Shown here: in pieces, positions 1 to 64,000 of the stretch
How positions within the stretch are numbered: position 1 is the first letter of the stretch
How the letters are laid out: each line of letters opens with the position of its first letter
DNA from: Escherichia coli
GTDB taxonomy: Bacteria; Pseudomonadota; Gammaproteobacteria; Enterobacterales; Enterobacteriaceae
Assembly: GCF_030384885.1 (NCBI RefSeq)
Contig: NZ_CP128613.1
DNA: 64,000 bases
Direction: 5' to 3' (one strand)
Position numbers and translations under genes: made by a program
Notes under the pieces: model-generated
What the model was told of the DNA's origin: nothing
Database searches by the model: none
Seen by the model: the letters and a program-made list of their open reading frames with translations, nothing else

Positions 1-1271
1 CAGAGCGATGGCTTTATCGAGCATTGGATCGCTGCCTTTGGCATACGCGCCGACGCTAACCAGATCGCGGTTACGCTGAAAACTCGACAACAGCTGTTTG
101 AAGGTGCGCACTCGCGCGTAATGTTGCTCGCTGATCAACGCCGTCATTGCACGGCTGATCGACGCTTCAATATCAATCGCCGGATAGTGTCCGGCTTCCG
201 CCAGACGACGAGAAAGAACAATGTGACCGTCGAGGATCGCCCGTGCGGAGTCGGCAATCGGGTCCTGCTGGTCATCGCCTTCGGTGAGCACGGTATAAAA
301 CGCCGTAATTGAGCCGCCGCCGCTGATACCGTTACCGGCACGCTCGACCAGCGCCGGTAATTTGGCGAATACCGACGGTGGATAACCTTTGGTGGCAGGC
401 GGTTCGCCAATCGCCAGCGCAATCTCACGCTGGGCCATCGCGTAGCGGGTGAGGGAGTCCATAATCAGCAACACATGCTGACCACGATCGCGAAAATCTT
501 CGGCAATGCGCGTGGCATAGGCGGCACCTTGCATTCGCAGGAGCGGAGAAACATCCGCTGGAGCGGCAATCACCACGGAGCGTGCACGCCCTTCGGCACC
601 GAGGATATTCTCAATAAAATCTTTTACTTCGCGCCCACGTTCACCAATCAAACCCACGACAATGACATCGGCGCGGGTGTAACGTGCCATCATCCCCAGC
701 AGCACACTTTTACCGACACCAGAGCCAGCAAATAGCCCCATACGCTGCCCGCGACCAACGGTAAGTAGGGCATTGATTGGGCGCACGCCCGTGTCCAGCA
801 CATGTTCAATCGGTGTTCGTTGCAATGGGTTAAATGGCGGGGTGATCAGCGCACCGGTTTCTGTCGTATCGGGGGAGGGAAGGCCATCAAGCGGTTTACC
901 GCTGCCATCCAGAACGCGACCTAACAACGCCGGACCGAGTGGCAACTGCTTGCCGCTTTGCAGCCCTTCAGCCGAAATGTGTTTGGCATAAACGCGCGCG
1001 CCGGGCAGGACACCTTCCACTTCTTCCAGCGGCATTAAAAACAGCCGTTGACCGTTAAAGCCAACCACTTCGCTTTCTACTTCATGCGTTTCCGACCCGT
1101 TCTGGCGTTCAATCACACAGGTTGCGCCGAGCGGCAATTGTAATCCGGTAGCCTCCAGCACCAGCCCGGTGGCGCGGGTTAATCGCCCGTAGCGACGTAC
1201 CGCAGGCAACTGCGCCATTTTGGCTTCGAAGTTATCCAGCGTGGTTAGCCAGCGAGTCAGGCGCGTGGTCA

Positions 1272-1272
<1 letters not shown>
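1..1272 (-). CDS. fliI: Flagellum-specific ATPase FliI, partial (C-terminal end lies beyond window start)
   Basis: Minus-strand translation from ATG at 1270-1272 reads [18 protein letters not shown]...; the window start encodes ...[20 protein letters not shown]. Start codon overlaps fliH stop by 1 nt. Confidence 0.93.
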
Positions 1273-4597
<3,325 letters not shown>

Positions 4598-4811
4598 CGC
4601 GCACCTCGTGGCTGATTATGGACGGCGTTATTGGCAAAGTGGAACAAGACTCACTCCCGGGTCAGCAAACTCGAAAAATTGACGCTCCCATTATTTGTGC
4701 TTTCGTTTTTTTCTATCCGCCAATAAACCCGTTTTTTTGTTGCTATTTAGCGCCTTTGTCTTATTGACTTACTGGTAGGCTTTGCTACCAGAAATTATCC
4801 GGGAGATGAAA
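4598..4811. promoter_or_regulatory. Divergent fliF / fliE promoter region (flagellar class 2, FlhDC-dependent by established knowledge)
   Basis: 214-bp AT-rich interval between divergently oriented fliF and fliE; individual boxes not mapped. Confidence 0.5.
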
Positions 4812-5126
4812 ATGTCAGCGATACAGGGGATTGAAGGGGTTATCAGCCAGTTACAGGCTACGGCGATGAGTGCGCGTGCGCAGGAATCACTACCGCAACC
4901 GACCATTAGTTTTGCTGGGCAGCTGCATGCCGCGCTCGATCGCATAAGCGATACACAAACCGCCGCCCGCACGCAGGCAGAAAAATTCACCCTCGGCGAA
5001 CCCGGCGTGGCGTTAAACGATGTGATGACCGATATGCAAAAAGCCTCAGTTTCTATGCAAATGGGGATTCAGGTGCGTAATAAGCTGGTGGCGGCGTATC
5101 AGGAAGTGATGAGCATGCAGGTGTAG
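4812..5126 (+). CDS. fliE: Flagellar hook-basal body protein FliE
   Basis: 104-aa product [24 protein letters not shown]... from ATG at 4812; the track ORF 4782..5126 has a 10-codon upstream extension. Confidence 0.93.
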
Positions 5127-5470
5127 GTTTTGTAACCTGTTGACTATGCTTGTTTAATTATATCCGATCCCACAGCGTGGGGCATGGATGGGGCAAACTC
5201 ACTCAATTTCTGGTTTAAAATGGATACCTGATCCTGGTTGTTTTCTGCCATCCACGATCCGTAAACGCGATAAAATGTTTTGTCTTCGCTTTGCTCATAG
5301 GAAGAGTGAACTCTTTCGTTAGCCTGGGGTTCCTTCTGATCATTATTGTTCCTGCCTTTATCTCTTGCCACGCCAGAGCCCCCTGGATACACACACACCA
5401 GGATGAAAACGGTGAGTTGTGTTCAAACTGTAGTACAATTCTCTCCAGTATGAACAGGAAAGAATATGCT

Positions 5471-5803
5471 ATGAACCCTTATATTTATCTTGGTGGCGCA
5501 ATACTTGCAGAGGTCATTGGTACAACCTTAATGAAGTTTTCAGAGGGGTTTACACGGTTATGGCCCTCTGTTGGCACAATTATTTGCTATTGTGCATCAT
5601 TCTGGTTATTAGCTCAGACGCTGGCTTATATACCTACAGGGATTGCTTATGCTATCTGGTCAGGAGTCGGTATCGTTCTGATTAGTTTGCTTTCCTGGGG
5701 ATTTTTTGGCCAACGACTGGACCTGCCAGCCATCATAGGCATGATGTTGATTTGTGCCGGTGTGTTAGTCATTAACTTGTTGTCACGAAGTGCACCGCAT
5801 TAA
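5471..5803 (+). CDS. emrE: Small multidrug resistance (SMR) efflux transporter EmrE
   Basis: 110-aa product MNPYIYLGGAILAEVIGTTLMKFSEGFTRLWPSVGTIICY... inside track ORF 5291..5803; four hydrophobic segments; RBS-like aggaaag upstream. Confidence 0.85.
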   Translation: MNPYIYLGGAILAEVIGTTLMKFSEGFTRLWPSVGTIICYCASFWLLAQTLAYIPTGIAYAIWSGVGIVLISLLSWGFFGQRLDLPAIIGMMLICAGVLVINLLSRSAPH

Positions 5804-5971
5804 AAAATAATTATCCTTGAGACAACAGGAATGTAATTTGTGCATATTATGGCTAATGTTGAGGGCAACTTTATAATTATGATTGCATTTGCACGATCAT
5901 TGCGCCTTTATGCATAATGAGAGCAAGGCACATCAAATAAAATAACGATAGGTCACAACAAAGAGGTTTTT

Positions 5972-6523
5972 ATGAAAAAGCTTATCGTTTCAAGTGTATT
6001 GGCATTCATAACATTTTCTGCGCAGGCCGCAGCATTTCAGGTCACTAGTAATGAAATAAAAACAGGAGAGCAACTTACAACGTCTCATGTATTTTCTGGA
6101 TTTGGGTGTGAGGGGGGTAATACATCGCCCTCATTAACCTGGTCTGGTGCTCCAGAAGGCACCAAAAGCTTTGCCGTAACTGTGTATGATCCAGATGCGC
6201 CTACAGGCAGTGGATGGTGGCACTGGACGGTTGCTAATATTCCAGCAACGGTAACATATTTGCCCGCTGATGCAGGAAGACGTGATGGTACAAAACTTCC
6301 GACTGGTGCTGTCCAAGGCCGAAATGATTTTGGCTATGCAGGATTTGGTGGAGCATGTCCTCCCAAAGGAGATAAACCCCATCATTACCAGTTTAAAGTA
6401 TGGGCTCTAAAAACTGATAAGATTCCTGTAGATTCTAATTCCAGCGGAGCGTTAGTTGGTTATATGCTTAATGCCAATAAAATTGCAACCGCTGAGATAA
6501 CACCCGTTTATGAGGTAAAGTAG
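5972..6523 (+). CDS. ybcL: Periplasmic PEBP/RKIP-family protein YbcL
   Basis: 183-aa ORF with N-terminal signal peptide MKKLIVSSVLAFITFSAQAAAF; matches YbcL as I recall it. Confidence 0.8.
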   Translation: MKKLIVSSVLAFITFSAQAAAFQVTSNEIKTGEQLTTSHVFSGFGCEGGNTSPSLTWSGAPEGTKSFAVTVYDPDAPTGSGWWHWTVANIPATVTYLPADAGRRDGTKLPTGAVQGRNDFGYAGFGGACPPKGDKPHHYQFKVWALKTDKIPVDSNSSGALVGYMLNANKIATAEITPVYEVK

Positions 6524-6532
6524 GATAAGAGT

Positions 6533-7330
6533 ATGCTGGCAAAAGATAGGACTAACCTAAAGATTGAAGAAATACGGATGCATAAACATCATGAGATTCA
6601 CAGGGTTAAGCCTCTTATGCCAGCTTTATGTCGTATCCGTCAGGGAAAAAAAGTTATCAATTGGGAGACGCATAGTCTAACTGTTGATAATAATCAGATA
6701 ATATTATTTCCCTGTGGATATGAATTTTATATTGCGAATTACCCAGAAGCAGGTCTTTATCTTGCAGAAATGCTTTATTATCCCATTGATCTAATTGAAA
6801 AGTTCCAAAATCTTTATGCGATAACCGATCAAATTCGTAACACGACAGGTTTCTGCTTACCTCAGAATCCTGAGTTAATATATTGTTGGGAGCAACTAAA
6901 AACATCTATTTCCCGAGACTTCTCAACGCAAATTCAGGAACACTTAGCAATGGGCGTTCTACTTTCATTAGGAGCACATCATGTTAATTGTTTACTTTTA
7001 TCAGATAGTAAACAATCATTAATAAGTCGTTGTTATAACCTAATGCTATCCGAACCTGGAACAAAATGGACAGCAAACAAGGTAGCGAGATATCTCTACA
7101 TTTCTGTTTCCACATTGCATCGCCGTCTGGCAAGCGAGGGAGTAAGTTTTCAAAGTATATTGGACGACGTGAGGTTAAATAATGCGTTGTCTGCTATACA
7201 AACGACAGTAAAACCCATCAGCGAGATTGCCAGGGAAAATGGTTACAAGTGTCCTTCTCGTTTTACTGAAAGGTTCCATAATCGTTTTAAGATAACACCA
7301 AGAGAGCTAAGAAAAGCGTCCAGAGAGTAA
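6533..7330 (+). CDS. ybcM: AraC-family transcriptional regulator YbcM
   Basis: 265-aa ORF; C-terminal AraC-type helix-turn-helix region (...[41 protein letters not shown]...). Confidence 0.8.
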
Positions 7331-7339
7331 AAGTATTTT

Positions 7340-7459
7340 ATGAAGGAGCAACAGCATCGATTTTTATTTTGGAAAATAAATACGGCATACTCAACCTATT
7401 GGAGCCTGAACAATCCGGTGACTTCTGCGCTAATCGGGGACGTTTATAAGCACATATAA
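7340..7459 (+). CDS. Hypothetical 39-aa small ORF immediately after ybcM (possibly a ylcH-like small protein)
   Basis: ATG 7340 to TAA 7457-7459, MKEQQHRFLFWKINTAYSTYWSLNNPVTSALIGDVYKHI; below the ORF-track size cut-off; no independent support. Confidence 0.2.
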   Translation: MKEQQHRFLFWKINTAYSTYWSLNNPVTSALIGDVYKHI

Positions 7460-8019
7460 TTGATACTATCTTCCTCCATCACAATTTCAGAAATGCACGT
7501 GTGATTTTTTTGCATCCGGCGTTTGGACTATGTGGAGTTCAAGAGTGGGAAAGTTACAAGAGGTTGAGGGGATAATTAAAGGGATGCTTATGACATTAGA
7601 TATCCGGATAGGTACGGATATCGTTGTTATTAAATCTAGTTTATACGTTAAGATGCAGCTACAGCAGAAATTACCACTGTTAATTTTTTCATCGTGAGCC
7701 CTTTTATTTGTACTATTATTTAAAAATGATGTCACTGCACTACAAATACTCATCTAATCAATGAGATTATTTCAAGATGTAAGTTTTAGTTTCTCATTTA
7801 AATTGTGAAGCAGATCCCTCCTTTTATCTGAACTGTTTCTATTGTACACAATGCATGACTATTTTGTGAACGAATATAAATTTGGTAGTCAAATTATATT
7901 AAAGGTTGTTATTTATGATTGACTCATAATTTATTTTTTTAATTTAAATAACCTAATAATAACCATGGAGATTATTTGCATGATATTTGTTTAGACTTGT
8001 TAATGTAATTGAGGTGATT

Positions 8020-8694
8020 TTATTTAATACGCAATATAGCGCCGCTTGATATTAGTTCTATTTTTTTTTGCGTAAGATAGATGAGACAAACTGAGACGCA
8101 TAATGGTTTGCAAGGCTCTAATACTTTGATGTTGAGGATGTGATGGGGCATGTACGTGCATAGTACAATGATGTCCATGCCGGTGTAGATAATCTCCAGG
8201 CTTATCCGGTGCGCCGTAAAACCCCGTCCTTCAGGGCGGGGATATAAGGCGCGGTTTTCCACCTGACCAGGTGTTTGCTGTTGTTCAATGTATTGGCGGA
8301 TGACGGACATTGGCGCACCTCCGCAGCTACTGGCAAAATTGCCAGGACTCCACAAAACGCCTTTGTAGTAATACCTGACTGTAATATCTGGTCGATCTCG
8401 TCGCAGTAACCTACCCGATACGCCTTTGAGGCTGTTTACCAGACTGGATATCGCCAGTTTGGGAGGATAGTTAATTAACAAATGGACGTGATCTGGTTCG
8501 CCATCCATTTCAACCAGTTCAGCTTCAAAATCAGCACATACATTTGAAAAGTAAGTGCGTAGTTTTTCTGTCGCGTCATGGTCAAAAATCTGGCGTCGGT
8601 ATTTGGTGACAAAGACCAGGTGAACATGCATCAGGAAAACACAATGCCTTCCACGCCGGATATCGGTTTCTTTTTTCACAGACCAAAGTATCAT
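8020..8694 (-). CDS. tnpA: IS200/IS605-family HUH (Y1) transposase TnpA; conserved core is about aa 1-145, and the ORF continues a further ~80 codons with no stop
   Basis: HUH motif (DHVHLLINYPP), ...HVHLVFVTKYRRQ... and catalytic-Tyr region ...GGAPMSVIRQYIEQQQ align with IS608/IS200 TnpA; similarity ends near nt 8275. Confidence 0.7.
   Translation of the reverse strand: MILWSVKKETDIRRGRHCVFLMHVHLVFVTKYRRQIFDHDATEKLRTYFSNVCADFEAELVEMDGEPDHVHLLINYPPKLAISSLVNSLKGVSGRLLRRDRPDITVRYYYKGVLWSPGNFASSCGGAPMSVIRQYIEQQQTPGQVENRALYPRPEGRGFTAHRISLEIIYTGMDIIVLCTYMPHHILNIKVLEPCKPLCVSVCLIYLTQKKIELISSGAILRIK
8222..8241 (+). repeat. Left-end subterminal imperfect palindrome (hairpin) of the IS200/IS605 element
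   Basis: ccccgtcc-ttca-gggcgggg: 8-bp stem with one G:T position and a TTCA loop. Confidence 0.6.
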
Positions 8695-8701
8695 TTGACC
8701 T

Positions 8702-9910
8702 GTGAAACGATTACAGGCATTTAAATTCCAGTTAAGACCCGGTGGTCAACAGGAGTGTGAAATGAGGCGCTTCGCAGGCGCATGTCGTTTCGTTTTCAAT
8801 CGTGCTCTGGCGCTTCAGAATGAGAATCATAAGGCCGGTAAGAAATACATCCCTTACGGGAAAATGGCTTCCTGGCTGGTTGAGTGGAAAAATGCCACTG
8901 AAACGCAATGGCTTAAAGATTCGCCCTCACAGCCATTGCAACAGTCACTGAAAGACCTTGAGCGGGCTTACAAAAACTTCTTCCAGAAGCGGGCTGCTTT
9001 TCCCCGATTCAAAAAGCGGGGACAGAATGATGCATTCCACTACCCGCAGGGCGTTAAGCTCGATCAGGAAAACAGCCGTATTTTTCTGCCGAAACTTGGC
9101 TGGATGCGCTACCGGAATAGCCGTCAGGTCACGGGTGTTGTGAAAAATGTCACTGTCAGCCAGTCCTGCGGTAAGTGGTACATCAGTATTCAGACAGAAA
9201 GTGAAGTATCAACTCCGGTTCATCCTTCAGCATCAATGGTCGGGCTGGATGCTGGCGTGGCTAAACTCGCCACGCTGTCAGATGGCACAGTCTTTAAGCC
9301 TGTAAACAGTTTTCAGAAAAACCAGAAGACGCTGGCGAGACTTCAGCGACAGTTAAGCCGCAAGGTCGAATTCAGCAATAACTGGCAGAAGCAGAAACGC
9401 AAAATACAGCGACTGCATTCCCGTATCGCAAATATCCACAGGGACTACCTTCACAAAGTCACAACGACCGTCAGCAAAAACCACGCAATGATAGTCATTG
9501 AGGATTTGAAGGTCAGCAACATGTCAAAGTCAGCAGCGGGTACGGTCAGCCAGCCGGGGCGCAATGTCCGGGCAAAATCAGGTTTAAACCGTTCGATACT
9601 GGATCAGGGCTGGTATGAAATGCGCCGCCAGCTTGAGTACAAGCAGCTCTGGCGTGGCGGTCAGGTGCTTGCTGTTCCGCCAGCGTACACAAGCCAGCGT
9701 TGCGCGTGCTGTGGTCATACAGCGAAAGAAAATCGCCTGTCACAAAGTAAATTCAGATGCCAGGTATGTGGATATACAGCGAACGCCGATGTAAACGGCG
9801 CTCGTAACATTTTAGCGGCGGGGCACGCCGTTCTTGCCTGTGGAGAGATGGTGCAGTCAGGCCGCCCGTTGAAGCAGGAACCCACCGAAATGATTCAGGC
9901 GACAGCCTGA
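8702..9910 (+). CDS. tnpB: IS200/IS605-family TnpB (OrfB; RuvC-like RNA-guided nuclease family), apparently intact
   Basis: 402-aa ORF, GTG start at 8702. N-terminus [13 protein letters not shown].. resembles ISDra2 TnpB; RuvC-I (MVGLDAG), RuvC-II (IVIEDLKV), Cys4 zinc finger (CACCGH...CQVCGY) and RuvC-III ([10 protein letters not shown]) all present. Confidence 0.85.
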
Positions 9911-9970
9911 ACGTAGCAGGGATCCACGTCCTTCAGGGCGTGGAGGATGTCAACAAACAGGTTGAATTAA
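9790..9970 (+). ncRNA. Predicted TnpB-associated omega-RNA (right-end RNA): scaffold over tnpB 3' end plus right-end hairpin, guide from flanking DNA
   Basis: Inferred from the established architecture of TnpB elements; no sequence-level RNA model was fitted and the extent is approximate. Confidence 0.3.
9924..9943 (+). repeat. Right-end subterminal imperfect palindrome (hairpin) of the IS200/IS605 element
   Basis: ccacgtcc-ttca-gggcgtgg: same stem/loop layout as the left-end hairpin, including the G:T position; 14 nt after the tnpB stop. Confidence 0.6.
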
Positions 9971-10621
9971 CTCCGCGCCCTGGTTTTTGACATTACCCAC
10001 CGCGCGCGACACAGGGTGCCAGGTGAACTGGTTTGCTGGAACACAGCCACTGGCAGCAATTTCAGAGGCTTCTTTACCGCTAATCTCTTGCCGCATCCAT
10101 TCCCGCGCAGCTTCTGGCGACAGTACCAGCGGGCGGCGGTCATGAATATCTACCAGACCCTGGTCTGCTGCTGCAGTGACAATTAAAAATCCTTCGGCTT
10201 CGTCACCACGCTCAAACGGTGTGCTACCTATCGCGGCTATAAAAACAGGTTGTCCATCAGCGCGATAGATAAAATAAGGCTGTTTTTTGTCGCCTTCTTT
10301 TTTCCACTCAAACCAGCCATCGGCAAAACAGATTGCCCGACCATGTTGCCAGAGCGGTTTAAACATACGACTGGTTGCCGCAGTTTCTACGCGGGCGTTA
10401 ATCAGCGGCGGTTTATCCCACCATCCGGGAGCATATCCCCAGAAAACCGGATCCAGATGAAGGTGTTCATCACGTTCACTGAGCAGAAGAACTTTGGTTC
10501 CCGGCGCGACGTTGTATCTGCCAATAGGTTCGGGATCGTAGGGAATATCGCGTTCAATATCTTCCGCGAGAAGCGCAAGGTAATCTTCACGCGTTTGGGA
10601 TTGGGTAAAGCGTCCACACAT
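9950..10621 (-). CDS. yedK: SOS-response-associated peptidase (abasic-site processing protein) YedK
   Basis: 223-aa ORF starting MCGRFTQSQTREDYLALLAEDIERDIPYDPEP... (SRAP family, catalytic Cys2); C-terminus ...AELIQPVC sits at the IS right end. Confidence 0.88.
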   Translation of the reverse strand: MCGRFTQSQTREDYLALLAEDIERDIPYDPEPIGRYNVAPGTKVLLLSERDEHLHLDPVFWGYAPGWWDKPPLINARVETAATSRMFKPLWQHGRAICFADGWFEWKKEGDKKQPYFIYRADGQPVFIAAIGSTPFERGDEAEGFLIVTAAADQGLVDIHDRRPLVLSPEAAREWMRQEISGKEASEIAASGCVPANQFTWHPVSRAVGNVKNQGAELIQPVC

Positions 10622-10697
10622 AGCAACCTCCTGAGATCATACTGAAAAGAATAGGAGAGGGGGCGGGTAAAATCTATGTGATACAGAGGTAACGATG

Positions 10698-10722
10698 TTC
10701 CCGCTGTTGGCCACAGCGGGAA
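10698..10722. other. Perfect 9-bp inverted repeat (hairpin) between yedF and yedK
   Basis: ttcccgctg-ttggcca-cagcgggaa; no adjacent T-run, so not a canonical terminator. Confidence 0.3.
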
Positions 10723-10729
10723 TGAGGGA

Positions 10730-10963
10730 TTACTTCTGAATTAAATAACGAATGGTCGGCCCGTCTTGCTGAATATCCAGCACCGTATAGCCGTGATTAC
10801 GCGCATCCAGTGGAATATTATTGATCGACTGCGGACAGTCGCTCACCACTTCCAGGATCTCACCTTTTTTTAACTGCGGCATCGCCTCAAGGGTTGCAAC
10901 TGCCGGATAAGGGCAGGGTTCACCCACCATATCAAGGCGGTAATCAGGAACGATATTTTTCAT
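10730..10963 (-). CDS. yedF: TusA-like sulfurtransferase-family protein YedF
   Basis: 77-aa ORF MKNIVPDYRLDMVGEPCPYPAVATLEAM... with the CPxP motif. Confidence 0.88.
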   Translation of the reverse strand: MKNIVPDYRLDMVGEPCPYPAVATLEAMPQLKKGEILEVVSDCPQSINNIPLDARNHGYTVLDIQQDGPTIRYLIQK

Positions 10964-12165
10964 GCGATCTCCTTGGCTGTCTGCGGTGCCGCACGGCGGA
11001 AGAAGCGTTTTTCCCAGCCGATAATCAACATCAGCGCAGCAAACAGCAGCAAATATGTCACCAGCAGGCCACCCATCGGACCAAAGGTTTTCAGTAGGTT
11101 GATTTTGTCCCAGTCGGTGGCCAGCGCCGGAGCGAAATCATCCCAGTAATACGCCAGAATCGTTGAGCCGATCACATTGCCCAGACCGACCCACCAGTAG
11201 TGCACCTGGCCTTCTACCGCGCGGTACATCCAGCCGGTTTCGCAGCCGCCTGCCAGCACGATGCCAAATCCAAACAGCAAACCACCAATTACCGCGTTTG
11301 GACCTGCCCACATGATTTTGGGTTCAACGCCTAACTGTACGTAACTGAAGATCCCGATGGCACTTACCGCCATACCGATAATAATTGCTTTCGCCATGTG
11401 GGTACGTCCGGTGATCCACATATCGCGGAACGCCGAAGTAAAGCAGATTTGCGCACGTTCAATCAGTAAACCAAAGCCGACGCCAAACAGCATTGCCAGC
11501 CCCAGTTTTGGTTGGTTCATCGCCGTCAGTAGCGCCCAGCCCAGCATGCCGAAAAAGACCAGCATCCCGAGACGAAAACGACGCCGCGCCTGATCCGGTT
11601 TTTGCGTCAGCGGTGAGGCGGCAGAAACTTTCTGCATTTTCACGGGAATACGGAAGATGGGCAGCAGGGTAAAGCGCGCGCCAAACCATGAACCAATGGC
11701 AGTGGCGATGGCAAAGAACCAGGCATGCAGCGAGAACTGAGGAATGCCGGTAAAGAACGCCGCCAGGTTACAGCCCATTGCCAGACGCGCGCCAAAACCG
11801 GCGATAATGCCGCCAATGATGGCCTGCATAATGCGGATACGGCTGCGCGGCATGCGTAGTTTGACATTGTTGGCCCACAGCGCTGCAGCAAAGCAGCCGC
11901 CAAACATACCGAGGATCATCATTCCGTCGATGCGGGTTAATGGCGATCCTTCCAGATGAATAATTTTAAAATAACCCCACTCTTCAGCATGGACGCCAAA
12001 CAGCTGCAAAACCTGACCGCCCCAACGGGTAAATTCACCCGTGACTGCCCAAAAGGTGCCAGTGATGCCAAAATAGTAAGTGGAGAGAATACCCGCCGCG
12101 ATGACCGCGGGGATGGGCGCCCAGAATTTAATCAACCAGGCGTGTTTGAATTGCTGCCATGACAT
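10960..12165 (-). CDS. yedE: Inner-membrane transporter-like protein YedE (selenium/sulfur-related)
   Basis: 401-aa polytopic membrane ORF; 4-nt overlap with yedF start (translational coupling). Confidence 0.85.
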   Translation of the reverse strand: MSWQQFKHAWLIKFWAPIPAVIAAGILSTYYFGITGTFWAVTGEFTRWGGQVLQLFGVHAEEWGYFKIIHLEGSPLTRIDGMMILGMFGGCFAAALWANNVKLRMPRSRIRIMQAIIGGIIAGFGARLAMGCNLAAFFTGIPQFSLHAWFFAIATAIGSWFGARFTLLPIFRIPVKMQKVSAASPLTQKPDQARRRFRLGMLVFFGMLGWALLTAMNQPKLGLAMLFGVGFGLLIERAQICFTSAFRDMWITGRTHMAKAIIIGMAVSAIGIFSYVQLGVEPKIMWAGPNAVIGGLLFGFGIVLAGGCETGWMYRAVEGQVHYWWVGLGNVIGSTILAYYWDDFAPALATDWDKINLLKTFGPMGGLLVTYLLLFAALMLIIGWEKRFFRRAAPQTAKEIA

Positions 12166-12348
12166 GAATGTAGCCTCTGAACTCAGAAGGTTTGAAACAA
12201 GAGTCGCGGATCATACACCATGCAAATTTATTTTCGGGGTAATAATTCACAAAAATAATGGTTAGATCAAATTTCTCTCTGAACCTGGAAAGGCTGGCGA
12301 CATCAGGGCTTTAATGCCACAATCCTCTTTTCTTCTCATGCAGGACGA

Positions 12349-12765
12349 ATGATGAAAAAACTCGCAATTGCAGGCGCGCTCATGTTGCTGGCGGGCTGTG
12401 CCGAAGTCGAAAACTATAACAATGTCGTTAAAACCCCCGCGCCGGACTGGCTGGCGGGCTACTGGCAGACCAAAGGGCCGCAAAGTGCGCTGGTCAGTCC
12501 GGAAGCGATAGGCAGCCTGATTGTCACTAAAGAGGGCGATACCCTGGATTGCCGTCAGTGGCAGCGGGTGATTGCTGTGCCGGGTAAGTTGACATTGATG
12601 TCTGACGATCTCACTAACGTTACCGTAAAACGTGAGCTGTACGAGGTTGAGCGTGACGGTAACACCATTGAGTACGATGGTATGACGATGGAGCGTGTGG
12701 ATCGCCCGACGGCAGAGTGTGCCGCCGCGCTGGATAAAGCGCCGTTACCGACGCCACTGCCGTAA
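12349..12765 (+). CDS. yedD: Lipoprotein YedD
   Basis: 138-aa ORF with lipoprotein signal MMKKLAIAGALMLLAGC. Confidence 0.8.
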   Translation: MMKKLAIAGALMLLAGCAEVENYNNVVKTPAPDWLAGYWQTKGPQSALVSPEAIGSLIVTKEGDTLDCRQWQRVIAVPGKLTLMSDDLTNVTVKRELYEVERDGNTIEYDGMTMERVDRPTAECAAALDKAPLPTPLP

Positions 12766-12773
12766 TGAAATCT

Positions 12774-12792
12774 CCCCGGCTTGCCGCCGGGG
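12774..12792. terminator. Bidirectional stem-loop between convergent yedD and amyA
   Basis: ccccggc-ttgcc-gccgggg, 7-bp GC stem. Confidence 0.5.
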
Positions 12793-12798
12793 ATGAAT

Positions 12799-14286
12799 TT
12801 AAATCACCTCTTCGATAACCCACACGCTAACGCTGCCGCCGTTGCAAAAGAAGGTCGCTTCGCCGTTTTCGTCGGTCACTACGCTCTCTTGCCGATTCCC
12901 CAGAAAATCACGCCAGGTTTTATTGCCGTAATTCTCTCCCAGATGAATGGTTTTTTCGCCATCATCCCCGTTTGACATAACCACCACGCAGCCGGGATAT
13001 TCGTCGGTGCCACTGCGGCTAAAGGCAATGCAGTTCGGATGGTCGAAAAATAACGTCTGTACACCGTGGGCGAAACGCTGACGGGCGAGAATTAACTCAT
13101 CAAGTTGTTCGATTATTGGCATATCTATCGGATAGGTTTGCCCGTCACCGCCGACATCTTCGTAATGCGCGCCGTAGAGATCCGGATAGAACACCGAAGG
13201 AACGCCATTTTCCCGCAACAAAATTAACGCATACGCCAGCGGTTTAAACCACGGTTCGACGGGCGCTTCGAGGGCTTGCAACGGTTGGGTGTCATGGTTG
13301 GCAACGAGGGTTACGGCGTGAAAAGGATCGGCTTCCACCAGCGTCCCAGTGAAAATCTGCGTCATGTCGTAGTCGCGTCCCATGCGCGATGCTTCATGGA
13401 ATTTCATCTGCAGCGGCGCATCAAACAGCATGGTTTTGCCTTCCACCTGATCAATATACGTTTGCAGTTTATCGACTTCATGCGACCAGTATTCCGCCAC
13501 AATAAACAGCGGCTTTGGCGCAACTTCTTGTACGTGTTCGATCCACTCTTTATAAAACCACGCCGGAATATGTTTGACCGCATCAAGACGAAAACCGTCG
13601 CATTGTGTTTGTTCCATCACCCAGCGCGCCCAGTATTTAATCTCTTCCGTCACGGCATGATTGCGAAAATCGATATTCTCGCCCATCAGGTAATCGAAAT
13701 TACCGAGTTCATCATCAACCTGATCGTTCCAGCCTTCGCCGGTGTAGTCGTTAACAATTTTAAATATGCCATCTTCATCAGGATTTTCGATATGGTCGAT
13801 ACCGCTAAAACATTTGAAATCCCAGATAAACTGCGAGTATTGCCCGGCACGGGCGGGGAAGGTGTAACGCGTCCAGCCTTCGCACTCAATGATTTCTTCA
13901 TCAATTTGCGTACGGTCATCAGCATTTACACGTTGCACGCGAATAGCTTCTTTTTCATCCGCCCCCATTTTGTGGTTGACTACCACGTCCAACAGCACCG
14001 CAATGTCATTACGTTTCAGGGCGTCAATGGCGGCCAGCAGTTGTGCTTTATCGCCATATTTAGTAGGGATGCTGCCTTTCTGATCAAACTCGCCTAAATC
14101 AAATAAATCATAGGAGTCGTAGCCGACCGAATACCCGCCCGATGCGCCTTTATAGGCGGGCGGCAACCAGACCATATTGATACCAATATCATTAAAACCG
14201 TCGGCGCGCTCGGCCAGTTCAGGCCAGAGCTTACCGCCTTCCGGGTAATACCAGTGAAAACATTGTAACAGCGTGGGATTACGCAT
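12799..14286 (-). CDS. amyA: Cytoplasmic alpha-amylase AmyA
   Basis: 495-aa [31 protein letters not shown]...; glycoside hydrolase family 13 motifs. Confidence 0.9.
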
Positions 14287-14363
14287 TCTTCGACTCCATT
14301 CAAGGGGAACATTAGAAGCGTAGCCGTAATCGGATTATTCGCGAGCCATCAGCTCGTTAAGAT

Positions 14364-14729
14364 TCAAAAGAGGTTATCCTGCGGAGCCAGCACAAAGCCG
14401 CCCTGATCGCCATAGGCACTTAACACCGATTTTTGCACCGATGACTGACCGACCAGTTTCGCCAGTTCATCCATCCGAATCTGCAATAACTGCTTTACCC
14501 TGCTTTCGTTGTCGAGAATCAGGCGCAGCATCGGGCGGAATTGCTCCTGCATCGTGGTGGACGGATCAATCTCTTCAGTCAGATGTGCAATCTCCTGCAC
14601 CGCATTCACATACGCCATTTCGCTGGCGATGAGTTCGTCCCATTGTTCTTCAGTTGCCAGGCGTAACATGAGCTGGCTTTTTTCGACGAGTTGTTGCCAG
14701 GCGAAATACAAATGCGGTGCATGGTTCAT
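14364..14729 (-). CDS. fliT: Flagellar export chaperone / anti-FlhDC factor FliT
   Basis: 121-aa [36 protein letters not shown]... Confidence 0.92.
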
Positions 14730-15139
14730 CAGACTGGGTCCTGAATCAAAGAAGGGGAGAGTAAAGACTCTTTCCAGGCATCGGCAATATTGCGCATTAA
14801 TGCTTCCACTTCTTCGACTGCGGAGACATCGTTGCGTAAATTGGCTTGCAGCAAGCGCCTGACCATATAGCTATAAAGAGCAATCAAGTTTTGGGTTAGT
14901 TCGTCTTTGCTCTCTTCATCAAGACTCACCCGCAGCCCGTTCTCAATGATGTTGATCGCTTTTGACAAAGAGACGCCTTTGCCTTGCTGATTGTTGTCCT
15001 GCATAAACAGGCGCGCTCTAACCAGTGCGCTCAGCACTCCATCAAATAGCATGGTGACCAGCTGCTGCTGGCTGGCGCTCATTACGGCGCTTTCGACGCC
15101 AATTTGTGCATAGGCCTGGGTGCCTTTTGCCGCGTACAT
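14729..15139 (-). CDS. fliS: Flagellin-specific chaperone FliS
   Basis: 136-aa [37 protein letters not shown]... Confidence 0.93.
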
Positions 15140-15163
15140 GACCTGTCTCCCGATGAATATTGA

Positions 15164-16570
15164 TTACTTGGAATTACTGTTGTTTTCGAACTGCTGCGTT
15201 AAGTAGCTGCTGGTGCTATTTAACGAGGTCATTAAAACGTCCAGTTGGGTAAATTGTTCTTTGTAGCGAGCGACCTGCGCATCAATGCGATCGCTGGCGG
15301 CGTTGTAGTCTTTAGTTAACTTATTCAGGGTCTTACTAACGCCATCGGTAGCGGCTTTAATAATGCCCGTTGTCGAAAGCCAACTGGTCAGGTTGCTGCC
15401 GATGGTGGTCGTGATGCCGGTTTTTTTACCATCGCCAACAATCAATGCACCTACGCCGCTGGCATCTTTTTTCAGTGCAGCGGTGAGTTTGTCGGCATCC
15501 AGTTCCAGTTTGCCATCGCTGGGATCGGTCGTGATACCAATCTGCGCCAACGTTTTATAGTTGGAAGAACTAACGGTATTACTCAGCATCGATTTCAACT
15601 GCGTCTGAATCGTCCGCAACGTGGAGTCGCCGAGCAGTGCGCCATTGCTAGAACTCTGGCTATCAGCCCCCGCATCTACGGCGGTGTATTTGGTCAGGCT
15701 GCTGAAGGTATCTATTAGCGAGTTATAGGCATTCACCCAGTCTTTAATTGCCGTTTGCGCTTTGGAGGTGTCCTGAGTGATGGTTAGCGTCTGGTTGCCC
15801 GTGGTGACATCGTTCAGGTTCAGGGTGATGTTTTCCAGCGCGTCGCTGATGGTGTTGCTGCTGTTCTCAATGGCGACGTTGTTGACCGTCAGCTGCGCAT
15901 TCTGGGCGGCGACCGAGACCTCCATGCCGTTGCTGCTGGCACTGGCGTCATAGCCCATAAAACTTTGTAGCGCATCATCACCGCTAACCGAGAGCGTCAT
16001 CGCATTGTCAAGGCCGGTGTCATTTGATGTGACTGACAGACGATATTCACCGTTACCCACGTTAATGATGCTTGCGCTTACGCCTGCTTTTGCGTTGTTG
16101 ATAGCATCACGGATCCCGCTTAACGATGAGTTAGCCGCGCTGATATCAATGGTAATCGGATCTTTGTCGCCGCCTTGTTGAATGGTGATTTTACTGTCGC
16201 TGGTGGCGATCGCCGTTTTCGTATCATCTCTGGTGGTGCGCGTGGTCAGGGTTTGCGCCTGCGCCAGATGGGTGACGCTGATGGTGTATTTCCCGGCGAT
16301 GGCGTTACCCGCGGTGGTGGCACTGAACGCGGTGGTGCTGCTGGTGGTGCTGGTGGCGGAAAAAAGATCGGCTTTAGACAATGCAGTATTGGCGGTCTGG
16401 AAAGTCGTCAGCGCGCTTTTCAGCGTACCGTAGGCGCTAAGTTTAGCGGTAAACGACGATTGCTGATTTGAAATAGGGGTTAGCGTCGCTTTTTGCGCGG
16501 CGGTGAGGCTATCGAGGATTGAACTTAAATCCAGACCTGACCCGACTCCCAGCGATGAAATACTTGCCAT
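15164..16570 (-). CDS. fliD: Flagellar filament capping protein FliD
   Basis: 468-aa ORF MASISSLGVGSGLDLSSILDSLTAAQKATLTPI... Confidence 0.93.
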   Translation of the reverse strand: MASISSLGVGSGLDLSSILDSLTAAQKATLTPISNQQSSFTAKLSAYGTLKSALTTFQTANTALSKADLFSATSTTSSTTAFSATTAGNAIAGKYTISVTHLAQAQTLTTRTTRDDTKTAIATSDSKITIQQGGDKDPITIDISAANSSLSGIRDAINNAKAGVSASIINVGNGEYRLSVTSNDTGLDNAMTLSVSGDDALQSFMGYDASASSNGMEVSVAAQNAQLTVNNVAIENSSNTISDALENITLNLNDVTTGNQTLTITQDTSKAQTAIKDWVNAYNSLIDTFSSLTKYTAVDAGADSQSSSNGALLGDSTLRTIQTQLKSMLSNTVSSSNYKTLAQIGITTDPSDGKLELDADKLTAALKKDASGVGALIVGDGKKTGITTTIGSNLTSWLSTTGIIKAATDGVSKTLNKLTKDYNAASDRIDAQVARYKEQFTQLDVLMTSLNSTSSYLTQQFENNSNSK

Positions 16571-16613
16571 GCGATTTCCTTTTATCTTTCGACACGTAAA
16601 ACGAATACCGGGG

Positions 16614-16640
16614 TTATCGGCCTGAATTGCGCAAAGTTTA
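16614..16640 (-). promoter_or_regulatory. sigma28 (FliA) promoter for fliDST
   Basis: Minus strand reads TAAACTTT-N11-GCCGATAA (consensus TAAAGTTT-N11-GCCGATAA), about 40 nt upstream of fliD. Confidence 0.65.
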
Positions 16641-16732
16641 CGTTTAATTGTTTTTTTTAATAGCGGGAATAAGGGGCAGAGAAAAGAGTATTTCGGCGAC
16701 TAACAAAAAATGGCTGTTTGTGAAAAAAATTC

Positions 16733-16759
16733 TAAAGGTTGTTTTACGACAGACGATAA
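16733..16759 (+). promoter_or_regulatory. sigma28 (FliA) promoter for fliC
   Basis: TAAAGGTT-N11-GACGATAA, 77 nt upstream of the fliC ATG. Confidence 0.65.
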
Positions 16760-16835
16760 CAGGGTTGACGGCGATTGAGCCGACGGGTGGAAACCCAATA
16801 CGTAATCAACGACTTGCAATATAGGATAACGAATC

Positions 16836-18542
16836 ATGGCACAAGTCATTAATACCAACAGCCTCTCGCTGATCACTCAAAATAATATCAACAAGAACCA
16901 GTCTGCGCTGTCGAGTTCTATCGAGCGTCTGTCTTCTGGCTTGCGTATTAACAGCGCGAAGGATGACGCAGCGGGTCAGGCGATTGCTAACCGTTTTACT
17001 TCTAATATTAAAGGCCTGACTCAGGCGGCCCGTAACGCCAACGACGGTATCTCCGTTGCGCAGACCACTGAAGGCGCGCTGTCCGAAATCAACAACAACT
17101 TACAGCGTATTCGTGAACTGACGGTTCAGGCCACTACAGGGACTAACTCCGATTCTGACCTGGACTCCATCCAGGACGAAATCAAATCCCGTCTCGACGA
17201 AATTGACCGCGTATCCGGCCAGACCCAGTTCAACGGCGTGAACGTACTGGCAAAAGACGGTTCGATGAAAATTCAGGTTGGTGCGAATGACGGCCAGACT
17301 ATCACTATTGATCTGAAGAAAATTGACTCTGATACGCTGGGGCTGAATGGGTTTAACGTTAACGGCAAAGGTACTATTGCGAACAAAGCTGCTACAGTCA
17401 GCGATCTGACCGCTGCTGGTGCAACGGGAACAGGTCCTTATGCTGTGACCACAAACAATACAGCTCTCAGCGCTAGCGATGCACTGTCTCGCCTGAAAAC
17501 CGGAGATACAGTTACTACTACTGGCTCGAGTGCTGCGACCTATACTTATGATGCGGCTAAAGGGAACTTCACCACTCAAGCAACAGTTGCAGATGGTGAT
17601 GTTGTTAACTTTGCAAATACTCTGAAACCAGCGGCTGGCACTACTGCATCAGGTGTTTATACTCGTAGTACTGGTGATGTGAAGTTTGATGTAGATGCTA
17701 ATGGCGATGTGACCATCGGTGGTAAAGCCGCGTACCTGGACGCCACTGGTAACCTATCTACAAACAACGCCGGCATTGCATCTTCAGCGAAATTGTCCGA
17801 TCTGTTTGCTAGCGGTAGTACTTTAGCGACAACTGGTTCTATCCAGCTGTCTGGCACAACTTATAACTTTGGTGCTGCGGCAACTTCTGGCGTAACCTAC
17901 ACCAAAACGGTAAGTGCTGATACTGTTCTGAGCACAGTACAGAGTGCTGCAACGGCTAACACAGCAGTTACTGGTGCGACAATTAAGTATAATACAGGTA
18001 TTCAGTCTGCAACTGCGTCTTTCGGTGGTGCGAATACTAATGGTGCTGGTAATTCGAATGACACCTATACTGATGCAGACAAAGAGCTCACCACAACCGC
18101 ATCTTACACTATCAACTACAACGTCGATAAGGATACCGGTACAGTAACTGTAGCTTCAAATGGCGCAGGTGCAACTGGTAAATTTGCAGCTACTGTTGGG
18201 GCACAGGCTTATGTTAACTCTACAGGTAAACTGACCACTGAAACCACCAGTGCAGGCACTGCAACCAAAGATCCTCTGGCTGCCCTGGACGACGCTATCA
18301 GCTCCATCGACAAATTCCGTTCATCCCTGGGTGCTATCCAGAACCGTCTGGATTCTGCGGTGACTAACCTGAACAACACCACTACCAACCTGTCTGAAGC
18401 GCAGTCCCGTATTCAGGACGCCGACTATGCGACCGAAGTGTCCAACATGTCGAAAGCGCAGATTATCCAGCAGGCCGGTAACTCCGTGCTGGCAAAAGCC
18501 AACCAGGTACCGCAGCAGGTTCTGTCTCTGCTGCAGGGTTAA
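16836..18542 (+). CDS. fliC: Flagellin FliC (568 aa; H type not assigned, not the K-12 allele)
   Basis: Conserved N-terminus MAQVINTNSLSLITQNNINKNQSALSSSIERLSSGLRINSAKDDAAGQAIANRF and C-terminus ...SKAQIIQQAGNSVLAKANQVPQQVLSLLQG; Thr/Ala/Gly/Ser-rich central region. Confidence 0.95.
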   Translation: MAQVINTNSLSLITQNNINKNQSALSSSIERLSSGLRINSAKDDAAGQAIANRFTSNIKGLTQAARNANDGISVAQTTEGALSEINNNLQRIRELTVQATTGTNSDSDLDSIQDEIKSRLDEIDRVSGQTQFNGVNVLAKDGSMKIQVGANDGQTITIDLKKIDSDTLGLNGFNVNGKGTIANKAATVSDLTAAGATGTGPYAVTTNNTALSASDALSRLKTGDTVTTTGSSAATYTYDAAKGNFTTQATVADGDVVNFANTLKPAAGTTASGVYTRSTGDVKFDVDANGDVTIGGKAAYLDATGNLSTNNAGIASSAKLSDLFASGSTLATTGSIQLSGTTYNFGAAATSGVTYTKTVSADTVLSTVQSAATANTAVTGATIKYNTGIQSATASFGGANTNGAGNSNDTYTDADKELTTTASYTINYNVDKDTGTVTVASNGAGATGKFAATVGAQAYVNSTGKLTTETTSAGTATKDPLAALDDAISSIDKFRSSLGAIQNRLDSAVTNLNNTTTNLSEAQSRIQDADYATEVSNMSKAQIIQQAGNSVLAKANQVPQQVLSLLQG

Positions 18543-18562
18543 TCGTCTGAATGCCTCTCAAA

Positions 18563-18585
18563 CCCCGCCACCGGCGGGGTTTTTT
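18563..18585 (+). terminator. Rho-independent terminator of fliC
   Basis: ccccgcc-acc-ggcgggg followed by tttttt. Confidence 0.8.
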
Positions 18586-18707
18586 CTGTCCGCAATTTAC
18601 CGGTAACCCCCAAATAACCCCTCATTTCACCCACTAATCGTCCGATTAAAAACCCTGCAGAAACGGATAATCATGCCGATAACTCATATAACGCAGGGCT
18701 GTTTATC
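18586..18707 (+). promoter_or_regulatory. fliA promoter region (class 2 FlhDC-dependent plus sigma28 autoregulated, by established knowledge)
   Basis: GCCGATAA sigma28 -10 element at 18675-18682; the -35 and FlhDC box were not confidently placed. Confidence 0.4.
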
Positions 18708-19427
18708 GTGAATTCACTCTATACCGCTGAAGGTGTAATGGATAAACACTCGCTGTGGCAGCGTTATGTCCCGCTGGTGCGTCACGAAGCATTGCGCCTG
18801 CAGGTTCGACTGCCCGCGAGCGTGGAACTTGACGATCTGCTACAGGCGGGCGGCATTGGGTTACTTAATGCCGTCGAACGCTATGACGCCCTACAAGGAA
18901 CGGCATTTACAACTTACGCAGTGCAGCGTATCCGTGGCGCTATGCTGGATGAACTTCGCAGCCGTGACTGGGTGCCGCGCAGCGTGCGACGCAACGCGCG
19001 TGAAGTGGCACAGGCAATAGGGCAACTGGAGCAGGAACTTGGCCGCAACGCCACGGAAACTGAGGTAGCGGAACGTTTAGGGATCGATATTGCCGACTAT
19101 CGCCAAATGTTGCTCGACACCAATAACAGCCAGCTCTTCTCCTACGATGAGTGGCGCGAAGAGCACGGCGATAGCATCGAACTGGTTACTGATGATCATC
19201 AGCGAGAAAACCCGCTACAACAACTGCTGGACAGTAATCTGCGCCAGCGGGTGATGGAAGCCATCGAAACGTTGCCGGAGCGCGAAAAACTGGTATTAAC
19301 CCTCTATTACCAGGAAGAGCTGAATCTTAAAGAGATTGGCGCGGTGCTGGAGGTCGGGGAATCGCGGGTCAGTCAGTTACACAGCCAGGCCATTAAACGG
19401 TTACGCACTAAACTGGGTAAGTTATAA
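18708..19427 (+). CDS. fliA: Flagellar sigma factor sigma28 (FliA)
   Basis: 239-aa ORF MNSLYTAEGVMDKHSLWQRYVPLVRHEALRLQVRLPASVELDDLLQAGGIGLL... Confidence 0.95.
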   Translation: MNSLYTAEGVMDKHSLWQRYVPLVRHEALRLQVRLPASVELDDLLQAGGIGLLNAVERYDALQGTAFTTYAVQRIRGAMLDELRSRDWVPRSVRRNAREVAQAIGQLEQELGRNATETEVAERLGIDIADYRQMLLDTNNSQLFSYDEWREEHGDSIELVTDDHQRENPLQQLLDSNLRQRVMEAIETLPEREKLVLTLYYQEELNLKEIGAVLEVGESRVSQLHSQAIKRLRTKLGKL

Positions 19428-19472
19428 CGTCAGTAAATGCCGCACTTTAATTTTGACTACCAGGAGTTCTTA

Positions 19473-20024
19473 ATGATGGTGCAGCACCTGAAAAGACGGC
19501 CATTAAGCCGCTATCTTAAAGACTTTAAACACAGCCAGACCCATTGCGCGCATTGCCGTAAATTACTCGATCGCATTACCCTCGTTCGCGACGGCAAAAT
19601 AGTGAATAAAATCGAGATTTCCCGCCTGGACACGCTGCTTGATGAAAATGGCTGGCAAGTGGAACAAAAATCATGGGCGGCATTGTGCCGATTCTGCGGT
19701 GATTTACATTGCAAAACACAGAGTGATTTTTTCGATATTATCGGCTTTAAGCAATTTCTTTTTGAGCAAACTGAAATGAGCCCAGGTACGGTGCGTGAAT
19801 ATGTCGTTCGTCTGCGCCGTTTGGGGAATCATCTACACGAGCAAAATATTTCCCTCGAACAGCTGCAGGGTGGTTTCCTTGATGAAATCCTCGCCCCGTG
19901 GCTGCCCACCACCAGCACCAACAATTACCGCATCGCATTACGGAAGTATCAACACTATCAGCGTCAAACGTGTACCGGACTTGTGCAGAAATCCTCCAGC
20001 CTGCCTGCTTCTGATATATATTAA
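19473..20024 (+). CDS. fliZ: Regulator FliZ
   Basis: 183-aa product from MMVQHLKRRPLSRYLKDFKHSQTHCAHC...; the track ORF 19437..20024 carries a 12-codon upstream extension. Confidence 0.88.
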   Translation: MMVQHLKRRPLSRYLKDFKHSQTHCAHCRKLLDRITLVRDGKIVNKIEISRLDTLLDENGWQVEQKSWAALCRFCGDLHCKTQSDFFDIIGFKQFLFEQTEMSPGTVREYVVRLRRLGNHLHEQNISLEQLQGGFLDEILAPWLPTTSTNNYRIALRKYQHYQRQTCTGLVQKSSSLPASDIY

Positions 20025-20111
20025 ATAAGAATAAGATGTAGCGGAGTTGTTTTTGTGTTTACAAACAATGGCTCTACACTGCAAACAGACATAACAACAT
20101 TCGGGGTGAAT

Positions 20112-22003
<1,892 letters not shown>

Positions 22004-22017
22004 CTCCGGAAACGCTC

Positions 22018-22686
22018 ATGCAAGAAAGTATACAACTGGTTATTGATTCCTTGCCGTTCCTGCTGAAAGGGGCTGGGTATACGCTGCAACTCAGTATCGG
22101 CGGCATGTTTTTTGGCTTACTGCTAGGGTTTATTCTCGCGCTGATGCGCCTTTCGCCAATCTGGCCCGTGCGCTGGCTGGCGCGTTTTTATATCTCTATT
22201 TTTCGTGGTACGCCACTCATCGCACAACTGTTTATGATCTATTACGGCTTGCCGCAGTTTGGCATCGAACTAGATCCCATTCCGTCAGCAATGATTGGTC
22301 TGTCGCTAAACACTGCCGCCTATGCTGCCGAAACGCTGCGTGCCGCCATTTCTTCTATTGATAAAGGTCAGTGGGAAGCTGCTGCCAGTATTGGTATGAC
22401 GCCGTGGCAGACCATGCGTCGCGCGATTTTGCCACAGGCGGCGCGGGTGGCGTTGCCGCCGCTGTCGAACAGCTTTATCAGCCTGGTAAAAGATACGTCG
22501 CTGGCCGCGACAATCCAGGTGCCGGAGCTGTTCCGTCAGGCGCAGTTGATTACCTCGCGTACGCTGGAGGTGTTCACCATGTATCTGGCGGCTTCGCTCA
22601 TCTACTGGATCATGGCGACAGTGTTATCGACGTTGCAGAACCATTTTGAGAATCAACTTAATCGCCAGGAGAGAGAACCAAAATGA
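22018..22686 (+). CDS. tcyL: L-cystine ABC transporter permease TcyL (YecS)
   Basis: 222-aa membrane ORF MQESIQLVIDSLPFLLKGAGYTLQLSIGGMFFG... Confidence 0.9.
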   Translation: MQESIQLVIDSLPFLLKGAGYTLQLSIGGMFFGLLLGFILALMRLSPIWPVRWLARFYISIFRGTPLIAQLFMIYYGLPQFGIELDPIPSAMIGLSLNTAAYAAETLRAAISSIDKGQWEAAASIGMTPWQTMRRAILPQAARVALPPLSNSFISLVKDTSLAATIQVPELFRQAQLITSRTLEVFTMYLAASLIYWIMATVLSTLQNHFENQLNRQEREPK

Positions 22687-23435
22687 GTGCCATTGAAGTT
22701 AAGAACCTGGTGAAAAAATTCCACGGTCAGACGGTGCTGCACGGTATCGACCTTGAGGTGAAGCCTGGCGAAGTAGTGGCAATTATCGGTCCGAGCGGTT
22801 CCGGCAAAACCACGTTGCTACGCAGCATAAATCTGCTGGAACAACCGGAAGCGGGAACCATCACCGTTGGCGATATCACCATTGATACTGCACGTTCATT
22901 AAGTCAGCAAAAATCGCTGATTCGCCAGTTGCGTCAGCACGTCGGGTTTGTCTTCCAGAACTTTAATTTGTTTCCGCATCGTACGGTGCTGGAAAACATT
23001 ATTGAAGGGCCGGTGATCGTCAAAGGCGAACCGAAAGAAGAGGCCACGGCGCGCGCTCGCGAGCTGCTGGCGAAAGTTGGGCTGGCAGGCAAAGAAACCA
23101 GCTATCCACGTCGTTTGTCTGGCGGTCAACAGCAGCGTGTCGCAATTGCGCGTGCGCTGGCAATGCGTCCTGAGGTGATTTTGTTTGACGAGCCAACGTC
23201 AGCGCTGGATCCAGAGCTGGTGGGCGAAGTCCTGAACACCATCCGCCAGCTGGCGCAGGAAAAGCGCACGATGGTGATTGTGACGCACGAAATGAGCTTT
23301 GCCCGGGATGTTGCGGACCGGGCGATCTTTATGGACCAGGGGCGGATAGTCGAGCAGGGGGCCGCAAAAGCGTTATTTGCCGATCCTCAGCTGCCTCGCA
23401 CCCGCCAGTTCCTCGAGAAGTTTCTGCTGCAATAA
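22683..23435 (+). CDS. tcyN: L-cystine ABC transporter ATP-binding protein TcyN (YecC)
   Basis: 250-aa ORF with Walker A GPSGSGKTT and ABC signature LSGGQQQRVAIARAL; 4-nt overlap with tcyL. Confidence 0.92.
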   Translation: MSAIEVKNLVKKFHGQTVLHGIDLEVKPGEVVAIIGPSGSGKTTLLRSINLLEQPEAGTITVGDITIDTARSLSQQKSLIRQLRQHVGFVFQNFNLFPHRTVLENIIEGPVIVKGEPKEEATARARELLAKVGLAGKETSYPRRLSGGQQQRVAIARALAMRPEVILFDEPTSALDPELVGEVLNTIRQLAQEKRTMVIVTHEMSFARDVADRAIFMDQGRIVEQGAAKALFADPQLPRTRQFLEKFLLQ

Positions 23436-23664
23436 TAAGAAAAAATCAGCCCCGACGATTTACCAGTCGGGGCGGGACGCCACTTCAAACGTGATAAAAC
23501 TGCTTAACAAATCAGCATAACTTATTAATAACATAAGAGAATGCGATGGCTTGCAAAAGTAATTCATTGCCTGAATAATATAAATTATATATAAATCTTA
23601 TTTATGTGATAGTTTGAATTATCATTATAAATGATACTCACTCTCAGGGGCGTTGCGGTTTACT

Positions 23665-24387
23665 ATGCAGGATACGGATTTTTTCAGCTGGCGTCGCACG
23701 ATGCTGTTGCGTTTTCAGAGGATGGAGGCCGCAGAAGAGGTCTACCATGAAATAGAGCTTCAGGCTCAGCAGCTGGAGTACGATTACTATTCGTTATGTG
23801 TTCGCCACCCGGTACCATTCACGCGACCTAAAGTAGCTTTCTACACCAATTACCCTGAGTCGTGGGTGAGTTATTATCAGGCAAAAAACTTTCTCGCCAT
23901 TGATCCTGTGCTGAACCCTGAAAACTTTAGTCAGGGCCATTTAATGTGGAATGATGACTTATTCAGCGAAGCACAGCCATTATGGGAAGCCGCGCGCGCA
24001 CATGGTTTACGCCGCGGTGTCACTCAGTATTTAATGCTGCCAAATCGGGCGCTGGGCTTTTTGTCCTTTTCCCGTTGCAGCACGCGCGAAATACCCATTC
24101 TTAGTGATGAACTGCAATTAAAAATGCAGTTACTGGTGCGCGAAAGTCTGATGGCTCTGATGCGTTTAAATGATGAAATAGTGATGACGCCAGAGATGAA
24201 TTTCAGCAAGCGCGAAAAAGAAATTCTGAAATGGACGGCGGAAGGGAAGACATCAGCAGAGATAGCGATGATTTTGTCAATCTCTGAGAATACGGTCAAT
24301 TTCCATCAGAAAAACATGCAGAAAAAAATCAATGCACCGAATAAGACCCAGGTGGCCTGTTACGCGGCCGCTACTGGCTTAATTTGA
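23665..24387 (+). CDS. sdiA: LuxR-family acyl-homoserine-lactone receptor SdiA
   Basis: 240-aa product MQDTDFFSWRRTMLLRFQRMEAAEEVYHEIELQA... within track ORF 23653..24387. Confidence 0.92.
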   Translation: MQDTDFFSWRRTMLLRFQRMEAAEEVYHEIELQAQQLEYDYYSLCVRHPVPFTRPKVAFYTNYPESWVSYYQAKNFLAIDPVLNPENFSQGHLMWNDDLFSEAQPLWEAARAHGLRRGVTQYLMLPNRALGFLSFSRCSTREIPILSDELQLKMQLLVRESLMALMRLNDEIVMTPEMNFSKREKEILKWTAEGKTSAEIAMILSISENTVNFHQKNMQKKINAPNKTQVACYAAATGLI

Positions 24388-24453
24388 TCGCTTTTCTTTC
24401 TGCGTGCCAGATGCAAAAACCGGCTGAAAGGCACGCTCTCAGCCGGTTTTATA

Positions 24454-24678
24454 TTACTGACGGTAGGCTTGTTTAATTTGCTTAACCGTTTTGGAAAATA
24501 CTGCAGCCTGGGTTTCGTCTTCGATCAGCGCAAGCTGTTTTTCCATCTTTAACATCACGCGGCCCGCGTCAGCTTGTCCCATCGCCTGCAGCATCAGCGT
24601 CAGCATCGCTTTCAGGCAGGAGACTTCATTTGCCAGTTCTTGATTATTCTCGGCAGTAGAAAAATCAGGCGTACTCAT
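24454..24678 (-). CDS. yecF: Small protein YecF (DUF2594)
   Basis: 74-aa [43 protein letters not shown]... Confidence 0.85.
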
Positions 24679-25136
24679 TTATTTTCCTCGTCATGTTGCA
24701 ATGAAAATTTGCGGTGAAAAATGTTAAGGCGGCGGAGTATACCATAAGCTTTGCTAAAAATAGCAGTGGTTGTTTTTTGAGCGTGCCGTCAACGGTGCTA
24801 TTAAATGCGTTAATATAATGACCAATAAATATTTTTATCATGAATGTTTTTTGCCCGTATTGTTCGGGTTAATTAATGTTACATATTCAGCGGGCTGATT
24901 TTCATTTTTGCTGAATAAAGGTAATTTTTGTCACATTTCGTCGCAGGGCTTACTGTGAAACGATCCGGTAAGCCGTTGGTGACGGGCGTGACCATAACTG
25001 TGGACAATCGAATTGACAAAAACGAGAGAAAAATCGAATACCCACCATTTTTAACGTTTCAAAGTTGCAATAAAAACCGCTAATATACGAATGACTAACT
25101 ATCAGTAGCGTTATCCCTATTTCTGGAGATATTCCT

Positions 25137-25793
25137 TTGATCAACGTTCTACTTGTTGATGACCACGAACTGGTGCGCGCAGGGATACGACGCATTCTGG
25201 AAGATATAAAGGGTATAAAAGTCGTCGGTGAGGCATCGTGCGGTGAAGACGCCGTTAAGTGGTGCCGGTCAAATGCCGTTGACGTGGTGCTAATGGACAT
25301 GAGTATGCCGGGCATTGGCGGTCTTGAGGCGACGCGTAAAATCGCGCGTTCCACAGCTGATGTAAAAATCATCATGCTTACGGTCCATACAGAAAACCCT
25401 TTACCAGCGAAAGTCATGCAGGCCGGTGCTGCTGGCTACCTCAGCAAAGGCGCGGCTCCGCAGGAAGTCGTGAGTGCGATCCGTTCTGTCTATTCTGGGC
25501 AGCGTTACATTGCTTCTGACATCGCTCAACAAATGGCGTTAAGCCAGATCGAACCAGAAAAAACAGAAAGCCCATTTGCCAGTTTGTCTGAACGTGAATT
25601 GCAGATTATGCTGATGATCACCAAGGGCCAGAAGGTCAATGAGATCTCAGAACAGCTCAATCTCAGTCCGAAAACGGTGAACAGCTACCGCTATCGTATG
25701 TTCAGTAAACTAAACATTCATGGCGATGTTGAGCTGACTCACCTGGCAATTCGCCATGGTCTGTGTAATGCGGAGACATTATCAAGTCAGTGA
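25137..25793 (+). CDS. uvrY: Two-component response regulator UvrY (BarA partner)
   Basis: 218-aa [29 protein letters not shown]...; start codon is TTG at 25137-25139. Confidence 0.92.
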
Positions 25794-27622
25794 GTGATCA
25801 GTTTGACGCAAAAGCGTTTTTAAAAACCGTAACCAGCCAGCCAGGCGTTTATCGCATGTACGATGCTGGTGGTACGGTTATCTATGTCGGCAAAGCGAAA
25901 GACCTGAAAAAACGGCTTTCCAGCTATTTCCGTAGCAACCTCGCTTCGCGCAAAACCGAAGCGCTGGTCGCCCAGATCCAGCAAATTGATGTAACGGTTA
26001 CTCATACAGAAACCGAAGCGCTGTTGCTGGAACACAACTACATCAAACTCTATCAGCCGCGTTACAACGTTTTGCTACGCGATGATAAATCTTATCCTTT
26101 TATCTTCCTGAGTGGCGATACCCACCCGCGTCTGGCGATGCATCGTGGTGCGAAGCATGCCAAAGGTGAATATTTCGGCCCGTTCCCGAATGGCTATGCC
26201 GTACGTGAAACACTGGCGTTACTGCAAAAGATATTCCCCATTCGCCAGTGCGAAAATAGTGTTTATCGCAATCGCTCGCGTCCGTGTCTGCAATATCAGA
26301 TAGGGCGCTGTCTGGGACCGTGCGTTGAAGGACTGGTGAGTGAAGAAGAATACGCTCAGCAGGTCGAGTATGTGCGCCTGTTTTTGTCTGGCAAAGATGA
26401 TCAGGTGCTTACGCAACTCATTAGCCGTATGGAAACTGCCAGCCAGAATCTGGAGTTTGAAGAAGCGGCACGTATTCGCGACCAAATTCAGGCGGTGCGA
26501 CGCGTCACCGAAAAACAGTTTGTGTCCAATACCGGCGACGACCTTGACGTTATTGGTGTGGCGTTCGATGCGGGCATGGCTTGTGTCCACGTATTGTTCA
26601 TTCGTCAGGGTAAAGTGCTCGGCAGCCGCAGCTATTTCCCGAAAGTGCCGGGCGGTACGGAACTGAGCGAGGTGGTGGAAACCTTCGTAGGTCAGTTCTA
26701 TTTACAAGGCAGCCAGATGCGCACCTTACCGGGTGAGATCCTGCTCGATTTTAATCTTAGCGATAAAACGCTGCTCGCCGATTCCCTTTCAGAACTGGCG
26801 GGACGCAAGATTAATGTTCAAACCAAACCTCGCGGCGATCGGGCGCGTTATCTGAAACTCGCGCGCACCAATGCGGCGACGGCCTTAACCAGCAAACTTT
26901 CGCAGCAATCTACCGTTCACCAGCGACTGACCGCGCTTGCCAGCGTGTTGAAATTGCCAGAAGTGAAGCGGATGGAGTGCTTTGACATCAGCCATACCAT
27001 GGGTGAACAAACCGTCGCCTCCTGTGTGGTATTTGATGCTAACGGCCCGCTGCGTGCGGAGTATCGGCGCTATAACATTACTGGCATTACGCCGGGCGAT
27101 GATTATGCGGCGATGAATCAGGTGCTGCGTCGGCGTTATGGTAAAGCCATCGACGACAGTAAGATCCCGGATGTGATCCTTATCGACGGCGGCAAAGGCC
27201 AGCTTGCACAGGCGAAAAATGTCTTCGCCGAACTGGATGTCTCATGGGATAAAAATCATCCGCTGCTACTTGGCGTTGCCAAAGGAGCAGATCGTAAGGC
27301 TGGGCTAGAAACGCTGTTCTTTGAGCCGGAAGGTGAGGGATTCAGTTTGCCGCCAGATTCTCCCGCGCTGCATGTTATCCAACATATTCGCGACGAATCA
27401 CACGATCACGCGATTGGCGGGCACCGCAAAAAACGGGCGAAGGTCAAAAATACCAGTTCCCTGGAAACCATTGAAGGCGTCGGGCCAAAACGTCGGCAAA
27501 TGTTGTTGAAATATATGGGCGGTTTGCAAGGTTTACGTAACGCCAGCGTCGAGGAAATTGCAAAAGTGCCGGGTATTTCGCAAGGTCTGGCAGAAAAGAT
27601 CTTCTGGTCGTTGAAACATTGA
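25790..27622 (+). CDS. uvrC: Excinuclease ABC subunit C (UvrC)
   Basis: 610-aa [45 protein letters not shown]...; 4-nt overlap with uvrY. Confidence 0.95.
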
Positions 27623-27678
27623 TGTCTCTGTAGCAACATAGGGGTAATCTTACTGACAACAGATAGTTACCCGTCATT

Positions 27679-28227
27679 ATGCAATTTAATATCCCTACGT
27701 TGCTTACACTGTTCCGTGTCATCCTTATCCCATTCTTTGTATTGGTCTTTTATCTGCCTGTCACCTGGTCGCCGTTTGCCGCCGCGCTCATTTTCTGCGT
27801 CGCGGCGGTGACTGACTGGTTCGATGGTTTTCTGGCACGCCGCTGGAACCAGAGTACCCGGTTTGGTGCTTTCCTTGACCCTGTAGCAGATAAAGTTCTC
27901 GTGGCTATCGCCATGGTGCTGGTAACCGAGCATTATCACAGCTGGTGGGTGACATTACCGGCGGCAACGATGATCGCCCGTGAAATTATTATTTCTGCGC
28001 TACGCGAATGGATGGCAGAGTTGGGTAAACGCAGTAGCGTGGCTGTCTCCTGGATTGGGAAAGTGAAAACCACTGCCCAGATGGTAGCGCTGGCCTGGCT
28101 GCTGTGGCGTCCGAACATTTGGGTTGAGTACGCCGGTATTGCACTTTTCTTTGTGGCTGCGGTACTGACTCTGTGGTCAATGTTGCAATATTTGAGCGCT
28201 GCGCGTGCAGATTTGCTTGATCAGTGA
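27679..28227 (+). CDS. pgsA: CDP-diacylglycerol--glycerol-3-phosphate 3-phosphatidyltransferase PgsA
   Basis: 182-aa [39 protein letters not shown]... Confidence 0.93.
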
Positions 28228-28277
28228 TCGTTTCGGCGCAATTTTCAGCAAACGATCAAAAGTGGTGAAAAATATCG

Positions 28278-28305
28278 TTGACTCATCGCGCCAGGTAAGT
28301 AGAAT
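28278..28305 (+). promoter_or_regulatory. sigma70-type promoter of the glyW-cysT-leuZ tRNA operon
   Basis: TTGACT-N16-TAGAAT followed by GC-rich discriminator gcaacgcatc, about 70 nt upstream of glyW. Confidence 0.6.
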
Positions 28306-28378
28306 GCAACGCATCGAACGGCGGCACTGATTGCCAGACGATAATAAAATCAAGTGATTAACTGATTGCTTGATGAAT

Positions 28379-28454
<76 letters not shown>

Positions 28455-28507
28455 GTTTAAAAGACATCGGCTTCAGCGGATGTCCGGCTGAAAGGCCTGA
28501 AGAATTT

Positions 28508-28581
28508 GGCGCGTTAACAAAGCGGTTATGTAGCGGATTGCAAATCCGTCTAGTCCGGTTCGACTCCGGAACGCGCCTCCA
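28508..28581 (+). tRNA. cysT: tRNA-Cys (anticodon GCA)
   Basis: ggcgcgttaacaaagcggttatgtagcggattgcaaatccgtctagtccggttcgactccggaacgcgcctcca. Confidence 0.95.
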
Positions 28582-28593
28582 CTTTCTTCCCGA

Positions 28594-28680
28594 GCCCGGA
28601 TGGTGGAATCGGTAGACACAAGGGATTTAAAATCCCTCGGCGTTCGCGCTGTGCGGGTTCAAGTCCCGCTCCGGGTACCA
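28594..28680 (+). tRNA. leuZ: tRNA-Leu (anticodon TAA), long variable arm
   Basis: gcccggatggtggaatcggtagacacaagggatttaaaatccctcggcgttcgcgctgtgcgggttcaagtcccgctccgggtacca. Confidence 0.95.
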
Positions 28681-28723
28681 TGGGAAAGATAAGAATAAAA
28701 TCAAAGCAATAAGCAGTGTCGTG

Positions 28724-28747
28724 AAACCACCTTCGGGTGGTTTTTTT
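28724..28747 (+). terminator. Rho-independent terminator of the tRNA operon
   Basis: aaaccacc-ttcg-ggtggttt followed by a T-run. Confidence 0.8.
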
Positions 28748-28875
28748 GTACCTGCAACTTGTCGTTACACCCTCCTTAATTTTTAATCACCGGCAAAGCC
28801 ACTCAAAAAGTATCTCTGATACGGACCGACATGTAAGATAGGTGTTGGCGAGTTGAGATCCACAAGGAAAAGCGT

Positions 28876-29541
28876 ATGAAAACGGGACCGTTAAACGAAA
28901 GTGAGTTGGAATGGCTGGACGATATTCTGACCAAATACAACACTGACCACGCCATTCTTGATGTGGCGGAGCTGGACGGTTTATTGACGGCGGTGTTGAG
29001 TTCTCCGCAAGAGATTGAACCGGCACAGTGGCTGGTTGCCGTATGGGGTGGGGGTGACTATGTGCCACGCTGGGCGTCAGAGAAAGAGATGACGCGCTTT
29101 ATGAACCTGGCTTTTCAGCATATGGCCGATACCGCAGAGCGTCTGAACGAATTCCCGGAGCAGTTTGAGCCGTTATTCGGCTTGCGAGAAGTCGATGGCA
29201 GCGAGCTGACGATTGTTGAGGAGTGGTGCTTTGGCTATATGCGGGGCGTGGCACTTTCTGACTGGTCAACGTTGCCCGATTCGTTAAAACCGGCGCTGGA
29301 GGCGATTGCGCTGCACGGCACTGAGGAAAACTTCGAGCGGGTAGAGAAGATGTCGCCAGAAGCGTTTGAAGAGAGCGTAGATGCCATTCGACTGGCGGCG
29401 CTTGATTTACATGCATACTGGATGGCGCATCCGCAGGAAAAAGCTGTTCAGCAACCGATCAAAGCAGAAGAGAAACCGGGTCGTAACGATCCTTGTCCGT
29501 GCGGCAGTGGTAAGAAATTTAAGCAGTGCTGCCTGCATTAA
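28876..29541 (+). CDS. yecA: UPF0149-family protein YecA with C-terminal SEC-C metal-binding motif
   Basis: 221-aa ORF ending ...[21 protein letters not shown]. Confidence 0.88.
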
Positions 29542-29551
29542 GAGGTCAAAT

Positions 29552-29579
29552 TGGGTGTCAGCGTTAATTCTGGCACCCA
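29552..29579. terminator. Bidirectional stem-loop between convergent yecA and tyrP
   Basis: tgggtgtcag-cgttaatt-ctggcaccca (10-bp stem, one mismatch). Confidence 0.45.
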
Positions 29580-29590
29580 ATAAGATCTAA

Positions 29591-30802
29591 TCATCCCACT
29601 TCTGGTAACAAGCCTGCCGCAATCAAAAATTGCACGCCAATCACAGCAATACCACAGAGAAACACCACCACCAGCGCCGGACGACCACCTTTCACCCGAT
29701 AACCCGCCTGAGGATTGTGTTTCCTGCTTTGCCAGGTCAGCAGCGAAGGGATAATCAATGCCAGTACCGCCAGCGCCACACCGGCGTAACCCAGCGCCAT
29801 CACAAAACCTCGTGGGTAAAACAGTGCAAACGCCAGTGGCGGCAAAAAGGTAATTGCACCAGTTTGCAATCGTCCACCAACGGTATTTGAACGCTGAAAC
29901 AAATCGGCCAGATAATCAAATAAACCTAATGCTACACCAAGGAAGGACGTGGCGAGGGCCAAATCAGCAAATAAATGCACCGCCAGTTCAACATGCGGTG
30001 AGGCCACCATTTCGTTTAACGCATGTAACAGCCCGTTTAATCCGGCATGATTAGCCAGCAATCCCATAAAGGTTGTTGAATCAATGCTGCCAAGCGTCGC
30101 CAGCTGCCAGAAAATATATGCCACCAGGGGGATCGCACTACCGGTTATAAACACCCAGCGTAGCTTACGAATATTGCCATCCATATAACTGACAATGCTC
30201 GGCACGCTACCGTGAAAACCAAACGATGTAAAAATCACTGGGATTGCAGACAGTGCCAGCCCCTGTTGCAACGGCAGGGTTAAAAGATTCACCTTATGAA
30301 TATGCGGAAGTAGCAGTACCAGCATCACCACCAGAAAAATAATTTTGGCGCTGAACAGAAAACGGTTAAATAAATCGACCAGCGAAGTTCCGACACAAAC
30401 CACGCCACCGGCAACAAAAGTGAACAACAGCACGCCAGCGGTTGCCGTCATTGAAATACCTGTCCAGTCGCTGATGCTGGAAGCCAACAATTCACCAGCA
30501 CCGCTGATGTATGCCGCAGTCAGAGCATACATTAAGAACATCATACTGAAGCCCGTCAGCCACTGACCGTATCGTCCCAGATAGCGTTTTGCCAGCGTGC
30601 CCAGACCGGTATCTGCCGGGACATGCTGGTACACCTCCAGTAGTAATAGCGCCGTGTAGCACATCAACGCCCAAAGCCCAATCAACAAGATTAACGTGAC
30701 GCTAAAACCAACACCTGCCGCAGCCAGCGGCATTGCCAGCATACCTGCGCCAATTGTGGTTCCCGCCACGATAAAAACACTTCCCAGAGTTCTGTTTTTC
30801 AC
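29591..30802 (-). CDS. tyrP: Tyrosine-specific permease TyrP
   Basis: 403-aa polytopic membrane [36 protein letters not shown]... Confidence 0.92.
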
Positions 30803-30893
30803 GCTTTCTTCTGTCCTGACGATCTTTATGAGTGATATCTGCGGCGCAGGTTAAGGCATAACGGCTGCTTCGTCAAACCGGCGTTACATATAG

Positions 30894-30911
30894 TGTAAAT
30901 ATAAATGTACA
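30894..30911. promoter_or_regulatory. TyrR box upstream of tyrP
   Basis: TGTAAA-tataaa-TGTACA against consensus TGTAAA-N6-TTTACA; an overlapping weaker box ttacatatagtgtaaa lies just upstream. Confidence 0.6.
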
Positions 30912-30992
30912 ATAAAATGCGTTCAGTCCTGCGCTGGCGCAAAGTCTTGGTAAGCGGCAATCGCTACGCTAGCCTTTTTTTGAGGAGGAACG

Positions 30993-31232
30993 ATGGACTC
31001 TATTCACGGTCATGAAGTGTTAAATATGATGATTGAATCAGGTGAGCAATATACGCATGCCAGTCTGGAAGCTGCGATTAAAGCGCGTTTTGGTGAACAG
31101 GTACGTTTTCACACTTGCTCGGCAGAAGGGATGACAGCGGGAGAGCTGGTAGCGTTTCTGGCAGCAAAAGGCAAATTTATACCTTCGGAAGAAGGTTTTT
31201 CGACCGATCAGAGTAAGATTTGCCGTCACTGA
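30993..31232 (+). CDS. yecH: Small protein YecH (DUF2492)
   Basis: 79-aa ORF MDSIHGHEVLNMMIESGEQYTHASLEAAIKARFGEQVRFHTCSAEG... Confidence 0.85.
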   Translation: MDSIHGHEVLNMMIESGEQYTHASLEAAIKARFGEQVRFHTCSAEGMTAGELVAFLAAKGKFIPSEEGFSTDQSKICRH

Positions 31233-31269
31233 TTTGAAACGGCGGCAGTAAACCTGCCGCCGGAGAACA

Positions 31270-31767
31270 TTAGTTTTGTGTGTCGAGGGTAGAGAGTTCT
31301 TTGTCGATAAAATACAAACCTTCGCCGCTTTTGCCTGCCAGACTTAATTTATCAATAATCGATTTGAACAGTTTCTCTTCTTCATGCTGCTCAGAAACAT
31401 ACCATTGCAGGAAATTAAATGTTGGGTAGTCCTGATTGGTCATTGCAGCATGAGCCAGTTCGTTAATTTTCTGCGTGATTAATTGTTCGTGTTTATAGGT
31501 TTCCTGGAATAATTCATCAAGTGAAGAATATTCAGCAAACGGAGATTCAACGGTATTAATACGCGGTAAGTTTCCGGTATCAGTCAGGTAATCAAACAGA
31601 CGCTGCATATGCGTCATCTCTTCCTGGGCGTGACGGCGCAGGAACGCGGCAGCACCTTCGAAGGTATGATAGCTGCACCAGGCGCTCATTTGCTGATAAA
31701 GCAGTGAAGAGTACAGTTCCAGGTTCATCTGCTCATTAAGTTTTTCAATCATTTCTGGTTTCAGCAT
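31270..31767 (-). CDS. ftnA: Ferritin FtnA
   Basis: 165-aa product [40 protein letters not shown]...; the track ORF 31270..31782 starts 5 codons upstream. Confidence 0.92.
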
Positions 31768-31938
31768 GATAGTGCTCCACAAAGGTTATATTTGTTGCTG
31801 TGGCGTCACTATAATTTGTTATTTTATTATTTGCAAAAGGTAAAATATAAACATCATTTATTAAAAATACGAATGGGAATAAAACGCATTACCGCTATTT
31901 ATTTAATCAGCGAAGATCCCCCTCGCTGATTAAAACGT

Positions 31939-32262
31939 TTAGAGAAAGACAGGGAAGGCGGAATGATGGCACTGATATGACAAAGTGAATTCCGTATTCA
32001 AACATAAGGAACCCGCAAAGAGGCTACAGTTGCCTACTGGCTGACCAAAGGGGATAGCGTGGGTATAGCCTTCCAGCTGGCATGCGCGATCGGCGATCCC
32101 GCGACTGACATAACGATCGGTACGGGCATGCTGCAAAAAAGCCTGATCATAAACCAACCGAACAATACCTGTTGCCGCGTCAACTTCGCCCACATGAGCC
32201 TGGCGAGTAACTGTGCACCCCGCCAGCGTTATTAATGAAAGAGTCAGAATCAGAAGTCTCAT
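31939..32262 (-). CDS. yecR: Lipoprotein YecR (flagellar-regulon member by established knowledge)
   Basis: 107-aa ORF with lipobox MRLLILTLSLITLAGC. Confidence 0.85.
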   Translation of the reverse strand: MRLLILTLSLITLAGCTVTRQAHVGEVDAATGIVRLVYDQAFLQHARTDRYVSRGIADRACQLEGYTHAIPFGQPVGNCSLFAGSLCLNTEFTLSYQCHHSAFPVFL

Positions 32263-32426
32263 GGTCCAGCCAGAAGAGTAAAAGAAAGCAGTATTTTACG
32301 TGTTACAGCGCTGCGACAATGGCCGGAAAAGACGCCTGGCAGGCGCTATTTCTCGCCATCTGTATGTGTCAGAAATGGGGGTGCTGCCTTTTGATTATCA
32401 TTTTTATAACATTAAAGGGGTATTTA

Positions 32427-32442
32427 TGTGATTTGCATCACA
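32427..32442. promoter_or_regulatory. CRP-binding site upstream of azuC
   Basis: TGTGA-tttgca-TCACA, a perfect match to the CRP half-site consensus; about 85 nt upstream of the azuC ATG. Confidence 0.6.
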
Positions 32443-32524
32443 TAAAGATTGATTTTTGTGATGGTTGTCATATTATAAGTGCAAAGACAATAACACCTGC
32501 ATAACAAATAGTCGGAGTGCCGCG

Positions 32525-32611
32525 ATGAAACTGCGCAAGATCCTGAAAAGTATGTTCAATAACTATTGCAAGACGTTCAAAGACGTACCGCCAGGCAATA
32601 TGTTCCGATAA
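32525..32611 (+). CDS. azuC: 28-aa small membrane-associated protein AzuC
   Basis: ATG 32525 to TAA 32609-32611, MKLRKILKSMFNNYCKTFKDVPPGNMFR; below the ORF-track size cut-off. Confidence 0.85.
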   Translation: MKLRKILKSMFNNYCKTFKDVPPGNMFR

Positions 32612-32639
32612 CAAAAAACCTGCTCCGGCAGGTTTTTTT
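32612..32639 (+). terminator. Rho-independent terminator after azuC
   Basis: aaaaaacctgc-tccg-gcaggttttttt. Confidence 0.8.
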
Positions 32640-32725
32640 GTGTCCTGATGACGGTGTATGTGACTATCGCTGAAGATGTGAAGCCGCTACTATAACGGCT
32701 TTCAAAATGCTATCAGGAGTTTACG

Positions 32726-32977
32726 ATGTCCCAGCCGCTGAATGCCGATCAGGAACTGGTTTCTGATGTGGTTGCTTGCCAGTTGGTTATCAAACAAATT
32801 CTCGACGTTCTCGATGTGATCGCACCCGTTGAAGTTCGCGAAAAAATGTCCAGCCAGCTGAAGAATATCGACTTTACTCACCATCCCGCCGCCGCAGACC
32901 CGGTCACCATGCGGGCAATCCAAAAAGCCATCGCGCTGATTGAACTCAAGTTTACCCCACAGGGCGAATCCCATTAA
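32726..32977 (+). CDS. yecJ: Small protein YecJ (DUF2766)
   Basis: 83-aa [40 protein letters not shown]... Confidence 0.85.
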
Positions 32978-33054
32978 AAAACCGCTGCTTCAAAAAGATG
33001 AGGCAGCGGTTTCTCAAAAACTTCATCGGCGCAATGCATTAGCGCCGATGATGA

Positions 33055-33558
33055 TCAATGCAGCTGATGCGACACGACATTCAGAACATGTTGGTCGGTC
33101 TGCACAGGGCACATACCAGCAAGTTTCGCACTGCGCACTTCATCAAGAATGGTTTGCAGCAACAGGCCATCATGCTGCTGCTCTTTTTCCAGATCGCGCA
33201 GGAAATTGACGGTTGAATCATCATTCAGTTCTTTAGCTTCATCGGCTAACTGTGCCAGCGTGCTTGAACGTTGCTCGTATTCTTCCATCGTTTTTTGGAA
33301 AAGTTCTTCCAGTGAGTTCAGTTTTTCACCGGGAACATCAATGGCTTTAACGATGGGAGTAGCGCCGACACTCTTCATAAAGTTAAACATGCGCATCATT
33401 TGGGTCACGTTACTCTGTGCCTGGGCGCGAAGGAAAGTGGCGGTGCCGTTCAGACTCTGTTCAGAACACCAGTTACTCAGGTGAAGGTAGAGATTGGATG
33501 CGTAAAACTCGCGGTTCATTTGAGAGTTGAGTTTGAGAAGCATTCCAGCGGTTGCCAT
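33055..33558 (-). CDS. ftnB: Ferritin-like protein FtnB
   Basis: 167-aa [43 protein letters not shown]... Confidence 0.9.
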
Positions 33559-34354
33559 ACCTAATATCCTTATATCCAGAAGTGGAGAGGTGCAAGATAA
33601 ATCAAAACACCATAATTACTGTTTGCAGAATAATTCCTTTCTGCCGGTCCGAAATGTGATCGTGGAGTCAATTCTGACGATGATCTGAAATAAGAATAAC
33701 GTCTGAACGGGTATAAGAAAATGCTTAAATCATCAAGTTTATATATTTTTACATTTCATTGATGAAATCAATGTAACTGCAATGAATTTTAATGATGATG
33801 CTTTTTGTATCTTGTTGATATTAATAGGGGGATTTGAATTCATGATGAAGCAATGATTTTTTAAAACGTTTTTTCATTTTTGCGATATGGCTCTCAGTAT
33901 ACGTGTTCTGTTAATTAATGAGCACGGTGATAATTAATGGCGAAATGAATGACGCTCATTTTCCACATCTTTGAGTTGCGGTTATTACACCATTTCAAAA
34001 ACTCAACGCCAGGTAATGCAGCCTATTGACTGGTTAAAAAGAAGACATCCCGCATGGGTACCAAAGACAACAAGGATTTCCAGGCTAATCTTATGGATTA
34101 ATCTGCTGCGTGCTCGGTGATTTGTCTGACAAATAAGCTTTTCCTTATGTCTTTTCCCGCTAAATTTATGCACGTTCTCACTGTAATTCTGCGATGTGAT
34201 ATTGCTCTCCTATGGAGAATTAATTTCTCGCTAAAACTATGTCAACACAGTCACTTATCTTTTAGTTAAAAGGTAATGCTTTGTTTTCCGATTAAATTAA
34301 CGAGAGTTATTCGTTTTTGCCCTACACAAAACGACACTAAAGCTGGAGAGAACC
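33559..34354. promoter_or_regulatory. AT-rich divergent ftnB / araFGH control region (AraC- and CRP-dependent araF promoter by established knowledge)
   Basis: About 800 bp of AT-rich non-coding DNA between divergent genes; individual sites not mapped. Confidence 0.4.
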
Positions 34355-35344
34355 ATGCACAAATTTACTAAAGCCCTGGCAGCCATTGGTCTGGCAGCCG
34401 TTATGTCACAATCCGCTATGGCGGAGAACCTGAAGCTCGGTTTCCTGGTGAAGCAACCGGAAGAGCCGTGGTTCCAGACCGAATGGAAGTTTGCCGATAA
34501 AGCCGGGAAGGATTTAGGGTTTGAAGTTATTAAGATTGCCGTGCCGGATGGCGAAAAAACATTGAACGCTATCGACAGCCTGGCTGCCAGTGGCGCGAAA
34601 GGTTTCGTTATTTGTACTCCGGACCCGAAACTCGGCTCTGCCATCGTGGCGAAAGCGCGTGGCTACGATATGAAAGTCATTGCCGTGGATGACCAGTTTG
34701 TTAACGCCAAAGGCAAGCCAATGGATACCGTTCCGCTGGTGATGATGGCAGCGACCAAAATTGGCGAACGTCAGGGCCAGGAACTGTATAAAGAGATGCA
34801 GAAACGTGGCTGGGATGTCAAAGAAAGCGCGGTGATGGCGATTACCTCCAACGAACTGGATACGGCTCGTCGCCGTACTACGGGTTCTATGGATGCGCTG
34901 AAAGCTGCAGGATTCCCGGAAAAACAAATTTATCAGGTACCTACCAAATCTAACGACATCCCGGGGGCATTTGACGCTGCCAACTCAATGCTGGTTCAAC
35001 ATCCGGAAGTTAAACATTGGCTGATCGTCGGTATGAACGACAGCACCGTGCTGGGCGGCGTACGCGCGACGGAAGGTCAGGGCTTTAAAGCGGCCGATAT
35101 TATCGGTATCGGTATTAACGGTGTGGATGCGGTGAGCGAACTGTCTAAGGCACAGGCAACCGGCTTCTACGGATCACTGCTGCCAAGCCCGGATGTACAT
35201 GGTTATAAGTCCAGCGAAATGCTTTACAACTGGGTCGCAAAAGGTGTCGAACCGACCAAATTCACCGAAGTTACCGACGTGGTGCTGATCACGCGTGACA
35301 ACTTTAAAGAAGAACTGGAGAAAAAAGGGTTAGGCGGTAAGTAA
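34355..35344 (+). CDS. araF: L-arabinose ABC transporter periplasmic binding protein AraF
   Basis: 329-aa ORF with signal peptide MHKFTKALAAIGLAAVMSQSAMA. Confidence 0.93.
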   Translation: MHKFTKALAAIGLAAVMSQSAMAENLKLGFLVKQPEEPWFQTEWKFADKAGKDLGFEVIKIAVPDGEKTLNAIDSLAASGAKGFVICTPDPKLGSAIVAKARGYDMKVIAVDDQFVNAKGKPMDTVPLVMMAATKIGERQGQELYKEMQKRGWDVKESAVMAITSNELDTARRRTTGSMDALKAAGFPEKQIYQVPTKSNDIPGAFDAANSMLVQHPEVKHWLIVGMNDSTVLGGVRATEGQGFKAADIIGIGINGVDAVSELSKAQATGFYGSLLPSPDVHGYKSSEMLYNWVAKGVEPTKFTEVTDVVLITRDNFKEELEKKGLGGK

Positions 35345-35413
35345 TCTGCCGAAAAAATTCCCCTCTGTATGATGCAGAGGGGGTGTGAACGACCAGTGAT
35401 TCTCGGAGACGTT

Positions 35414-36928
35414 ATGCAACAGTCTACCCCGTATCTCTCATTTCGCGGCATCGGTAAAACGTTTCCCGGCGTTAAGGCGCTGACGGATATTAGTTTTGAC
35501 TGCTATGCCGGTCAGGTTCATGCGTTGATGGGTGAAAATGGCGCAGGAAAATCAACTCTCTTAAAAATCCTCAGCGGCAACTATGCGCCAACCACGGGTT
35601 CTGTAGTGATTAATGGGCAGGAAATGTCCTTTTCCGACACAACCGCAGCACTTAACGCGCGTGTGGCGATTATTTACCAGGAACTGCATCTCGTGCCGGA
35701 AATGACCGTCGCGGAAAACATCTATCTCGGCCAGCTGCCGCATAAAGGCGGCATTGTGAATCGCTCATTGCTGAATTATGAGGCGGGTTTACAACTTAAA
35801 CATCTTGGTATGGATATTGACCCGGACACGCCGCTGAAATATCTCTCCATTGGTCAGTGGCAGATGGTTGAAATTGCCAAAGCGCTGGCGCGTAACGCCA
35901 AAATTATCGCCTTTGATGAGCCAACCAGCTCCCTCTCTGCCCGTGAAATCGACAATCTTTTCCGCGTTATTCGTGAACTGCGAAAAGAGGGGCGGGTGAT
36001 CTTATACGTTTCTCACCGTATGGAAGAAATATTTGCCCTCAGCGATGCCATCACCGTCTTTAAAGATGGGCGTTATGTCAAAACCTTTACTGATATGCAG
36101 CAGGTTGACCACGACGCCCTGGTGCAGGCGATGGTCGGGCGCGACATCGGCGATATCTACGGTTGGCAACCGCGTAGTTATGGCGAGGAGCGGCTGCGTC
36201 TTGATGCTGTGAAAGCACCAGGCGTGCGTACGCCAATAAGTCTGGCGGTTCGCAGTGGAGAAATTGTCGGTCTGTTTGGTCTGGTCGGGGCTGGGCGTAG
36301 CGAATTAATGAAAGGCATGTTTGGCGGTACGCAAATCACCGCCGGTCAGGTTTATATCGACCAACGGCCGATTGATATTCGTAAACCGAGCCACGCTATT
36401 GCCGCAGGCATGATGCTCTGCCCGGAAGATCGCAAAGCGGAAGGCATTATTCCTGTGCACTCCGTTCGCGACAATATCAACATCAGTGCCAGACGTAAAC
36501 ATGTGCTCGGCGGTTGTGTAATCAACAACGGTTGGGAAGAAAACAATGCGGATCACCATATTCGCTCGCTCAACATCAAAACGCCGGGCGCTGAGCAACT
36601 GATCATGAATCTCTCAGGCGGAAATCAGCAAAAAGCCATTCTGGGTCGCTGGTTATCGGAAGAGATGAAGGTCATTTTGCTGGATGAACCTACGCGCGGC
36701 ATTGATGTTGGTGCTAAGCATGAAATTTACAACGTGATTTATGCGCTGGCAGCGCAGGGCGTGGCGGTGCTGTTTGCCTCCAGCGACTTACCTGAAGTCC
36801 TCGGAGTTGCCGACCGGATTGTGGTGATGCGCGAAGGCGAAATCGCCGGTGAATTGTTACACGAGCAGGCAGATGAGCGTCAGGCATTAAGCCTTGCGAT
36901 GCCTAAAGTCAGCCAGGCAGTTGCCTGA
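35414..36928 (+). CDS. araG: L-arabinose ABC transporter ATP-binding protein AraG (tandem ABC domains)
   Basis: 504-aa product [28 protein letters not shown]... within track ORF 35369..36928; two Walker A motifs. Confidence 0.93.
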
Positions 36929-36939
36929 GTAAGGAGAGT

Positions 36940-40295
<3,356 letters not shown>

Positions 40296-40301
40296 GTGCG
40301 G

Positions 40302-40730
40302 TTAATCTCCCGTAAGTGGAACTAACAGCACATCGACCTCACTTGAGGCAATCACTCTTTTCGCCGAGCAGGATGCTCGCGAAAAGAAACTGTGATTGTG
40401 ATTACCGCAAATCACCAAATCGAAATGATGTTTGCGACAAACCTCCAGAATATGTTCGCTTAACTCACCGTAGGCAATAAACGTCTCGTCAACGGGATAC
40501 CCCGCATCCTGAATTAACTTATCAAGAAAGCTTTGCGTTTCTTCCTGCATCACGCTGCGTAAATCTTCAAGCATCGGCGCGGCTAATTGATTGTACATTT
40601 CCGGGTCGGAAGCGAGAGTAATTAAACTGATGTGTCCCTTTACTGGCCTGGCGATAGATACCGCTTTTGCTAGCAGTTGCTGACTTTCCGGTGTAACCGC
40701 AACGGCGACAAGAATATTGCTATAGCTCAT
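40302..40730 (-). CDS. uspC: Universal stress protein UspC
   Basis: 142-aa ORF MSYSNILVAVAVTPESQQLLAKAVSIARPVKGHISLITLASD... Confidence 0.9.
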   Translation of the reverse strand: MSYSNILVAVAVTPESQQLLAKAVSIARPVKGHISLITLASDPEMYNQLAAPMLEDLRSVMQEETQSFLDKLIQDAGYPVDETFIAYGELSEHILEVCRKHHFDLVICGNHNHSFFSRASCSAKRVIASSEVDVLLVPLTGD

Positions 40731-41512
40731 AACCTGTTCCTTATTCTGTGAACTTCAGGTGACATTAAAGCTTTACTCCTAATGGAGAATCGACGCAATC
40801 CCAACTCAGTCAAACAGGTAAATATTAGTGTGATTATTAGTAAATACAATTAATCAATCACTCTCGGTGATCATATGATTTCAACTGTAATTATAAGAAA
40901 ATATTGTACTGATTCTCCATATTAAACAAGTGGTTAATATATCTAAAACATTTTGTTAACATTAAGTGGGTTGTTGCCTGTCTTTGCCTTTAATCAGTTT
41001 ATTGTGTTGTAAGTGCCTGTTTGTAAATAGATTAACTGATTTTGGATTTGACCAATTATTTATAGCAGATGATTATTTACGGTGAGTTATTTTAACTGTG
41101 CGAAACATCTCATTTCGATTATTACGGTTTCACTTTTGCTTACCATCGGTGTGAAAAACTTTTTAACAGATTGAAATACACCCAAAACAAAAGTATGACT
41201 TATACATTTATGTTAAGTAATTGAGTATTTTATGTGATCTGCATCACACATTATTGAAAATCGCAGTACCCCTCCGTTGTATGTGCGTGTAGTGACGAGT
41301 ACAGTTGCGTCGATTTAGGAAAAATCTTAGATAAGTGTAAAGTACCCCCTCTATTTGTAAGGACCTATTAAACCCAATAAGGTGGGGGCTGTTTTATTGC
41401 AGCTTATCGCAACTATTCTAATGCTAATTACTTTTTACCGGGGCTTCCCGGCGACATCACGGGGTGCGGTGAGACCGCATAAAAATAAAGTTGGTTATTC
41501 TGGGTGGGAATA
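40731..41512. promoter_or_regulatory. flhDC master-operon control region (class 1 promoter with multiple regulator inputs by established knowledge); no IS element inserted here
   Basis: About 780 bp AT-rich non-coding region upstream of flhD containing a consensus CRP site. Confidence 0.6.
41233..41248. promoter_or_regulatory. CRP-binding site in the flhDC promoter
   Basis: TGTGA-tctgca-TCACA, a perfect match to the CRP half-site consensus. Confidence 0.7.
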
Positions 41513-41863
41513 ATGCATACCTCCGAGTTGCTGAAACACATTTATGACATCAACTTGTCATATTTACTACTTGCACAGCGTCTGATTGTTCAGGACAAAG
41601 CGTCCGCAATGTTTCGTCTCGGCATAAATGAAGAAATGGCGACAACGTTAGCGGCACTGACTCTTCCGCAAATGGTTAAGCTGGCAGAAACCAATCAACT
41701 GGTTTGTCACTTTCGTTTTGACAGCCACCAGACGATTACTCAGTTGACGCAAGATTCCCGCGTTGACGATCTCCAGCAAATTCATACCGGCATCATGCTC
41801 TCAACACGCTTGCTGAATGATGTTAATCAGCCTGAAGAATCGCTGCGCAAGAAAAGGGCGTGA
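41513..41863 (+). CDS. flhD: Flagellar master regulator subunit FlhD
   Basis: 116-aa product [37 protein letters not shown]...; the track ORF starts 3 codons earlier at 41504 (MGIMHT...). Confidence 0.92.
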
Positions 41864-41865
41864 TC

Positions 41866-42444
41866 ATGAGTGAAAAAAGCATTGTTCAGGAAGCGCGGGA
41901 TATTCAGCTGGCAATGGAATTGATCACCCTGGGCGCTCGTTTGCAGATGCTGGAAAGCGAAACACAGTTAAGTCGCGGACGCCTGATAAAACTCTATAAA
42001 GAACTGCGCGGAAGCCCACCGCCGAAAGGCATGCTGCCATTCTCAACCGACTGGTTTATGACCTGGGAACAAAACGTTCATGCTTCGATGTTCTGTAACG
42101 CATGGCAGTTTTTACTGAAAACCGGCTTGTGTAATGGCGTCGATGCGGTAATCAAAGCCTACCGTTTATACCTTGAACAGTGCCCGCAAGCAGAAGAAGG
42201 ACCGCTACTGGCATTAACCCGTGCCTGGACATTGGTACGGTTTGTTGAAAGTGGATTACTGCAACTTTCCAGCTGCAACTGCTGCGGCGGCAATTTTATT
42301 ACCCACGCTCACCAGCCTGTTGGCAGCTTTGCCTGCAGCTTATGTCAGCCGCCATCCCGGGCAGTAAAAAGACGTAAACTTTCCCAGAATCCTGCCGATA
42401 TTATCCCACAACTGCTGGATGAACAGAGAGTACAGGCTGTTTAA
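41866..42444 (+). CDS. flhC: Flagellar master regulator subunit FlhC
   Basis: 192-aa product [35 protein letters not shown]... with Cys4 zinc site (...CNCCGGNF...CSLCQPP...). Confidence 0.93.
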
Positions 42445-42469
42445 CTGATACGGTGTGGCGAAACATTCC

Positions 42470-42503
42470 AGCAGCGGTAACGACGTACCGCTGCTTTTTT
42501 TTG
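42470..42503 (+). terminator. Rho-independent terminator after flhC
   Basis: agcagcggta-acgacg-taccgctgct (10-bp perfect stem) followed by tttttttt. Confidence 0.8.
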
Positions 42504-42570
42504 CCCCAATCGCGCGTTAACGTCTGACGACTGAACATCCTGTCATGGTCAACAGTGGAAGGATGATGTC

Positions 42571-43454
42571 GTGCTTATCTTATTAGGTTACCTGGTTGTT
42601 CTCGGTACAGTTTTCGGCGGTTATCTGATGACCGGTGGAAGCCTTGGAGCACTCTATCAACCCGCTGAACTGGTGATTATTGCCGGTGCAGGGATTGGGT
42701 CGTTTATCGTCGGCAATAATGGCAAAGCGATTAAAGGCACGCTGAAGGCGCTGCCGTTACTATTTCGTCGCTCCAAATATACCAAAGCAATGTATATGGA
42801 TCTGCTGGCTCTGCTTTATCGGTTGATGGCGAAATCGCGGCAGATGGGGATGTTTTCGCTGGAACGCGATATTGAAAATCCCCGTGAGAGCGAGATCTTC
42901 GCCAGCTACCCACGCATCCTTGCGGATAGCGTCATGCTTGATTTTATCGTCGATTATCTGCGCCTGATTATCAGCGGTCACATGAATACCTTCGAAATTG
43001 AAGCCCTGATGGATGAAGAGATTGAGACGCACGAAAGCGAAGCAGAAGTCCCAGCGAACAGTCTGGCATTGGTCGGGGACTCACTTCCGGCGTTTGGTAT
43101 TGTCGCGGCTGTGATGGGGGTCGTTCACGCGTTAGGTTCAGCCGATCGTCCTGCCGCCGAGCTGGGGGCGCTTATCGCACATGCGATGGTGGGGACTTTC
43201 CTCGGTATTTTATTGGCTTACGGATTTATTTCCCCATTAGCGAGTGTTTTACGTCAGAAAAGCGCCGAAACCAGCAAAATGATGCAATGCGTGAAAGTCA
43301 CACTGCTTTCTAATCTGAACGGTTACGCACCGCCTATCGCCGTTGAGTTTGGTCGCAAAACGCTCTATTCCAGCGAACGTCCGTCGTTTATTGAACTGGA
43401 AGAGCATGTGCGTGCGGTGAAAAATCCGCAACAACAGACGACAACCGAGGAAGC

Positions 43455-43458
<4 letters not shown>
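42571..43458 (+). CDS. motA: Flagellar stator protein MotA
   Basis: 295-aa ORF from GTG at 42571, [34 protein letters not shown]... Confidence 0.93.
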
Positions 43459-46350
<2,892 letters not shown>

Positions 46351-46370
46351 ATGAGTAAAAAGGTAACAAT

Positions 46371-46874
46371 ATGACCGGTATGACGAATGTAACAAAGCTG
46401 GCCAGCGAGCCGTCAGGCCAGGAATTCCTGGTATTTACCCTTGGTGACGAAGAGTACGGTATTGATATTCTGAAAGTGCAGGAGATCCGTGGCTATGATC
46501 AGGTAACACGGATTGCGAACACGCCAGCGTTTATCAAAGGTGTCACTAATCTGCGCGGTGTTATTGTGCCGATTGTCGACTTACGAATTAAGTTCAGTCA
46601 GGTGGATGTGGACTATAACGACAACACAGTAGTTATCGTCCTGAATCTCGGGCAGCGGGTAGTCGGCATCGTGGTTGACGGCGTCTCAGATGTGCTTTCA
46701 TTGACGGCGGAGCAAATTCGTCCGGCACCGGAATTTGCCGTGACGCTTTCAACAGAATATCTCACTGGACTCGGCGCACTGGGCGACCGCATGTTGATTC
46801 TGGTGAACATTGAAAAACTGCTGAACAGTGAAGAGATGGCGCTGTTAGATAGCGCGGCGTCAGAAGTGGCGTAA
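46371..46874 (+). CDS. cheW: Chemotaxis coupling protein CheW
   Basis: 167-aa [45 protein letters not shown]... Confidence 0.95.
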
Positions 46875-46902
46875 TTATCCCGATTTCCTCAATTGAAATG
46901 AA

Positions 46903-46929
46903 CCCGATGATCTGCGCATCGGGTTTTTT
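46903..46929 (+). terminator. Rho-independent terminator after cheW
   Basis: cccgatg-atctgcg-catcggg followed by tttttt. Confidence 0.75.
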
Positions 46930-46960
46930 ATGTCAATTTTGCGGTGGATGGCATCATTAA

Positions 46961-46987
46961 TAAAGTTTCCCTCCTTCTTGCCGATAA
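46961..46987 (+). promoter_or_regulatory. sigma28 (FliA) promoter of the tar-tap-cheRBYZ (meche) operon
   Basis: TAAAGTTT-N11-GCCGATAA, exact match to the sigma28 consensus, about 30 nt upstream of the tar ATG. Confidence 0.8.
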
Positions 46988-47018
46988 CGAGATCAACTTG
47001 TTTTCAGGAAGGTGCCTT

Positions 47019-48680
47019 ATGATTAACCGTATCCGCGTAGTCACGCTGTTGGTAATGGTGCTGGGGGTATTCGCACTGTTACAACTTATTTCCGGCAGTC
47101 TGTTTTTTTCCTCCCTTCACCATAGCCAGAAGAGCTTTGTGGTTTCCAATCAATTACGGGAACAGCAGGGCGAGCTGACGTCAACCTGGGATTTAATGCT
47201 GCAAACGCGCATTAACCTGAGTCGATCAGCGGTGCGGATGATGATGGATTCCTCCAATCAACAAAGTAACGCCAAAGTTGAATTGCTCGATAGCGCCAGG
47301 AAAACTTTGGCCCAGGCCGCGACACATTATAAAAAATTCAAAAGCATGGCGCCGTTACCTGAAATGGTCGCTACCAGTCGTAATATTGATGAAAAATATA
47401 AAAACTATCACACAGCATTAACTGAACTGATTGATTATCTTGATTATGGCAATACTGGAGCTTATTTCGCTCAGCCAACCCAGGGAATGCAAAATGCAAT
47501 GGGCGAAGCGTTTGCTCAGTACGCCCTCAGCAGTGAAAAAATGTATCGCGATATCGTCACTGACAACGCAGATGATTATCGATTTGCCCAGTGGCAACTG
47601 GCGGTTATCGCGCTGGTGGTGGTAATGATTCTGCTGGTGGCGTGGTACGGCATTCGCCGTATGTTGCTTACACCGCTGGCAAAAATTATTGCTCATATTC
47701 GCGAAATCGCCGGTGGTAACCTGGCGAATACCCTGACCATTGATGGGCGCAGTGAAATGGGCGATCTGGCGCAGAGCGTCTCACATATGCAACGCTCTTT
47801 GACTGACACCGTCACTCATGTGCGCGAAGGCTCTGATGCCATCTATGCTGGCACCCGTGAAATTGCGGCGGGCAATACCGATCTTTCTTCCCGTACTGAA
47901 CAGCAAGCATCCGCGCTGGAAGAAACTGCCGCCAGCATGGAGCAGCTCACCGCGACAGTGAAGCAAAACGCCGATAACGCCCGCCAGGCCTCACAACTGG
48001 CGCAAAGTGCCTCCGACACCGCCCAGCATGGCGGCAAAGTGGTGGATGGTGTAGTGAAAACGATGCATGAGATCGCCGATAGTTCGAAGAAAATTGCCGA
48101 CATTATCAGCGTTATCGACGGTATTGCCTTCCAGACTAATATCCTCGCGCTGAATGCCGCTGTTGAAGCCGCGCGAGCGGGTGAACAAGGCCGTGGTTTT
48201 GCCGTGGTGGCGGGCGAAGTGCGTAATCTTGCCAGTCGCAGCGCCCAGGCGGCAAAAGAGATCAAAGCACTTATTGAAGACTCCGTTTCGCGCGTTGATA
48301 CCGGTTCGGTGCTGGTCGAAAGCGCCGGGGAAACAATGAACAATATCGTCAATGCTGTCACTCGCGTGACTGACATTATGGGCGAGATTGCATCGGCATC
48401 AGATGAACAGAGCCGCGGCATCGATCAAGTCGCATTGGCGGTTTCGGAAATGGATCGCGTCACGCAACAGAACGCATCGCTGGTGCAGGAATCAGCTGCT
48501 GCCGCCGCTGCGCTGGAAGAACAGGCCAGTCGTTTAACACAAGCGGTTTCTGCGTTCCATCTGGCAGCCAGCCCACTCACCAATAAAACGCAAACATCAT
48601 CTCGTCCTGCCAGTGAGCAACCACCGGCACAGCCACGACTGCGAATTGCTGAACAAGATCCAAACTGGGAAACATTTTAA
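47019..48680 (+). CDS. tar: Methyl-accepting chemotaxis protein II (aspartate/maltose chemoreceptor) Tar
   Basis: 553-aa product [30 protein letters not shown]..., C-terminal NWETF pentapeptide; the track ORF 46944..48680 has an upstream extension. Confidence 0.93.
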
Positions 48681-48725
48681 CGAGCATTGACTAACGCGGT
48701 CATTGCCGCCTGATGGGGAGCGTTG

Positions 48726-50327
48726 ATGTTTAATCGTATTCGAATTTCGACCACGCTGTTTTTAATTTTGATTCTCTGCGGGATCTTGCAGATTGGCAGT
48801 AACGGCATGTCTTTTTGGGCATTTCGCGATGATTTGCAACGATTGAATCAGGTCGAGCAGAGCAATCAGCAACGTGCGGCATTAGCGCAAACTCGGGCGG
48901 TGATGTTACAGGCCAGCACCGCGCTGAATAAAGCGGGCACTCTGACGGCGCTTAGCTATCCGGCAGATGACATTAAAACGTTGATGACGACGGCGCGCGC
49001 CAGTCTGACGCAATCCTCTACGTTATTTAAAAGTTTTATGGCGATGACTGCGGGCAACGAGCACGTCAGGGCGTTGCAAAAAGAGACGGAGAAAAGTTTT
49101 GCCCGCTGGCACAACGATCTCGAACATCAGGCGACCTGGCTTGAAAGTAATCAACTTTCGGATTTCCTCACTGCGCCGGTGCAGGAATCACAGAATGCGT
49201 TTGACGTTAACTTTGAGGCCTGGCAGCAGGAGATCAACCATGTGCTGGAAGCCGCCAGTGCGCAAAGCCAGCGTAACTATCAGATTTCGGCGCTGGTGTT
49301 TATCAGCATGATTATTGTTGCAGCGCTCTACATCAGCAGTGCGCTGTGGTGGACGCGCAAGATGATTGTTCAACCACTGGCCATCATCGGTAGCCATTTT
49401 GACAGCATTGCTGCGGGTAATCTGGCGCGTCCGATTGCGGTATATGGTCGCAATGAGATCACCGCCATTTTTGCCAGCCTGAAGACCATGCAGCAGGCTT
49501 TACGTGGGACGGTGAGTGATGTGCGTAAGGGAAGCCAGGAGATGCACATTGGTATCGCGGAGATTGTCGCAGGCAATAACGATCTCTCAAGTCGTACCGA
49601 ACAGCAGGCGGCATCGTTGTCACAAACGGCCGCCAGTATGGAGCAATTAACCGCCACGGTAGGGCAAAACGCCGATAACGCGCGACAGGCGTCGGAACTG
49701 GCAAAAAAAGCCGCCACAACGGCGCAGGCGGGGGGTGTCCAGGTCAGTACCATGACTCACACCATGCAGGAAATCGCCACCAGCTCGCAAAAAATTGGCG
49801 ACATTATCAGCGTTATCGACGGCATTGCTTTCCAGACCAATATTCTGGCGCTGAATGCGGCAGTGGAAGCGGCTCGCGCCGGAGAGCAGGGGCGTGGTTT
49901 TGCGGTAGTGGCAGGTGAAGTGCGCAATCTTGCCAGCCGTAGCGCCCAGGCGGCAAAAGAGATCAAAGGACTGATCGAAGAGTCTGTCAATCGTGTCCAG
50001 CAGGGTTCGAAACTGGTGAATAACGCCGCCGCGACCATGACCGATATTGTCAGTTCAGTAACCCGCGTGAACGACATTATGGGAGAAATTGCCTCGGCGT
50101 CGGAAGAACAACGGCGTGGGATTGAACAAGTTGCACAGGCTGTTAGCCAGATGGATCAGGTGACACAGCAGAACGCCTCGCTGGTAGAAGAAGCGGCGGC
50201 GGCAACGGAACAACTGGCGAACCAGGCTGACAATCTTTCGTCGCGCGTGGCGGCATTTACCCTTGAAGAACATGAAGTAGCAAGACATGAGTCGGCGCAG
50301 TTACAGATTGCGCCAGTGGTATCCTGA
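48726..50327 (+). CDS. tap: Methyl-accepting chemotaxis protein IV (dipeptide/pyrimidine chemoreceptor) Tap
   Basis: 533-aa product MFNRIRISTTLFLILILCGILQIGSNGMSFWAF...; lacks the C-terminal NWETF. Confidence 0.93.
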   Translation: MFNRIRISTTLFLILILCGILQIGSNGMSFWAFRDDLQRLNQVEQSNQQRAALAQTRAVMLQASTALNKAGTLTALSYPADDIKTLMTTARASLTQSSTLFKSFMAMTAGNEHVRALQKETEKSFARWHNDLEHQATWLESNQLSDFLTAPVQESQNAFDVNFEAWQQEINHVLEAASAQSQRNYQISALVFISMIIVAALYISSALWWTRKMIVQPLAIIGSHFDSIAAGNLARPIAVYGRNEITAIFASLKTMQQALRGTVSDVRKGSQEMHIGIAEIVAGNNDLSSRTEQQAASLSQTAASMEQLTATVGQNADNARQASELAKKAATTAQAGGVQVSTMTHTMQEIATSSQKIGDIISVIDGIAFQTNILALNAAVEAARAGEQGRGFAVVAGEVRNLASRSAQAAKEIKGLIEESVNRVQQGSKLVNNAAATMTDIVSSVTRVNDIMGEIASASEEQRRGIEQVAQAVSQMDQVTQQNASLVEEAAAATEQLANQADNLSSRVAAFTLEEHEVARHESAQLQIAPVVS

Positions 50328-50345
50328 AGTGATTGAGAAGGCGCT

Positions 50346-51206
50346 ATGACTTCATCTCTGCCCTGTGGGCAAACGTCTTTATTGTTACAGATGACCGAGC
50401 GCCTGGCGCTTTCCGACGCGCATTTTCGGCGGATAAGTCAATTGATCTATCAACGAGCCGGGATCGTCCTGGCCGACCATAAACGCGATATGGTCTACAA
50501 CCGATTAGTTCGTCGCTTGCGTTCGCTGGGACTGACAGATTTCGGCCATTACTTGAACTTGCTGGAATCTAATCAGCACAGCGGTGAGTGGCAGGCGTTT
50601 ATCAATTCGCTGACCACGAATCTGACAGCATTTTTCCGTGAGGCACACCATTTTCCTCTGCTCGCGGATCATGCCCGGCGTCGTTCTGGCGAGTATCGTG
50701 TATGGAGCGCGGCGGCTTCGACCGGCGAAGAACCGTACAGCATTGCGATGACACTGGCTGACACATTGGGCACCGCGCCCGGACGCTGGAAAGTGTTTGC
50801 CAGCGACATTGACACCGAAGTGCTGGAAAAAGCCAGAAGCGGTATTTATCGCCATGAAGAGTTGAAAAACCTGACGCCGCAGCAACTGCAGCGGTACTTC
50901 ATGCGGGGGACGGGACCGCATGAAGGATTGGTGCGTGTGCGTCAGGAGCTGGCGAACTATGTTGATTTTGCCCCGCTGAATTTACTGGCGAAACAATACA
51001 CCGTGCCGGGGCCGTTTGATGCGATCTTCTGTCGTAACGTCATGATCTACTTCGATCAAACTACCCAGCAGGAGATTTTGCGCCGCTTTGTTCCGCTCCT
51101 TAAACCCGACGGATTGCTGTTTGCGGGTCACTCTGAAAACTTTAGCCACCTTGAGCGCCGCTTCACGCTGCGTGGTCAGACGGTGTATGCGCTAAGTAAG
51201 GATTAA
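50346..51206 (+). CDS. cheR: Chemotaxis methyltransferase CheR
   Basis: 286-aa [45 protein letters not shown]... Confidence 0.95.
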
Positions 51207-51208
51207 CG

Positions 51209-52662
<1,454 letters not shown>

Positions 52663-52672
52663 GGATGCGACT

Positions 52673-53317
52673 ATGATGCAACCATCAATCAAACCTGCTG
52701 ACGAGCATTCAGCTGGCGATATCATTGCGCGCATCGGCAGCCTGACGCGTATGTTGCGCGACAGTTTGCGCGAGCTGGGGCTGGATCAGGCAATTGCCGA
52801 AGCGGCGGAAGCCATCCCCGATGCCCGCGATCGTTTGTACTATGTTGTGCAGATGACTGCCCAGGCTGCAGAGCGGGCGCTGAACAGTGTTGAAGCGTCA
52901 CAACCACATCAAGATCAAATGGAGAAATCAGCAAAAGCATTAACCCAACGTTGGGATGACTGGTTTGCCGATCCGATTGACCTTGCCGGTGCCCGTGAAC
53001 TGGTGACAGATACGCGGCAATTTCTGGCAGATGTCCCCGCGCATACCAGCTTTACTAACGCGCAACTGCTGGAAATCATGATGGCGCAGGATTTTCAGGA
53101 TCTCACCGGACAGGTCATTAAGCGGATGATGGATGTCATTCAGGAGATCGAACGTCAATTGCTGATGGTGCTGTTGGAAAACATCCCGGAACAGGAGTCG
53201 CGTCCAAAACGTGAAAACCAGAGTTTGCTTAATGGACCTCAGGTTGATACCAGCAAAGCCGGTGTGGTAGCCAGTCAGGATCAGGTGGACGATTTGTTGG
53301 ATAGTCTTGGATTTTGA
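52673..53317 (+). CDS. cheZ: CheY-phosphate phosphatase CheZ
   Basis: 214-aa product [36 protein letters not shown]... within track ORF 52643..53317. Confidence 0.93.
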
Positions 53318-53325
53318 TTTGTATT

Positions 53326-53378
53326 GCCTGATGTGGCGTAACCGCGTCATATCAGGCGATGACGCCGCATCCGACAAA
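53326..53378. repeat. REP/BIME-like palindromic element after cheZ
   Basis: gcctgatgtggcgtaaccgcgtcatatcaggc, then an inverted REP-like unit gacgccgcatccgaca; resembles the E. coli REP consensus. Confidence 0.5.
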
Positions 53379-53504
53379 CGCACACCATGCTTGATGTGTG
53401 CAGCAAAAGCCCTAAATCCCCCCTGTTTTGCCCCTTACTCAGACCATTGAACGCTTTTCGCTCTGGCATCATTCACGCTTAATACTCTTTCCAGGATTGG
53501 CGAC

Positions 53505-54653
53505 GTGTCTGACGAGAGCGACGACAAAACAGAAGCCCCCACACCCCACCGACTTGAAAAAGCGCGGGAGGAGGGGCAGATCCCGCGTTCCCGTGAACTG
53601 ACCTCACTGCTGATTTTGTTGGTGGGCGTCTGTGTTATCTGGTTTGGCGGTGTGTCGCTGGCCCGTCGATTGTCGGGCATGCTCTCCGCTGGGCTGCATT
53701 TTGATCACAATATTATCAATGACCCGAATCTGATCCTCGGGCAGATTATTCTGCTGATCAGAGAAGCCATGTTGGGGCTGCTGCCGCTGATTAGCGGCGT
53801 GGTGCTGGTGGCGCTCATTTCTCCGGTCATGCTGGGGGGGCTGGTATTTAGCGGCAAATCCTTGCAGCCAAAGTTTTCCAAACTCAACCCGCTACCGGGA
53901 ATTAAACGGATGTTCTCGGCACAGACTGGCGCGGAGTTGCTTAAAGCGATTTTGAAAACCATCCTGGTTGGCAGCGTGACGGGGTTTTATCTCTGGCATC
54001 ACTGGCCGCAGATGATGCGCTTAATGGCTGAGTCTCCGATTACTGCCATGGGTAATGCGATGGATCTGGTTGGGCTATGCGCACTGCTGGTGGTGCTTGG
54101 TGTTATTCCGATGGTGGGATTTGACGTCTTTTTCCAAATCTTTAGCCACCTGAAAAAACTGCGTATGTCGCGGCAGGATATTCGTGATGAGTTTAAACAA
54201 AGCGAAGGCGACCCTCATGTTAAGGGGCGGATCCGTCAGATGCAGCGAGCTGCCGCACGGCGTCGGATGATGAACGATGTGCCGAAAGCGGATGTCATTG
54301 TCAATAACCCGACCCACTATTCGGTAGCGTTGCAGTATGACGAACACAAAATGAGCGCACCGAAAGTGGTCGCTAAAGGTGCAGGGCTGGTCGCACTGCG
54401 CATTCGTGAAATTGGCGCTGAAAATAACGTCCCTACGCTTGAAGCGCCGCCGCTGGCGCGAGCGCTGTATCGACATGCGGAGATCGGTCAACAAATCCCA
54501 GGCCAACTGTACGCCGCAGTGGCGGAAGTGCTGGCCTGGGTCTGGCAACTGAAACGCTGGCGTCTGGCTGGTGGACAGCGCCCTGTACAACCTACTCATC
54601 TTCCGGTGCCGGAAGCCCTGGATTTTATTAACGAGAAACCGACCCATGAGTAA
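53505..54653 (+). CDS. flhB: Flagellar export apparatus protein FlhB
   Basis: 382-aa ORF from GTG at 53505, MSDESDDKTEAPTPHRLEKAREEGQIPRSRELTSLLILLVG...; NPTH autocleavage motif present. Confidence 0.93.
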   Translation: MSDESDDKTEAPTPHRLEKAREEGQIPRSRELTSLLILLVGVCVIWFGGVSLARRLSGMLSAGLHFDHNIINDPNLILGQIILLIREAMLGLLPLISGVVLVALISPVMLGGLVFSGKSLQPKFSKLNPLPGIKRMFSAQTGAELLKAILKTILVGSVTGFYLWHHWPQMMRLMAESPITAMGNAMDLVGLCALLVVLGVIPMVGFDVFFQIFSHLKKLRMSRQDIRDEFKQSEGDPHVKGRIRQMQRAAARRRMMNDVPKADVIVNNPTHYSVALQYDEHKMSAPKVVAKGAGLVALRIREIGAENNVPTLEAPPLARALYRHAEIGQQIPGQLYAAVAEVLAWVWQLKRWRLAGGQRPVQPTHLPVPEALDFINEKPTHE

Positions 54654-56724
54654 TCTGGCCGCGATGCTGCGCCTGCCCGCAAACCTGAAATCGACACAAT
54701 GGCAGATCCTTGCCGGACCGATTTTGATCCTGTTGATCTTGTCGATGATGGTGCTGCCACTGCCCGCATTCATACTCGACCTGCTGTTCACCTTCAATAT
54801 TGCCTTGTCGATCATGGTGTTGCTGGTCGCGATGTTTACCCAGCGCACGCTCGAGTTTGCTGCGTTTCCGACCATTCTGTTGTTTACCACCCTGTTACGT
54901 CTGGCACTTAACGTGGCTTCAACCCGTATCATTTTGATGGAAGGGCATACTGGCGCGGCGGCGGCAGGGAAGGTGGTCGAAGCGTTCGGTCACTTCCTCG
55001 TTGGTGGCAATTTCGCTATCGGTATCGTGGTGTTCGTCATTCTCGTGATCATCAACTTTATGGTTATTACCAAAGGTGCCGGGCGTATCGCAGAAGTAGG
55101 CGCGCGCTTTGTTCTCGATGGTATGCCAGGAAAGCAGATGGCGATTGATGCCGACCTTAACGCCGGACTGATTGGTGAAGATGAGGCGAAAAAACGCCGC
55201 AGTGAAGTCACTCAGGAAGCCGATTTTTACGGCTCAATGGACGGAGCAAGTAAGTTTGTTCGCGGCGATGCCATCGCCGGGATCCTCATCATGGTCATTA
55301 ACGTTGTCGGCGGATTGCTGGTCGGTGTGCTGCAACATGGCATGAGCATGGGACATGCGGCGGAAAGTTATACGCTATTGACCATTGGTGACGGTCTGGT
55401 AGCACAAATCCCGGCGCTGGTGATTTCTACCGCCGCGGGGGTTATCGTTACGCGCGTCAGCACTGATCAGGATGTTGGCGAACAGATGGTGAATCAGCTT
55501 TTCAGTAACCCGAGCGTTATGTTGTTAAGCGCCGCCGTGCTCGGTTTACTCGGCCTGGTGCCTGGAATGCCGAACCTGGTATTTTTGCTGTTCACTGCCG
55601 GATTGCTGGGGCTGGCCTGGTGGATCCGCGGACGCGAACAAAAAGCGCCTGCCGAACCAAAACCGGTAAAAATGGCAGAGAATAATGCCGTTGTCGAAGC
55701 AACGTGGAACGATGTTCAACTGGAAGATTCTCTGGGAATGGAAGTGGGTTATCGACTGATCCCGATGGTCGATTTTCAGCAGGATGGTGAACTACTGGGT
55801 CGTATTCGCAGTATTCGCAAGAAATTTGCTCAGGAAATGGGCTTTCTGCCGCCGGTAGTACACATTCGCGACAATATGGATCTGCAACCTGCCCGCTACC
55901 GTATTTTGATGAAAGGCGTGGAGATAGGCAGTGGTGATGCATATCCGGGGCGCTGGTTGGCAATAAACCCAGGTACCGCAGCTGGAACGTTACCTGGAGA
56001 GGCGACCGTCGATCCGGCATTTGGTCTGAATGCTATCTGGATTGAAAGTGCGCTAAAAGAACAGGCGCAGATTCAAGGGTATACCGTGGTTGAGGCCAGC
56101 ACGGTGGTGGCTACGCATCTTAACCACCTCATAAGCCAGCATGCCGCAGAGCTGTTTGGTCGTCAGGAGGCGCAACAGTTGCTGGATCGTGTCGCTCAGG
56201 AGATGCCAAAGCTGACGGAAGATCTCGTGCCTGGCGTCGTCACGCTCACCACACTGCATAAAGTGCTGCAAAATCTGCTCGATGAAAAAGTCCCGATTCG
56301 CGATATGCGCACTATTCTCGAAACGCTGGCGGAACATGCGCCCATCCAAAGCGATCCACATGAATTAACCGCCGTCGTGCGCGTGGCGTTAGGACGGGCT
56401 ATAACCCAGCAGTGGTTTCCTGGCAAAGATGAAGTCCATGTTATTGGCCTCGATACACCGCTGGAACGTTTGTTACTACAGGCCTTGCAGGGTGGGGGCG
56501 GATTGGAGCCTGGGCTGGCGGATCGTTTACTGGCACAAACTCAGGAAGCGCTATCCCGTCAGGAGATGCTGGGTGCGCCGCCAGTATTATTGGTGAACCA
56601 CGCGCTGCGACCATTATTGTCTCGCTTCCTGCGTCGCAGCCTGCCGCAGTTAGTGGTGCTGTCGAATCTGGAACTATCAGATAACCGACATATCCGTATG
56701 ACGGCGACGATTGGCGGCAAATAA
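54646..56724 (+). CDS. flhA: Flagellar export apparatus protein FlhA
   Basis: 692-aa product MSNLAAMLRLPANLKSTQWQILAGPILILLILSMMVLPLPAF... within track ORF 54571..56724; 8-nt overlap with flhB. Confidence 0.95.
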   Translation: MSNLAAMLRLPANLKSTQWQILAGPILILLILSMMVLPLPAFILDLLFTFNIALSIMVLLVAMFTQRTLEFAAFPTILLFTTLLRLALNVASTRIILMEGHTGAAAAGKVVEAFGHFLVGGNFAIGIVVFVILVIINFMVITKGAGRIAEVGARFVLDGMPGKQMAIDADLNAGLIGEDEAKKRRSEVTQEADFYGSMDGASKFVRGDAIAGILIMVINVVGGLLVGVLQHGMSMGHAAESYTLLTIGDGLVAQIPALVISTAAGVIVTRVSTDQDVGEQMVNQLFSNPSVMLLSAAVLGLLGLVPGMPNLVFLLFTAGLLGLAWWIRGREQKAPAEPKPVKMAENNAVVEATWNDVQLEDSLGMEVGYRLIPMVDFQQDGELLGRIRSIRKKFAQEMGFLPPVVHIRDNMDLQPARYRILMKGVEIGSGDAYPGRWLAINPGTAAGTLPGEATVDPAFGLNAIWIESALKEQAQIQGYTVVEASTVVATHLNHLISQHAAELFGRQEAQQLLDRVAQEMPKLTEDLVPGVVTLTTLHKVLQNLLDEKVPIRDMRTILETLAEHAPIQSDPHELTAVVRVALGRAITQQWFPGKDEVHVIGLDTPLERLLLQALQGGGGLEPGLADRLLAQTQEALSRQEMLGAPPVLLVNHALRPLLSRFLRRSLPQLVVLSNLELSDNRHIRMTATIGGK

Positions 56725-57116
56725 TGAGAGCCTTATTAGCAATATTATTGTTTCCGCTGCTGGCGCAAGCCGCCGGGGAGGGGATGTGGCAGGCGAGCAG
56801 TGTGGGCGTTACGTTAAATCACCGTGGTGAATCGATGTCGTCAGCGCCTCTTTCTTCGCGACAACCTGCATCAGGATTGATGACGCTGGTTGCGTGGCGT
56901 TATCAGCTTATCGGCCCAACTCCCGTAGGGCTGCGGGTTCGCTTGTGTTCACAATCTCGTTGTGTCGAATTAGAGGGGCAGAGCGGAACCACCGTGGCCT
57001 TTTCCGGTATACCGGCGGCAGAACCGTTGCGATTTATCTGGGAAGTGCCTGGCGGCGGGCGGTTAACTCCGCCGCTAAAAGTACAACGTAATGAAGTGAT
57101 TGTGAATTATCGCTGA
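56724..57116 (+). CDS. flhE: Flagellar protein FlhE (periplasmic, signal peptide)
   Basis: 130-aa ORF MRALLAILLFPLLAQAAGEGMWQASSVGVTLNHRGESM...; ATG overlaps the flhA stop by 1 nt. Confidence 0.9.
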   Translation: MRALLAILLFPLLAQAAGEGMWQASSVGVTLNHRGESMSSAPLSSRQPASGLMTLVAWRYQLIGPTPVGLRVRLCSQSRCVELEGQSGTTVAFSGIPAAEPLRFIWEVPGGGRLTPPLKVQRNEVIVNYR

Positions 57117-57174
57117 AGGACAAATAAAAATTACGCGCTCGCGGCATGTTTAATAACTCAGTGAAAAAGGCTCG

Positions 57175-57220
57175 ATGTTTTGTTGCAATTATTTATCAGG
57201 AATAGCTTGCAACAAAACAT
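57175..57220. terminator. Long perfect inverted repeat between convergent flhE and yecT (probable bidirectional terminator)
   Basis: atgttttgttgcaa-(18-nt loop)-ttgcaacaaaacat, 14-bp perfect stem. Confidence 0.45.
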
Positions 57221-57236
57221 GCCAAAAATATGTGAA

Positions 57237-57746
57237 TTATCCTCTTGTCAAAGGGCTTGGATAAAAATCTTCAGAGTTACGGTATAACTGCAACTGGCGA
57301 GTTCGCGTATTGGTCTGTATGATCATACATGAGAGCCATTCTGATTCAGAATAAGGGGCACTTAAATCCTGAACGTCTTCATTTGAAAGGATTAATTCAC
57401 ATTCTTTGTCCCTAAAATCCAGCCAGGCTCGTTGTGATTTTTTAAGCAAGTTAAGTTGTTCGGTATCAGGTTTTTTGACACCTGTGCGTGGTACTTGTTC
57501 TATATAACGATAAGCTTCACCATAAGCTTTATTTAATTGCGCATCGACGAGATTGTATTCTTGTCGCAGGCATGATTTGATCACGTTAATGTCAGTATCA
57601 TCATCTGAATTTTTTTGCCAACAATCTTTGATGGCTGAAATGTCATGGTCATTGACTATAACCGTATCTTCTGCGTAAGCCTGGCAAGAGATAATGCCTA
57701 ATGTTAATACAAGAAATTTAAACACTGCGGTATTCCTTAAATTCAA
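57237..57746 (-). CDS. yecT: DUF1311 (lysozyme-inhibitor LprI-like) family secreted protein, YecT-like
   Basis: 169-aa ORF with signal peptide MNLRNTAVFKFLVLTLGIISCQAYA; position between flhE and argS matches yecT. The symbol is assigned by synteny. Confidence 0.6.
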   Translation of the reverse strand: MNLRNTAVFKFLVLTLGIISCQAYAEDTVIVNDHDISAIKDCWQKNSDDDTDINVIKSCLRQEYNLVDAQLNKAYGEAYRYIEQVPRTGVKKPDTEQLNLLKKSQRAWLDFRDKECELILSNEDVQDLSAPYSESEWLSCMIIQTNTRTRQLQLYRNSEDFYPSPLTRG

Positions 57747-57848
57747 CCGTTATCGTTTCCCTGGGGCCGGATATTACGCTTCTGGCCTCTTATCCAATAG
57801 TGAGAAAACAGTGGCATGTCCATTTTCAGAATACATTTAGATGGCAAT

Positions 57849-57881
57849 AAAAAAGCCTGATCAGGTAACCCTGATCAGGCT
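57849..57881 (-). terminator. Rho-independent terminator of argS
   Basis: agcctgatcagg-taac-cctgatcaggct (12-bp perfect stem) with an A-run on the plus strand, giving a U-run on the argS transcript. Confidence 0.8.
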
Positions 57882-57901
57882 TCACTCTCACGAAAAATCG
57901 A

Positions 57902-59635
57902 TTACATACGCTCTACTGTCTCAATACCCAGCGTATCCAGGCCCAGCTTCAGCGTCTTCGCCGTCAGTTGTGCCAGTTTCAGACGACTGTTACGCACTTC
58001 TTCGTTTTCTGCGCTGAGGATCGGGCAGTGCTCGTAGAAGCCAGAGAACAGACCGGCCAGATCGTACAGGTAAGCACACATCACGTGCGGCGTGCCTTCA
58101 CGGGCAACCACAGTGAGGGTTTCTTCAAACTGCAGCAGGCGAGCTGCCAGTTGTGCCTCACGATCTTCACGGATGATTACCGGAGCTGCAGCCAGTTGCT
58201 CTTCGTCAATTTCTGCTTTACGGAACACGGACAATACACGCGTGTAAGCATACTGCATGTATGGCGCGGTATTACCCTCAAACGCCAGCATGTTGTCCCA
58301 GTCGAAGATGTAGTCAGTGGTACGGTTTTTGGAGAGATCTGCGTATTTAACCGCACCAATACCAACCGCATTAGCCAGTTTTTCCAGCTCATCGGCTGGC
58401 ATATCCGGGTTCTTCTCTGCCACCAGACGGCGTGCGCGTTCCAGGGCTTCATCCAGCAGATCGGCCAGTTTCACCGTACCGCCAGCACGCGTTTTGAACG
58501 GTTTGCCGTCTTTGCCCAGCATCATGCCGAACATATGATGTTCCAGCGGTACGGATTCCGGCACATAGCCTGCTTTACGGACGATAGCCCACGCCTGCAT
58601 CAGGTGTTGATGCTGGCGGGAGTCGATGTAATACAGCACGCGATCGGCATGCAATGTTTCATAACGATATTTTGCACAGGCGATATCAGTGGTGGTGTAG
58701 AGATAGCCGCCATCTTTCTTCTGAATGATCACGCCCATCGGTTCGCCTTCCTTGTTTTTGAACTCATCAAGGAATACGACGGTTGCGCCTTCGCTTTCTA
58801 CAGCCAGACCTTTGGCTTTGAGATCAGCCACGATACCCGGCAGCATCGGGTTGTACAGGCTTTCGCCCATCACGTCATCACGGGTCAGCGTCACGTTCAA
58901 ACGATCGTAGGTGATCTGGTTCTGCGTCATGGTGATGTCGACCAGTTTGCGCCACATCTCACGGAAGTATTCATCACCGCTTTGCAGTTTTACCACGTAG
59001 TTACGTGCACGCTCAGCGAACGCTTCATCTTCATCGTAATGCTTTTTCGCATCGCGGTAGAAACCTTCAAGATCAGCCAGCTCCATTTCACCGGCATTTT
59101 CCTGCTGCTGCTTTTCCAGCCATGCAATCAGCATACCGAACTGAGTGCCCCAGTCGCCGACGTGGTTTGCGCGAATCACTTTGTGACCGAGGAACTCCAG
59201 AGTACGCACTGCTGCGTCACCAATAATGGTAGAGCGCAGGTGACCGACGTGCATCTCTTTCGCCACGTTTGGCGCAGAGTAGTCAACCACAATGGTCTGT
59301 TTTTCTGGCGTAGCAACACCGAGACGATCGGACGCCAGCGCCTGCTGAACATGTTCAGCCAGGAATGCCGGATCAAGGAAAATGTTGATAAAGCCTGGTC
59401 CGGCGATCTCAACCTTGCTGGCGATACCGTTAAGATCCAGATGAGTCAGCACCTGCTCTGCTAATTGTCGCGGTGCCATACCCAGTTTTTTAGCAACTGC
59501 CATCATGCCGTTAGCCTGATAGTCGCCGAACTGAACTTTTGCTGACTGACGAACCTGCGGTTCGCAATCCGCAGGCGCGCCTGCCGCAATCATGGCCTGA
59601 CGGACTTTTTCTGAGAGAAGAGCCTGAATATTCAC
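57902..59635 (-). CDS. argS: Arginine--tRNA ligase ArgS
   Basis: 577-aa [48 protein letters not shown]... with HVGH class-I motif. Confidence 0.97.
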
Positions 59636-59850
59636 CGGAATACCTTACATTGATGAAGCGAGCAAAAATTACCCGCACCAGTTAAAGAAATTAGGGCGGG
59701 AGTATACTGCAAATGGCTGTTTTCGTCAGCAACGTGCGCGTGGCGTATTGCCGTTTTCACCATTGCATCAGAAGTGGCGTGAAATCAGCGGTTGGTTGGC
59801 GCAGGGCAACAGGGTAAATTAACGCTTTTACTGAAAGACGAAGAGTGATT

Positions 59851-60417
59851 ATGGCGAACTGGCAATCTATCGACGAGCTGCAGGATATTGCATCGGATTT
59901 ACCGCGATTTACCCACGCATTAGATGAACTTTCCCGCCGTCTGGGGTTGGATATCACTCCACTGACTGCCGATCACATTTCTTTGCGTTGCCATCAAAAC
60001 GTCACCGCTGAACGCTGGCGTCGCGGGTTTGAACAGTGCGGCGAGCTTTTGTCAGAAAATATGATCAATGGCAGGCCGATTTGTCTGTTTAAATTGCATG
60101 AACCGGTACAGGTTGCGCACTGGCAGTTTTCAATTGTAGAGCTACCGTGGCCTGGGGAAAAACGTTACCCGCACGAAGGTTGGGAACATATTGAAATCGT
60201 TCTGCCAGGTGATCCTGAAACGTTGAATGCCCGTGCGCTGGCATTGCTTTCTGATGAAGGACTCAGCCTTCCGGGGATCTCGGTTAAAACCAGTTCGCCA
60301 AAAGGTGAGCATGAGCGATTACCGAATCCGACACTGGCGGTCACCGATAGCAAAACGACGATTAAATTTCATCCGTGGTCCATTGAAGAGATCGTTGCCA
60401 GCGAGCAGCCGGCGTAA
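59851..60417 (+). CDS. yecM: Glyoxalase/VOC-like protein YecM
   Basis: 188-aa product MANWQSIDELQDIASDLPRFTHALDELSRRLGLDITPL...; the track ORF starts 2 codons earlier. Confidence 0.85.
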   Translation: MANWQSIDELQDIASDLPRFTHALDELSRRLGLDITPLTADHISLRCHQNVTAERWRRGFEQCGELLSENMINGRPICLFKLHEPVQVAHWQFSIVELPWPGEKRYPHEGWEHIEIVLPGDPETLNARALALLSDEGLSLPGISVKTSSPKGEHERLPNPTLAVTDSKTTIKFHPWSIEEIVASEQPA

Positions 60418-60421
60418 TTAA

Positions 60422-61177
<756 letters not shown>

Positions 61178-61223
61178 TTTTTACCGTTGCATCATGTCGC
61201 CCAATATGATGCTTGCTCGTACC

Positions 61224-61256
61224 AGGCCCCTGCAATTTCAACAGGGGCCTTTTTTT
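61224..61256 (+). terminator. Rho-independent terminator after cutC
   Basis: aggcccctg-caatttcaa-caggggcct followed by ttttttt. Confidence 0.8.
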
Positions 61257-61562
61257 ATCCCCGAGAAGTATAAAAAACGAACGATTTCTGTGATCAGTTG
61301 AGCGCGTGACAGTGCGCATAGCGTTGTGCTAAAAATTTTTATATATTCATATTAATTATGTAATTTAAATTACTAAAACTGACAAATATATATTCTAAAT
61401 AACAACTGGGTTATTCCTTAGCAATTAATGATTACATTGTAATAAATCATATTCTTTATCGATTATTTCAGGCAGTGTTGTGCCGAATTATGCAAGCGGT
61501 CAATTCGTTGTGTATTTAATTATACAATGATTTCGGTGTTCTGGAATTAATTAGAGGAATCT

Positions 61563-62663
61563 ATGCGAGGGAAAAAACGCATTGGGTTATTATTTTTGCT
61601 GATAACGGTTGTGGTTGGTGGCGGCGGGTTATTACTGGCGCAAAAAGCCTTACATAAAACGTCGGATACCGCATTTTGCCTTTCCTGCCACTCGATGAGT
61701 AAACCTTTTGAGGAATATCAGGGAACTGTCCACTTTTCTAACCAGAAAGGGATACGTGCGGAATGTGCCGATTGCCATATTCCAAAGTCAGGGGTGGATT
61801 ATTTATTTGCTAAATTAAAAGCTTCTAAAGATATTTATCATGAATTTGTTAGCGGCAAAATAGACAGTGACGATAAGTTCGAAGCGCATCGTCAGGAAAT
61901 GGCCGAAACAGTATGGAAAGAATTAAAAGCAACTGATTCTGCAACGTGTCGTAGTTGCCATTCTTTTGATGCCATGGATATTGCCTCGCAAAGTGAATCT
62001 GCGCAGAAAATGCATAACAAAGCGCAAAAGGACGGCGAAACCTGCATCGATTGTCATAAAGGCATTGCCCATTTTCCACCAGAAATAAAAATGGATGACA
62101 ACGCGGCGCATGAGCTGGAAAGTCAGGCCGCTACTTCAGTTACCAATGGCGCACATATTTATCCTTTCAAAACTTCTCGCATAGGCGAGCTGGCTACCGT
62201 GAATCCTGGTACCGATCTCACCGTCGTTGATGCCAGTGGCAAACAGCCGATCGTTCTGTTGCAGGGTTATCAAATGCAGGGCAGTGAAAACACGCTCTAC
62301 CTGTCGGCAGGTCAACGGCTGGCGCTAGCCACATTAAGTGAAGAAGGTATCAAGGCGTTAACGGTAAACGGGGAATGGCAGGCTGACGAATACGGCAATC
62401 AATGGCGTCAGGCGTCTTTACAGGGTGTGCTTACCGATCCCGCATTAGCGGACCGTAAACCGCTATGGCAATACGCTGAAAAACTTGACGATACCTATTG
62501 CGCTGGTTGCCATGCCCCTATTGCCTCCGACCATTACACCGTCAATGCATGGCCGTCCATTGCCAAAGGAATGGGTGCGCGAACCAGCATGAGCGAAAAC
62601 GAACTGGACATTTTGACGCGGTACTTCCAGTACAACGCCAAAGATATTACCGAGAAACAGTGA
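61563..62663 (+). CDS. torY: Membrane-anchored pentahaem c-type cytochrome TorY
   Basis: 366-aa [25 protein letters not shown]...; multiple CxxCH haem-binding motifs. Confidence 0.92.
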
Positions 62664-62687
62664 TCCTCGTTGATCAGGGAGGAAGTT

Positions 62688-64000
62688 ATGACATTAACAA
62701 GACGTGAATTTATTAAACACAGCGGTATTGCCGCTGGGGCGCTGGTGGTGACATCGGCTGCACCGCTACCCGCATGGGCAGAAGAGAAGGGGGGCAAAAT
62801 CCTCACCGCGGGCCGTTGGGGAGCGATGAACGTAGAAGTGAAGGACGGGAAGATTGTTTCTTCGACAGGCGCGCTGGCGAAAACCATACCGAACTCCTTA
62901 CAGTCTACGGCGGCGGATCAGGTACATACAACGGCGCGTATTCAGCATCCGATGGTGAGAAAAAGCTATCTCGATAATCCACTACAACCGGCGAAAGGTC
63001 GTGGCGAAGATACTTATGTACAGGTGAGCTGGGAACAAGCATTAAAACTTATTCATGAGCAACACGATCGCATTCGCAAAGCTAACGGACCATCGGCCAT
63101 TTTTGCCGGATCTTACGGCTGGCGCTCTTCTGGCGTGTTACATAAAGCGCAAACCTTACTGCAACGTTATATGAATCTTGCGGGCGGTTATTCAGGGCAT
63201 AGCGGCGATTATTCAACCGGGGCGGCACAGGTAATCATGCCGCACGTGGTGGGTTCCGTGGAGGTGTATGAACAGCAGACCTCCTGGCCACTGATTCTGG
63301 AAAACAGTCAGGTGGTGGTGTTGTGGGGGATGAACCCGCTGAATACCTTAAAAATTGCCTGGAGCAGTACCGATGAGCAAGGGCTGGAATACTTCCATCA
63401 GCTGAAAAAATCTGGCAAACCAGTGATTGCCATTGATCCTATCCGCTCCGAAACCATCGAATTCTTTGGCGACAATGCTACCTGGATCGCGCCAAATATG
63501 GGCACCGACGTGGCGCTGATGTTGGGGATTGCACATACCCTGATGACACTAGGCAAACACGATAAAGTGTTCCTTGAAAAATACACCACCGGGTATCCGC
63601 AGTTTGAAGAGTATCTGACAGGTAAGAGCGATAATACGCCGAAGAGCGCGGCCTGGGCGGCGGAAATTACTGGCGTAGCGGAAGCGCAGATAGTCAAACT
63701 CGCTGAACTGATGGCGGCAAATCGCACAATGCTGATGGCAGGCTGGGGAATTCAGCGCCAGCAATATGGTGAACAGAAACACTGGATGCTGGTGACGCTG
63801 GCGGCGATGTTAGGGCAGATTGGTACACCGGGCGGCGGGTTTGGTTTCTCTTATCATTACTCAAACGGTGGCAACCCGACGCGTGTTGGCGGAGTGCTGC
63901 CGGAAATGTCTGCGGCGATTGCCGGACAGGCCAGCGAGGCCGCTGATGATGGCGGAATGACGGCGATTCCTGTTGCCCGTATCGTCGATGCGCTGGAAAA
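62688..64000 (+). CDS. torZ: Trimethylamine-N-oxide reductase 2 TorZ (BisZ), partial (N-terminal ~437 codons; continues beyond window end)
   Basis: ATG at 62688, Tat signal [31 protein letters not shown], then molybdopterin-oxidoreductase sequence; no stop in window, so absent from the ORF track. Confidence 0.9.

Follow-up and report, generated by a model that had tools for sequence, protein, structure and literature searches.

An Escherichia coli flagellar region with a seed-variant motR and a short fliC 3′ untranslated region in place of FliX

To our knowledge, the flagellar small RNAs (sRNAs) FliX and MotR have been characterized in Escherichia coli K-12 only. The DNA analyzed here, a stretch of 64,000 nucleotides that will be called the window, contains the fliC-fliA junction and the flhC-motA junction of another E. 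coli strain, which raises the question of whether the two sRNAs are encoded there. It can be stated with considerable confidence that positions 42408-42502 are motR, in an allele with U at nt 49 and A at nt 54 (U49/A54), and that positions 18543-18585 are a short, ancestral fliC 3′ untranslated region (3′UTR) with its terminator, FliX being absent. Sequence and genome comparison show the homology, the promoter, the terminators, that the FliX seed is absent, how frequent the alleles are and in which direction the indel went; the expression of MotR in this strain and the functional effect of its seed variant are what we infer. The genes concerned are the following.

fliD, minus strand: in the flagellar gene order ahead of fliC
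16836-18542, plus strand: fliC, flagellin of the FliC/FljB family, 568 amino acids, stop codon at 18540-18542
18708-19427, plus strand: fliA
41504-41863: flhD
41860-42444: flhC
42571-43458: motA, start codon GTG

Strain 2013C-4282 (NZ_CP027579.1) matches the window colinearly in both the fliC-fliA junction and the motR region, with 100% identity in each. The flhC-motA spacer measures 126 nt (42445-42570), exactly as given in the preliminary description of this DNA, with flhC ending at 42444 and the GTG of motA at 42571. Upstream of flhD, the uspC-flhD regulatory spacer (40731-41503) is ~773 nt long, its counterpart in enteropathogenic E. coli (EPEC) being 779 nt, and it carries no IS element, whereas K-12 MG1655 has IS1H there. 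The K-12 annotation also has an antisense RNA, AsflhD, over the 5′ end of flhD.

In RefSeq NC_000913.3, motR (b4828) occupies 1977208..1977302, i.e., 95 nt that overlap the last 37 nt of flhC. The published MotR sequence begins with ACAACTGCTGG (oligonucleotide table, PMC10578931), and its promoter was located within flhC, from where it also serves motAB-cheAW (Melamed et al., 2023 eLife, PMC10578931). With K-12 b4828 and the published MotR gBlock as references, the corresponding features in the window are as follows.

42375-42401, plus strand: sigma28 (FliA) promoter of motR and motAB-cheAW, TAAACTTT-N11-GCCGATAT, within the flhC coding sequence
42408-42502, plus strand: motR, a 95-nt sRNA in the motA 5′UTR; its first 37 nt coincide with the end of flhC
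42450-42461, plus strand: MotR seed (nt 43-54); pairing partner, positions +141 to +152 of the rpsJ coding sequence
42470-42502, plus strand: MotR intrinsic terminator and Hfq-binding module, with a 10-bp stem (42470-42495), a 6-nt loop and U8
42503-42570, plus strand: rest of the motA 5′UTR, outside the sRNA; the K-12 motR annotation stops at the U-tract

The full 95 nt of the published RNA were aligned to 42408-42502 by BLAST with 93 identical positions (97.9%, E = 5e-46), and probe SM569 for MotR (TACGTCGTTACCGCTGCTGGAATGTT) fully matches the window. This alignment places MotR in the strain, at 42408-42502. The RNA is identical to the MotR of EPEC E2348/69, its terminator is identical to that of K-12, and the motR region is found at ≥95% identity in 5,376 of 5,426 complete E. 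coli genomes. Terminator scans returned 2 sites per region, as compared to 0.4 expected from shuffled sequences. The preliminary description had thus found the right locus for MotR, but not its coordinates, which it had put at 42445-42570. Likewise, the terminator it had assigned to flhC (42470-42503) does exist as a hairpin with a T8 run ending at 42502, but it is MotR's own terminator.

Matches to the sigma28 consensus TAAAGTTT-N11-GCCGATAA were found at six positions in the 64-kb window, where 0.63 would be expected. The motR promoter has two mismatches to this consensus, shows no difference from the K-12 sequence and has its −10 element ending 7 nt upstream of the +1 of MotR. Besides this promoter, three matches are located directly upstream of fliC, fliD and tar, respectively, and the first of these reads:

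16733-16759: sigma28 promoter of fliC, from the consensus scan

A promoter with perfect consensus (TAAAGTTT-N11-GCCGATAA) is present at 46961-46987 on the plus strand and is presumably the tar promoter; an RNA of the Rfam family C0465 at 46894-46971 on the minus strand abuts or overlaps it. The two other matches, with three mismatches each (6394-6420, plus strand; 39140-39166, minus strand), may be due to chance.

Considering this arrangement, MotR is very probably expressed in the strain. FliA-containing RNA polymerase would initiate at the promoter inside flhC, and most motR transcripts would halt at the hairpin-U8 terminator, yielding a 95-nt Hfq-binding sRNA. Read-through of this leaky terminator, which has been described for MotR (PMC10578931), would produce the motAB-cheAW mRNA. 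MotR was found on Hfq by RIL-seq in EPEC (PMC10578931), and, since EPEC E2348/69 carries the same allele, the U49/A54 RNA is very likely an expressed, Hfq-bound RNA as well. Position, sigma28 promoter, length of 95 nt, terminator and the seed triplet discussed below are all shared with the MotR of K-12; what differs is A49U and C54A in the rpsJ-pairing stretch.

These two differences from K-12 lie at 42456 (nt 49, T instead of A) and at 42461 (nt 54, A instead of C) and bear on the pairing with rpsJ. In K-12, MotR uses nt 43-54 to pair within the rpsJ coding sequence, which raises the levels of S10 protein, read-through of flagellar operons and the number of flagella. The register of this pairing, MotR 43-54 with rpsJ 152-141, is fixed by a pair of mutations, i.e., MotR-M1, in which GTG at nt 46-48 was changed to CAC, and the compensatory rpsJ-M1, in which CAC at positions 147-149 of the coding sequence was changed to GTG; MotR-M1 is a loss-of-function mutant (PMC10578931). 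Within this register, K-12 MotR forms 12 contiguous pairs, whereas the window allele has a U-U mismatch at nt 49 and an A-G mismatch at nt 54 and keeps 10 of the 12 pairs, including the M1 triplet. Duplex prediction with RNAduplex on whole mRNAs gave overlong duplexes with large loops, and seed-restricted windows were used instead. The predicted energies of the MotR-rpsJ duplex are −22.4 kcal/mol for K-12, −18.7 kcal/mol for an allele with U49 only, −15.1 kcal/mol for the window allele and −10.3 kcal/mol for M1, although energy alone is a poor discriminator: the validated FliX-rpsS duplex is equalled by 9.5% of random segments of the window. The U49-only allele occurs in O145:H28, so at least one intermediate seed allele exists. 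The variants in the window cost ~7 kcal/mol of predicted duplex energy, and the seed site, the best one on the rpsJ mRNA in the case of K-12 MotR, is no longer the best in the case of the window allele. The grip of the window MotR on rpsJ is therefore predicted to be weaker than in K-12.

How far this weakening goes is the point on which an alternative to our reading deserves most attention. MotR might be made but have diverged to such an extent that the U49/A54 seed activates rpsJ poorly, and the link from MotR via S10 to read-through might be weak or retargeted in this lineage; we regard this as possible rather than probable. Both variable positions lie inside the 12-bp rpsJ duplex, where they create the two mismatches, and across seven genomes they are the sole variable positions of MotR upstream of the terminator hairpin. 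The seed site has lost its first rank, and the target shows no compensating change: its sequence in rpsJ is the same in 5,300 of 5,426 genomes. On the other hand, a duplex of −15 kcal/mol with 10 of 12 pairs, the M1 triplet among them, can be sufficient when Hfq participates, and the allele is common, with 1,136 of 5,426 complete genomes (21%) having the window type and 2,980 (55%) the K-12 type. Moreover, EPEC has the same allele and its MotR was reported on Hfq, and nt 49 and 54 are non-coding positions just past the flhC stop codon, where changes may be neutral. Candidate pairings of MotR with fliC at +26, +119 and +190, within the published probing fragment (−70 to +220), score between −16 and −20 kcal/mol, from which we draw no conclusion. 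We keep to the reading in which the U49/A54 MotR, with its two rpsJ mismatches, is very probably made and has a weaker predicted grip on rpsJ.

At the other locus, the K-12 sRNA is well delimited. In RefSeq NC_000913.3, fliX (b4827) occupies 2001912..2002106, 195 nt that start 4 nt past the fliC stop codon and end 122 nt before fliA. FliX is processed from the fliC 3′UTR, and a form of ~100 nt, FliX-S, holds one REP element; the published sequences begin with TTGTAACCTG for FliX and GAATTTGCAC for FliX-S (oligonucleotide table, PMC10578931). Its seed, GUCAGCAACGUGC, was validated by mutation, the targets being rpsS, rplC, rpsQ and fliC (Melamed et al., 2023, PMC10578931): FliX-M1 changes GCA at nt 161-163, inside GTCAGCAACGTG and directly 5′ of the terminator, to CGT, and the compensatory rpsS-M1 changes TGC to ACG (PMC10578931). 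At an OD600 of ~2, the K-12 fliX-M1 mutant had more flagella. K-12 FliX is composed of two REP elements, the seed and the terminator. The window has the following features between fliC and fliA.

18543-18562, plus strand: 20-nt linker that joins the fliC stop codon to the terminator, TCGTCTGAATGCCTCTCAAA; K-12 has ~170 nt of FliX body here
18560-18585, plus strand: fliC intrinsic terminator, hairpin AAACCCCGCC-ACC-GGCGGGGTTT at 18560-18582, T6 at 18580-18585
18586-18707, plus strand: fliA promoter region with GCCGATAA at 18675-18682, outside any sRNA

A strong terminator directly after fliC (18563-18585) had been noted before, and it is confirmed: the hairpin, with its GC core at 18563-18579 and its T6 run, folds at −17.7 kcal/mol (z = −3.1), and none of 200 shuffled sequences folds as well. 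The slot that FliX occupies in K-12, from the fliC stop codon to the terminator, is therefore present at 18543-18585, but it is 43 nt long instead of 195 nt, and the fliC-fliA spacer measures 165 nt, as compared to 320 nt in K-12. The fliA promoter region is invariant in alignments of the sampled E. coli genomes. Alignment of the spacer to that of K-12 revealed that ~150 nt of FliX are missing from the window, comprising the 5′ region, both REP elements, the start of FliX-S and the seed, and no REP element was seen between fliC and fliA. In BLAST searches with FliX and FliX-S, the match at the fliC 3′ end is confined to FliX nt 172-194, i.e., 23 identical nt that are the terminator at 18563-18585, and the seed 20-mer has no match with three or fewer mismatches in the whole 64-kb window. 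Alignment of both regions with the published sRNAs, which had been proposed beforehand as a check, has thus returned a full-length match for MotR and only 23 nt for FliX. In short, the window shares with K-12 FliX and FliX-S the genomic slot in the fliC 3′UTR upstream of the fliA promoters and the terminator hairpin, whereas the length of 195 nt, the REP elements, the FliX-S 5′ end and GUCAGCAACGUGC are found in K-12 only. On this comparison, FliX is not encoded in the window, and the RNA from this slot falls outside the FliX family. With respect to 3′UTRs with REP or BIME elements (Rfam ES036/CssrF, naRNA4, REP-derived), the K-12 FliX insert matches this class, and no such element is present at the site in the window. 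Elsewhere in the window, a REP-like palindrome at 53318-53377 is the sole part that resembles the REP portion of K-12 FliX (77-85% over 27-40 nt).

The long allele, defined as K-12 FliX with 60-nt flanks at ≥80% coverage, is present in 3,502 of 5,426 genomes (64.5%). Of 60 genomes sampled at even spacing, ~39 had an insert of ~154 nt and ~20 had none, and intermediate sizes did not occur. About one third (~35%) of complete E. coli genomes have a short 3′UTR, including H4 strains such as O104:H4. The exact junction of the window is rare, with 25 genomes that include IAI39, CE10 and MP1. Short alleles of four kinds were compared, the others being those of O104:H4, of strain 2D and of the TUM1887 type; they share one architecture, and neither REP elements nor seed occur in any of them. 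A search of the available literature for a reported FliX polymorphism found none.

The polarity of this indel was deduced from other species. When a single genome of each species was scanned, 34 species other than E. coli proved to have a flagellin gene immediately ahead of fliA; the scan did not pick up E. fergusonii, E. marmotae or E. ruysiae. The short form was found in 32 of the 34, with a spacer of 159-175 nt, a linker of 17-28 nt and CCCCGC..GCGGGG-T6 at −143/−144 from fliA, and the FliX seed was found in none of the 34. The short 3′UTRs of Enterobacter, Citrobacter, Leclercia and Buttiauxella have the layout of the window, with a linker that ends in AAA, and differ in the linker sequence alone. 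The window linker TCGTCTGAATGCCTCTCAAA is homologous to the linkers of Enterobacter and Leclercia, e.g., TCGCCTGAATACGCTCAAA. Since the short form occurs in 32 of 34 other species and in about one third of E. coli, it is ancestral, and K-12 FliX arose by an insertion within Escherichia. The opposite possibility, that the window allele is a plain deletion of the K-12 insert, was rejected: the ancestral linker (…GCCTCTCAAA) adjoins the terminator in the window, is shared with Enterobacter and Leclercia and is missing from the long allele. As it has kept the terminator-side CTCAAA, which the long allele lacks, the window allele is not a deletion derivative of the latter.

Among the 34, the only species with a long allele is E. 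albertii, in which seed and terminator have diverged, and the FliX insertion may therefore predate E. coli; some short alleles may then have returned with imported fliC alleles. In the long, REP-bearing 3′UTR of E. albertii NBRC 107761, the seed has diverged (GTCAGCAACCTG) and the terminator, which has no T-run, is weakened; the fliC of this strain has an in-frame stop near the 3′ end (…KAN*VPQQVLSLLQG). In E. coli TUM1887 and L2_E1649, the fliC 3′ end (...LSLLR*) and the linker TTTACACTTATCGCTCAAA are nearly identical to those of Citrobacter, which suggests that flagellin alleles were imported along with their own 3′UTR. Enterobacter sp. R1 has a fliC-fliA spacer of 326 nt, in which two copies of the terminator (−307 and −143) enclose ~164 nt of unrelated, AT-rich sequence that was inserted independently at this very site.

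In the strain studied here, 18543-18585 is an ordinary terminator that ends fliC transcription before the fliA promoters, and we infer that the short 3′UTR yields no functional RNA. It seems unlikely that it yields instead another Hfq-bound mini-RNA of ~40-45 nt, consisting of the linker UCUGAAUGCCUCUCAAA and the terminator, or a longer fragment of the fliC end, which would act as a regulator or Hfq sponge with targets of its own. A hairpin followed by U6 is what Hfq 3′ modules typically look like, Hfq could still be bound by a short terminator fragment, and the terminator and the preceding AAA are conserved across genera, but termination alone accounts for the conservation of the terminator, and most linker positions, except for the A-rich terminator-side end, vary between genera and between E. 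coli alleles, unlike a conserved seed. Nor did a substitute seed emerge in 18400-18562: its best pairing with the validated rpsS site (−21.6 kcal/mol) is equalled by 20% of random segments, in a test that is weak, as the corresponding value for true FliX is 9.5%. In favor of a mini-RNA, RNA from the fliC 3′UTR was reported on Hfq, as “FliX,” in Salmonella (PMC10578931), where this UTR is short and non-homologous. In Salmonella, as in C. sedlakii, another 3′UTR of ~60 nt and then fliB come after fliC, and, since this 3′UTR is unrelated in sequence, the Salmonella “FliX” cannot be homologous. EPEC was also considered as evidence that short 3′UTRs give rise to “FliX,” which was rejected, as E2348/69 has the long allele. 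The simple terminator remains our reading of this segment. Finally, the preliminary description had proposed loci for both sRNAs in this DNA and had placed FliX at 18400-18585, derived from the 3′ end of fliC; this reading is refuted at the sequence level and has next to no probability left: the terminator at 18563-18585 is indeed identical to that of K-12 FliX, and fliC is sigma28-dependent (promoter at 16733-16759), as any 3′ fragment of it would be, but the match covers 23 of 195 nt without the seed, the REP elements and the FliX-S 5′ end, the published northern probe SM043 would pair over only 7 nt, and 18400-18542 is fliC coding sequence, which was never part of FliX because K-12 FliX starts past the fliC stop codon.

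In the arrangement that we propose, the fliC transcript ends ahead of the fliA promoters, as in the ancestral enterobacterial arrangement, and K-12 FliX is a REP-bearing insertion of ~150 nt that created the seed. Since this insertion is absent, the strain lacks the FliX brake on flagella synthesis. The findings on MotR and FliX in the window are known biology, and the earlier interpretation of the two loci is half right. For annotation, motR belongs at 42408-42502, and fliX should be called neither here nor in other E. coli strains with a short 3′UTR. Pipelines miss motR and fliX or pass wrong calls, since Rfam 15 has neither family. An Rfam scan of the window gave no match to FliX or MotR, which says nothing about their presence, since the K-12 loci themselves match only the REP families ES036 and naRNA4, inside FliX.

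With respect to regulation, FliX is a derived and dispensable insertion that is missing from about one third of E. coli, and the variation in MotR ahead of the terminator hairpin falls precisely on bases in contact with rpsJ. These two findings limit the generality of the K-12 model, in which MotR and FliX exert opposing control over the S10 operon and the number of flagella, and they provide natural pairs of FliX and MotR alleles with which this model can be tested. A broader view may be offered tentatively, and we would not put it higher than that: the sigma28-dependent sRNA layer of K-12 might not be fixed in E. coli, with strains that ancestrally lack the FliX brake, have a mismatched MotR seed and show an absent or rewired coupling between S10 and flagella, and FliX might be a recent sRNA, born from a REP-bearing insertion into a terminator-proximal 3′UTR.

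Two other RNA loci were seen in the window. On the plus strand, three tRNA genes are clustered at 28379-28677; EPEC E2348/69 has the syntenic genes between pgsA and yecA, with the annotation Gly-Cys-Leu. Also on the plus strand, 60949-61256 encodes the sRNA MicL at full length (Rfam RF02654, 365.8 bits).

What the first reader, a model, noticed from the sequence alone, without database searches (positions are those of the whole stretch)
41227..41252. Near-identical extended CRP-site motif upstream of both flhDC and azuC
Seen in sequence: tatgtgatCtgcatcaca at 41231-41248 (flhD upstream) and tatgtgatTtgcatcaca at 32425-32442 (azuC upstream), each a perfect TGTGA-N6-TCACA core with matching flanks. 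Established knowledge: both flhDC and azuC are CRP-activated. The similarity beyond the core suggests comparable high-affinity sites linking the motility master operon and a small-protein gene to the same catabolite signal.
Basis: partly seen in the sequence, partly recalled or inferred. Interest (0 to 1): 0.25.

Follow-up and report, generated by a model that had tools for sequence, protein, structure and literature searches.

The report
Known CRP sites at flhDC and azuC
The two look-alike DNA motifs are real, very strong binding sites for the sugar-sensing regulator CRP, but both are already catalogued, they act in opposite directions (flhDC switched on, azuC switched off), and their resemblance beyond the core comes from strain-specific variants, not a designed link.

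Summary
The only two perfect TGTGA-N6-TCACA cores in the 64 kb lie at 41233-41248 (upstream of flhD) and 32427-32442 (upstream of azuC). They are identical at 17 of 18 positions. A CRP weight matrix built from 222 other RegulonDB sites scores them 19.8 and 20.0 bits, above every training site.

Both sites are already known. RegulonDB lists flhDC as a CRP activator site at -71.5. It lists azuC with two CRP repressor sites, at -48.5 and -18.5. The azuC spacer was the most abundant CRP clone in a published genomic SELEX.

azuC is CRP-repressed, not activated. The similarity beyond the core also does not hold up. Positions 12-13 of the azuC spacer occur as GC, GT, AC and AT among E. coli strains. 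The flhD flank A is carried by 230 of 5426 genomes. The commonest E. coli alleles share only 5 of 8 non-core positions. The unrelated udp site matches azuC at 8 of 8. Across 97 Enterobacteriaceae species the flhD core and flanks are conserved, but there are 60 different spacers.

Verdict: ordinary and already explained. The window is E. coli.

The parts
41230..41251 (.). CRP site of the flhDC promoter (22-mer TTATGTGATCTGCATCACACAT; core 41233-41248), centred at about -71.5. This is a class I activating position.
   Evidence: Sequence. PWM score 19.76 bits. RegulonDB lists flhDC as activator at -71.5 with the K-12 allele TGTGATCTGCATCACG. There are no indels between the site and the -10 element relative to K-12. 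96 of 97 species have a perfect core at the equivalent place.
41277..41305 (+). flhDC core promoter: weak -35 TTGTAT (41277-41282), 17-bp spacer, -10 TACAGT (41300-41305). The inferred start is about 41312.
   Evidence: Read directly. The start is inferred from the RegulonDB -71.5 position and from the 3-nt insertion in the window's 5' UTR relative to K-12. The consensus scan does not report it because the -35 is weak, as expected for an activator-dependent promoter. This is an inference.
41513..41863 (+). flhD coding sequence (flhC follows, ending at 42444).
   Evidence: ORF list and the annotation of the syntenic records.
32424..32445 (.). azuC CRP site 1 (22-mer TTATGTGATTTGCATCACATAA; core 32427-32442). 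It is centred at -48.5 (RegulonDB) or -51.5 (using the +1 of Raina 2022) and abuts the -35 element. It is a repressor site.
   Evidence: Sequence. PWM score 20.01 bits, the top 22-mer in the window. RegulonDB lists azuC as repressor at -48.5. The yecJ-yecR spacer gave 59 of 160 SELEX clones. Geometry.
32454..32475 (.). azuC CRP site 2 (TTTTGTGATGGTTGTCATATTA; core 32457-32472). It is centred at -18.5 / -21.5, and spans the -35/-10 spacer and most of the -10 hexamer.
   Evidence: PWM score 15.46 bits, rank 3 in the window. RegulonDB lists azuC as repressor at -18.5. It is invariant in the nine E. coli strains examined that include the azuC region. A tandem partner exactly 30 bp from site 1 is conserved in four other genera.
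32449..32476 (+). azuC (AzuCR/IsrB) sigma-70 promoter: TTGATT, 16 bp, TATTAT. The +1 is at about 32483-32486.
   Evidence: Promoter scan. Raina 2022 gives the coding sequence as +40 to +126, which places +1 at 32486.
32525..32611 (+). azuC coding sequence (28 aa, MKLRKILKSMFNNYCKTFKDVPPGNMFR) within the AzuCR/IsrB RNA. An intrinsic terminator stem CCTGC/GCAGG plus a T-run lies at 32619-32639.
   Evidence: and the annotation.
31939..32262 (-). yecR, transcribed divergently from the same spacer. It is context only and is not regulated through these CRP sites as far as tested.
   Evidence: Annotation. It is a direct FlhDC target. Loci with yecR but no azuC lack a strong CRP site.

Best explanation
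These are two independent, already catalogued cAMP-CRP operators in an E. coli chromosome. They read the same catabolite signal with opposite outcomes because of where they sit in their promoters. At flhDC a single site centred at -71.5 puts CRP on the correct helical face to contact the RNA polymerase alpha C-terminal domain, which is class I activation of a promoter with a weak -35. At azuC, a very strong site 1 (-48.5/-51.5) abuts the -35 hexamer at a non-activating position. A weaker site 2 lies 30 bp downstream (-18.5/-21.5) and covers the -35/-10 spacer and part of the -10. CRP occupancy there excludes RNA polymerase, so AzuCR/AzuC is made in glucose and shut off when cAMP rises. The near-identity of the two sites comes from three things: both sit near the CRP optimum (TGTGAT....ATCACA with T/A-rich flanks); they share bases at unconstrained central spacer positions; and this strain carries particular alleles (A at flhD position 3, GC at azuC positions 12-13). 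What is shown here: the sequences, PWM scores, positions, conservation and polymorphism. What is taken from the literature: CRP binding in vitro (SELEX) and the direction of regulation. What is inferred: the alpha-CTD contact and the occlusion mechanism.
For: Two perfect cores against 0.11 expected. PWM scores of 19.76 and 20.01 bits, above all 222 training sites; azuC site 2 scores 15.46. RegulonDB entries: flhDC activator at -71.5; azuC repressor at -48.5 and -18.5. Genomic SELEX: the yecJ/yecR spacer is the top clone (59 of 160), and flhD and isrB are among the SELEX-positive known targets. azuC is CRP-repressed at the transcriptional level. CRP activates the flhDC P1 promoter. The class I positions are -61.5, -71.5, -82.5 and -92.5, and class II is -41.5. 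Geometry of the azuC promoter. The flhD site has a perfect core in 96 of 97 species and lies 260-305 nt from the ATG in 88 of 97, with 60 distinct spacers. The tandem azuC sites 30 bp apart are conserved in Citrobacter, Enterobacter, Kluyvera and Intestinirhabdus. The spacer and flank positions behind the extended identity are polymorphic within E. coli. Unrelated sites match just as well: udp at 8 of 8 and 7 of 8, cdd at 7 of 8.
Against: No CRP binding or expression data exist for this strain's alleles. As far as the sources I could read show, the azuC sites are described as 'predicted' in Raina 2022 and rest on a crp-deletion phenotype plus SELEX, not a footprint. Neither Hemm 2010 nor Soutourina 1999 was available to read. 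A 2025 IPOD-HR study says the main occupancy changes at the isrB promoter are not at the annotated CRP sites, and attributes repression also to FNR, PhoP and NarP. Taken alone, the 7 of 8 non-core identity of the window pair is nominally unusual among strong CRP sites (P about 0.002-0.01).
Confidence: 0.9

Rival explanations
1. One reading: the extended identity is functional. On this view the two sites are matched in affinity, or share ancestry, so that flhDC and azuC are co-activated at the same CRP-cAMP threshold.
For: Identity of 17 of 18 (19 of 20) positions. PWM scores nearly equal at 19.76 and 20.01 bits. A 7 of 8 non-core identity is rare among random pairs of strong sites (P about 0.002-0.01).
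Against: azuC is repressed, not activated. The identity depends on which alleles a strain carries. The flhD A-allele is in 230 of 5426 genomes, and the azuC GC spacer is in 984 of 5426. The commonest alleles share only 5 of 8 non-core positions. The central spacer bases vary freely within E. coli and between species. azuC site 1 in other genera reads CGTGA with different spacers. The flanking DNA shows no significant similarity, with left-flank P of 0.06-0.11 and nothing on the right. The udp site matches azuC even better.
Confidence: 0.04
2. The extended motif GTGAT-N4-ATCAC makes one or both sites dual CRP/FNR operators, so the shared flanks would reflect recognition by FNR (consensus TTGAT-N4-ATCAA) as well as by CRP.
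For: Both sites match the FNR consensus at 8 of 10 positions. An FNR ChIP-seq peak at K-12 position 1986025, assigned to yecR as FNR-repressed, converts to about the azuC +1. A 2025 study reports FNR-dependent repression of isrB through a motif at 1988039-1988058, which by my conversion lies on CRP site 1. FNR and CRP sites overlap at guaB, ptsH and uxaB.
Against: Both half-sites carry G, not T, at the base that distinguishes CRP from FNR sites (established knowledge of CRP/FNR specificity, not tested here). Mutating the reported 'FNR' motif would also destroy CRP site 1, so that experiment is confounded. There is no evidence for FNR at flhDC: the earlier FNR effect on flagellar genes was traced to an insertion upstream of flhDC. 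The coordinate conversion between genome versions is my own.
Confidence: 0.2
3. The strong azuC site 1 mainly serves the divergent flagellar gene yecR. That would give a CRP to FlhDC to yecR feed-forward loop and a real mechanistic tie between the two loci.
For: yecR shares the 262-bp spacer with azuC. It is a strong direct FlhDC target (expression 653 falling to 2 in the flhD deletion) and encodes an LP-ring-associated protein. Shimada 2011 could not say which of the divergent genes is the target.
Against: Site 1 is centred 172 nt from the yecR ATG and about 110 bp from the FlhDC ChIP peak centre. Four loci with yecR but no adjacent azuC have no strong CRP site upstream, with best scores of 6.5-10.5 bits. 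Four genera with azuC keep the tandem sites at fixed distance from azuC. The sample is small, and the yecR start site was not available.
Confidence: 0.08
4. The motifs are chance matches with no function.
For: None beyond the fact that palindromes of this kind occur at a low rate by chance (0.11 per 64 kb).
Against: Two found against 0.11 expected. Both lie in promoter spacers of genes with published CRP dependence. SELEX recovered both loci. The flhD site is deeply conserved across species.
Confidence: 0.01

Closest known systems
flhDC CRP site at -71.5 (RegulonDB site ECK120013055; Soutourina et al. 1999, J Bacteriol 181:7500, as cited)
   Same: Same locus and same position relative to the promoter. 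The spacer TCTGCA and left half-site are the same, and it is a class I activating site.
   Different: The K-12 reference allele is TTGTGTGATCTGCATCACGCAT, with an imperfect right half-site TCACG and a score of 16.2 bits. The window has A at position 3 and a perfect TCACA (19.8 bits). The perfect core is the E. coli norm (at least 4403 of 5426 genomes). The K-12 allele is in 405 genomes.
azuC/isrB CRP repressor sites at -48.5 and -18.5 (RegulonDB ECK125108619 and ECK125108617; Hemm et al. 2010, as cited by Raina et al. 2022)
   Same: Same two sites at the same distances from the promoter and the coding sequence. Site 2 is identical.
   Different: One base differs in the unconstrained spacer of site 1: TTTGCA here against TTTGTA in K-12. 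The window allele is in 984 genomes and the K-12 allele in 2634 of 5426. The PWM score is essentially unchanged (20.0 against 20.2).
udp distal CRP site at -93.5 (TTATGTGATTTGCATCACTTTT, RegulonDB)
   Same: It shares TTATGTGATTTGCATCAC with the window azuC site, which is 18 consecutive bases and 8 of 8 non-core positions. It shares 7 of 8 with the flhD site.
   Different: It is an unrelated promoter, regulated together with CytR, and its right half-site is imperfect (TCACT). It shows that the extended motif recurs among strong CRP sites with no link to flhDC or azuC.
ICAP consensus CRP site AAATGTGATCTAGATCACATTT
   Same: The PWM built here recovers exactly this consensus. Both window sites share TGTGAT....ATCACA with it.
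   Different: The window sites match 16 of 22 (flhD) and 15 of 22 (azuC) positions. The consensus scores 23.9 bits.

Membership tests
cAMP-CRP DNA site | 22-bp two-fold symmetric site with TGTGA-N6-TCACA pentamers | tested here: met
   Perfect pentamers at 41233-41248 and 32427-32442. The symmetry extends to 6-bp arms at flhD and 10-bp arms at azuC.
cAMP-CRP DNA site | Weight-matrix score within the range of experimentally supported sites | tested here: met
   Scores of 19.76 and 20.01 bits, against a training median of 10.5 and a maximum of 19.63. The matrix came from 222 RegulonDB sites, with azuC and flhDC left out.
cAMP-CRP DNA site | cAMP-dependent binding of CRP protein to the DNA | not testable with these tools
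   Literature only, for the K-12 alleles. Genomic SELEX recovered the yecJ/yecR spacer as the top clone, and flhD and isrB as positives. Nothing is available for this strain's alleles.
cAMP-CRP DNA site | Evolutionary conservation of contact positions with free variation at non-contact spacer positions | tested here: met
   flhD: positions 4-8 and 15-19 are invariant or nearly so across 78 distinct orthologous sites, with 60 different spacers. azuC: the core and flanks are invariant, while positions 12-13 show four alleles in E. coli.
Class I CRP-activated promoter | Site centred near -61.5, -71.5, -82.5 or -92.5, upstream of a promoter with weak core elements | tested here: met
   For flhD: -71.5 by RegulonDB. 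The spacing from the site to the -10 element is identical to K-12. The -35 TTGTAT matches the consensus at 3 of 6 positions. The start site itself is inferred, not measured here.
   The azuC sites are centred at -48.5/-51.5 and -18.5/-21.5. The literature reports repression by CRP.
CRP-repressed promoter by occlusion | CRP site overlapping the core promoter elements | tested here: met
   Site 2 (32454-32475) covers the -35/-10 spacer and overlaps the -10 TATTAT at 32471-32476. Site 1 ends 3 bp before the -35 TTGATT. Occlusion itself is an inference.
FNR DNA site | TTGAT-N4-ATCAA, with T (not G) at the position that discriminates against CRP | tested here: not met
   Both sites read GTGAT-N4-ATCAC, an 8 of 10 match with G and C at the discriminating positions. 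Published FNR ChIP and mutational data near azuC leave some doubt.
Duplicated or homologous regulatory module | Similarity extending significantly beyond the protein-binding site | tested here: not met
   Local alignment scores for the left flank are no better than dinucleotide shuffles (P 0.06-0.11), and the right flank shows none. In strain 97-3250 P is 0.30.

The most novel reading that the evidence does not exclude
In the minority of E. coli lineages that combine the stronger flhD allele (A at position 3, perfect core) with the azuC GC-spacer allele, the two operators may have effectively equal CRP affinity. One cAMP threshold would then switch motility on and AzuCR off together, as a matched reciprocal switch. 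The K-12 laboratory reference, with its weaker TCACG site, would under-represent this. A related possibility is that the FNR and PhoP sites published for the isrB promoter are really CRP site 1, which would call for reinterpreting those mutational data.
Probability: 0.1. Interest if true: 0.3.

Novelty: already known. Interest (0 to 1): 0.08.

Why it matters
It matters little beyond correct annotation. Both operators and their regulatory directions are in RegulonDB and the primary literature. Three useful points come out of the check. First, azuC must be filed as CRP-repressed, so the two loci are wired reciprocally, not co-activated. Second, the K-12 flhDC CRP site used as the reference is a minority, weaker allele. 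At least 81% of complete E. coli genomes, and 96 of 97 related species, carry a perfect core. That may matter when K-12 motility regulation is extrapolated to natural isolates. Third, resemblance between strong transcription-factor sites beyond the core is expected and should not be read as a specific link.

Tried and rejected
1. I tried to read the primary papers, Hemm 2010 (PMC2798279) and Soutourina 1999 (PMC94207), and also Zhang 2017 (PMC5775904). None is held. I relied on secondary citations and on the RegulonDB rows reproduced in Shimada 2011.

2. Literature searches for in vivo CRP ChIP data at these loci gave nothing usable. In the one cAMP-titration study found, the cyaA strain carried a flhC deletion, so flagellar genes were excluded.

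3. I tested duplication or shared ancestry of the two regions. blastn produced a 50-column gapped alignment into the AT-rich left flank, but it is not better than shuffles, so I rejected it.

4. I tested whether site 1 belongs to yecR. I rejected this on cross-species co-occurrence, with a small sample.

5. The consensus promoter scan does not find the flhDC promoter because of its weak -35. It also misses the AzuCR terminator, probably because the A-run pairs with the T-run. I read both directly from the sequence.

6. I did not run protein-database, structure or metagenome searches. They have no bearing on a DNA operator question.

Full report
**1. The observation.** They are the only perfect TGTGA-N6-TCACA cores in the 64 kb. 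Shuffling gives an expectation of 0.11, and none of 100 shuffles reached two matches. The ungapped identity runs to 19 of 20 bases. azuC site 1 is itself a palindrome with 10-bp arms, TTTATGTGAT / ATCACATAAA. A second CRP-like site, TGTGAtggttgTCATA at 32457-32472, lies 30 bp downstream of it, centre to centre.

**2. Where the window comes from.** The window is an E. coli chromosome. Gene order is yecR, azuC, yecJ, ftnB, araFGH, otsBA, uspC, flhDC, the same as in K-12. The closest complete genome is strain 2013C-4282, at 99.8-99.9% identity. Most E. coli genomes are 96-97% identical across the azuC region but only 91-92% identical across 40900-41600.

I built a symmetric 22-bp matrix from 222 RegulonDB CRP sites printed in Table S4 of Shimada et al. 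2011 (PMC3105977). The azuC and flhDC sites were left out. The matrix recovers the textbook consensus AAATGTGATCTAGATCACATTT.
- azuC site 1 scores 20.01 bits and the flhD site 19.76 bits.
- Both exceed every training site (maximum 19.63, median 10.5).
- They rank first and second among all 22-mers in the window. azuC site 2 ranks third at 15.46 bits.
- The refutation criterion of low PWM scores is therefore not met.

**4. Published coordinates.** The same table reproduces the RegulonDB entries. flhDC is listed as an activator site at -71.5, TTGTGTGATCTGCATCACGCAT. azuC is listed with two repressor sites, at -48.5 (TGTGATTTGTATCACA) and -18.5 (TGTGATGGTTGTCATA). In the genomic SELEX of that paper, the yecJ-yecR spacer, which contains azuC, was the most abundant CRP clone at 59 of 160. 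flhD and isrB (the older name for azuC) are among the known targets recovered. Alignment with K-12 shows no indel between the flhD site and the -10 element, so the -71.5 position holds in the window. A 3-nt insertion further down the 5' UTR puts the inferred start near 41312. For azuC, Raina et al. 2022 (PMC8915982) give the coding sequence as +40 to +126. That places +1 at 32486 and the two sites at -51.5 and -21.5. A TTGATT-16-TATTAT promoter lies at 32449-32476.

**5. Direction of regulation.** [quoted passage not shown] They report elevated levels in a crp deletion mutant, and they call AzuCR a CRP-repressed transcript. The geometry fits. Site 2 covers the -35/-10 spacer and part of the -10. 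Site 1 abuts the -35 at a position that is neither class I nor class II (one search gives the class definitions). flhDC activation by CRP is supported by RegulonDB and by the Salmonella P1 promoter work. The two loci therefore read one signal with opposite sign. The alpha-CTD contact at flhDC and promoter occlusion at azuC are inferences from position, not results of this study.

**6. Is the similarity beyond the core meaningful?** Four lines of evidence say no.
- *It depends on which alleles a strain carries.* Counts of exact 28-30-mers in 5426 complete E. coli genomes are as follows. For flhD, TTATGTGATCTGCATCACACAT (the window allele) is in 230 genomes, TTGTGTGATCTGCATCACACAT in 4173, and the K-12 allele with TCACG in 405. 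For azuC site 1, the spacer TTTGCA (window) is in 984 and TTTGTA in 2634. TTTACA and TTTATA also occur. The window pair shares 7 of 8 non-core positions. The K-12 pair, and the pair formed by the commonest allele at each locus, share 5 of 8.
- *Five of eight is unremarkable.* Among pairs of strong RegulonDB sites, P(5 or more of 8) is 0.15-0.22. Only 7 of 8 is nominally rare, at 0.002-0.01.
- *Unrelated sites match as well or better.* The udp -93.5 site (TTATGTGATTTGCATCACT) matches azuC at 8 of 8 and flhD at 7 of 8. The cdd site matches flhD at 7 of 8.
- *Other species do not share it.* I recovered flhD loci from 109 Enterobacteriaceae genome records with a degenerate pattern on the FlhD N-terminus. 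Of the 97 with enough upstream sequence, 96 have a perfect core and 88 have it 260-305 nt from the ATG. Positions 1-3 and 20-22 are conserved as T/A-rich flanks. The 78 distinct sites carry 60 different spacers. azuC homologues in Citrobacter amalonaticus, Enterobacter hormaechei, Kluyvera ascorbata and Intestinirhabdus alba keep two CRP-like sites exactly 30 bp apart in front of the same promoter. There, site 1 reads CGTGA in three of them and TGTGA with an imperfect right half-site (TCGCA) in Kluyvera, with other spacers and flanks.

The shared T at position 9, A at position 14 and the T/A flanks are CRP's own preferences. The shared central GC is coincidence. The DNA flanking the two sites is no more alike than shuffles: left flank P of 0.06-0.11 and nothing on the right. 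There is no sign of duplication.

**7. Rivals considered.**
- *An FNR component is possible at azuC.* GTGAT-N4-ATCAC matches the FNR consensus at 8 of 10 positions. An FNR ChIP-seq peak converts to about the azuC +1. A 2025 NAR paper reports FNR, PhoP and NarP repression of isrB. By my coordinate conversion, their FNR and PhoP motif hits (K-12 1988039-1988063) fall on CRP site 1 (window 32424-32448). Their binding-site mutations would then also destroy the CRP site. Both half-sites carry the G that discriminates for CRP, and there is no FNR evidence at flhDC.
- *Site 1 serving the divergent yecR is unlikely.* yecR is a direct FlhDC target and an LP-ring protein. However, the CRP sites go with azuC and not with yecR across species.

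**8. Novelty and verdict.** Both sites, their positions and their regulatory directions are already in RegulonDB and the literature. The finding is a correct observation of known operators, with one factual error (the sign at azuC) and an over-reading of the extended similarity. The only mildly new point is that the K-12 reference flhDC CRP site is a weaker, minority allele, while the species and the family as a whole keep a perfect core. Interest is low.

Noticed in passing
window 31939-32262 (yecR, minus strand) and about 32323: yecR shares its spacer with azuC. It is a strong direct FlhDC target (the ChIP peak converts to about 32323) and encodes a flagellar LP-ring-associated lipoprotein. 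The azuC locus is therefore tied to the flagellar regulon through its neighbour, not through the CRP motif.
   Followed up: partly
window 32424-32448: The FNR and PhoP motif hits published for the isrB promoter (NAR 2025, K-12 1988039-1988063) convert to positions on top of CRP site 1. The 2013 FNR ChIP-seq peak assigned to yecR converts to about the azuC +1 (32486). The reported FNR and PhoP binding-site mutants may be confounded by loss of CRP binding. The coordinate conversion is my own.
   Followed up: partly
window 41248 (position 19 of the flhD CRP site): The K-12 reference site has G here (TCACG) and scores 3.6 bits lower. That allele is in 405 of 5426 complete E. coli genomes. At least 4403 genomes, and 96 of 97 related species, have the perfect TCACA.
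   Followed up: yes
window 32435-32436 (positions 12-13 of azuC site 1): All four allele combinations (GC, GT, AC, AT) occur among E. coli strains, while the core and flanks do not vary. This is a clean example of neutral variation at non-contact spacer positions.
   Followed up: yes
window 40911-41150 and 41331-41390: This strain's uspC-flhD spacer is a rare divergent allele. These stretches are only 72-88% identical to seven other E. coli strains, while the core promoter at 41151-41330 is 90-100% identical. Only 1 of 5426 genomes is at least 99% identical over 40900-41600. The second stretch lies in the flhDC 5' UTR, a target of sRNA and CsrA control.
   Followed up: partly
window 41094-41115: A further CRP-like 22-mer, AACTGTGCGAAACATCTCATTT, scores 13.1 bits and lies about 207 bp upstream of the inferred flhDC start. 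It scores 9.0-13.6 bits in eight other strains. It is not among the RegulonDB rows I read.
   Followed up: partly
window 24917-24938; 33878-33899; 34192-34213: Other CRP-like matches. One of 14.5 bits lies in the yecU-uvrY spacer (the K-12 equivalent differs by two bases). One of 12.6 bits lies in the ftnB-araF spacer. One of 9.8 bits is the RegulonDB araFGH -41.5 site.
   Followed up: no
L065 13712-13795, L086, L108, L114: AzuC-like ORFs (85-93% identical) with the same promoter and tandem CRP-like sites occur in Citrobacter amalonaticus, Intestinirhabdus alba, Kluyvera ascorbata and Enterobacter hormaechei, within about 5-10 kb of flhD. AzuC is therefore present outside Escherichia.
   Followed up: partly
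L116 (CACSKA010000001.1): A record titled Chryseobacterium sp. 18061 carries an enterobacterial flhD with an upstream CRP site almost identical to that of a Citrobacter MAG (L115). The assembly is probably mislabelled or contaminated.
   Followed up: no
L001 20020-20693; L005 7718-8865: IS1 (in K-12 MG1655) and an IS3-family element (in strain HS) are inserted in the uspC-flhD spacer. This is the well-known hotspot for motility-activating insertions. The window has no insertion there.
   Followed up: no

Follow-up and report, generated by a model that had tools for sequence, protein, structure and literature searches.

Conserved signalling-core repeat of the tandem chemoreceptor genes tar and tap of Escherichia coli and rare in-frame Tar-Tap fusions in natural strains

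The paralogy of the chemoreceptor genes tar and tap, their conserved signalling core and the difference in the NWETF pentapeptide are textbook E. coli chemotaxis and are already known. The textbook case of concerted evolution of paralogs by gene conversion is E. coli tufA/tufB. Slocum and Parkinson reportedly described spontaneous tar-tap deletions in 1983. The pentapeptide acts as a tether for CheR and CheB (PMC4692393). Engineered or laboratory Tar-Tap hybrids are credited to Weerasuriya, Schneider and Manson (1998; J Bacteriol 180:914) in the citing passages of PMC2229510 and PMC7542364, and the loss of tap in phylogroup B2 and uropathogenic E. coli is credited to Lane et al. (2006) and Borziak et al. 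(2013) in those of PMC3559539 and PMC12623472. No report of natural Tar-Tap fusions or of conversion between the two genes was found in the literature searched, whose coverage is incomplete.

The tar-tap locus was analyzed in a 64-kb stretch of E. coli DNA, referred to here as the window. The following features were used:

47019-48680, plus strand: tar (MCP II, aspartate/maltose chemoreceptor), from the ORF and its translation, 553 aa
48726-50327, plus strand: tap (MCP IV, dipeptide chemoreceptor), from the ORF and its translation, 533 aa
48663-48677, plus strand: codons of the NWETF pentapeptide (CheR/CheB tether), read from the translation; present in Tar, absent from Tap
48681-48725, plus strand: tar-tap intergenic spacer of 45 bp, from the sequence; absent from fusion alleles
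47859-48359, plus strand: wider homologous cytoplasmic domain of tar (blocks D2 and D1), with tap partners at 49560-49727 and 49761-50060
48099-48270, plus strand: repeat copy 1, the highly conserved hairpin-tip signalling segment of tar
49800-49971, plus strand: repeat copy 2, the tap counterpart of the hairpin-tip segment, at an in-frame offset of +1701 bp
48240-48267 (tar) and 49941-49968 (tap), plus strand: 28-nt run, exact and maximal
48098-48121 (tar) and 49799-49822 (tap), plus strand: 24-nt exact run, the crossover interval of the ET474/PEC389 fusion
47963-47980 (tar) and 49664-49681 (tap), plus strand: 18-nt exact run, the crossover interval of the ETEC4088 fusion

The two MCP genes adjoin head-to-tail on one strand. 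The window Tar matched the NCBIfam equivalog NF011622 with 1191 bits over residues 1-553 (full-length cut-off 900 bits), and the window Tap matched NF007309 with 1169 bits over residues 1-533 (full-length cut-off 903 bits). In Pfam, the order TarH (PF02203), HAMP (PF00672) and MCPsignal (PF00015) was recovered above gathering scores in Tar, Tap and the natural hybrid described below, all three of which are MCPs of the four-helix-bundle sensor class. Translation of both genes gave the C-termini ...DPNWETF for Tar and ...QIAPVVS for Tap, in line with the preliminary description, in which only Tar carried terminal NWETF. Among the four receptors, NWETF ends Tar and Tsr, on the high-abundance side, while the low-abundance Tap (...APVVS) and Trg (...SFATV) lack it. 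In the RefSeq record NZ_CP027579.1, 100% identical to the window, the gene is annotated 'tar'.

The preliminary description had proposed that the signalling segments of tar and tap are closely similar in DNA and form tandem repeats about 1.7 kb apart, and both statements held. Positions 48099-48270 share 148 of 172 nt (86.0%, ungapped) with the copy shifted by 1701 bp, and the same residue is encoded at 56 of the 57 codons. The copies are direct repeats on one strand, and their offset equals 567 codons and is thus a multiple of three. The bounds proposed for the tar copy stood, while the end given for the tap copy (49975) was 4 nt too long, the in-register end being 49971. The 28-nt run reported there, AGCGCCCAGGCGGCAAAAGAGATCAAAG, was likewise found to be exact; the window holds just two copies of it (48240-48267 and 49941-49968), and it is not extendable in either direction. 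An independent repeat search placed the segment within wider homology at the same spacing of 1701 bp, comprising 300 nt at 77% identity (48060-48359 and 49761-50060) and 168 nt at 73% (47859-48026 and 49560-49727), and a sliding-window identity profile also supported the wider block. Each of the three crossovers possible in the window is predicted to give an in-frame product of 535 aa.

The tar/tap identity lies trivially above chance relative to unrelated sequence, because the genes are paralogs. The preliminary description had allowed that its reading would be refuted if the identity were no higher than protein conservation alone predicts, and the answer depended on the null. Resampling with the protein and the gene-wide codon usage held fixed (codon-usage null) gave an expected identity of 77% (sd 2.5%), which the observed 86.0% exceeds (P<0.001, z ~3); identical codons numbered 33 of 56 against 22 expected, and a longest run of at least 28 nt had P = 0.006. 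The second, empirical null consisted of MCP pairs incapable of homogenization, namely tar versus the unlinked tsr and E. coli tar/tap versus Citrobacter and Enterobacter paralogs, and this null was not exceeded. Over the same segment these pairs showed identical-codon fractions of 0.48-0.62 and nucleotide identities of 80-86.5%. E. coli tar/tap reached 0.57-0.59, compared with 0.56 for tar/tsr, 0.48-0.62 for the cross-genus paralog pairs and 0.47-0.57 for orthologs; these cross-genus values come from Citrobacter and Enterobacter, the Escherichia outgroups E. albertii and E. fergusonii not being among them. The tar/tsr pair has a 28-nt exact run of its own (48311-48338). Two tandem tar/tap pairs lay outside the range, that of Citrobacter werkmanii at 0.35 and that of Enterobacter sp. 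Ag1 at 0.78. In a separate search of other genomes' contigs with Tap, the matches listed were mostly distant beta-proteobacterial MCPs.

Codon-usage resampling as the sole null was discarded as insufficient, since the tsr, trg and cross-genus controls reach an equal level. For very conserved domains such a null inflates the evidence for conversion, and the proper control is provided by cross-genome paralog pairs. We provisionally attribute the excess to site-specific codon preference. An alternative to codon preference is that the nucleotide sequence itself has a function within the coding region, for instance in an mRNA structure or as a binding site common to MCP genes. An identical-codon fraction of 0.5-0.6 instead of the expected 0.39 recurs in essentially all MCP pairs, including cross-genus ones, and does point to some site-specific constraint; however, the shared codons vary from pair to pair in the alignment, with no single conserved element apparent, and Citrobacter tar/tap shows no excess (0.35). 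Such a function is accordingly a very improbable source of the additional synonymous identity.

A different reading is that ongoing gene conversion, that is, concerted evolution, keeps the tar and tap cores alike, with the 28-nt run as a recent patch; the preliminary description had likewise named the repeat as a substrate for conversion. The excess over the codon-usage null speaks for it, as does the way in which the 28-nt run arose. In K-12, tap differs synonymously at two sites within the run (GCG CAG GCA, versus GCC CAG GCG in the window), so that the run is interrupted and 24 nt is the longest tar/tap exact run. The two synonymous changes in the window tap relative to K-12 lie 6 nt apart (49946 and 49952), are both tar-like and thereby create the 28-nt run. 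The allele of the window is itself rare, strain 2013C-4282 being its only match at 100%. Of the 4,221 genomes with a best match of at least 95% identity, 4 carry the window type of tap allele at 100% and 2 others (not inspected) at 99%. Judged from these matches, the run appears to be intact in only 4-6 genomes and broken in nearly all E. coli. The clustered pair resembles a very short conversion patch, and drift fits it equally well. A micro-conversion reading of these two sites was considered and cannot be supported: the polymorphisms that separate the window from K-12 are scattered, point in both directions and form no tract, the window being the tar-like one at 10 sites and K-12 at 7.

The remaining comparisons within E. 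coli argue against conversion. Synonymous likeness of tar and tap within the genome (0.57-0.59) does not rise above that between genomes (0.48-0.62) or above tar/tsr, and the C. werkmanii tandem pair stands at just 0.35. The only pair with higher likeness within the genome was that of Enterobacter sp. Ag1. No long tract was seen in E. coli: the longest run measures 24-28 nt, and under the empirical null a run of at least 28 nt has P = 0.05-0.24. Two screens for converted chimeras in either direction, able to detect tracts from roughly 50 nt upward, revealed no segment-scale conversion allele in ~5,400 complete E. coli genomes, and the best match to fully converted chimeras, 93.3%, equaled the unconverted baseline. 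As the tandem pair is no more similar than pairs that do not exchange, nothing indicates conversion in E. coli, and, from the sequences compared, the process appears to have left no detectable trace in tar/tap of this species. In Enterobacter sp. Ag1, tar and tap share an 89-nt tract with one mismatch, including a 65-nt perfect run (P<=5.5e-4 under the empirical null). This is likely a conversion tract, which would mean that the process does occur somewhere in this gene pair. For E. coli, conversion is largely refuted for tracts of ~50 nt or more, and overall we regard it as an improbable explanation of the similarity.

The preliminary description had also proposed deletion between the repeats, giving Tar-Tap hybrids, and a screen of related genomes for such fusions. 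This part of the proposal was borne out in natural strains. Among 5,386 complete E. coli genomes, 3 were missing exactly 1701 bp at tar-tap, namely those of strains ETEC4088, ET474 and PEC389. Each of their fusion loci (L086-L088) consists of a single 1608-bp gene, in frame and encoding 535 aa, between cheW and cheR. In ET474 and PEC389 the crossover lies within the 24-nt run, with all 284 diagnostic sites consistent with one clean switch from tar to tap; in ETEC4088 it lies within the 18-nt run, with 283 of 284 sites in agreement. The junctions thus fall inside shared identity, as expected of deletion between direct repeats, in strains other than that of the window. The fusion allele of ET474, from a frog in China, is identical to that of PEC389, from a pig in Korea, and the two distinct alleles represent two independent events. 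As a side observation, copies of the junction region numbered 5,383 places in 5,381 genomes, which indicates one or two records with two copies.

The minimal efficient processing segment is ~23-27 bp, a length reached by the 28-nt and 24-nt runs and not by the 18-nt run. The 28-nt run, to which the preliminary description had drawn attention, did not prove to be a natural crossover site: none of the three fusion genomes has its crossover there, the natural junctions lying in the 24-nt and 18-nt runs, and K-12 has it in broken form. The lineage to which the window belongs yielded no fusion, and for the window itself the tar/tap repeat is of little consequence. The reciprocal product of unequal crossover, a tap N-terminus joined to a tar C-terminus, was found in 0 genomes when crossovers at tap positions 49660-49991 were screened.

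Short-read assemblies can collapse direct repeats, and all three fusion loci are annotated simply as 'tar', which might suggest that the fusions are artefacts of assembly or annotation. However, the repeat core measures only ~170 bp at 86% identity and its flanks are far more divergent, making collapse unlikely, and the assemblies are complete genomes. The same allele recurs in a frog isolate from China and a pig isolate from Korea, and the switch is clean at 283-284 of 284 sites. Moreover, the exact hybrid proteins recur in many independent assemblies, with 28 and 71 contigs carrying them and with 58 and 140 matching blocks in the collection (NCBI, ENA, Logan); every hybrid contig that was read showed the context cheW-hybrid-cheR. 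An artefact is therefore hardly conceivable. The plain label has another origin: with 1049 and 1004 bits against NF011622 the hybrids pass the Tar cut-off (900), while with 619 and 653 bits against NF007309 they fail that of Tap (903), so public annotation names them 'tar'. Surveys of chemoreceptor repertoires could miscount such hybrids.

Taken together, we consider it highly probable (roughly 0.9) that the repeat represents the conserved hairpin-tip core, which serves kinase control, in two old tandem paralogs, the tar and tap genes of the tar-tap-cheRBYZ cluster, and that it is subject to rare in-frame deletions. The protein is nearly invariant in the segment (56 of 57 residues), and codon choice at its sites is more uniform across MCP genes than gene-wide usage predicts. 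According to this model, these two factors together produce a DNA identity of ~80-86% in MCP pairs, whether linked or unlinked, and now and then an exact run of 20-30 nt. Ongoing homogenization of tar and tap, none of which is seen in E. coli, is not needed for the pattern. On rare occasions, crossing-over or slippage during replication between the direct copies would then remove the 3' portion of tar together with the spacer and the 5' portion of tap. The enzymology may be RecA-dependent homeologous recombination or RecA-independent slippage. The resulting hybrid derives its sensing domain, transmembrane segments, HAMP domain and first methylation helix from Tar, and the remaining cytoplasmic domain and tail from Tap, with the loss of NWETF. 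Wild strains do contain such products, with junctions in the longest runs of identity that these strains offer. The locus thus offers a worked example in which 18-24-nt islands of identity in ~85%-identical paralogs set the natural crossover points, and in which a prediction made from one sequence, checked in real genomes, holds for deletion and fails for conversion.

We would expect the hybrid to retain aspartate/maltose sensing, to lose the dipeptide taxis of Tap and to rely for adaptation on the NWETF of Tsr in trans; ET474 has kept tsr, whose product ends in NWETF. A more speculative and, in our opinion, rather unlikely extension is that the fusion alleles, with two events and dozens of public assemblies, represent recurrent, selectable remodeling of the receptor set and not neutral accidents, and that the rare lineage of the window, with its intact 28-nt run, is perhaps more prone to it than typical E. 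coli. If this were true, one step would abolish dipeptide taxis and equip the abundant aspartate/maltose sensor with a Tap-type signalling and adaptation module lacking NWETF.

The closest known system is E. coli K-12 itself, in which tar (b1886) and tap (b1885) show the same cheW-tar-tap-cheR order, protein lengths (553 and 533 aa) and domains, with NWETF on Tar only, at ~96-97% DNA identity to the window; it differs by the interrupted 28-nt run, 24 nt being its longest. Concerted evolution of the tufA/tufB type finds a likeness in the near-perfect 89-nt tract of Enterobacter sp. Ag1 tar/tap, but not in E. coli tar/tap, in which similarity within the genome is no higher than between genomes and conversion alleles are lacking. 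The commonest loss of tap, found in ~20% of complete E. coli genomes, is a 1374-bp deletion wholly inside tap between the short direct repeats GAATCAGG (13/15 nt match). This B2-type loss is another natural route to the absence of Tap at this locus; however, it is unrelated to the tar/tap repeat and leaves Tar intact with its NWETF. The architecture of the natural fusions is like that of the laboratory Tar-Tap hybrids: an N-terminal sensing module from Tar passes, within the conserved cytoplasmic domain, into a C-terminus from Tap that lacks NWETF. Unlike these, the natural alleles arose and persist in wild lineages (pig, frog and other sources), have their mapped junctions in the 24-nt and 18-nt runs and bear the public label 'tar'.

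The tar and tap genes of the window lie in tandem in the order motB-cheA-cheW-tar-tap-cheR-cheB-cheY-cheZ-flhB (43.4-54.6 kb, all + strand). The TarH, HAMP and MCPsignal domains were present in both proteins, and both passed the corresponding NCBIfam equivalog models, with 1191 bits for Tar (MCP II; cut-off 900) and 1169 bits for Tap (MCP IV; cut-off 903). The genes and the exact identity runs between them are listed below.

Genes and exact tar/tap identity runs in the window
47019-48680, + strand, tar, 553 aa, C-terminal NWETF
48726-50327, + strand, tap, 533 aa, C-terminal QIAPVVS
48240-48267 and 49941-49968, + strand, 28-nt exact run, maximal, exactly two occurrences in the window
48098-48121 and 49799-49822, + strand, 24-nt exact run
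47963-47980 and 49664-49681, + strand, 18-nt exact run

The preliminary description of a signalling-segment repeat containing a 28-nt identical run was correct. The hairpin-tip segment of tar (48099-48270) aligned without gaps to 49800-49971 of tap, with 148 of 172 nucleotides (86%) and 56 of 57 residues identical, at an offset of 1701 bp (567 codons). An independent repeat search of the window returned blocks of 300 nt (77% identity) and 168 nt (73% identity), both at this spacing. The repeat is a real but commonplace feature, known for a long time: tar and tap are tandem paralogs, and the repeated sequence is their conserved signalling core.

The stretch 47019-50327 was 100% identical to strain 2013C-4282 (NZ_CP027579.1), where the genes are annotated as tar and tap, and at most 97% identical to all other complete E. 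coli genomes. It is a rare and apparently mosaic allele: positions 48530-48930 were 99.8% identical to one genome set, the N-terminal part of tar was 99.1-99.4% identical to a second, distinct set, and 49900-49999 was 100% identical to a third. A query spanning the tar-3'/tap-5' junction matched 5,383 places in 5,381 genomes, i.e., one or two records have two copies, and a few tar-tap matches (2-4 places) fell in records labelled as plasmids. In NZ_CP080080.1 (1903557-1908064), tar is split into two annotated fragments by an IS5-like ISKpn26 insertion. In E. coli 23CRST038 (locus L003, 5001-5904), an IS1 element follows the first 195 bp of tar, the tap, cheRBYZ and flhBAE region is gone from this IS1 to near yecV/argS, and flhC contains an internal stop codon; motility is presumably lost in this strain. 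Conservation of a tandem pair of methyl-accepting chemotaxis protein (MCP) genes 5' of cheR reaches Yersinia aldovae (locus L014, 2147-3820 and 4001-5653), in which the upstream MCP has a Tsr-like periplasmic domain (62% identity to Tsr vs 34% to Tar) and the downstream one is weakly Tap-like.

The nucleotide identity of the segment was compared with two expectations. Under a codon-usage null, in which both proteins were fixed and codons were resampled from own-gene or neighbour-gene usage, the expected identity was 77% (sd 2.5%) vs the observed 86% (P<0.001), 33 of 56 codons were identical vs 22 expected (z about 3), and a longest run of at least 28 nt had P = 0.006. No clear excess over this null was seen in tar/tap outside the segment. 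The empirical null consisted of MCP gene pairs unable to have exchanged sequence in tandem. The identical-codon fraction in the segment was 0.57-0.59 for E. coli tar/tap, 0.56 for K-12 tar/tsr (2.6 Mb apart), 0.48-0.62 for paralog pairs taken across E. coli, Citrobacter werkmanii, Enterobacter sp. Ag1 and Y. aldovae (80-86.5% nucleotide identity), and 0.47-0.57 for orthologs from different genera. K-12 tar/tsr shares a separate 28-nt exact run, at the equivalent of 48311-48338, and with the identical-codon probability of the segment set to 0.50-0.62, a run of at least 28 nt had P = 0.05-0.24. Thus, the identity exceeds what protein conservation gives under codon usage, but not under the empirical null. 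Since the same excess occurs in pairs without tandem exchange, it is not a sign of exchange between E. coli tar and tap. Codon choice in the segment is more uniform than gene-wide usage predicts, and this is a trait of the whole MCP family. Gene-wide usage predicts an identical-codon fraction of 0.39 at identical residues, and nearly every MCP pair, including tsr, trg and outgroup genes, had 0.5-0.6 in the segment; the C. werkmanii tar/tap pair was an exception (0.35).

The repeat had also been proposed as a substrate for gene conversion, of which no trace was found in E. coli, either in polymorphisms between the window and K-12 or in chimera searches. Comparison of the window with K-12 gave 59 differing sites, scattered over the cytoplasmic halves of both genes; at 10 of them the window tap agreed with tar, and at 7 the K-12 tap did. 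Sites 49946 and 49952, the source of the 28-nt run, belong to this scattered bidirectional background. Few genomes carry the window-type tap allele: among 4,221 genomes with a best match of at least 95%, it was present at 100% identity in four and at 99% in two more. Chimeric queries (tap bearing the tar segment, and tar bearing the tap segment) were searched against about 5,400 complete genomes and revealed no converted alleles, the best full-length identity to either chimera being 93.3%, equal to the unconverted baseline. Two partial matches at 95-99% were probably Tar-Tap fusions of the type found in strain ET474. In Enterobacter sp. Ag1 (locus L008; tar 2291-3958, tap 4001-5605), the two genes share an 89-nt tract with one mismatch, equivalent to window 48156-48244 and including a 65-nt perfect run. 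The identical-codon fraction of this pair was 0.78. The shared tract (P≤5.5e-4, empirical null) is far above what any other pair showed and is likely a gene-conversion tract.

Deletion giving Tar-Tap hybrids, the other proposed outcome, was found in kind. A split query (tar 47450-47800 and tap-3'/cheR 50200-50550), whose halves were joined only if about 1.5-2.4 kb was missing between them, identified 3 of 5,386 genomes, each with a span of exactly 1,400 bp (3,101 minus 1,701): ETEC4088 (pig, Belgium), ET474 (frog, China) and PEC389 (pig, Korea). Their loci (L086, L087 and L088; 2070-3677 in each) carry a single 1608-bp gene of 535 aa between cheW and cheR, annotated as 'tar' and ending in the QIAPVVS of Tap, in which the equivalent of tar 47019-47980 or 47019-48121 is joined to tap. 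According to 284 sites distinguishing K-12 tar from tap, the switch was single and clean in all three hybrids. In ETEC4088 it lies between tar nt 944 and 963, the 18-nt run, and in the allele common to ET474 and PEC389 between tar nt 1079 and 1104, the 24-nt run on the left margin of the segment. The natural junctions were not those predicted. In the window, crossovers at the 28-, 24- or 18-nt run would each yield an in-frame 535-aa product. The two fusion alleles differ in their junctions and in the che alleles around them, which indicates that fusion occurred twice independently. Within the window's own lineage no fusion was seen, and a screen for the reciprocal product, with the N-terminus of Tap and the C-terminus of Tar, was negative for crossovers between tap 49660 and 49991.

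Searches for the exact hybrid proteins gave 28 and 71 contigs, and a public assembly collection contained them in 58 and 140 blocks. Every contig read had the order cheA-cheW-hybrid-cheR-cheB-cheY-cheZ; artefacts were ruled out by this recurrence and the constant cheW-hybrid-cheR context. The fusions remain unflagged and named 'tar' because their scores of 1049 and 1004 bits exceed the cut-off of the Tar equivalog model. In a draft assembly with the ET474-type hybrid (L094, 4127-4986), cheR is divided into ORFs of 210 aa and 89 aa, which is a frameshift or sequencing error.

The repeats are direct and in frame, and the junctions of the natural deletion products lie within the longest identity runs of their parental type. 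The minimal processing length for recombination is about 23-27 bp; the deletions may have arisen by RecA-mediated homeologous recombination at runs near this length or, in the 18-nt case, by RecA-independent slippage. Spontaneous tar-tap deletions arising through this homology were reportedly described by Slocum and Parkinson in 1983. Weerasuriya et al. (1998) investigated engineered Tar-Tap hybrids, according to citations in PMC2229510 and PMC7542364. The natural fusion alleles, a small by-product of this analysis, are possibly unreported. They retain the Tar periplasmic domain and transmembrane helices together with its HAMP domain and first methylation helix (sites 295, 302 and 309), while the second methylation helix and the tail are those of Tap, and NWETF is consequently lost. 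This motif, the CheR and CheB tether, can also work in trans from neighbouring receptors (PMC4692393), so adaptation of the hybrids should rely on Tsr, which in ET474 is intact and ends in NWETF.

The common route of tap loss is a different one, unrelated to the tar/tap repeat. The full tar-tap pair was missing from about 1,085 of 5,406 genomes (about 20% of complete E. coli). In the sampled cases (L001 and L002, 4208-4434), tar was intact and a tap remnant was left, K-12 tap nt 120-1493 having been removed by a 1374-bp deletion (window equivalent about 48845-50218) flanked by the direct repeats GAATCAGG, with 13 of 15 nt matching. The remnant also has a 1-nt frameshift. These genomes presumably belong to phylogroup B2, and the remnant agrees with published reports that B2 and uropathogenic strains have lost Tap (PMC3559539, PMC12623472).

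What the first reader, a model, noticed from the sequence alone, without database searches (positions are those of the whole stretch)
57175..57220. Perfect 14-bp inverted repeat with an 18-nt loop between flhE and yecT
Seen in sequence: atgttttgttgcaa...ttgcaacaaaacat between two convergent genes. It has neither the T-run of a typical intrinsic terminator nor REP-like sequence. It could be a bidirectional terminator, or, given the spacer, a protein-binding palindrome.
Basis: seen in the sequence. Interest (0 to 1): 0.2.

Follow-up and report, generated by a model that had tools for sequence, protein, structure and literature searches.

The report
Stem-loop at the end of yecT
The perfect 14-bp inverted repeat is real and conserved, but it is most likely just the hairpin that ends or protects the yecT transcript, inside a small AT-rich gene islet that a third of E. 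coli strains lack; it is probably not a two-way terminator.

Summary
Arms 57175-57188 and 57207-57220 are 14 nt, perfectly complementary, 18 nt apart. This is the longest perfect inverted repeat in the 64-kb window and is far beyond chance. It is therefore terminator-shaped only for yecT, whose stop codon lies 13 nt upstream.

For flhE there is no U-tract. In E. coli K-12, published 3'-end mapping places the flhE mRNA end about 93 nt beyond the hairpin, inside antisense yecT, near a Rho-sensitive region.

The hairpin occurs once per genome. It is found only with yecT, in 3613 of 5426 complete E. coli genomes plus E. whittamii and Escherichia sp. E1V33. It lies at the edge of a roughly 730-785 bp AT-rich islet. 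Strains without the islet have a canonical bidirectional terminator between flhE and argS.

All 28 arm positions are unchanged in species about 10% diverged, while the adjacent spacer is only 59% identical. The commonest E. coli allele (K-12 type) has one arm change that gives G.U in yecT-sense RNA but C.A in flhE-sense RNA.

Best reading: an atypical 3'-end hairpin of yecT (long AT-rich stem, large loop). No 3'-end data exist for yecT, which is silenced. Ordinary; low interest.

The parts
57175..57188 (.). Left arm of the perfect inverted repeat (ATGTTTTGTTGCAA)
   Evidence: Invariant in 6 of 7 Escherichia sequences; K-12 type has T->C at 57179.
57189..57206 (.). 18-nt spacer/loop (TTATTTATCAGGAATAGC). 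It can form a short inner helix: 4 bp on the - strand, 6 pairs including G.U on the + strand.
   Evidence: Loop positions 57190-57192 and 57206 vary between strains. IS1 is inserted here in strain CAVP819.
57207..57220 (.). Right arm (TTGCAACAAAACAT)
   Evidence: Invariant in all 7 aligned Escherichia sequences.
57169..57171 (.). GGC that pairs with GCC 57221-57223 across a 3-nt bulge (57172-57174), closing the stem next to the T-run
   Evidence: MFE and centroid structures on both strands; conserved in the alignment.
57221..57223 (.). GCC partner of the stem extension
57164..57168 (-). T5 run (A5 on + strand) directly 3' of the extended stem in yecT-sense RNA; candidate U-tract and predicted yecT 3' end
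   Evidence: tail score 3.84. Conserved in K-12, O157 and E1V33 but replaced by GTTTAAC in E. whittamii.
57237..57725 (-). yecT (LprI/DUF1311 family). Its stop codon lies 13 nt upstream of the hairpin.
   Evidence: RefSeq annotation of an identical genome; ORF.
56724..57116 (+). flhE, last gene of flhBAE. Its stop codon lies 52 nt before the stem base.
57117..57845 (.). AT-rich (37-40% GC against about 55%), variably present islet carrying the hairpin, yecT and most of yecV. The whole 785-bp flhE-argS spacer (57117-57901) is replaced by a 52-bp spacer in yecT-less E. coli. The right limit at 57845 is inferred from a weak match (p about 0.035) of that spacer to the argS terminator side.
57224..57314 (+). 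flhE 3'UTR beyond the hairpin, antisense to the yecT 3' end. The K-12 flhE 3' terminus (1962384) corresponds to about window 57313.
   Evidence: PMC10687069 Suppl. Data 3 and file 6; coordinates mapped through.

Best explanation
The inverted repeat encodes the 3'-end stem-loop of the yecT transcript. When yecT (minus strand) is transcribed, the RNA folds 13 nt after the stop codon. It forms a 17-bp AT-rich stem (14 perfect pairs plus GGC/GCC across a bulge) with an 18-nt loop, followed by UUUUU. This is expected to act as an atypical, probably weak, Rho-independent terminator and as a barrier to 3'-to-5' exonucleases. The element arrived with, and stays with, the AT-rich yecT islet. It does not terminate flhBAE: those transcripts lack a U-tract after the stem and run through it into antisense yecT, where they end at a weakly structured, U-poor site in a Rho-sensitive region. 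Shown: anatomy, strand asymmetry, linkage to yecT, conservation of the arms, and the flhE 3' end lying elsewhere in K-12. Inferred: that yecT transcripts actually end at or are protected by this hairpin.
For: (1) Strand asymmetry. The T5 run directly follows the extended stem only on the yecT strand, with tail score 3.84 against 0.14. The score equals that of the argS terminator (3.83), which has a mapped 'Primary' 3' end at 1961848. (2) Position: 13 nt after the yecT stop codon, 52 nt after the flhE stop codon. (3) Linkage. The hairpin is present in 3613 of 5426 complete E. coli genomes, a median of one place per genome (at most two). Every full-length hit listed lies next to yecT, and about 3549 genomes carry the intact flhE-hairpin-yecT stretch. 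yecT-less genomes (IAI39, W46) have a 52-bp flhE-argS spacer with a canonical bidirectional terminator instead. (4) Against E. whittamii, identity is 59% with indels for the segment from the flhE stop to the hairpin, but 94.5% for the hairpin and 94% for yecT. All 28 arm positions are identical, against a background of 82-90% in neighbouring non-coding DNA and about 90% in the flanking genes. (5) The only arm polymorphism (K-12 type, exact in 2449 genomes) leaves yecT-sense RNA unchanged (G.U, -21.0 against -20.9 kcal/mol). It weakens flhE-sense RNA (C.A, -20.3 against -24.0). (6) flhE transcripts do not end at the hairpin in K-12.
Against: No 3' end of yecT has been mapped, because the gene is H-NS-repressed and needs BglJ-RcsB (PMC3950696). 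The key step is therefore inferred. The hairpin is not a canonical terminator: only 4 of 14 (7 of 17) pairs are G-C, the loop is 18 nt, a 3-nt bulge precedes the closing pairs, and the U-run is only 5 nt. The consensus scan did not call it. My rough hand estimates of the d'Aubenton-Carafa and TransTermHP scores (no tool call) are marginal or negative. The U-run is not conserved in E. whittamii (GUUUAAC), although the arms are. Arm conservation is therefore not fully explained by intrinsic termination. The single G.U-compatible substitution had a 50% prior chance of favouring either strand. No compensatory changes are available, so RNA-level and DNA-level constraint cannot be separated.
Confidence: 0.55

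Rival explanations
1. Bidirectional terminator: one hairpin ends both flhBAE and yecT transcripts, possibly helped by head-on polymerase collisions.
For: It is the only strong structure between two convergent genes and folds well on both strands. In yecT-less strains a true bidirectional terminator occupies the equivalent place.
Against: There is no U-tract on the flhE strand: A5 flanks the stem on both sides of the + strand, tail score 0.14. The K-12 flhE 3' terminus lies about 93 nt downstream. A Rho-dependent region was called at 1962401(-). No curated Term-seq end lies at the hairpin. Caveat: K-12 carries the weaker flhE-sense allele, and the perfect allele of this window has not been assayed.
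Confidence: 0.08
2. A structural element of the flhBAE mRNA 3'UTR. It would be an internal barrier to exonucleases after Rho-dependent termination downstream, or an RNase III/E processing site. Alternatively it is part of an antisense overlap by which flhBAE and yecT transcription interfere with each other.
For: The hairpin lies inside the 197-nt flhE 3'UTR mapped in K-12. In the perfect allele the flhE-sense fold is the more stable one (-24.0). Protective stem-loops without U-tracts are the rule at Rho-dependent 3' ends (PMC6061677 abstract).
Against: The steady-state 3' end is not immediately downstream of this hairpin but 93 nt further. The majority allele weakens this strand's hairpin by 3.7 kcal/mol. 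The hairpin is absent from every flhE locus that lacks yecT. The flhE-proximal spacer is poorly conserved.
Confidence: 0.12
3. A DNA-level palindrome: a binding site for a dimeric protein, or a recombination or cruciform site marking the edge of the yecT islet.
For: The arms are invariant across Escherichia species although the yecT U-run is not. The site lies at the left edge of a present/absent islet. Each arm ends in the self-complementary hexamer TTGCAA.
Against: It lies between two 3' ends with no promoter. No second copy or half-site occurs in the window or genome. 14-bp arms with centres 32 bp apart do not resemble usual operators (general knowledge). About 68% of carrier genomes have an imperfect palindrome. 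No similar repeat lies at the other islet edge. It matches neither the attC core sites nor a sigma-54 promoter: on the yecT strand TGGCAT-N6-TTGCA has spacing off by one, and the only sigma-54 site reported nearby is inside argS. The 66 unrelated metagenomic palindromes that share the arm core have different loops and flanks.
Confidence: 0.1
4. No current function: a leftover terminator or structure that came in with the acquired islet, preserved by low divergence and hitch-hiking.
For: yecT is silenced under laboratory conditions. The islet is dispensable in a third of strains. IS1 disrupts the hairpin in at least one isolate.
Against: 28 of 28 arm positions are unchanged at about 10% species divergence, while adjacent non-coding DNA is 59-85% identical. 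Under neutrality the chance is roughly 0.9^28 = 0.05 down to 0.82^28 = 0.004 (my calculation).
Confidence: 0.15

Closest known systems
Rho-independent (intrinsic) transcription terminators of E. coli
   Same: A stem-loop just after a stop codon, followed directly by a U-run on the transcribed (yecT) strand. Its tail score equals that of the neighbouring argS terminator.
   Different: The stem is long and AT-rich (4 G-C in the 14 perfect pairs). The loop is 18 nt instead of 3-8, a 3-nt bulge lies near the base, and there are only 5 U. The consensus scan did not call it, and no mapped 3' end exists.
Bidirectional terminators between convergent genes (for example the flhE/argS terminator AAAAAAGCCGATGTC-tgcaat-GACATCGGCT of yecT-less E. 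coli)
   Same: A palindromic hairpin between convergent genes.
   Different: A bidirectional terminator needs an A-tract upstream and a T-tract downstream. Here A5 lies on both sides of the + strand, so only the - strand sees a U-tract. flhE 3' ends map elsewhere.
[quoted passage not shown]
   Same: A stable stem-loop without a U-tract in the flhE-sense RNA, upstream of a Rho-sensitive region.
   Different: The mapped flhE 3' end is not immediately downstream of this hairpin but 93 nt further, after a much weaker structure (-8.1 kcal/mol).
REP/BIME and other repeated extragenic palindromes; MITEs
   Same: An extragenic palindrome between convergent genes.
   Different: Single copy per genome, no REP sequence, no Rfam family, no terminal repeats.

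Membership tests
Canonical intrinsic terminator | Stem-loop immediately followed by a U-rich tract on the transcribed strand | tested here: met
   Met on the yecT (-) strand: the GCC closing pairs are followed by UUUUUCAC, tail score 3.84. Not met on the flhE (+) strand: 0.14.
Canonical intrinsic terminator | Short G+C-rich stem with a 3-8 nt loop | tested here: not met
   4 of 14 (7 of 17) G-C pairs; an 18-nt loop, or 7 nt if a 4-bp A-U inner helix forms. The consensus scan does not report it.
Canonical intrinsic terminator | RNA 3' ends mapping in the U-tract, independent of Rho | not testable with these tools
   No yecT terminus appears in the held Term-seq/TRS tables. yecT is H-NS-silenced.
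Bidirectional terminator | A-tract upstream and U-tract downstream, so both strands read hairpin plus U-tract | tested here: not met
   A5 lies on both flanks of the + strand. The right-hand A5 is not conserved: GCCAGCAAT in E. whittamii and E1V33.
Bidirectional terminator | 3' ends of both convergent transcripts at the hairpin | tested here: not met
   The K-12 flhE terminus is at 1962384, about 93 nt past the hairpin. The yecT end is unknown.
Protective stem-loop of a Rho-dependent 3' end | Steady-state 3' end immediately downstream of a stable stem-loop lacking U's | tested here: not met
   For flhE-sense RNA the end is 93 nt further on. For yecT-sense RNA it could not be tested.
REP/BIME, ERIC, MITE (repeated palindromic elements) | Many copies per genome with a family consensus | tested here: not met
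   A median of one place per genome, at most two. Only the two arms match in the window. No Rfam hit. Hits outside the chromosomal flhE-yecT locus: none in phages; four 'plasmid' records that look like chromosomal DNA from their sizes, context not inspected.
Transcription-factor operator palindrome | Site near a promoter; motif shared by other sites; palindrome preserved at the DNA level | tested here: inconclusive
   No promoter-like site in the intergenic region. The motif does not recur. The majority allele is 13/14. No binding data could be consulted.

The most novel reading that the evidence does not exclude
The hairpin could be the hinge of a convergent-overlap ('excludon'-like) arrangement created when the yecT islet displaced the original flhE/argS terminator. 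flhBAE transcripts now run about 75 nt into antisense yecT. The conserved stem would then set where the two RNAs overlap or are cut (for example by RNase III), coupling flagellar export-gene expression to a silenced LprI-family gene that may be an orphan type VI immunity gene. Alternatively, the invariant arms could be a DNA site used when the islet was gained or lost.
Probability: 0.06. Interest if true: 0.4.

Novelty: new member of a known kind. Interest (0 to 1): 0.12.

Why it matters
The finding matters little on its own. It documents an unannotated, conserved 3' stem-loop belonging to the yecT islet. It also shows that gaining this islet replaced a textbook bidirectional flhE/argS terminator. 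The new arrangement has flhBAE reading into antisense yecT and ending in a Rho-sensitive region. This is a small, clean example of how a horizontally acquired islet rewires the 3' ends of neighbouring core genes. It also warns against reading every palindrome between convergent genes as a two-way terminator.

Tried and rejected
1. Rfam at permissive E-values returned only noise.

2. By eye, the hairpin's left arm resembled the left half of the IAI39 flhE/argS terminator. Local alignment with shuffles gave the best match to the argS-terminator side of the islet instead (ATAAAAAAGCC-GAT, p about 0.035). The hairpin match, scored by hand, fell within the shuffle range. Rejected.

3. Sigma-54 promoter. 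On the yecT strand TGGCAT-N6-TTGCA has spacing off by one relative to the sites listed in PMC4591121. That study's only nearby site is inside argS.

4. Integron attC. The arms do not fit the RYYYAAC/GTTRRRY core sites (from memory of the consensus).

5. MITE with a target-site duplication. An 11-bp direct repeat TGTGAATTATC brackets the intergenic region, but the segment has no terminal inverted repeats and is single-copy. A repeat of this kind arises by chance in 4.5% of shuffles.

6. Hairpin downstream of distant YecT homologues. The ~60%-identical homologues lie in type VI secretion loci and are followed by PAAR genes, with no such hairpin.

7. More divergent yecT loci for covariation. The metagenomic variants (P0002, P0009, P0010, P0027) were all K-12 or O157 types. 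No compensatory changes exist, so no covariation test was possible.

8. Metagenome scan for the arm core. It returned 11 E. coli-type loci with the same flanks and 66 unrelated palindromes. That number is consistent with the generic background of inverted repeats.

9. Other 3'-end datasets. PMC9023263, PMC6061677, PMC7547250, PMC12259150 and PMC8848933 have no supplementary files held. PMC12207403 held nothing for this locus.

Full report
**Observation**

The window carries ATGTTTTGTTGCAA at 57175-57188 and its exact reverse complement at 57207-57220, with 18 nt between them. flhE (+) ends at 57116. yecT (-) ends at 57237 (its stop codon is 57239-57237).

- It is the longest perfect inverted repeat with a loop of 3-30 nt in the whole 64-kb window.
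- None of 30 first-order Markov shuffles produced an arm of 14 or more.
- The next longest repeat is the argS terminator, with 13-bp arms.
- A 76-nt segment around it folds at -24.0 kcal/mol on the + strand (z -4.5) and -20.9 on the - strand (z -4.6).

The helix continues beyond the perfect arms. GGC (57169-71) pairs with GCC (57221-23) across a 3-nt bulge in the MFE and centroid structures of both strands. On the + strand this extended stem is flanked by A5 on both sides (57164-68 and 57224-28).

- Read on the - strand (yecT sense), the hairpin starts 13 nt after the yecT stop codon and is followed directly by UUUUUCAC.
- Read on the + strand (flhE sense), it is followed by AAAAAUAUG.
- A d'Aubenton-Carafa-style tail score is 3.84 for yecT sense, the same as the neighbouring argS terminator (3.83), and 0.14 for flhE sense.

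The element is therefore terminator-shaped in one direction only. It is still atypical: 4 of 14 perfect pairs are G-C, the loop is 18 nt, and the U-run is short. The consensus terminator scan did not report it, although it did report the argS terminator.

**Where the element occurs**

It matches no Rfam family, has no other copy in the window, and occurs at a median of one place per genome, at most two.

- It is present in 3613 of 5426 complete E. coli genomes. Every full-length hit listed lies next to yecT.
- The remaining third (for example IAI39 and W46) lack yecT and yecV altogether. There flhE is followed after 52 bp by argS.
- That 52-bp spacer holds a textbook bidirectional terminator, AAAAAAGCCGATGTC-tgcaat-GACATCGGCT-(g/t)TTG.
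- In the window, the 785 bp between flhE and argS are 37-40% G+C, against about 55% on either side.

The hairpin is thus the left-hand end of a small AT-rich islet. yecT itself is H-NS-repressed and activated by BglJ-RcsB (PMC3950696).

A scan of representative genomes with YecT found close relatives only in Escherichia whittamii and Escherichia sp. E1V33. Both are at the same locus and both carry the hairpin.

**Conservation**

Compared with E. whittamii:

| Segment | Identity to window |
|---|---|
| flhA 3' part | 90% |
| flhE | 89% |
| Spacer, flhE stop to hairpin | 59%, with indels |
| Hairpin (55 nt) | 94.5% |
| yecT | 94% |
| argS terminator region | 82% |
| argS | 93% |

All 28 arm positions are identical. 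This points to constraint on the arms: roughly 0.9^28 = 0.05 down to 0.82^28 = 0.004 under neutrality, by my calculation. It also shows that the hairpin goes with yecT rather than with flhE.

Loop positions 57190-92 and 57206 vary among strains. The U-run is kept in K-12, O157 and E1V33, but in E. whittamii it reads GUUUAAC. That weakens a purely 'intrinsic terminator' explanation of the conservation.

Within E. coli:

- The perfect form of this window is exact in 390 genomes.
- An O157-type form with perfect arms and a loop variant is exact in 322.
- The K-12 type is exact in 2449.

The K-12 type carries T->C at the position equivalent to 57179. This gives a C.A mismatch in flhE-sense RNA (-20.3 against -24.0 kcal/mol) but a G.U pair in yecT-sense RNA (-21.0 against -20.9). 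This fits an RNA role on the yecT strand and means most strains do not have a perfect DNA palindrome. It is one event with a 50% prior chance of favouring either strand, so it weighs little. No compensatory double changes exist, so covariation could not be tested.

**Experimental 3' ends (K-12; hairpin = 1962477-1962522)**

- The TRS study lists a single flhE terminus, 'Distant primary', at 1962384(-) (peak 1962378-1962390). That is 197 nt after the flhE stop codon, about 93 nt beyond the hairpin and inside antisense yecT. It has a weak local structure (-8.1 kcal/mol) and no U-tract (PMC10687069 Suppl. Data 3 and file 6). It corresponds to about window 57313.
- Adams et al. report a bicyclomycin-sensitive Rho termination region with its peak at 1962401(-), Rho score 4.2, at low coverage (PMC7815308 Suppl. 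file 2).
- Their curated Term-seq list has no 3' end between 1962300 and 1962599 on either strand.
- Caveat: the Rho call uses 800-nt windows and could partly reflect antisense transcripts arising within AT-rich yecT.

Together these data indicate that flhBAE transcripts pass through the hairpin and end further on, probably with Rho's help. No terminus is reported for yecT, as expected for a silenced gene.

**Interpretation**

The best-supported reading (about 0.55) is that this is the 3'-end stem-loop of yecT. It would be an atypical, probably weak, intrinsic terminator and/or an exonuclease barrier. It belongs to the islet and is unidirectional.

When the islet is present, flhE has lost the canonical bidirectional terminator it shares with argS in yecT-less strains. 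It then ends by read-through into antisense yecT.

Rivals:

- A true bidirectional terminator (0.08). It is contradicted by the missing U-tract and the K-12 3' ends, although the perfect allele has not been assayed.
- A structural element of the flhBAE 3'UTR or of a sense/antisense overlap (0.12).
- A DNA-level protein or recombination site (0.10). No promoter, no recurrence of the motif, and the majority allele is imperfect.
- A functionless relic (0.15). Arm conservation argues against it.

**Other checks**

- The arm core TTTTGTTGCAA-N12-24-TTGCAACAAAA was scanned across metagenomes. This gave 77 loci.
- Eleven of them are E. coli flhE-yecT sequences with the same loop and flanks.
- The other 66 are unrelated palindromes with different loops and flanks. 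That number is consistent with the general abundance of inverted repeats.
- The region has no phage match. Its four 'plasmid' matches look like chromosomal DNA, judging by record sizes; I did not inspect their context.
- Distant YecT homologues (about 60% identity) lie in type VI secretion loci and have no such hairpin.

**Verdict**

The feature is real, non-random and conserved, but ordinary. It is a new, unannotated member of a known kind (a gene-end stem-loop) with non-canonical geometry. Interest 0.12.

Noticed in passing
window 57117-57901 (compare L002 4218-4269): The whole flhE-argS spacer is polymorphic in E. coli. About two thirds of complete genomes carry a 785-bp AT-rich segment with yecT and yecV. 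About one third have a 52-bp spacer with a canonical bidirectional terminator. E. whittamii and Escherichia sp. E1V33 carry the long form at the same place, with divergence like the flanking genes, so the islet is old.
   Followed up: partly
L011 2501-2986 and L012 2501-2986 (homologues of yecT, window 57237-57725): YecT homologues of about 60% identity sit in type VI secretion loci. They lie directly upstream of PAAR and IcmF/TssM genes and downstream of large CHAP- or pesticin-domain proteins. E. coli yecT (LprI/DUF1311, 'lysozyme inhibitor' family) may therefore be an orphan immunity gene against peptidoglycan-degrading effectors.
   Followed up: partly
window 57224-57314 (+): In K-12 the flhE mRNA has a 197-nt 3'UTR that overlaps about the last 75 nt of yecT in antisense. 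It ends at a weakly structured, U-poor site near a bicyclomycin-sensitive region. This gives a convergent transcript overlap between the flagellar export operon and yecT.
   Followed up: partly
window 57101-57111 and 57231-57241: An exact 11-bp direct repeat, TGTGAATTATC, brackets the intergenic region. One copy lies in the last codons of flhE; the other spans the yecT stop codon and 3'UTR. It is conserved in all Escherichia sequences examined. A repeat like this arises by chance in about 4.5% of shuffles. There are no terminal inverted repeats. Unexplained.
   Followed up: partly
L006 3051-3820 (strain CAVP819); L007 2288-3001 (strain LCP22S3_I2): IS1 is inserted in the hairpin loop (after ...ttatttatcagg) in one isolate, with loss of the right arm and most of yecT. 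In another isolate an IS1-bounded deletion removes the flagellar region up to the middle of yecT.
   Followed up: partly
window 57143-57151 and 57215-57223: GGCATGTTT upstream of the hairpin can pair with AAACATGCC (the outer half of the right arm plus GCC). This is a possible alternative helix in flhE-sense RNA. It is not conserved in K-12 (GAGTATGTTT) or in E. whittamii.
   Followed up: no
window 57816-57860 (+) and 57853-57882: The 14-codon small ORF yecV ends inside the left arm of the argS terminator hairpin. The terminator has 13-bp arms, a 4-nt loop and a T6 run on the - strand.
   Followed up: no
L021, L052, L076, L051, L058, L089, L054, L092, L046 (metagenome loci): Several unrelated environmental contigs that share the arm core carry arrays of three to six GTTGCAA/TTGCAAC motifs within about 80 bp. 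These look like iterated binding sites for some DNA-binding protein. They are unrelated to the E. coli locus in flanks and loop.
   Followed up: no
L015 620-700: One metagenome-assembled K-12-type variant has a 26-bp deletion directly after the right arm (catg|tcaaaggg). It removes the yecT stop codon and the short 3'UTR.
   Followed up: no
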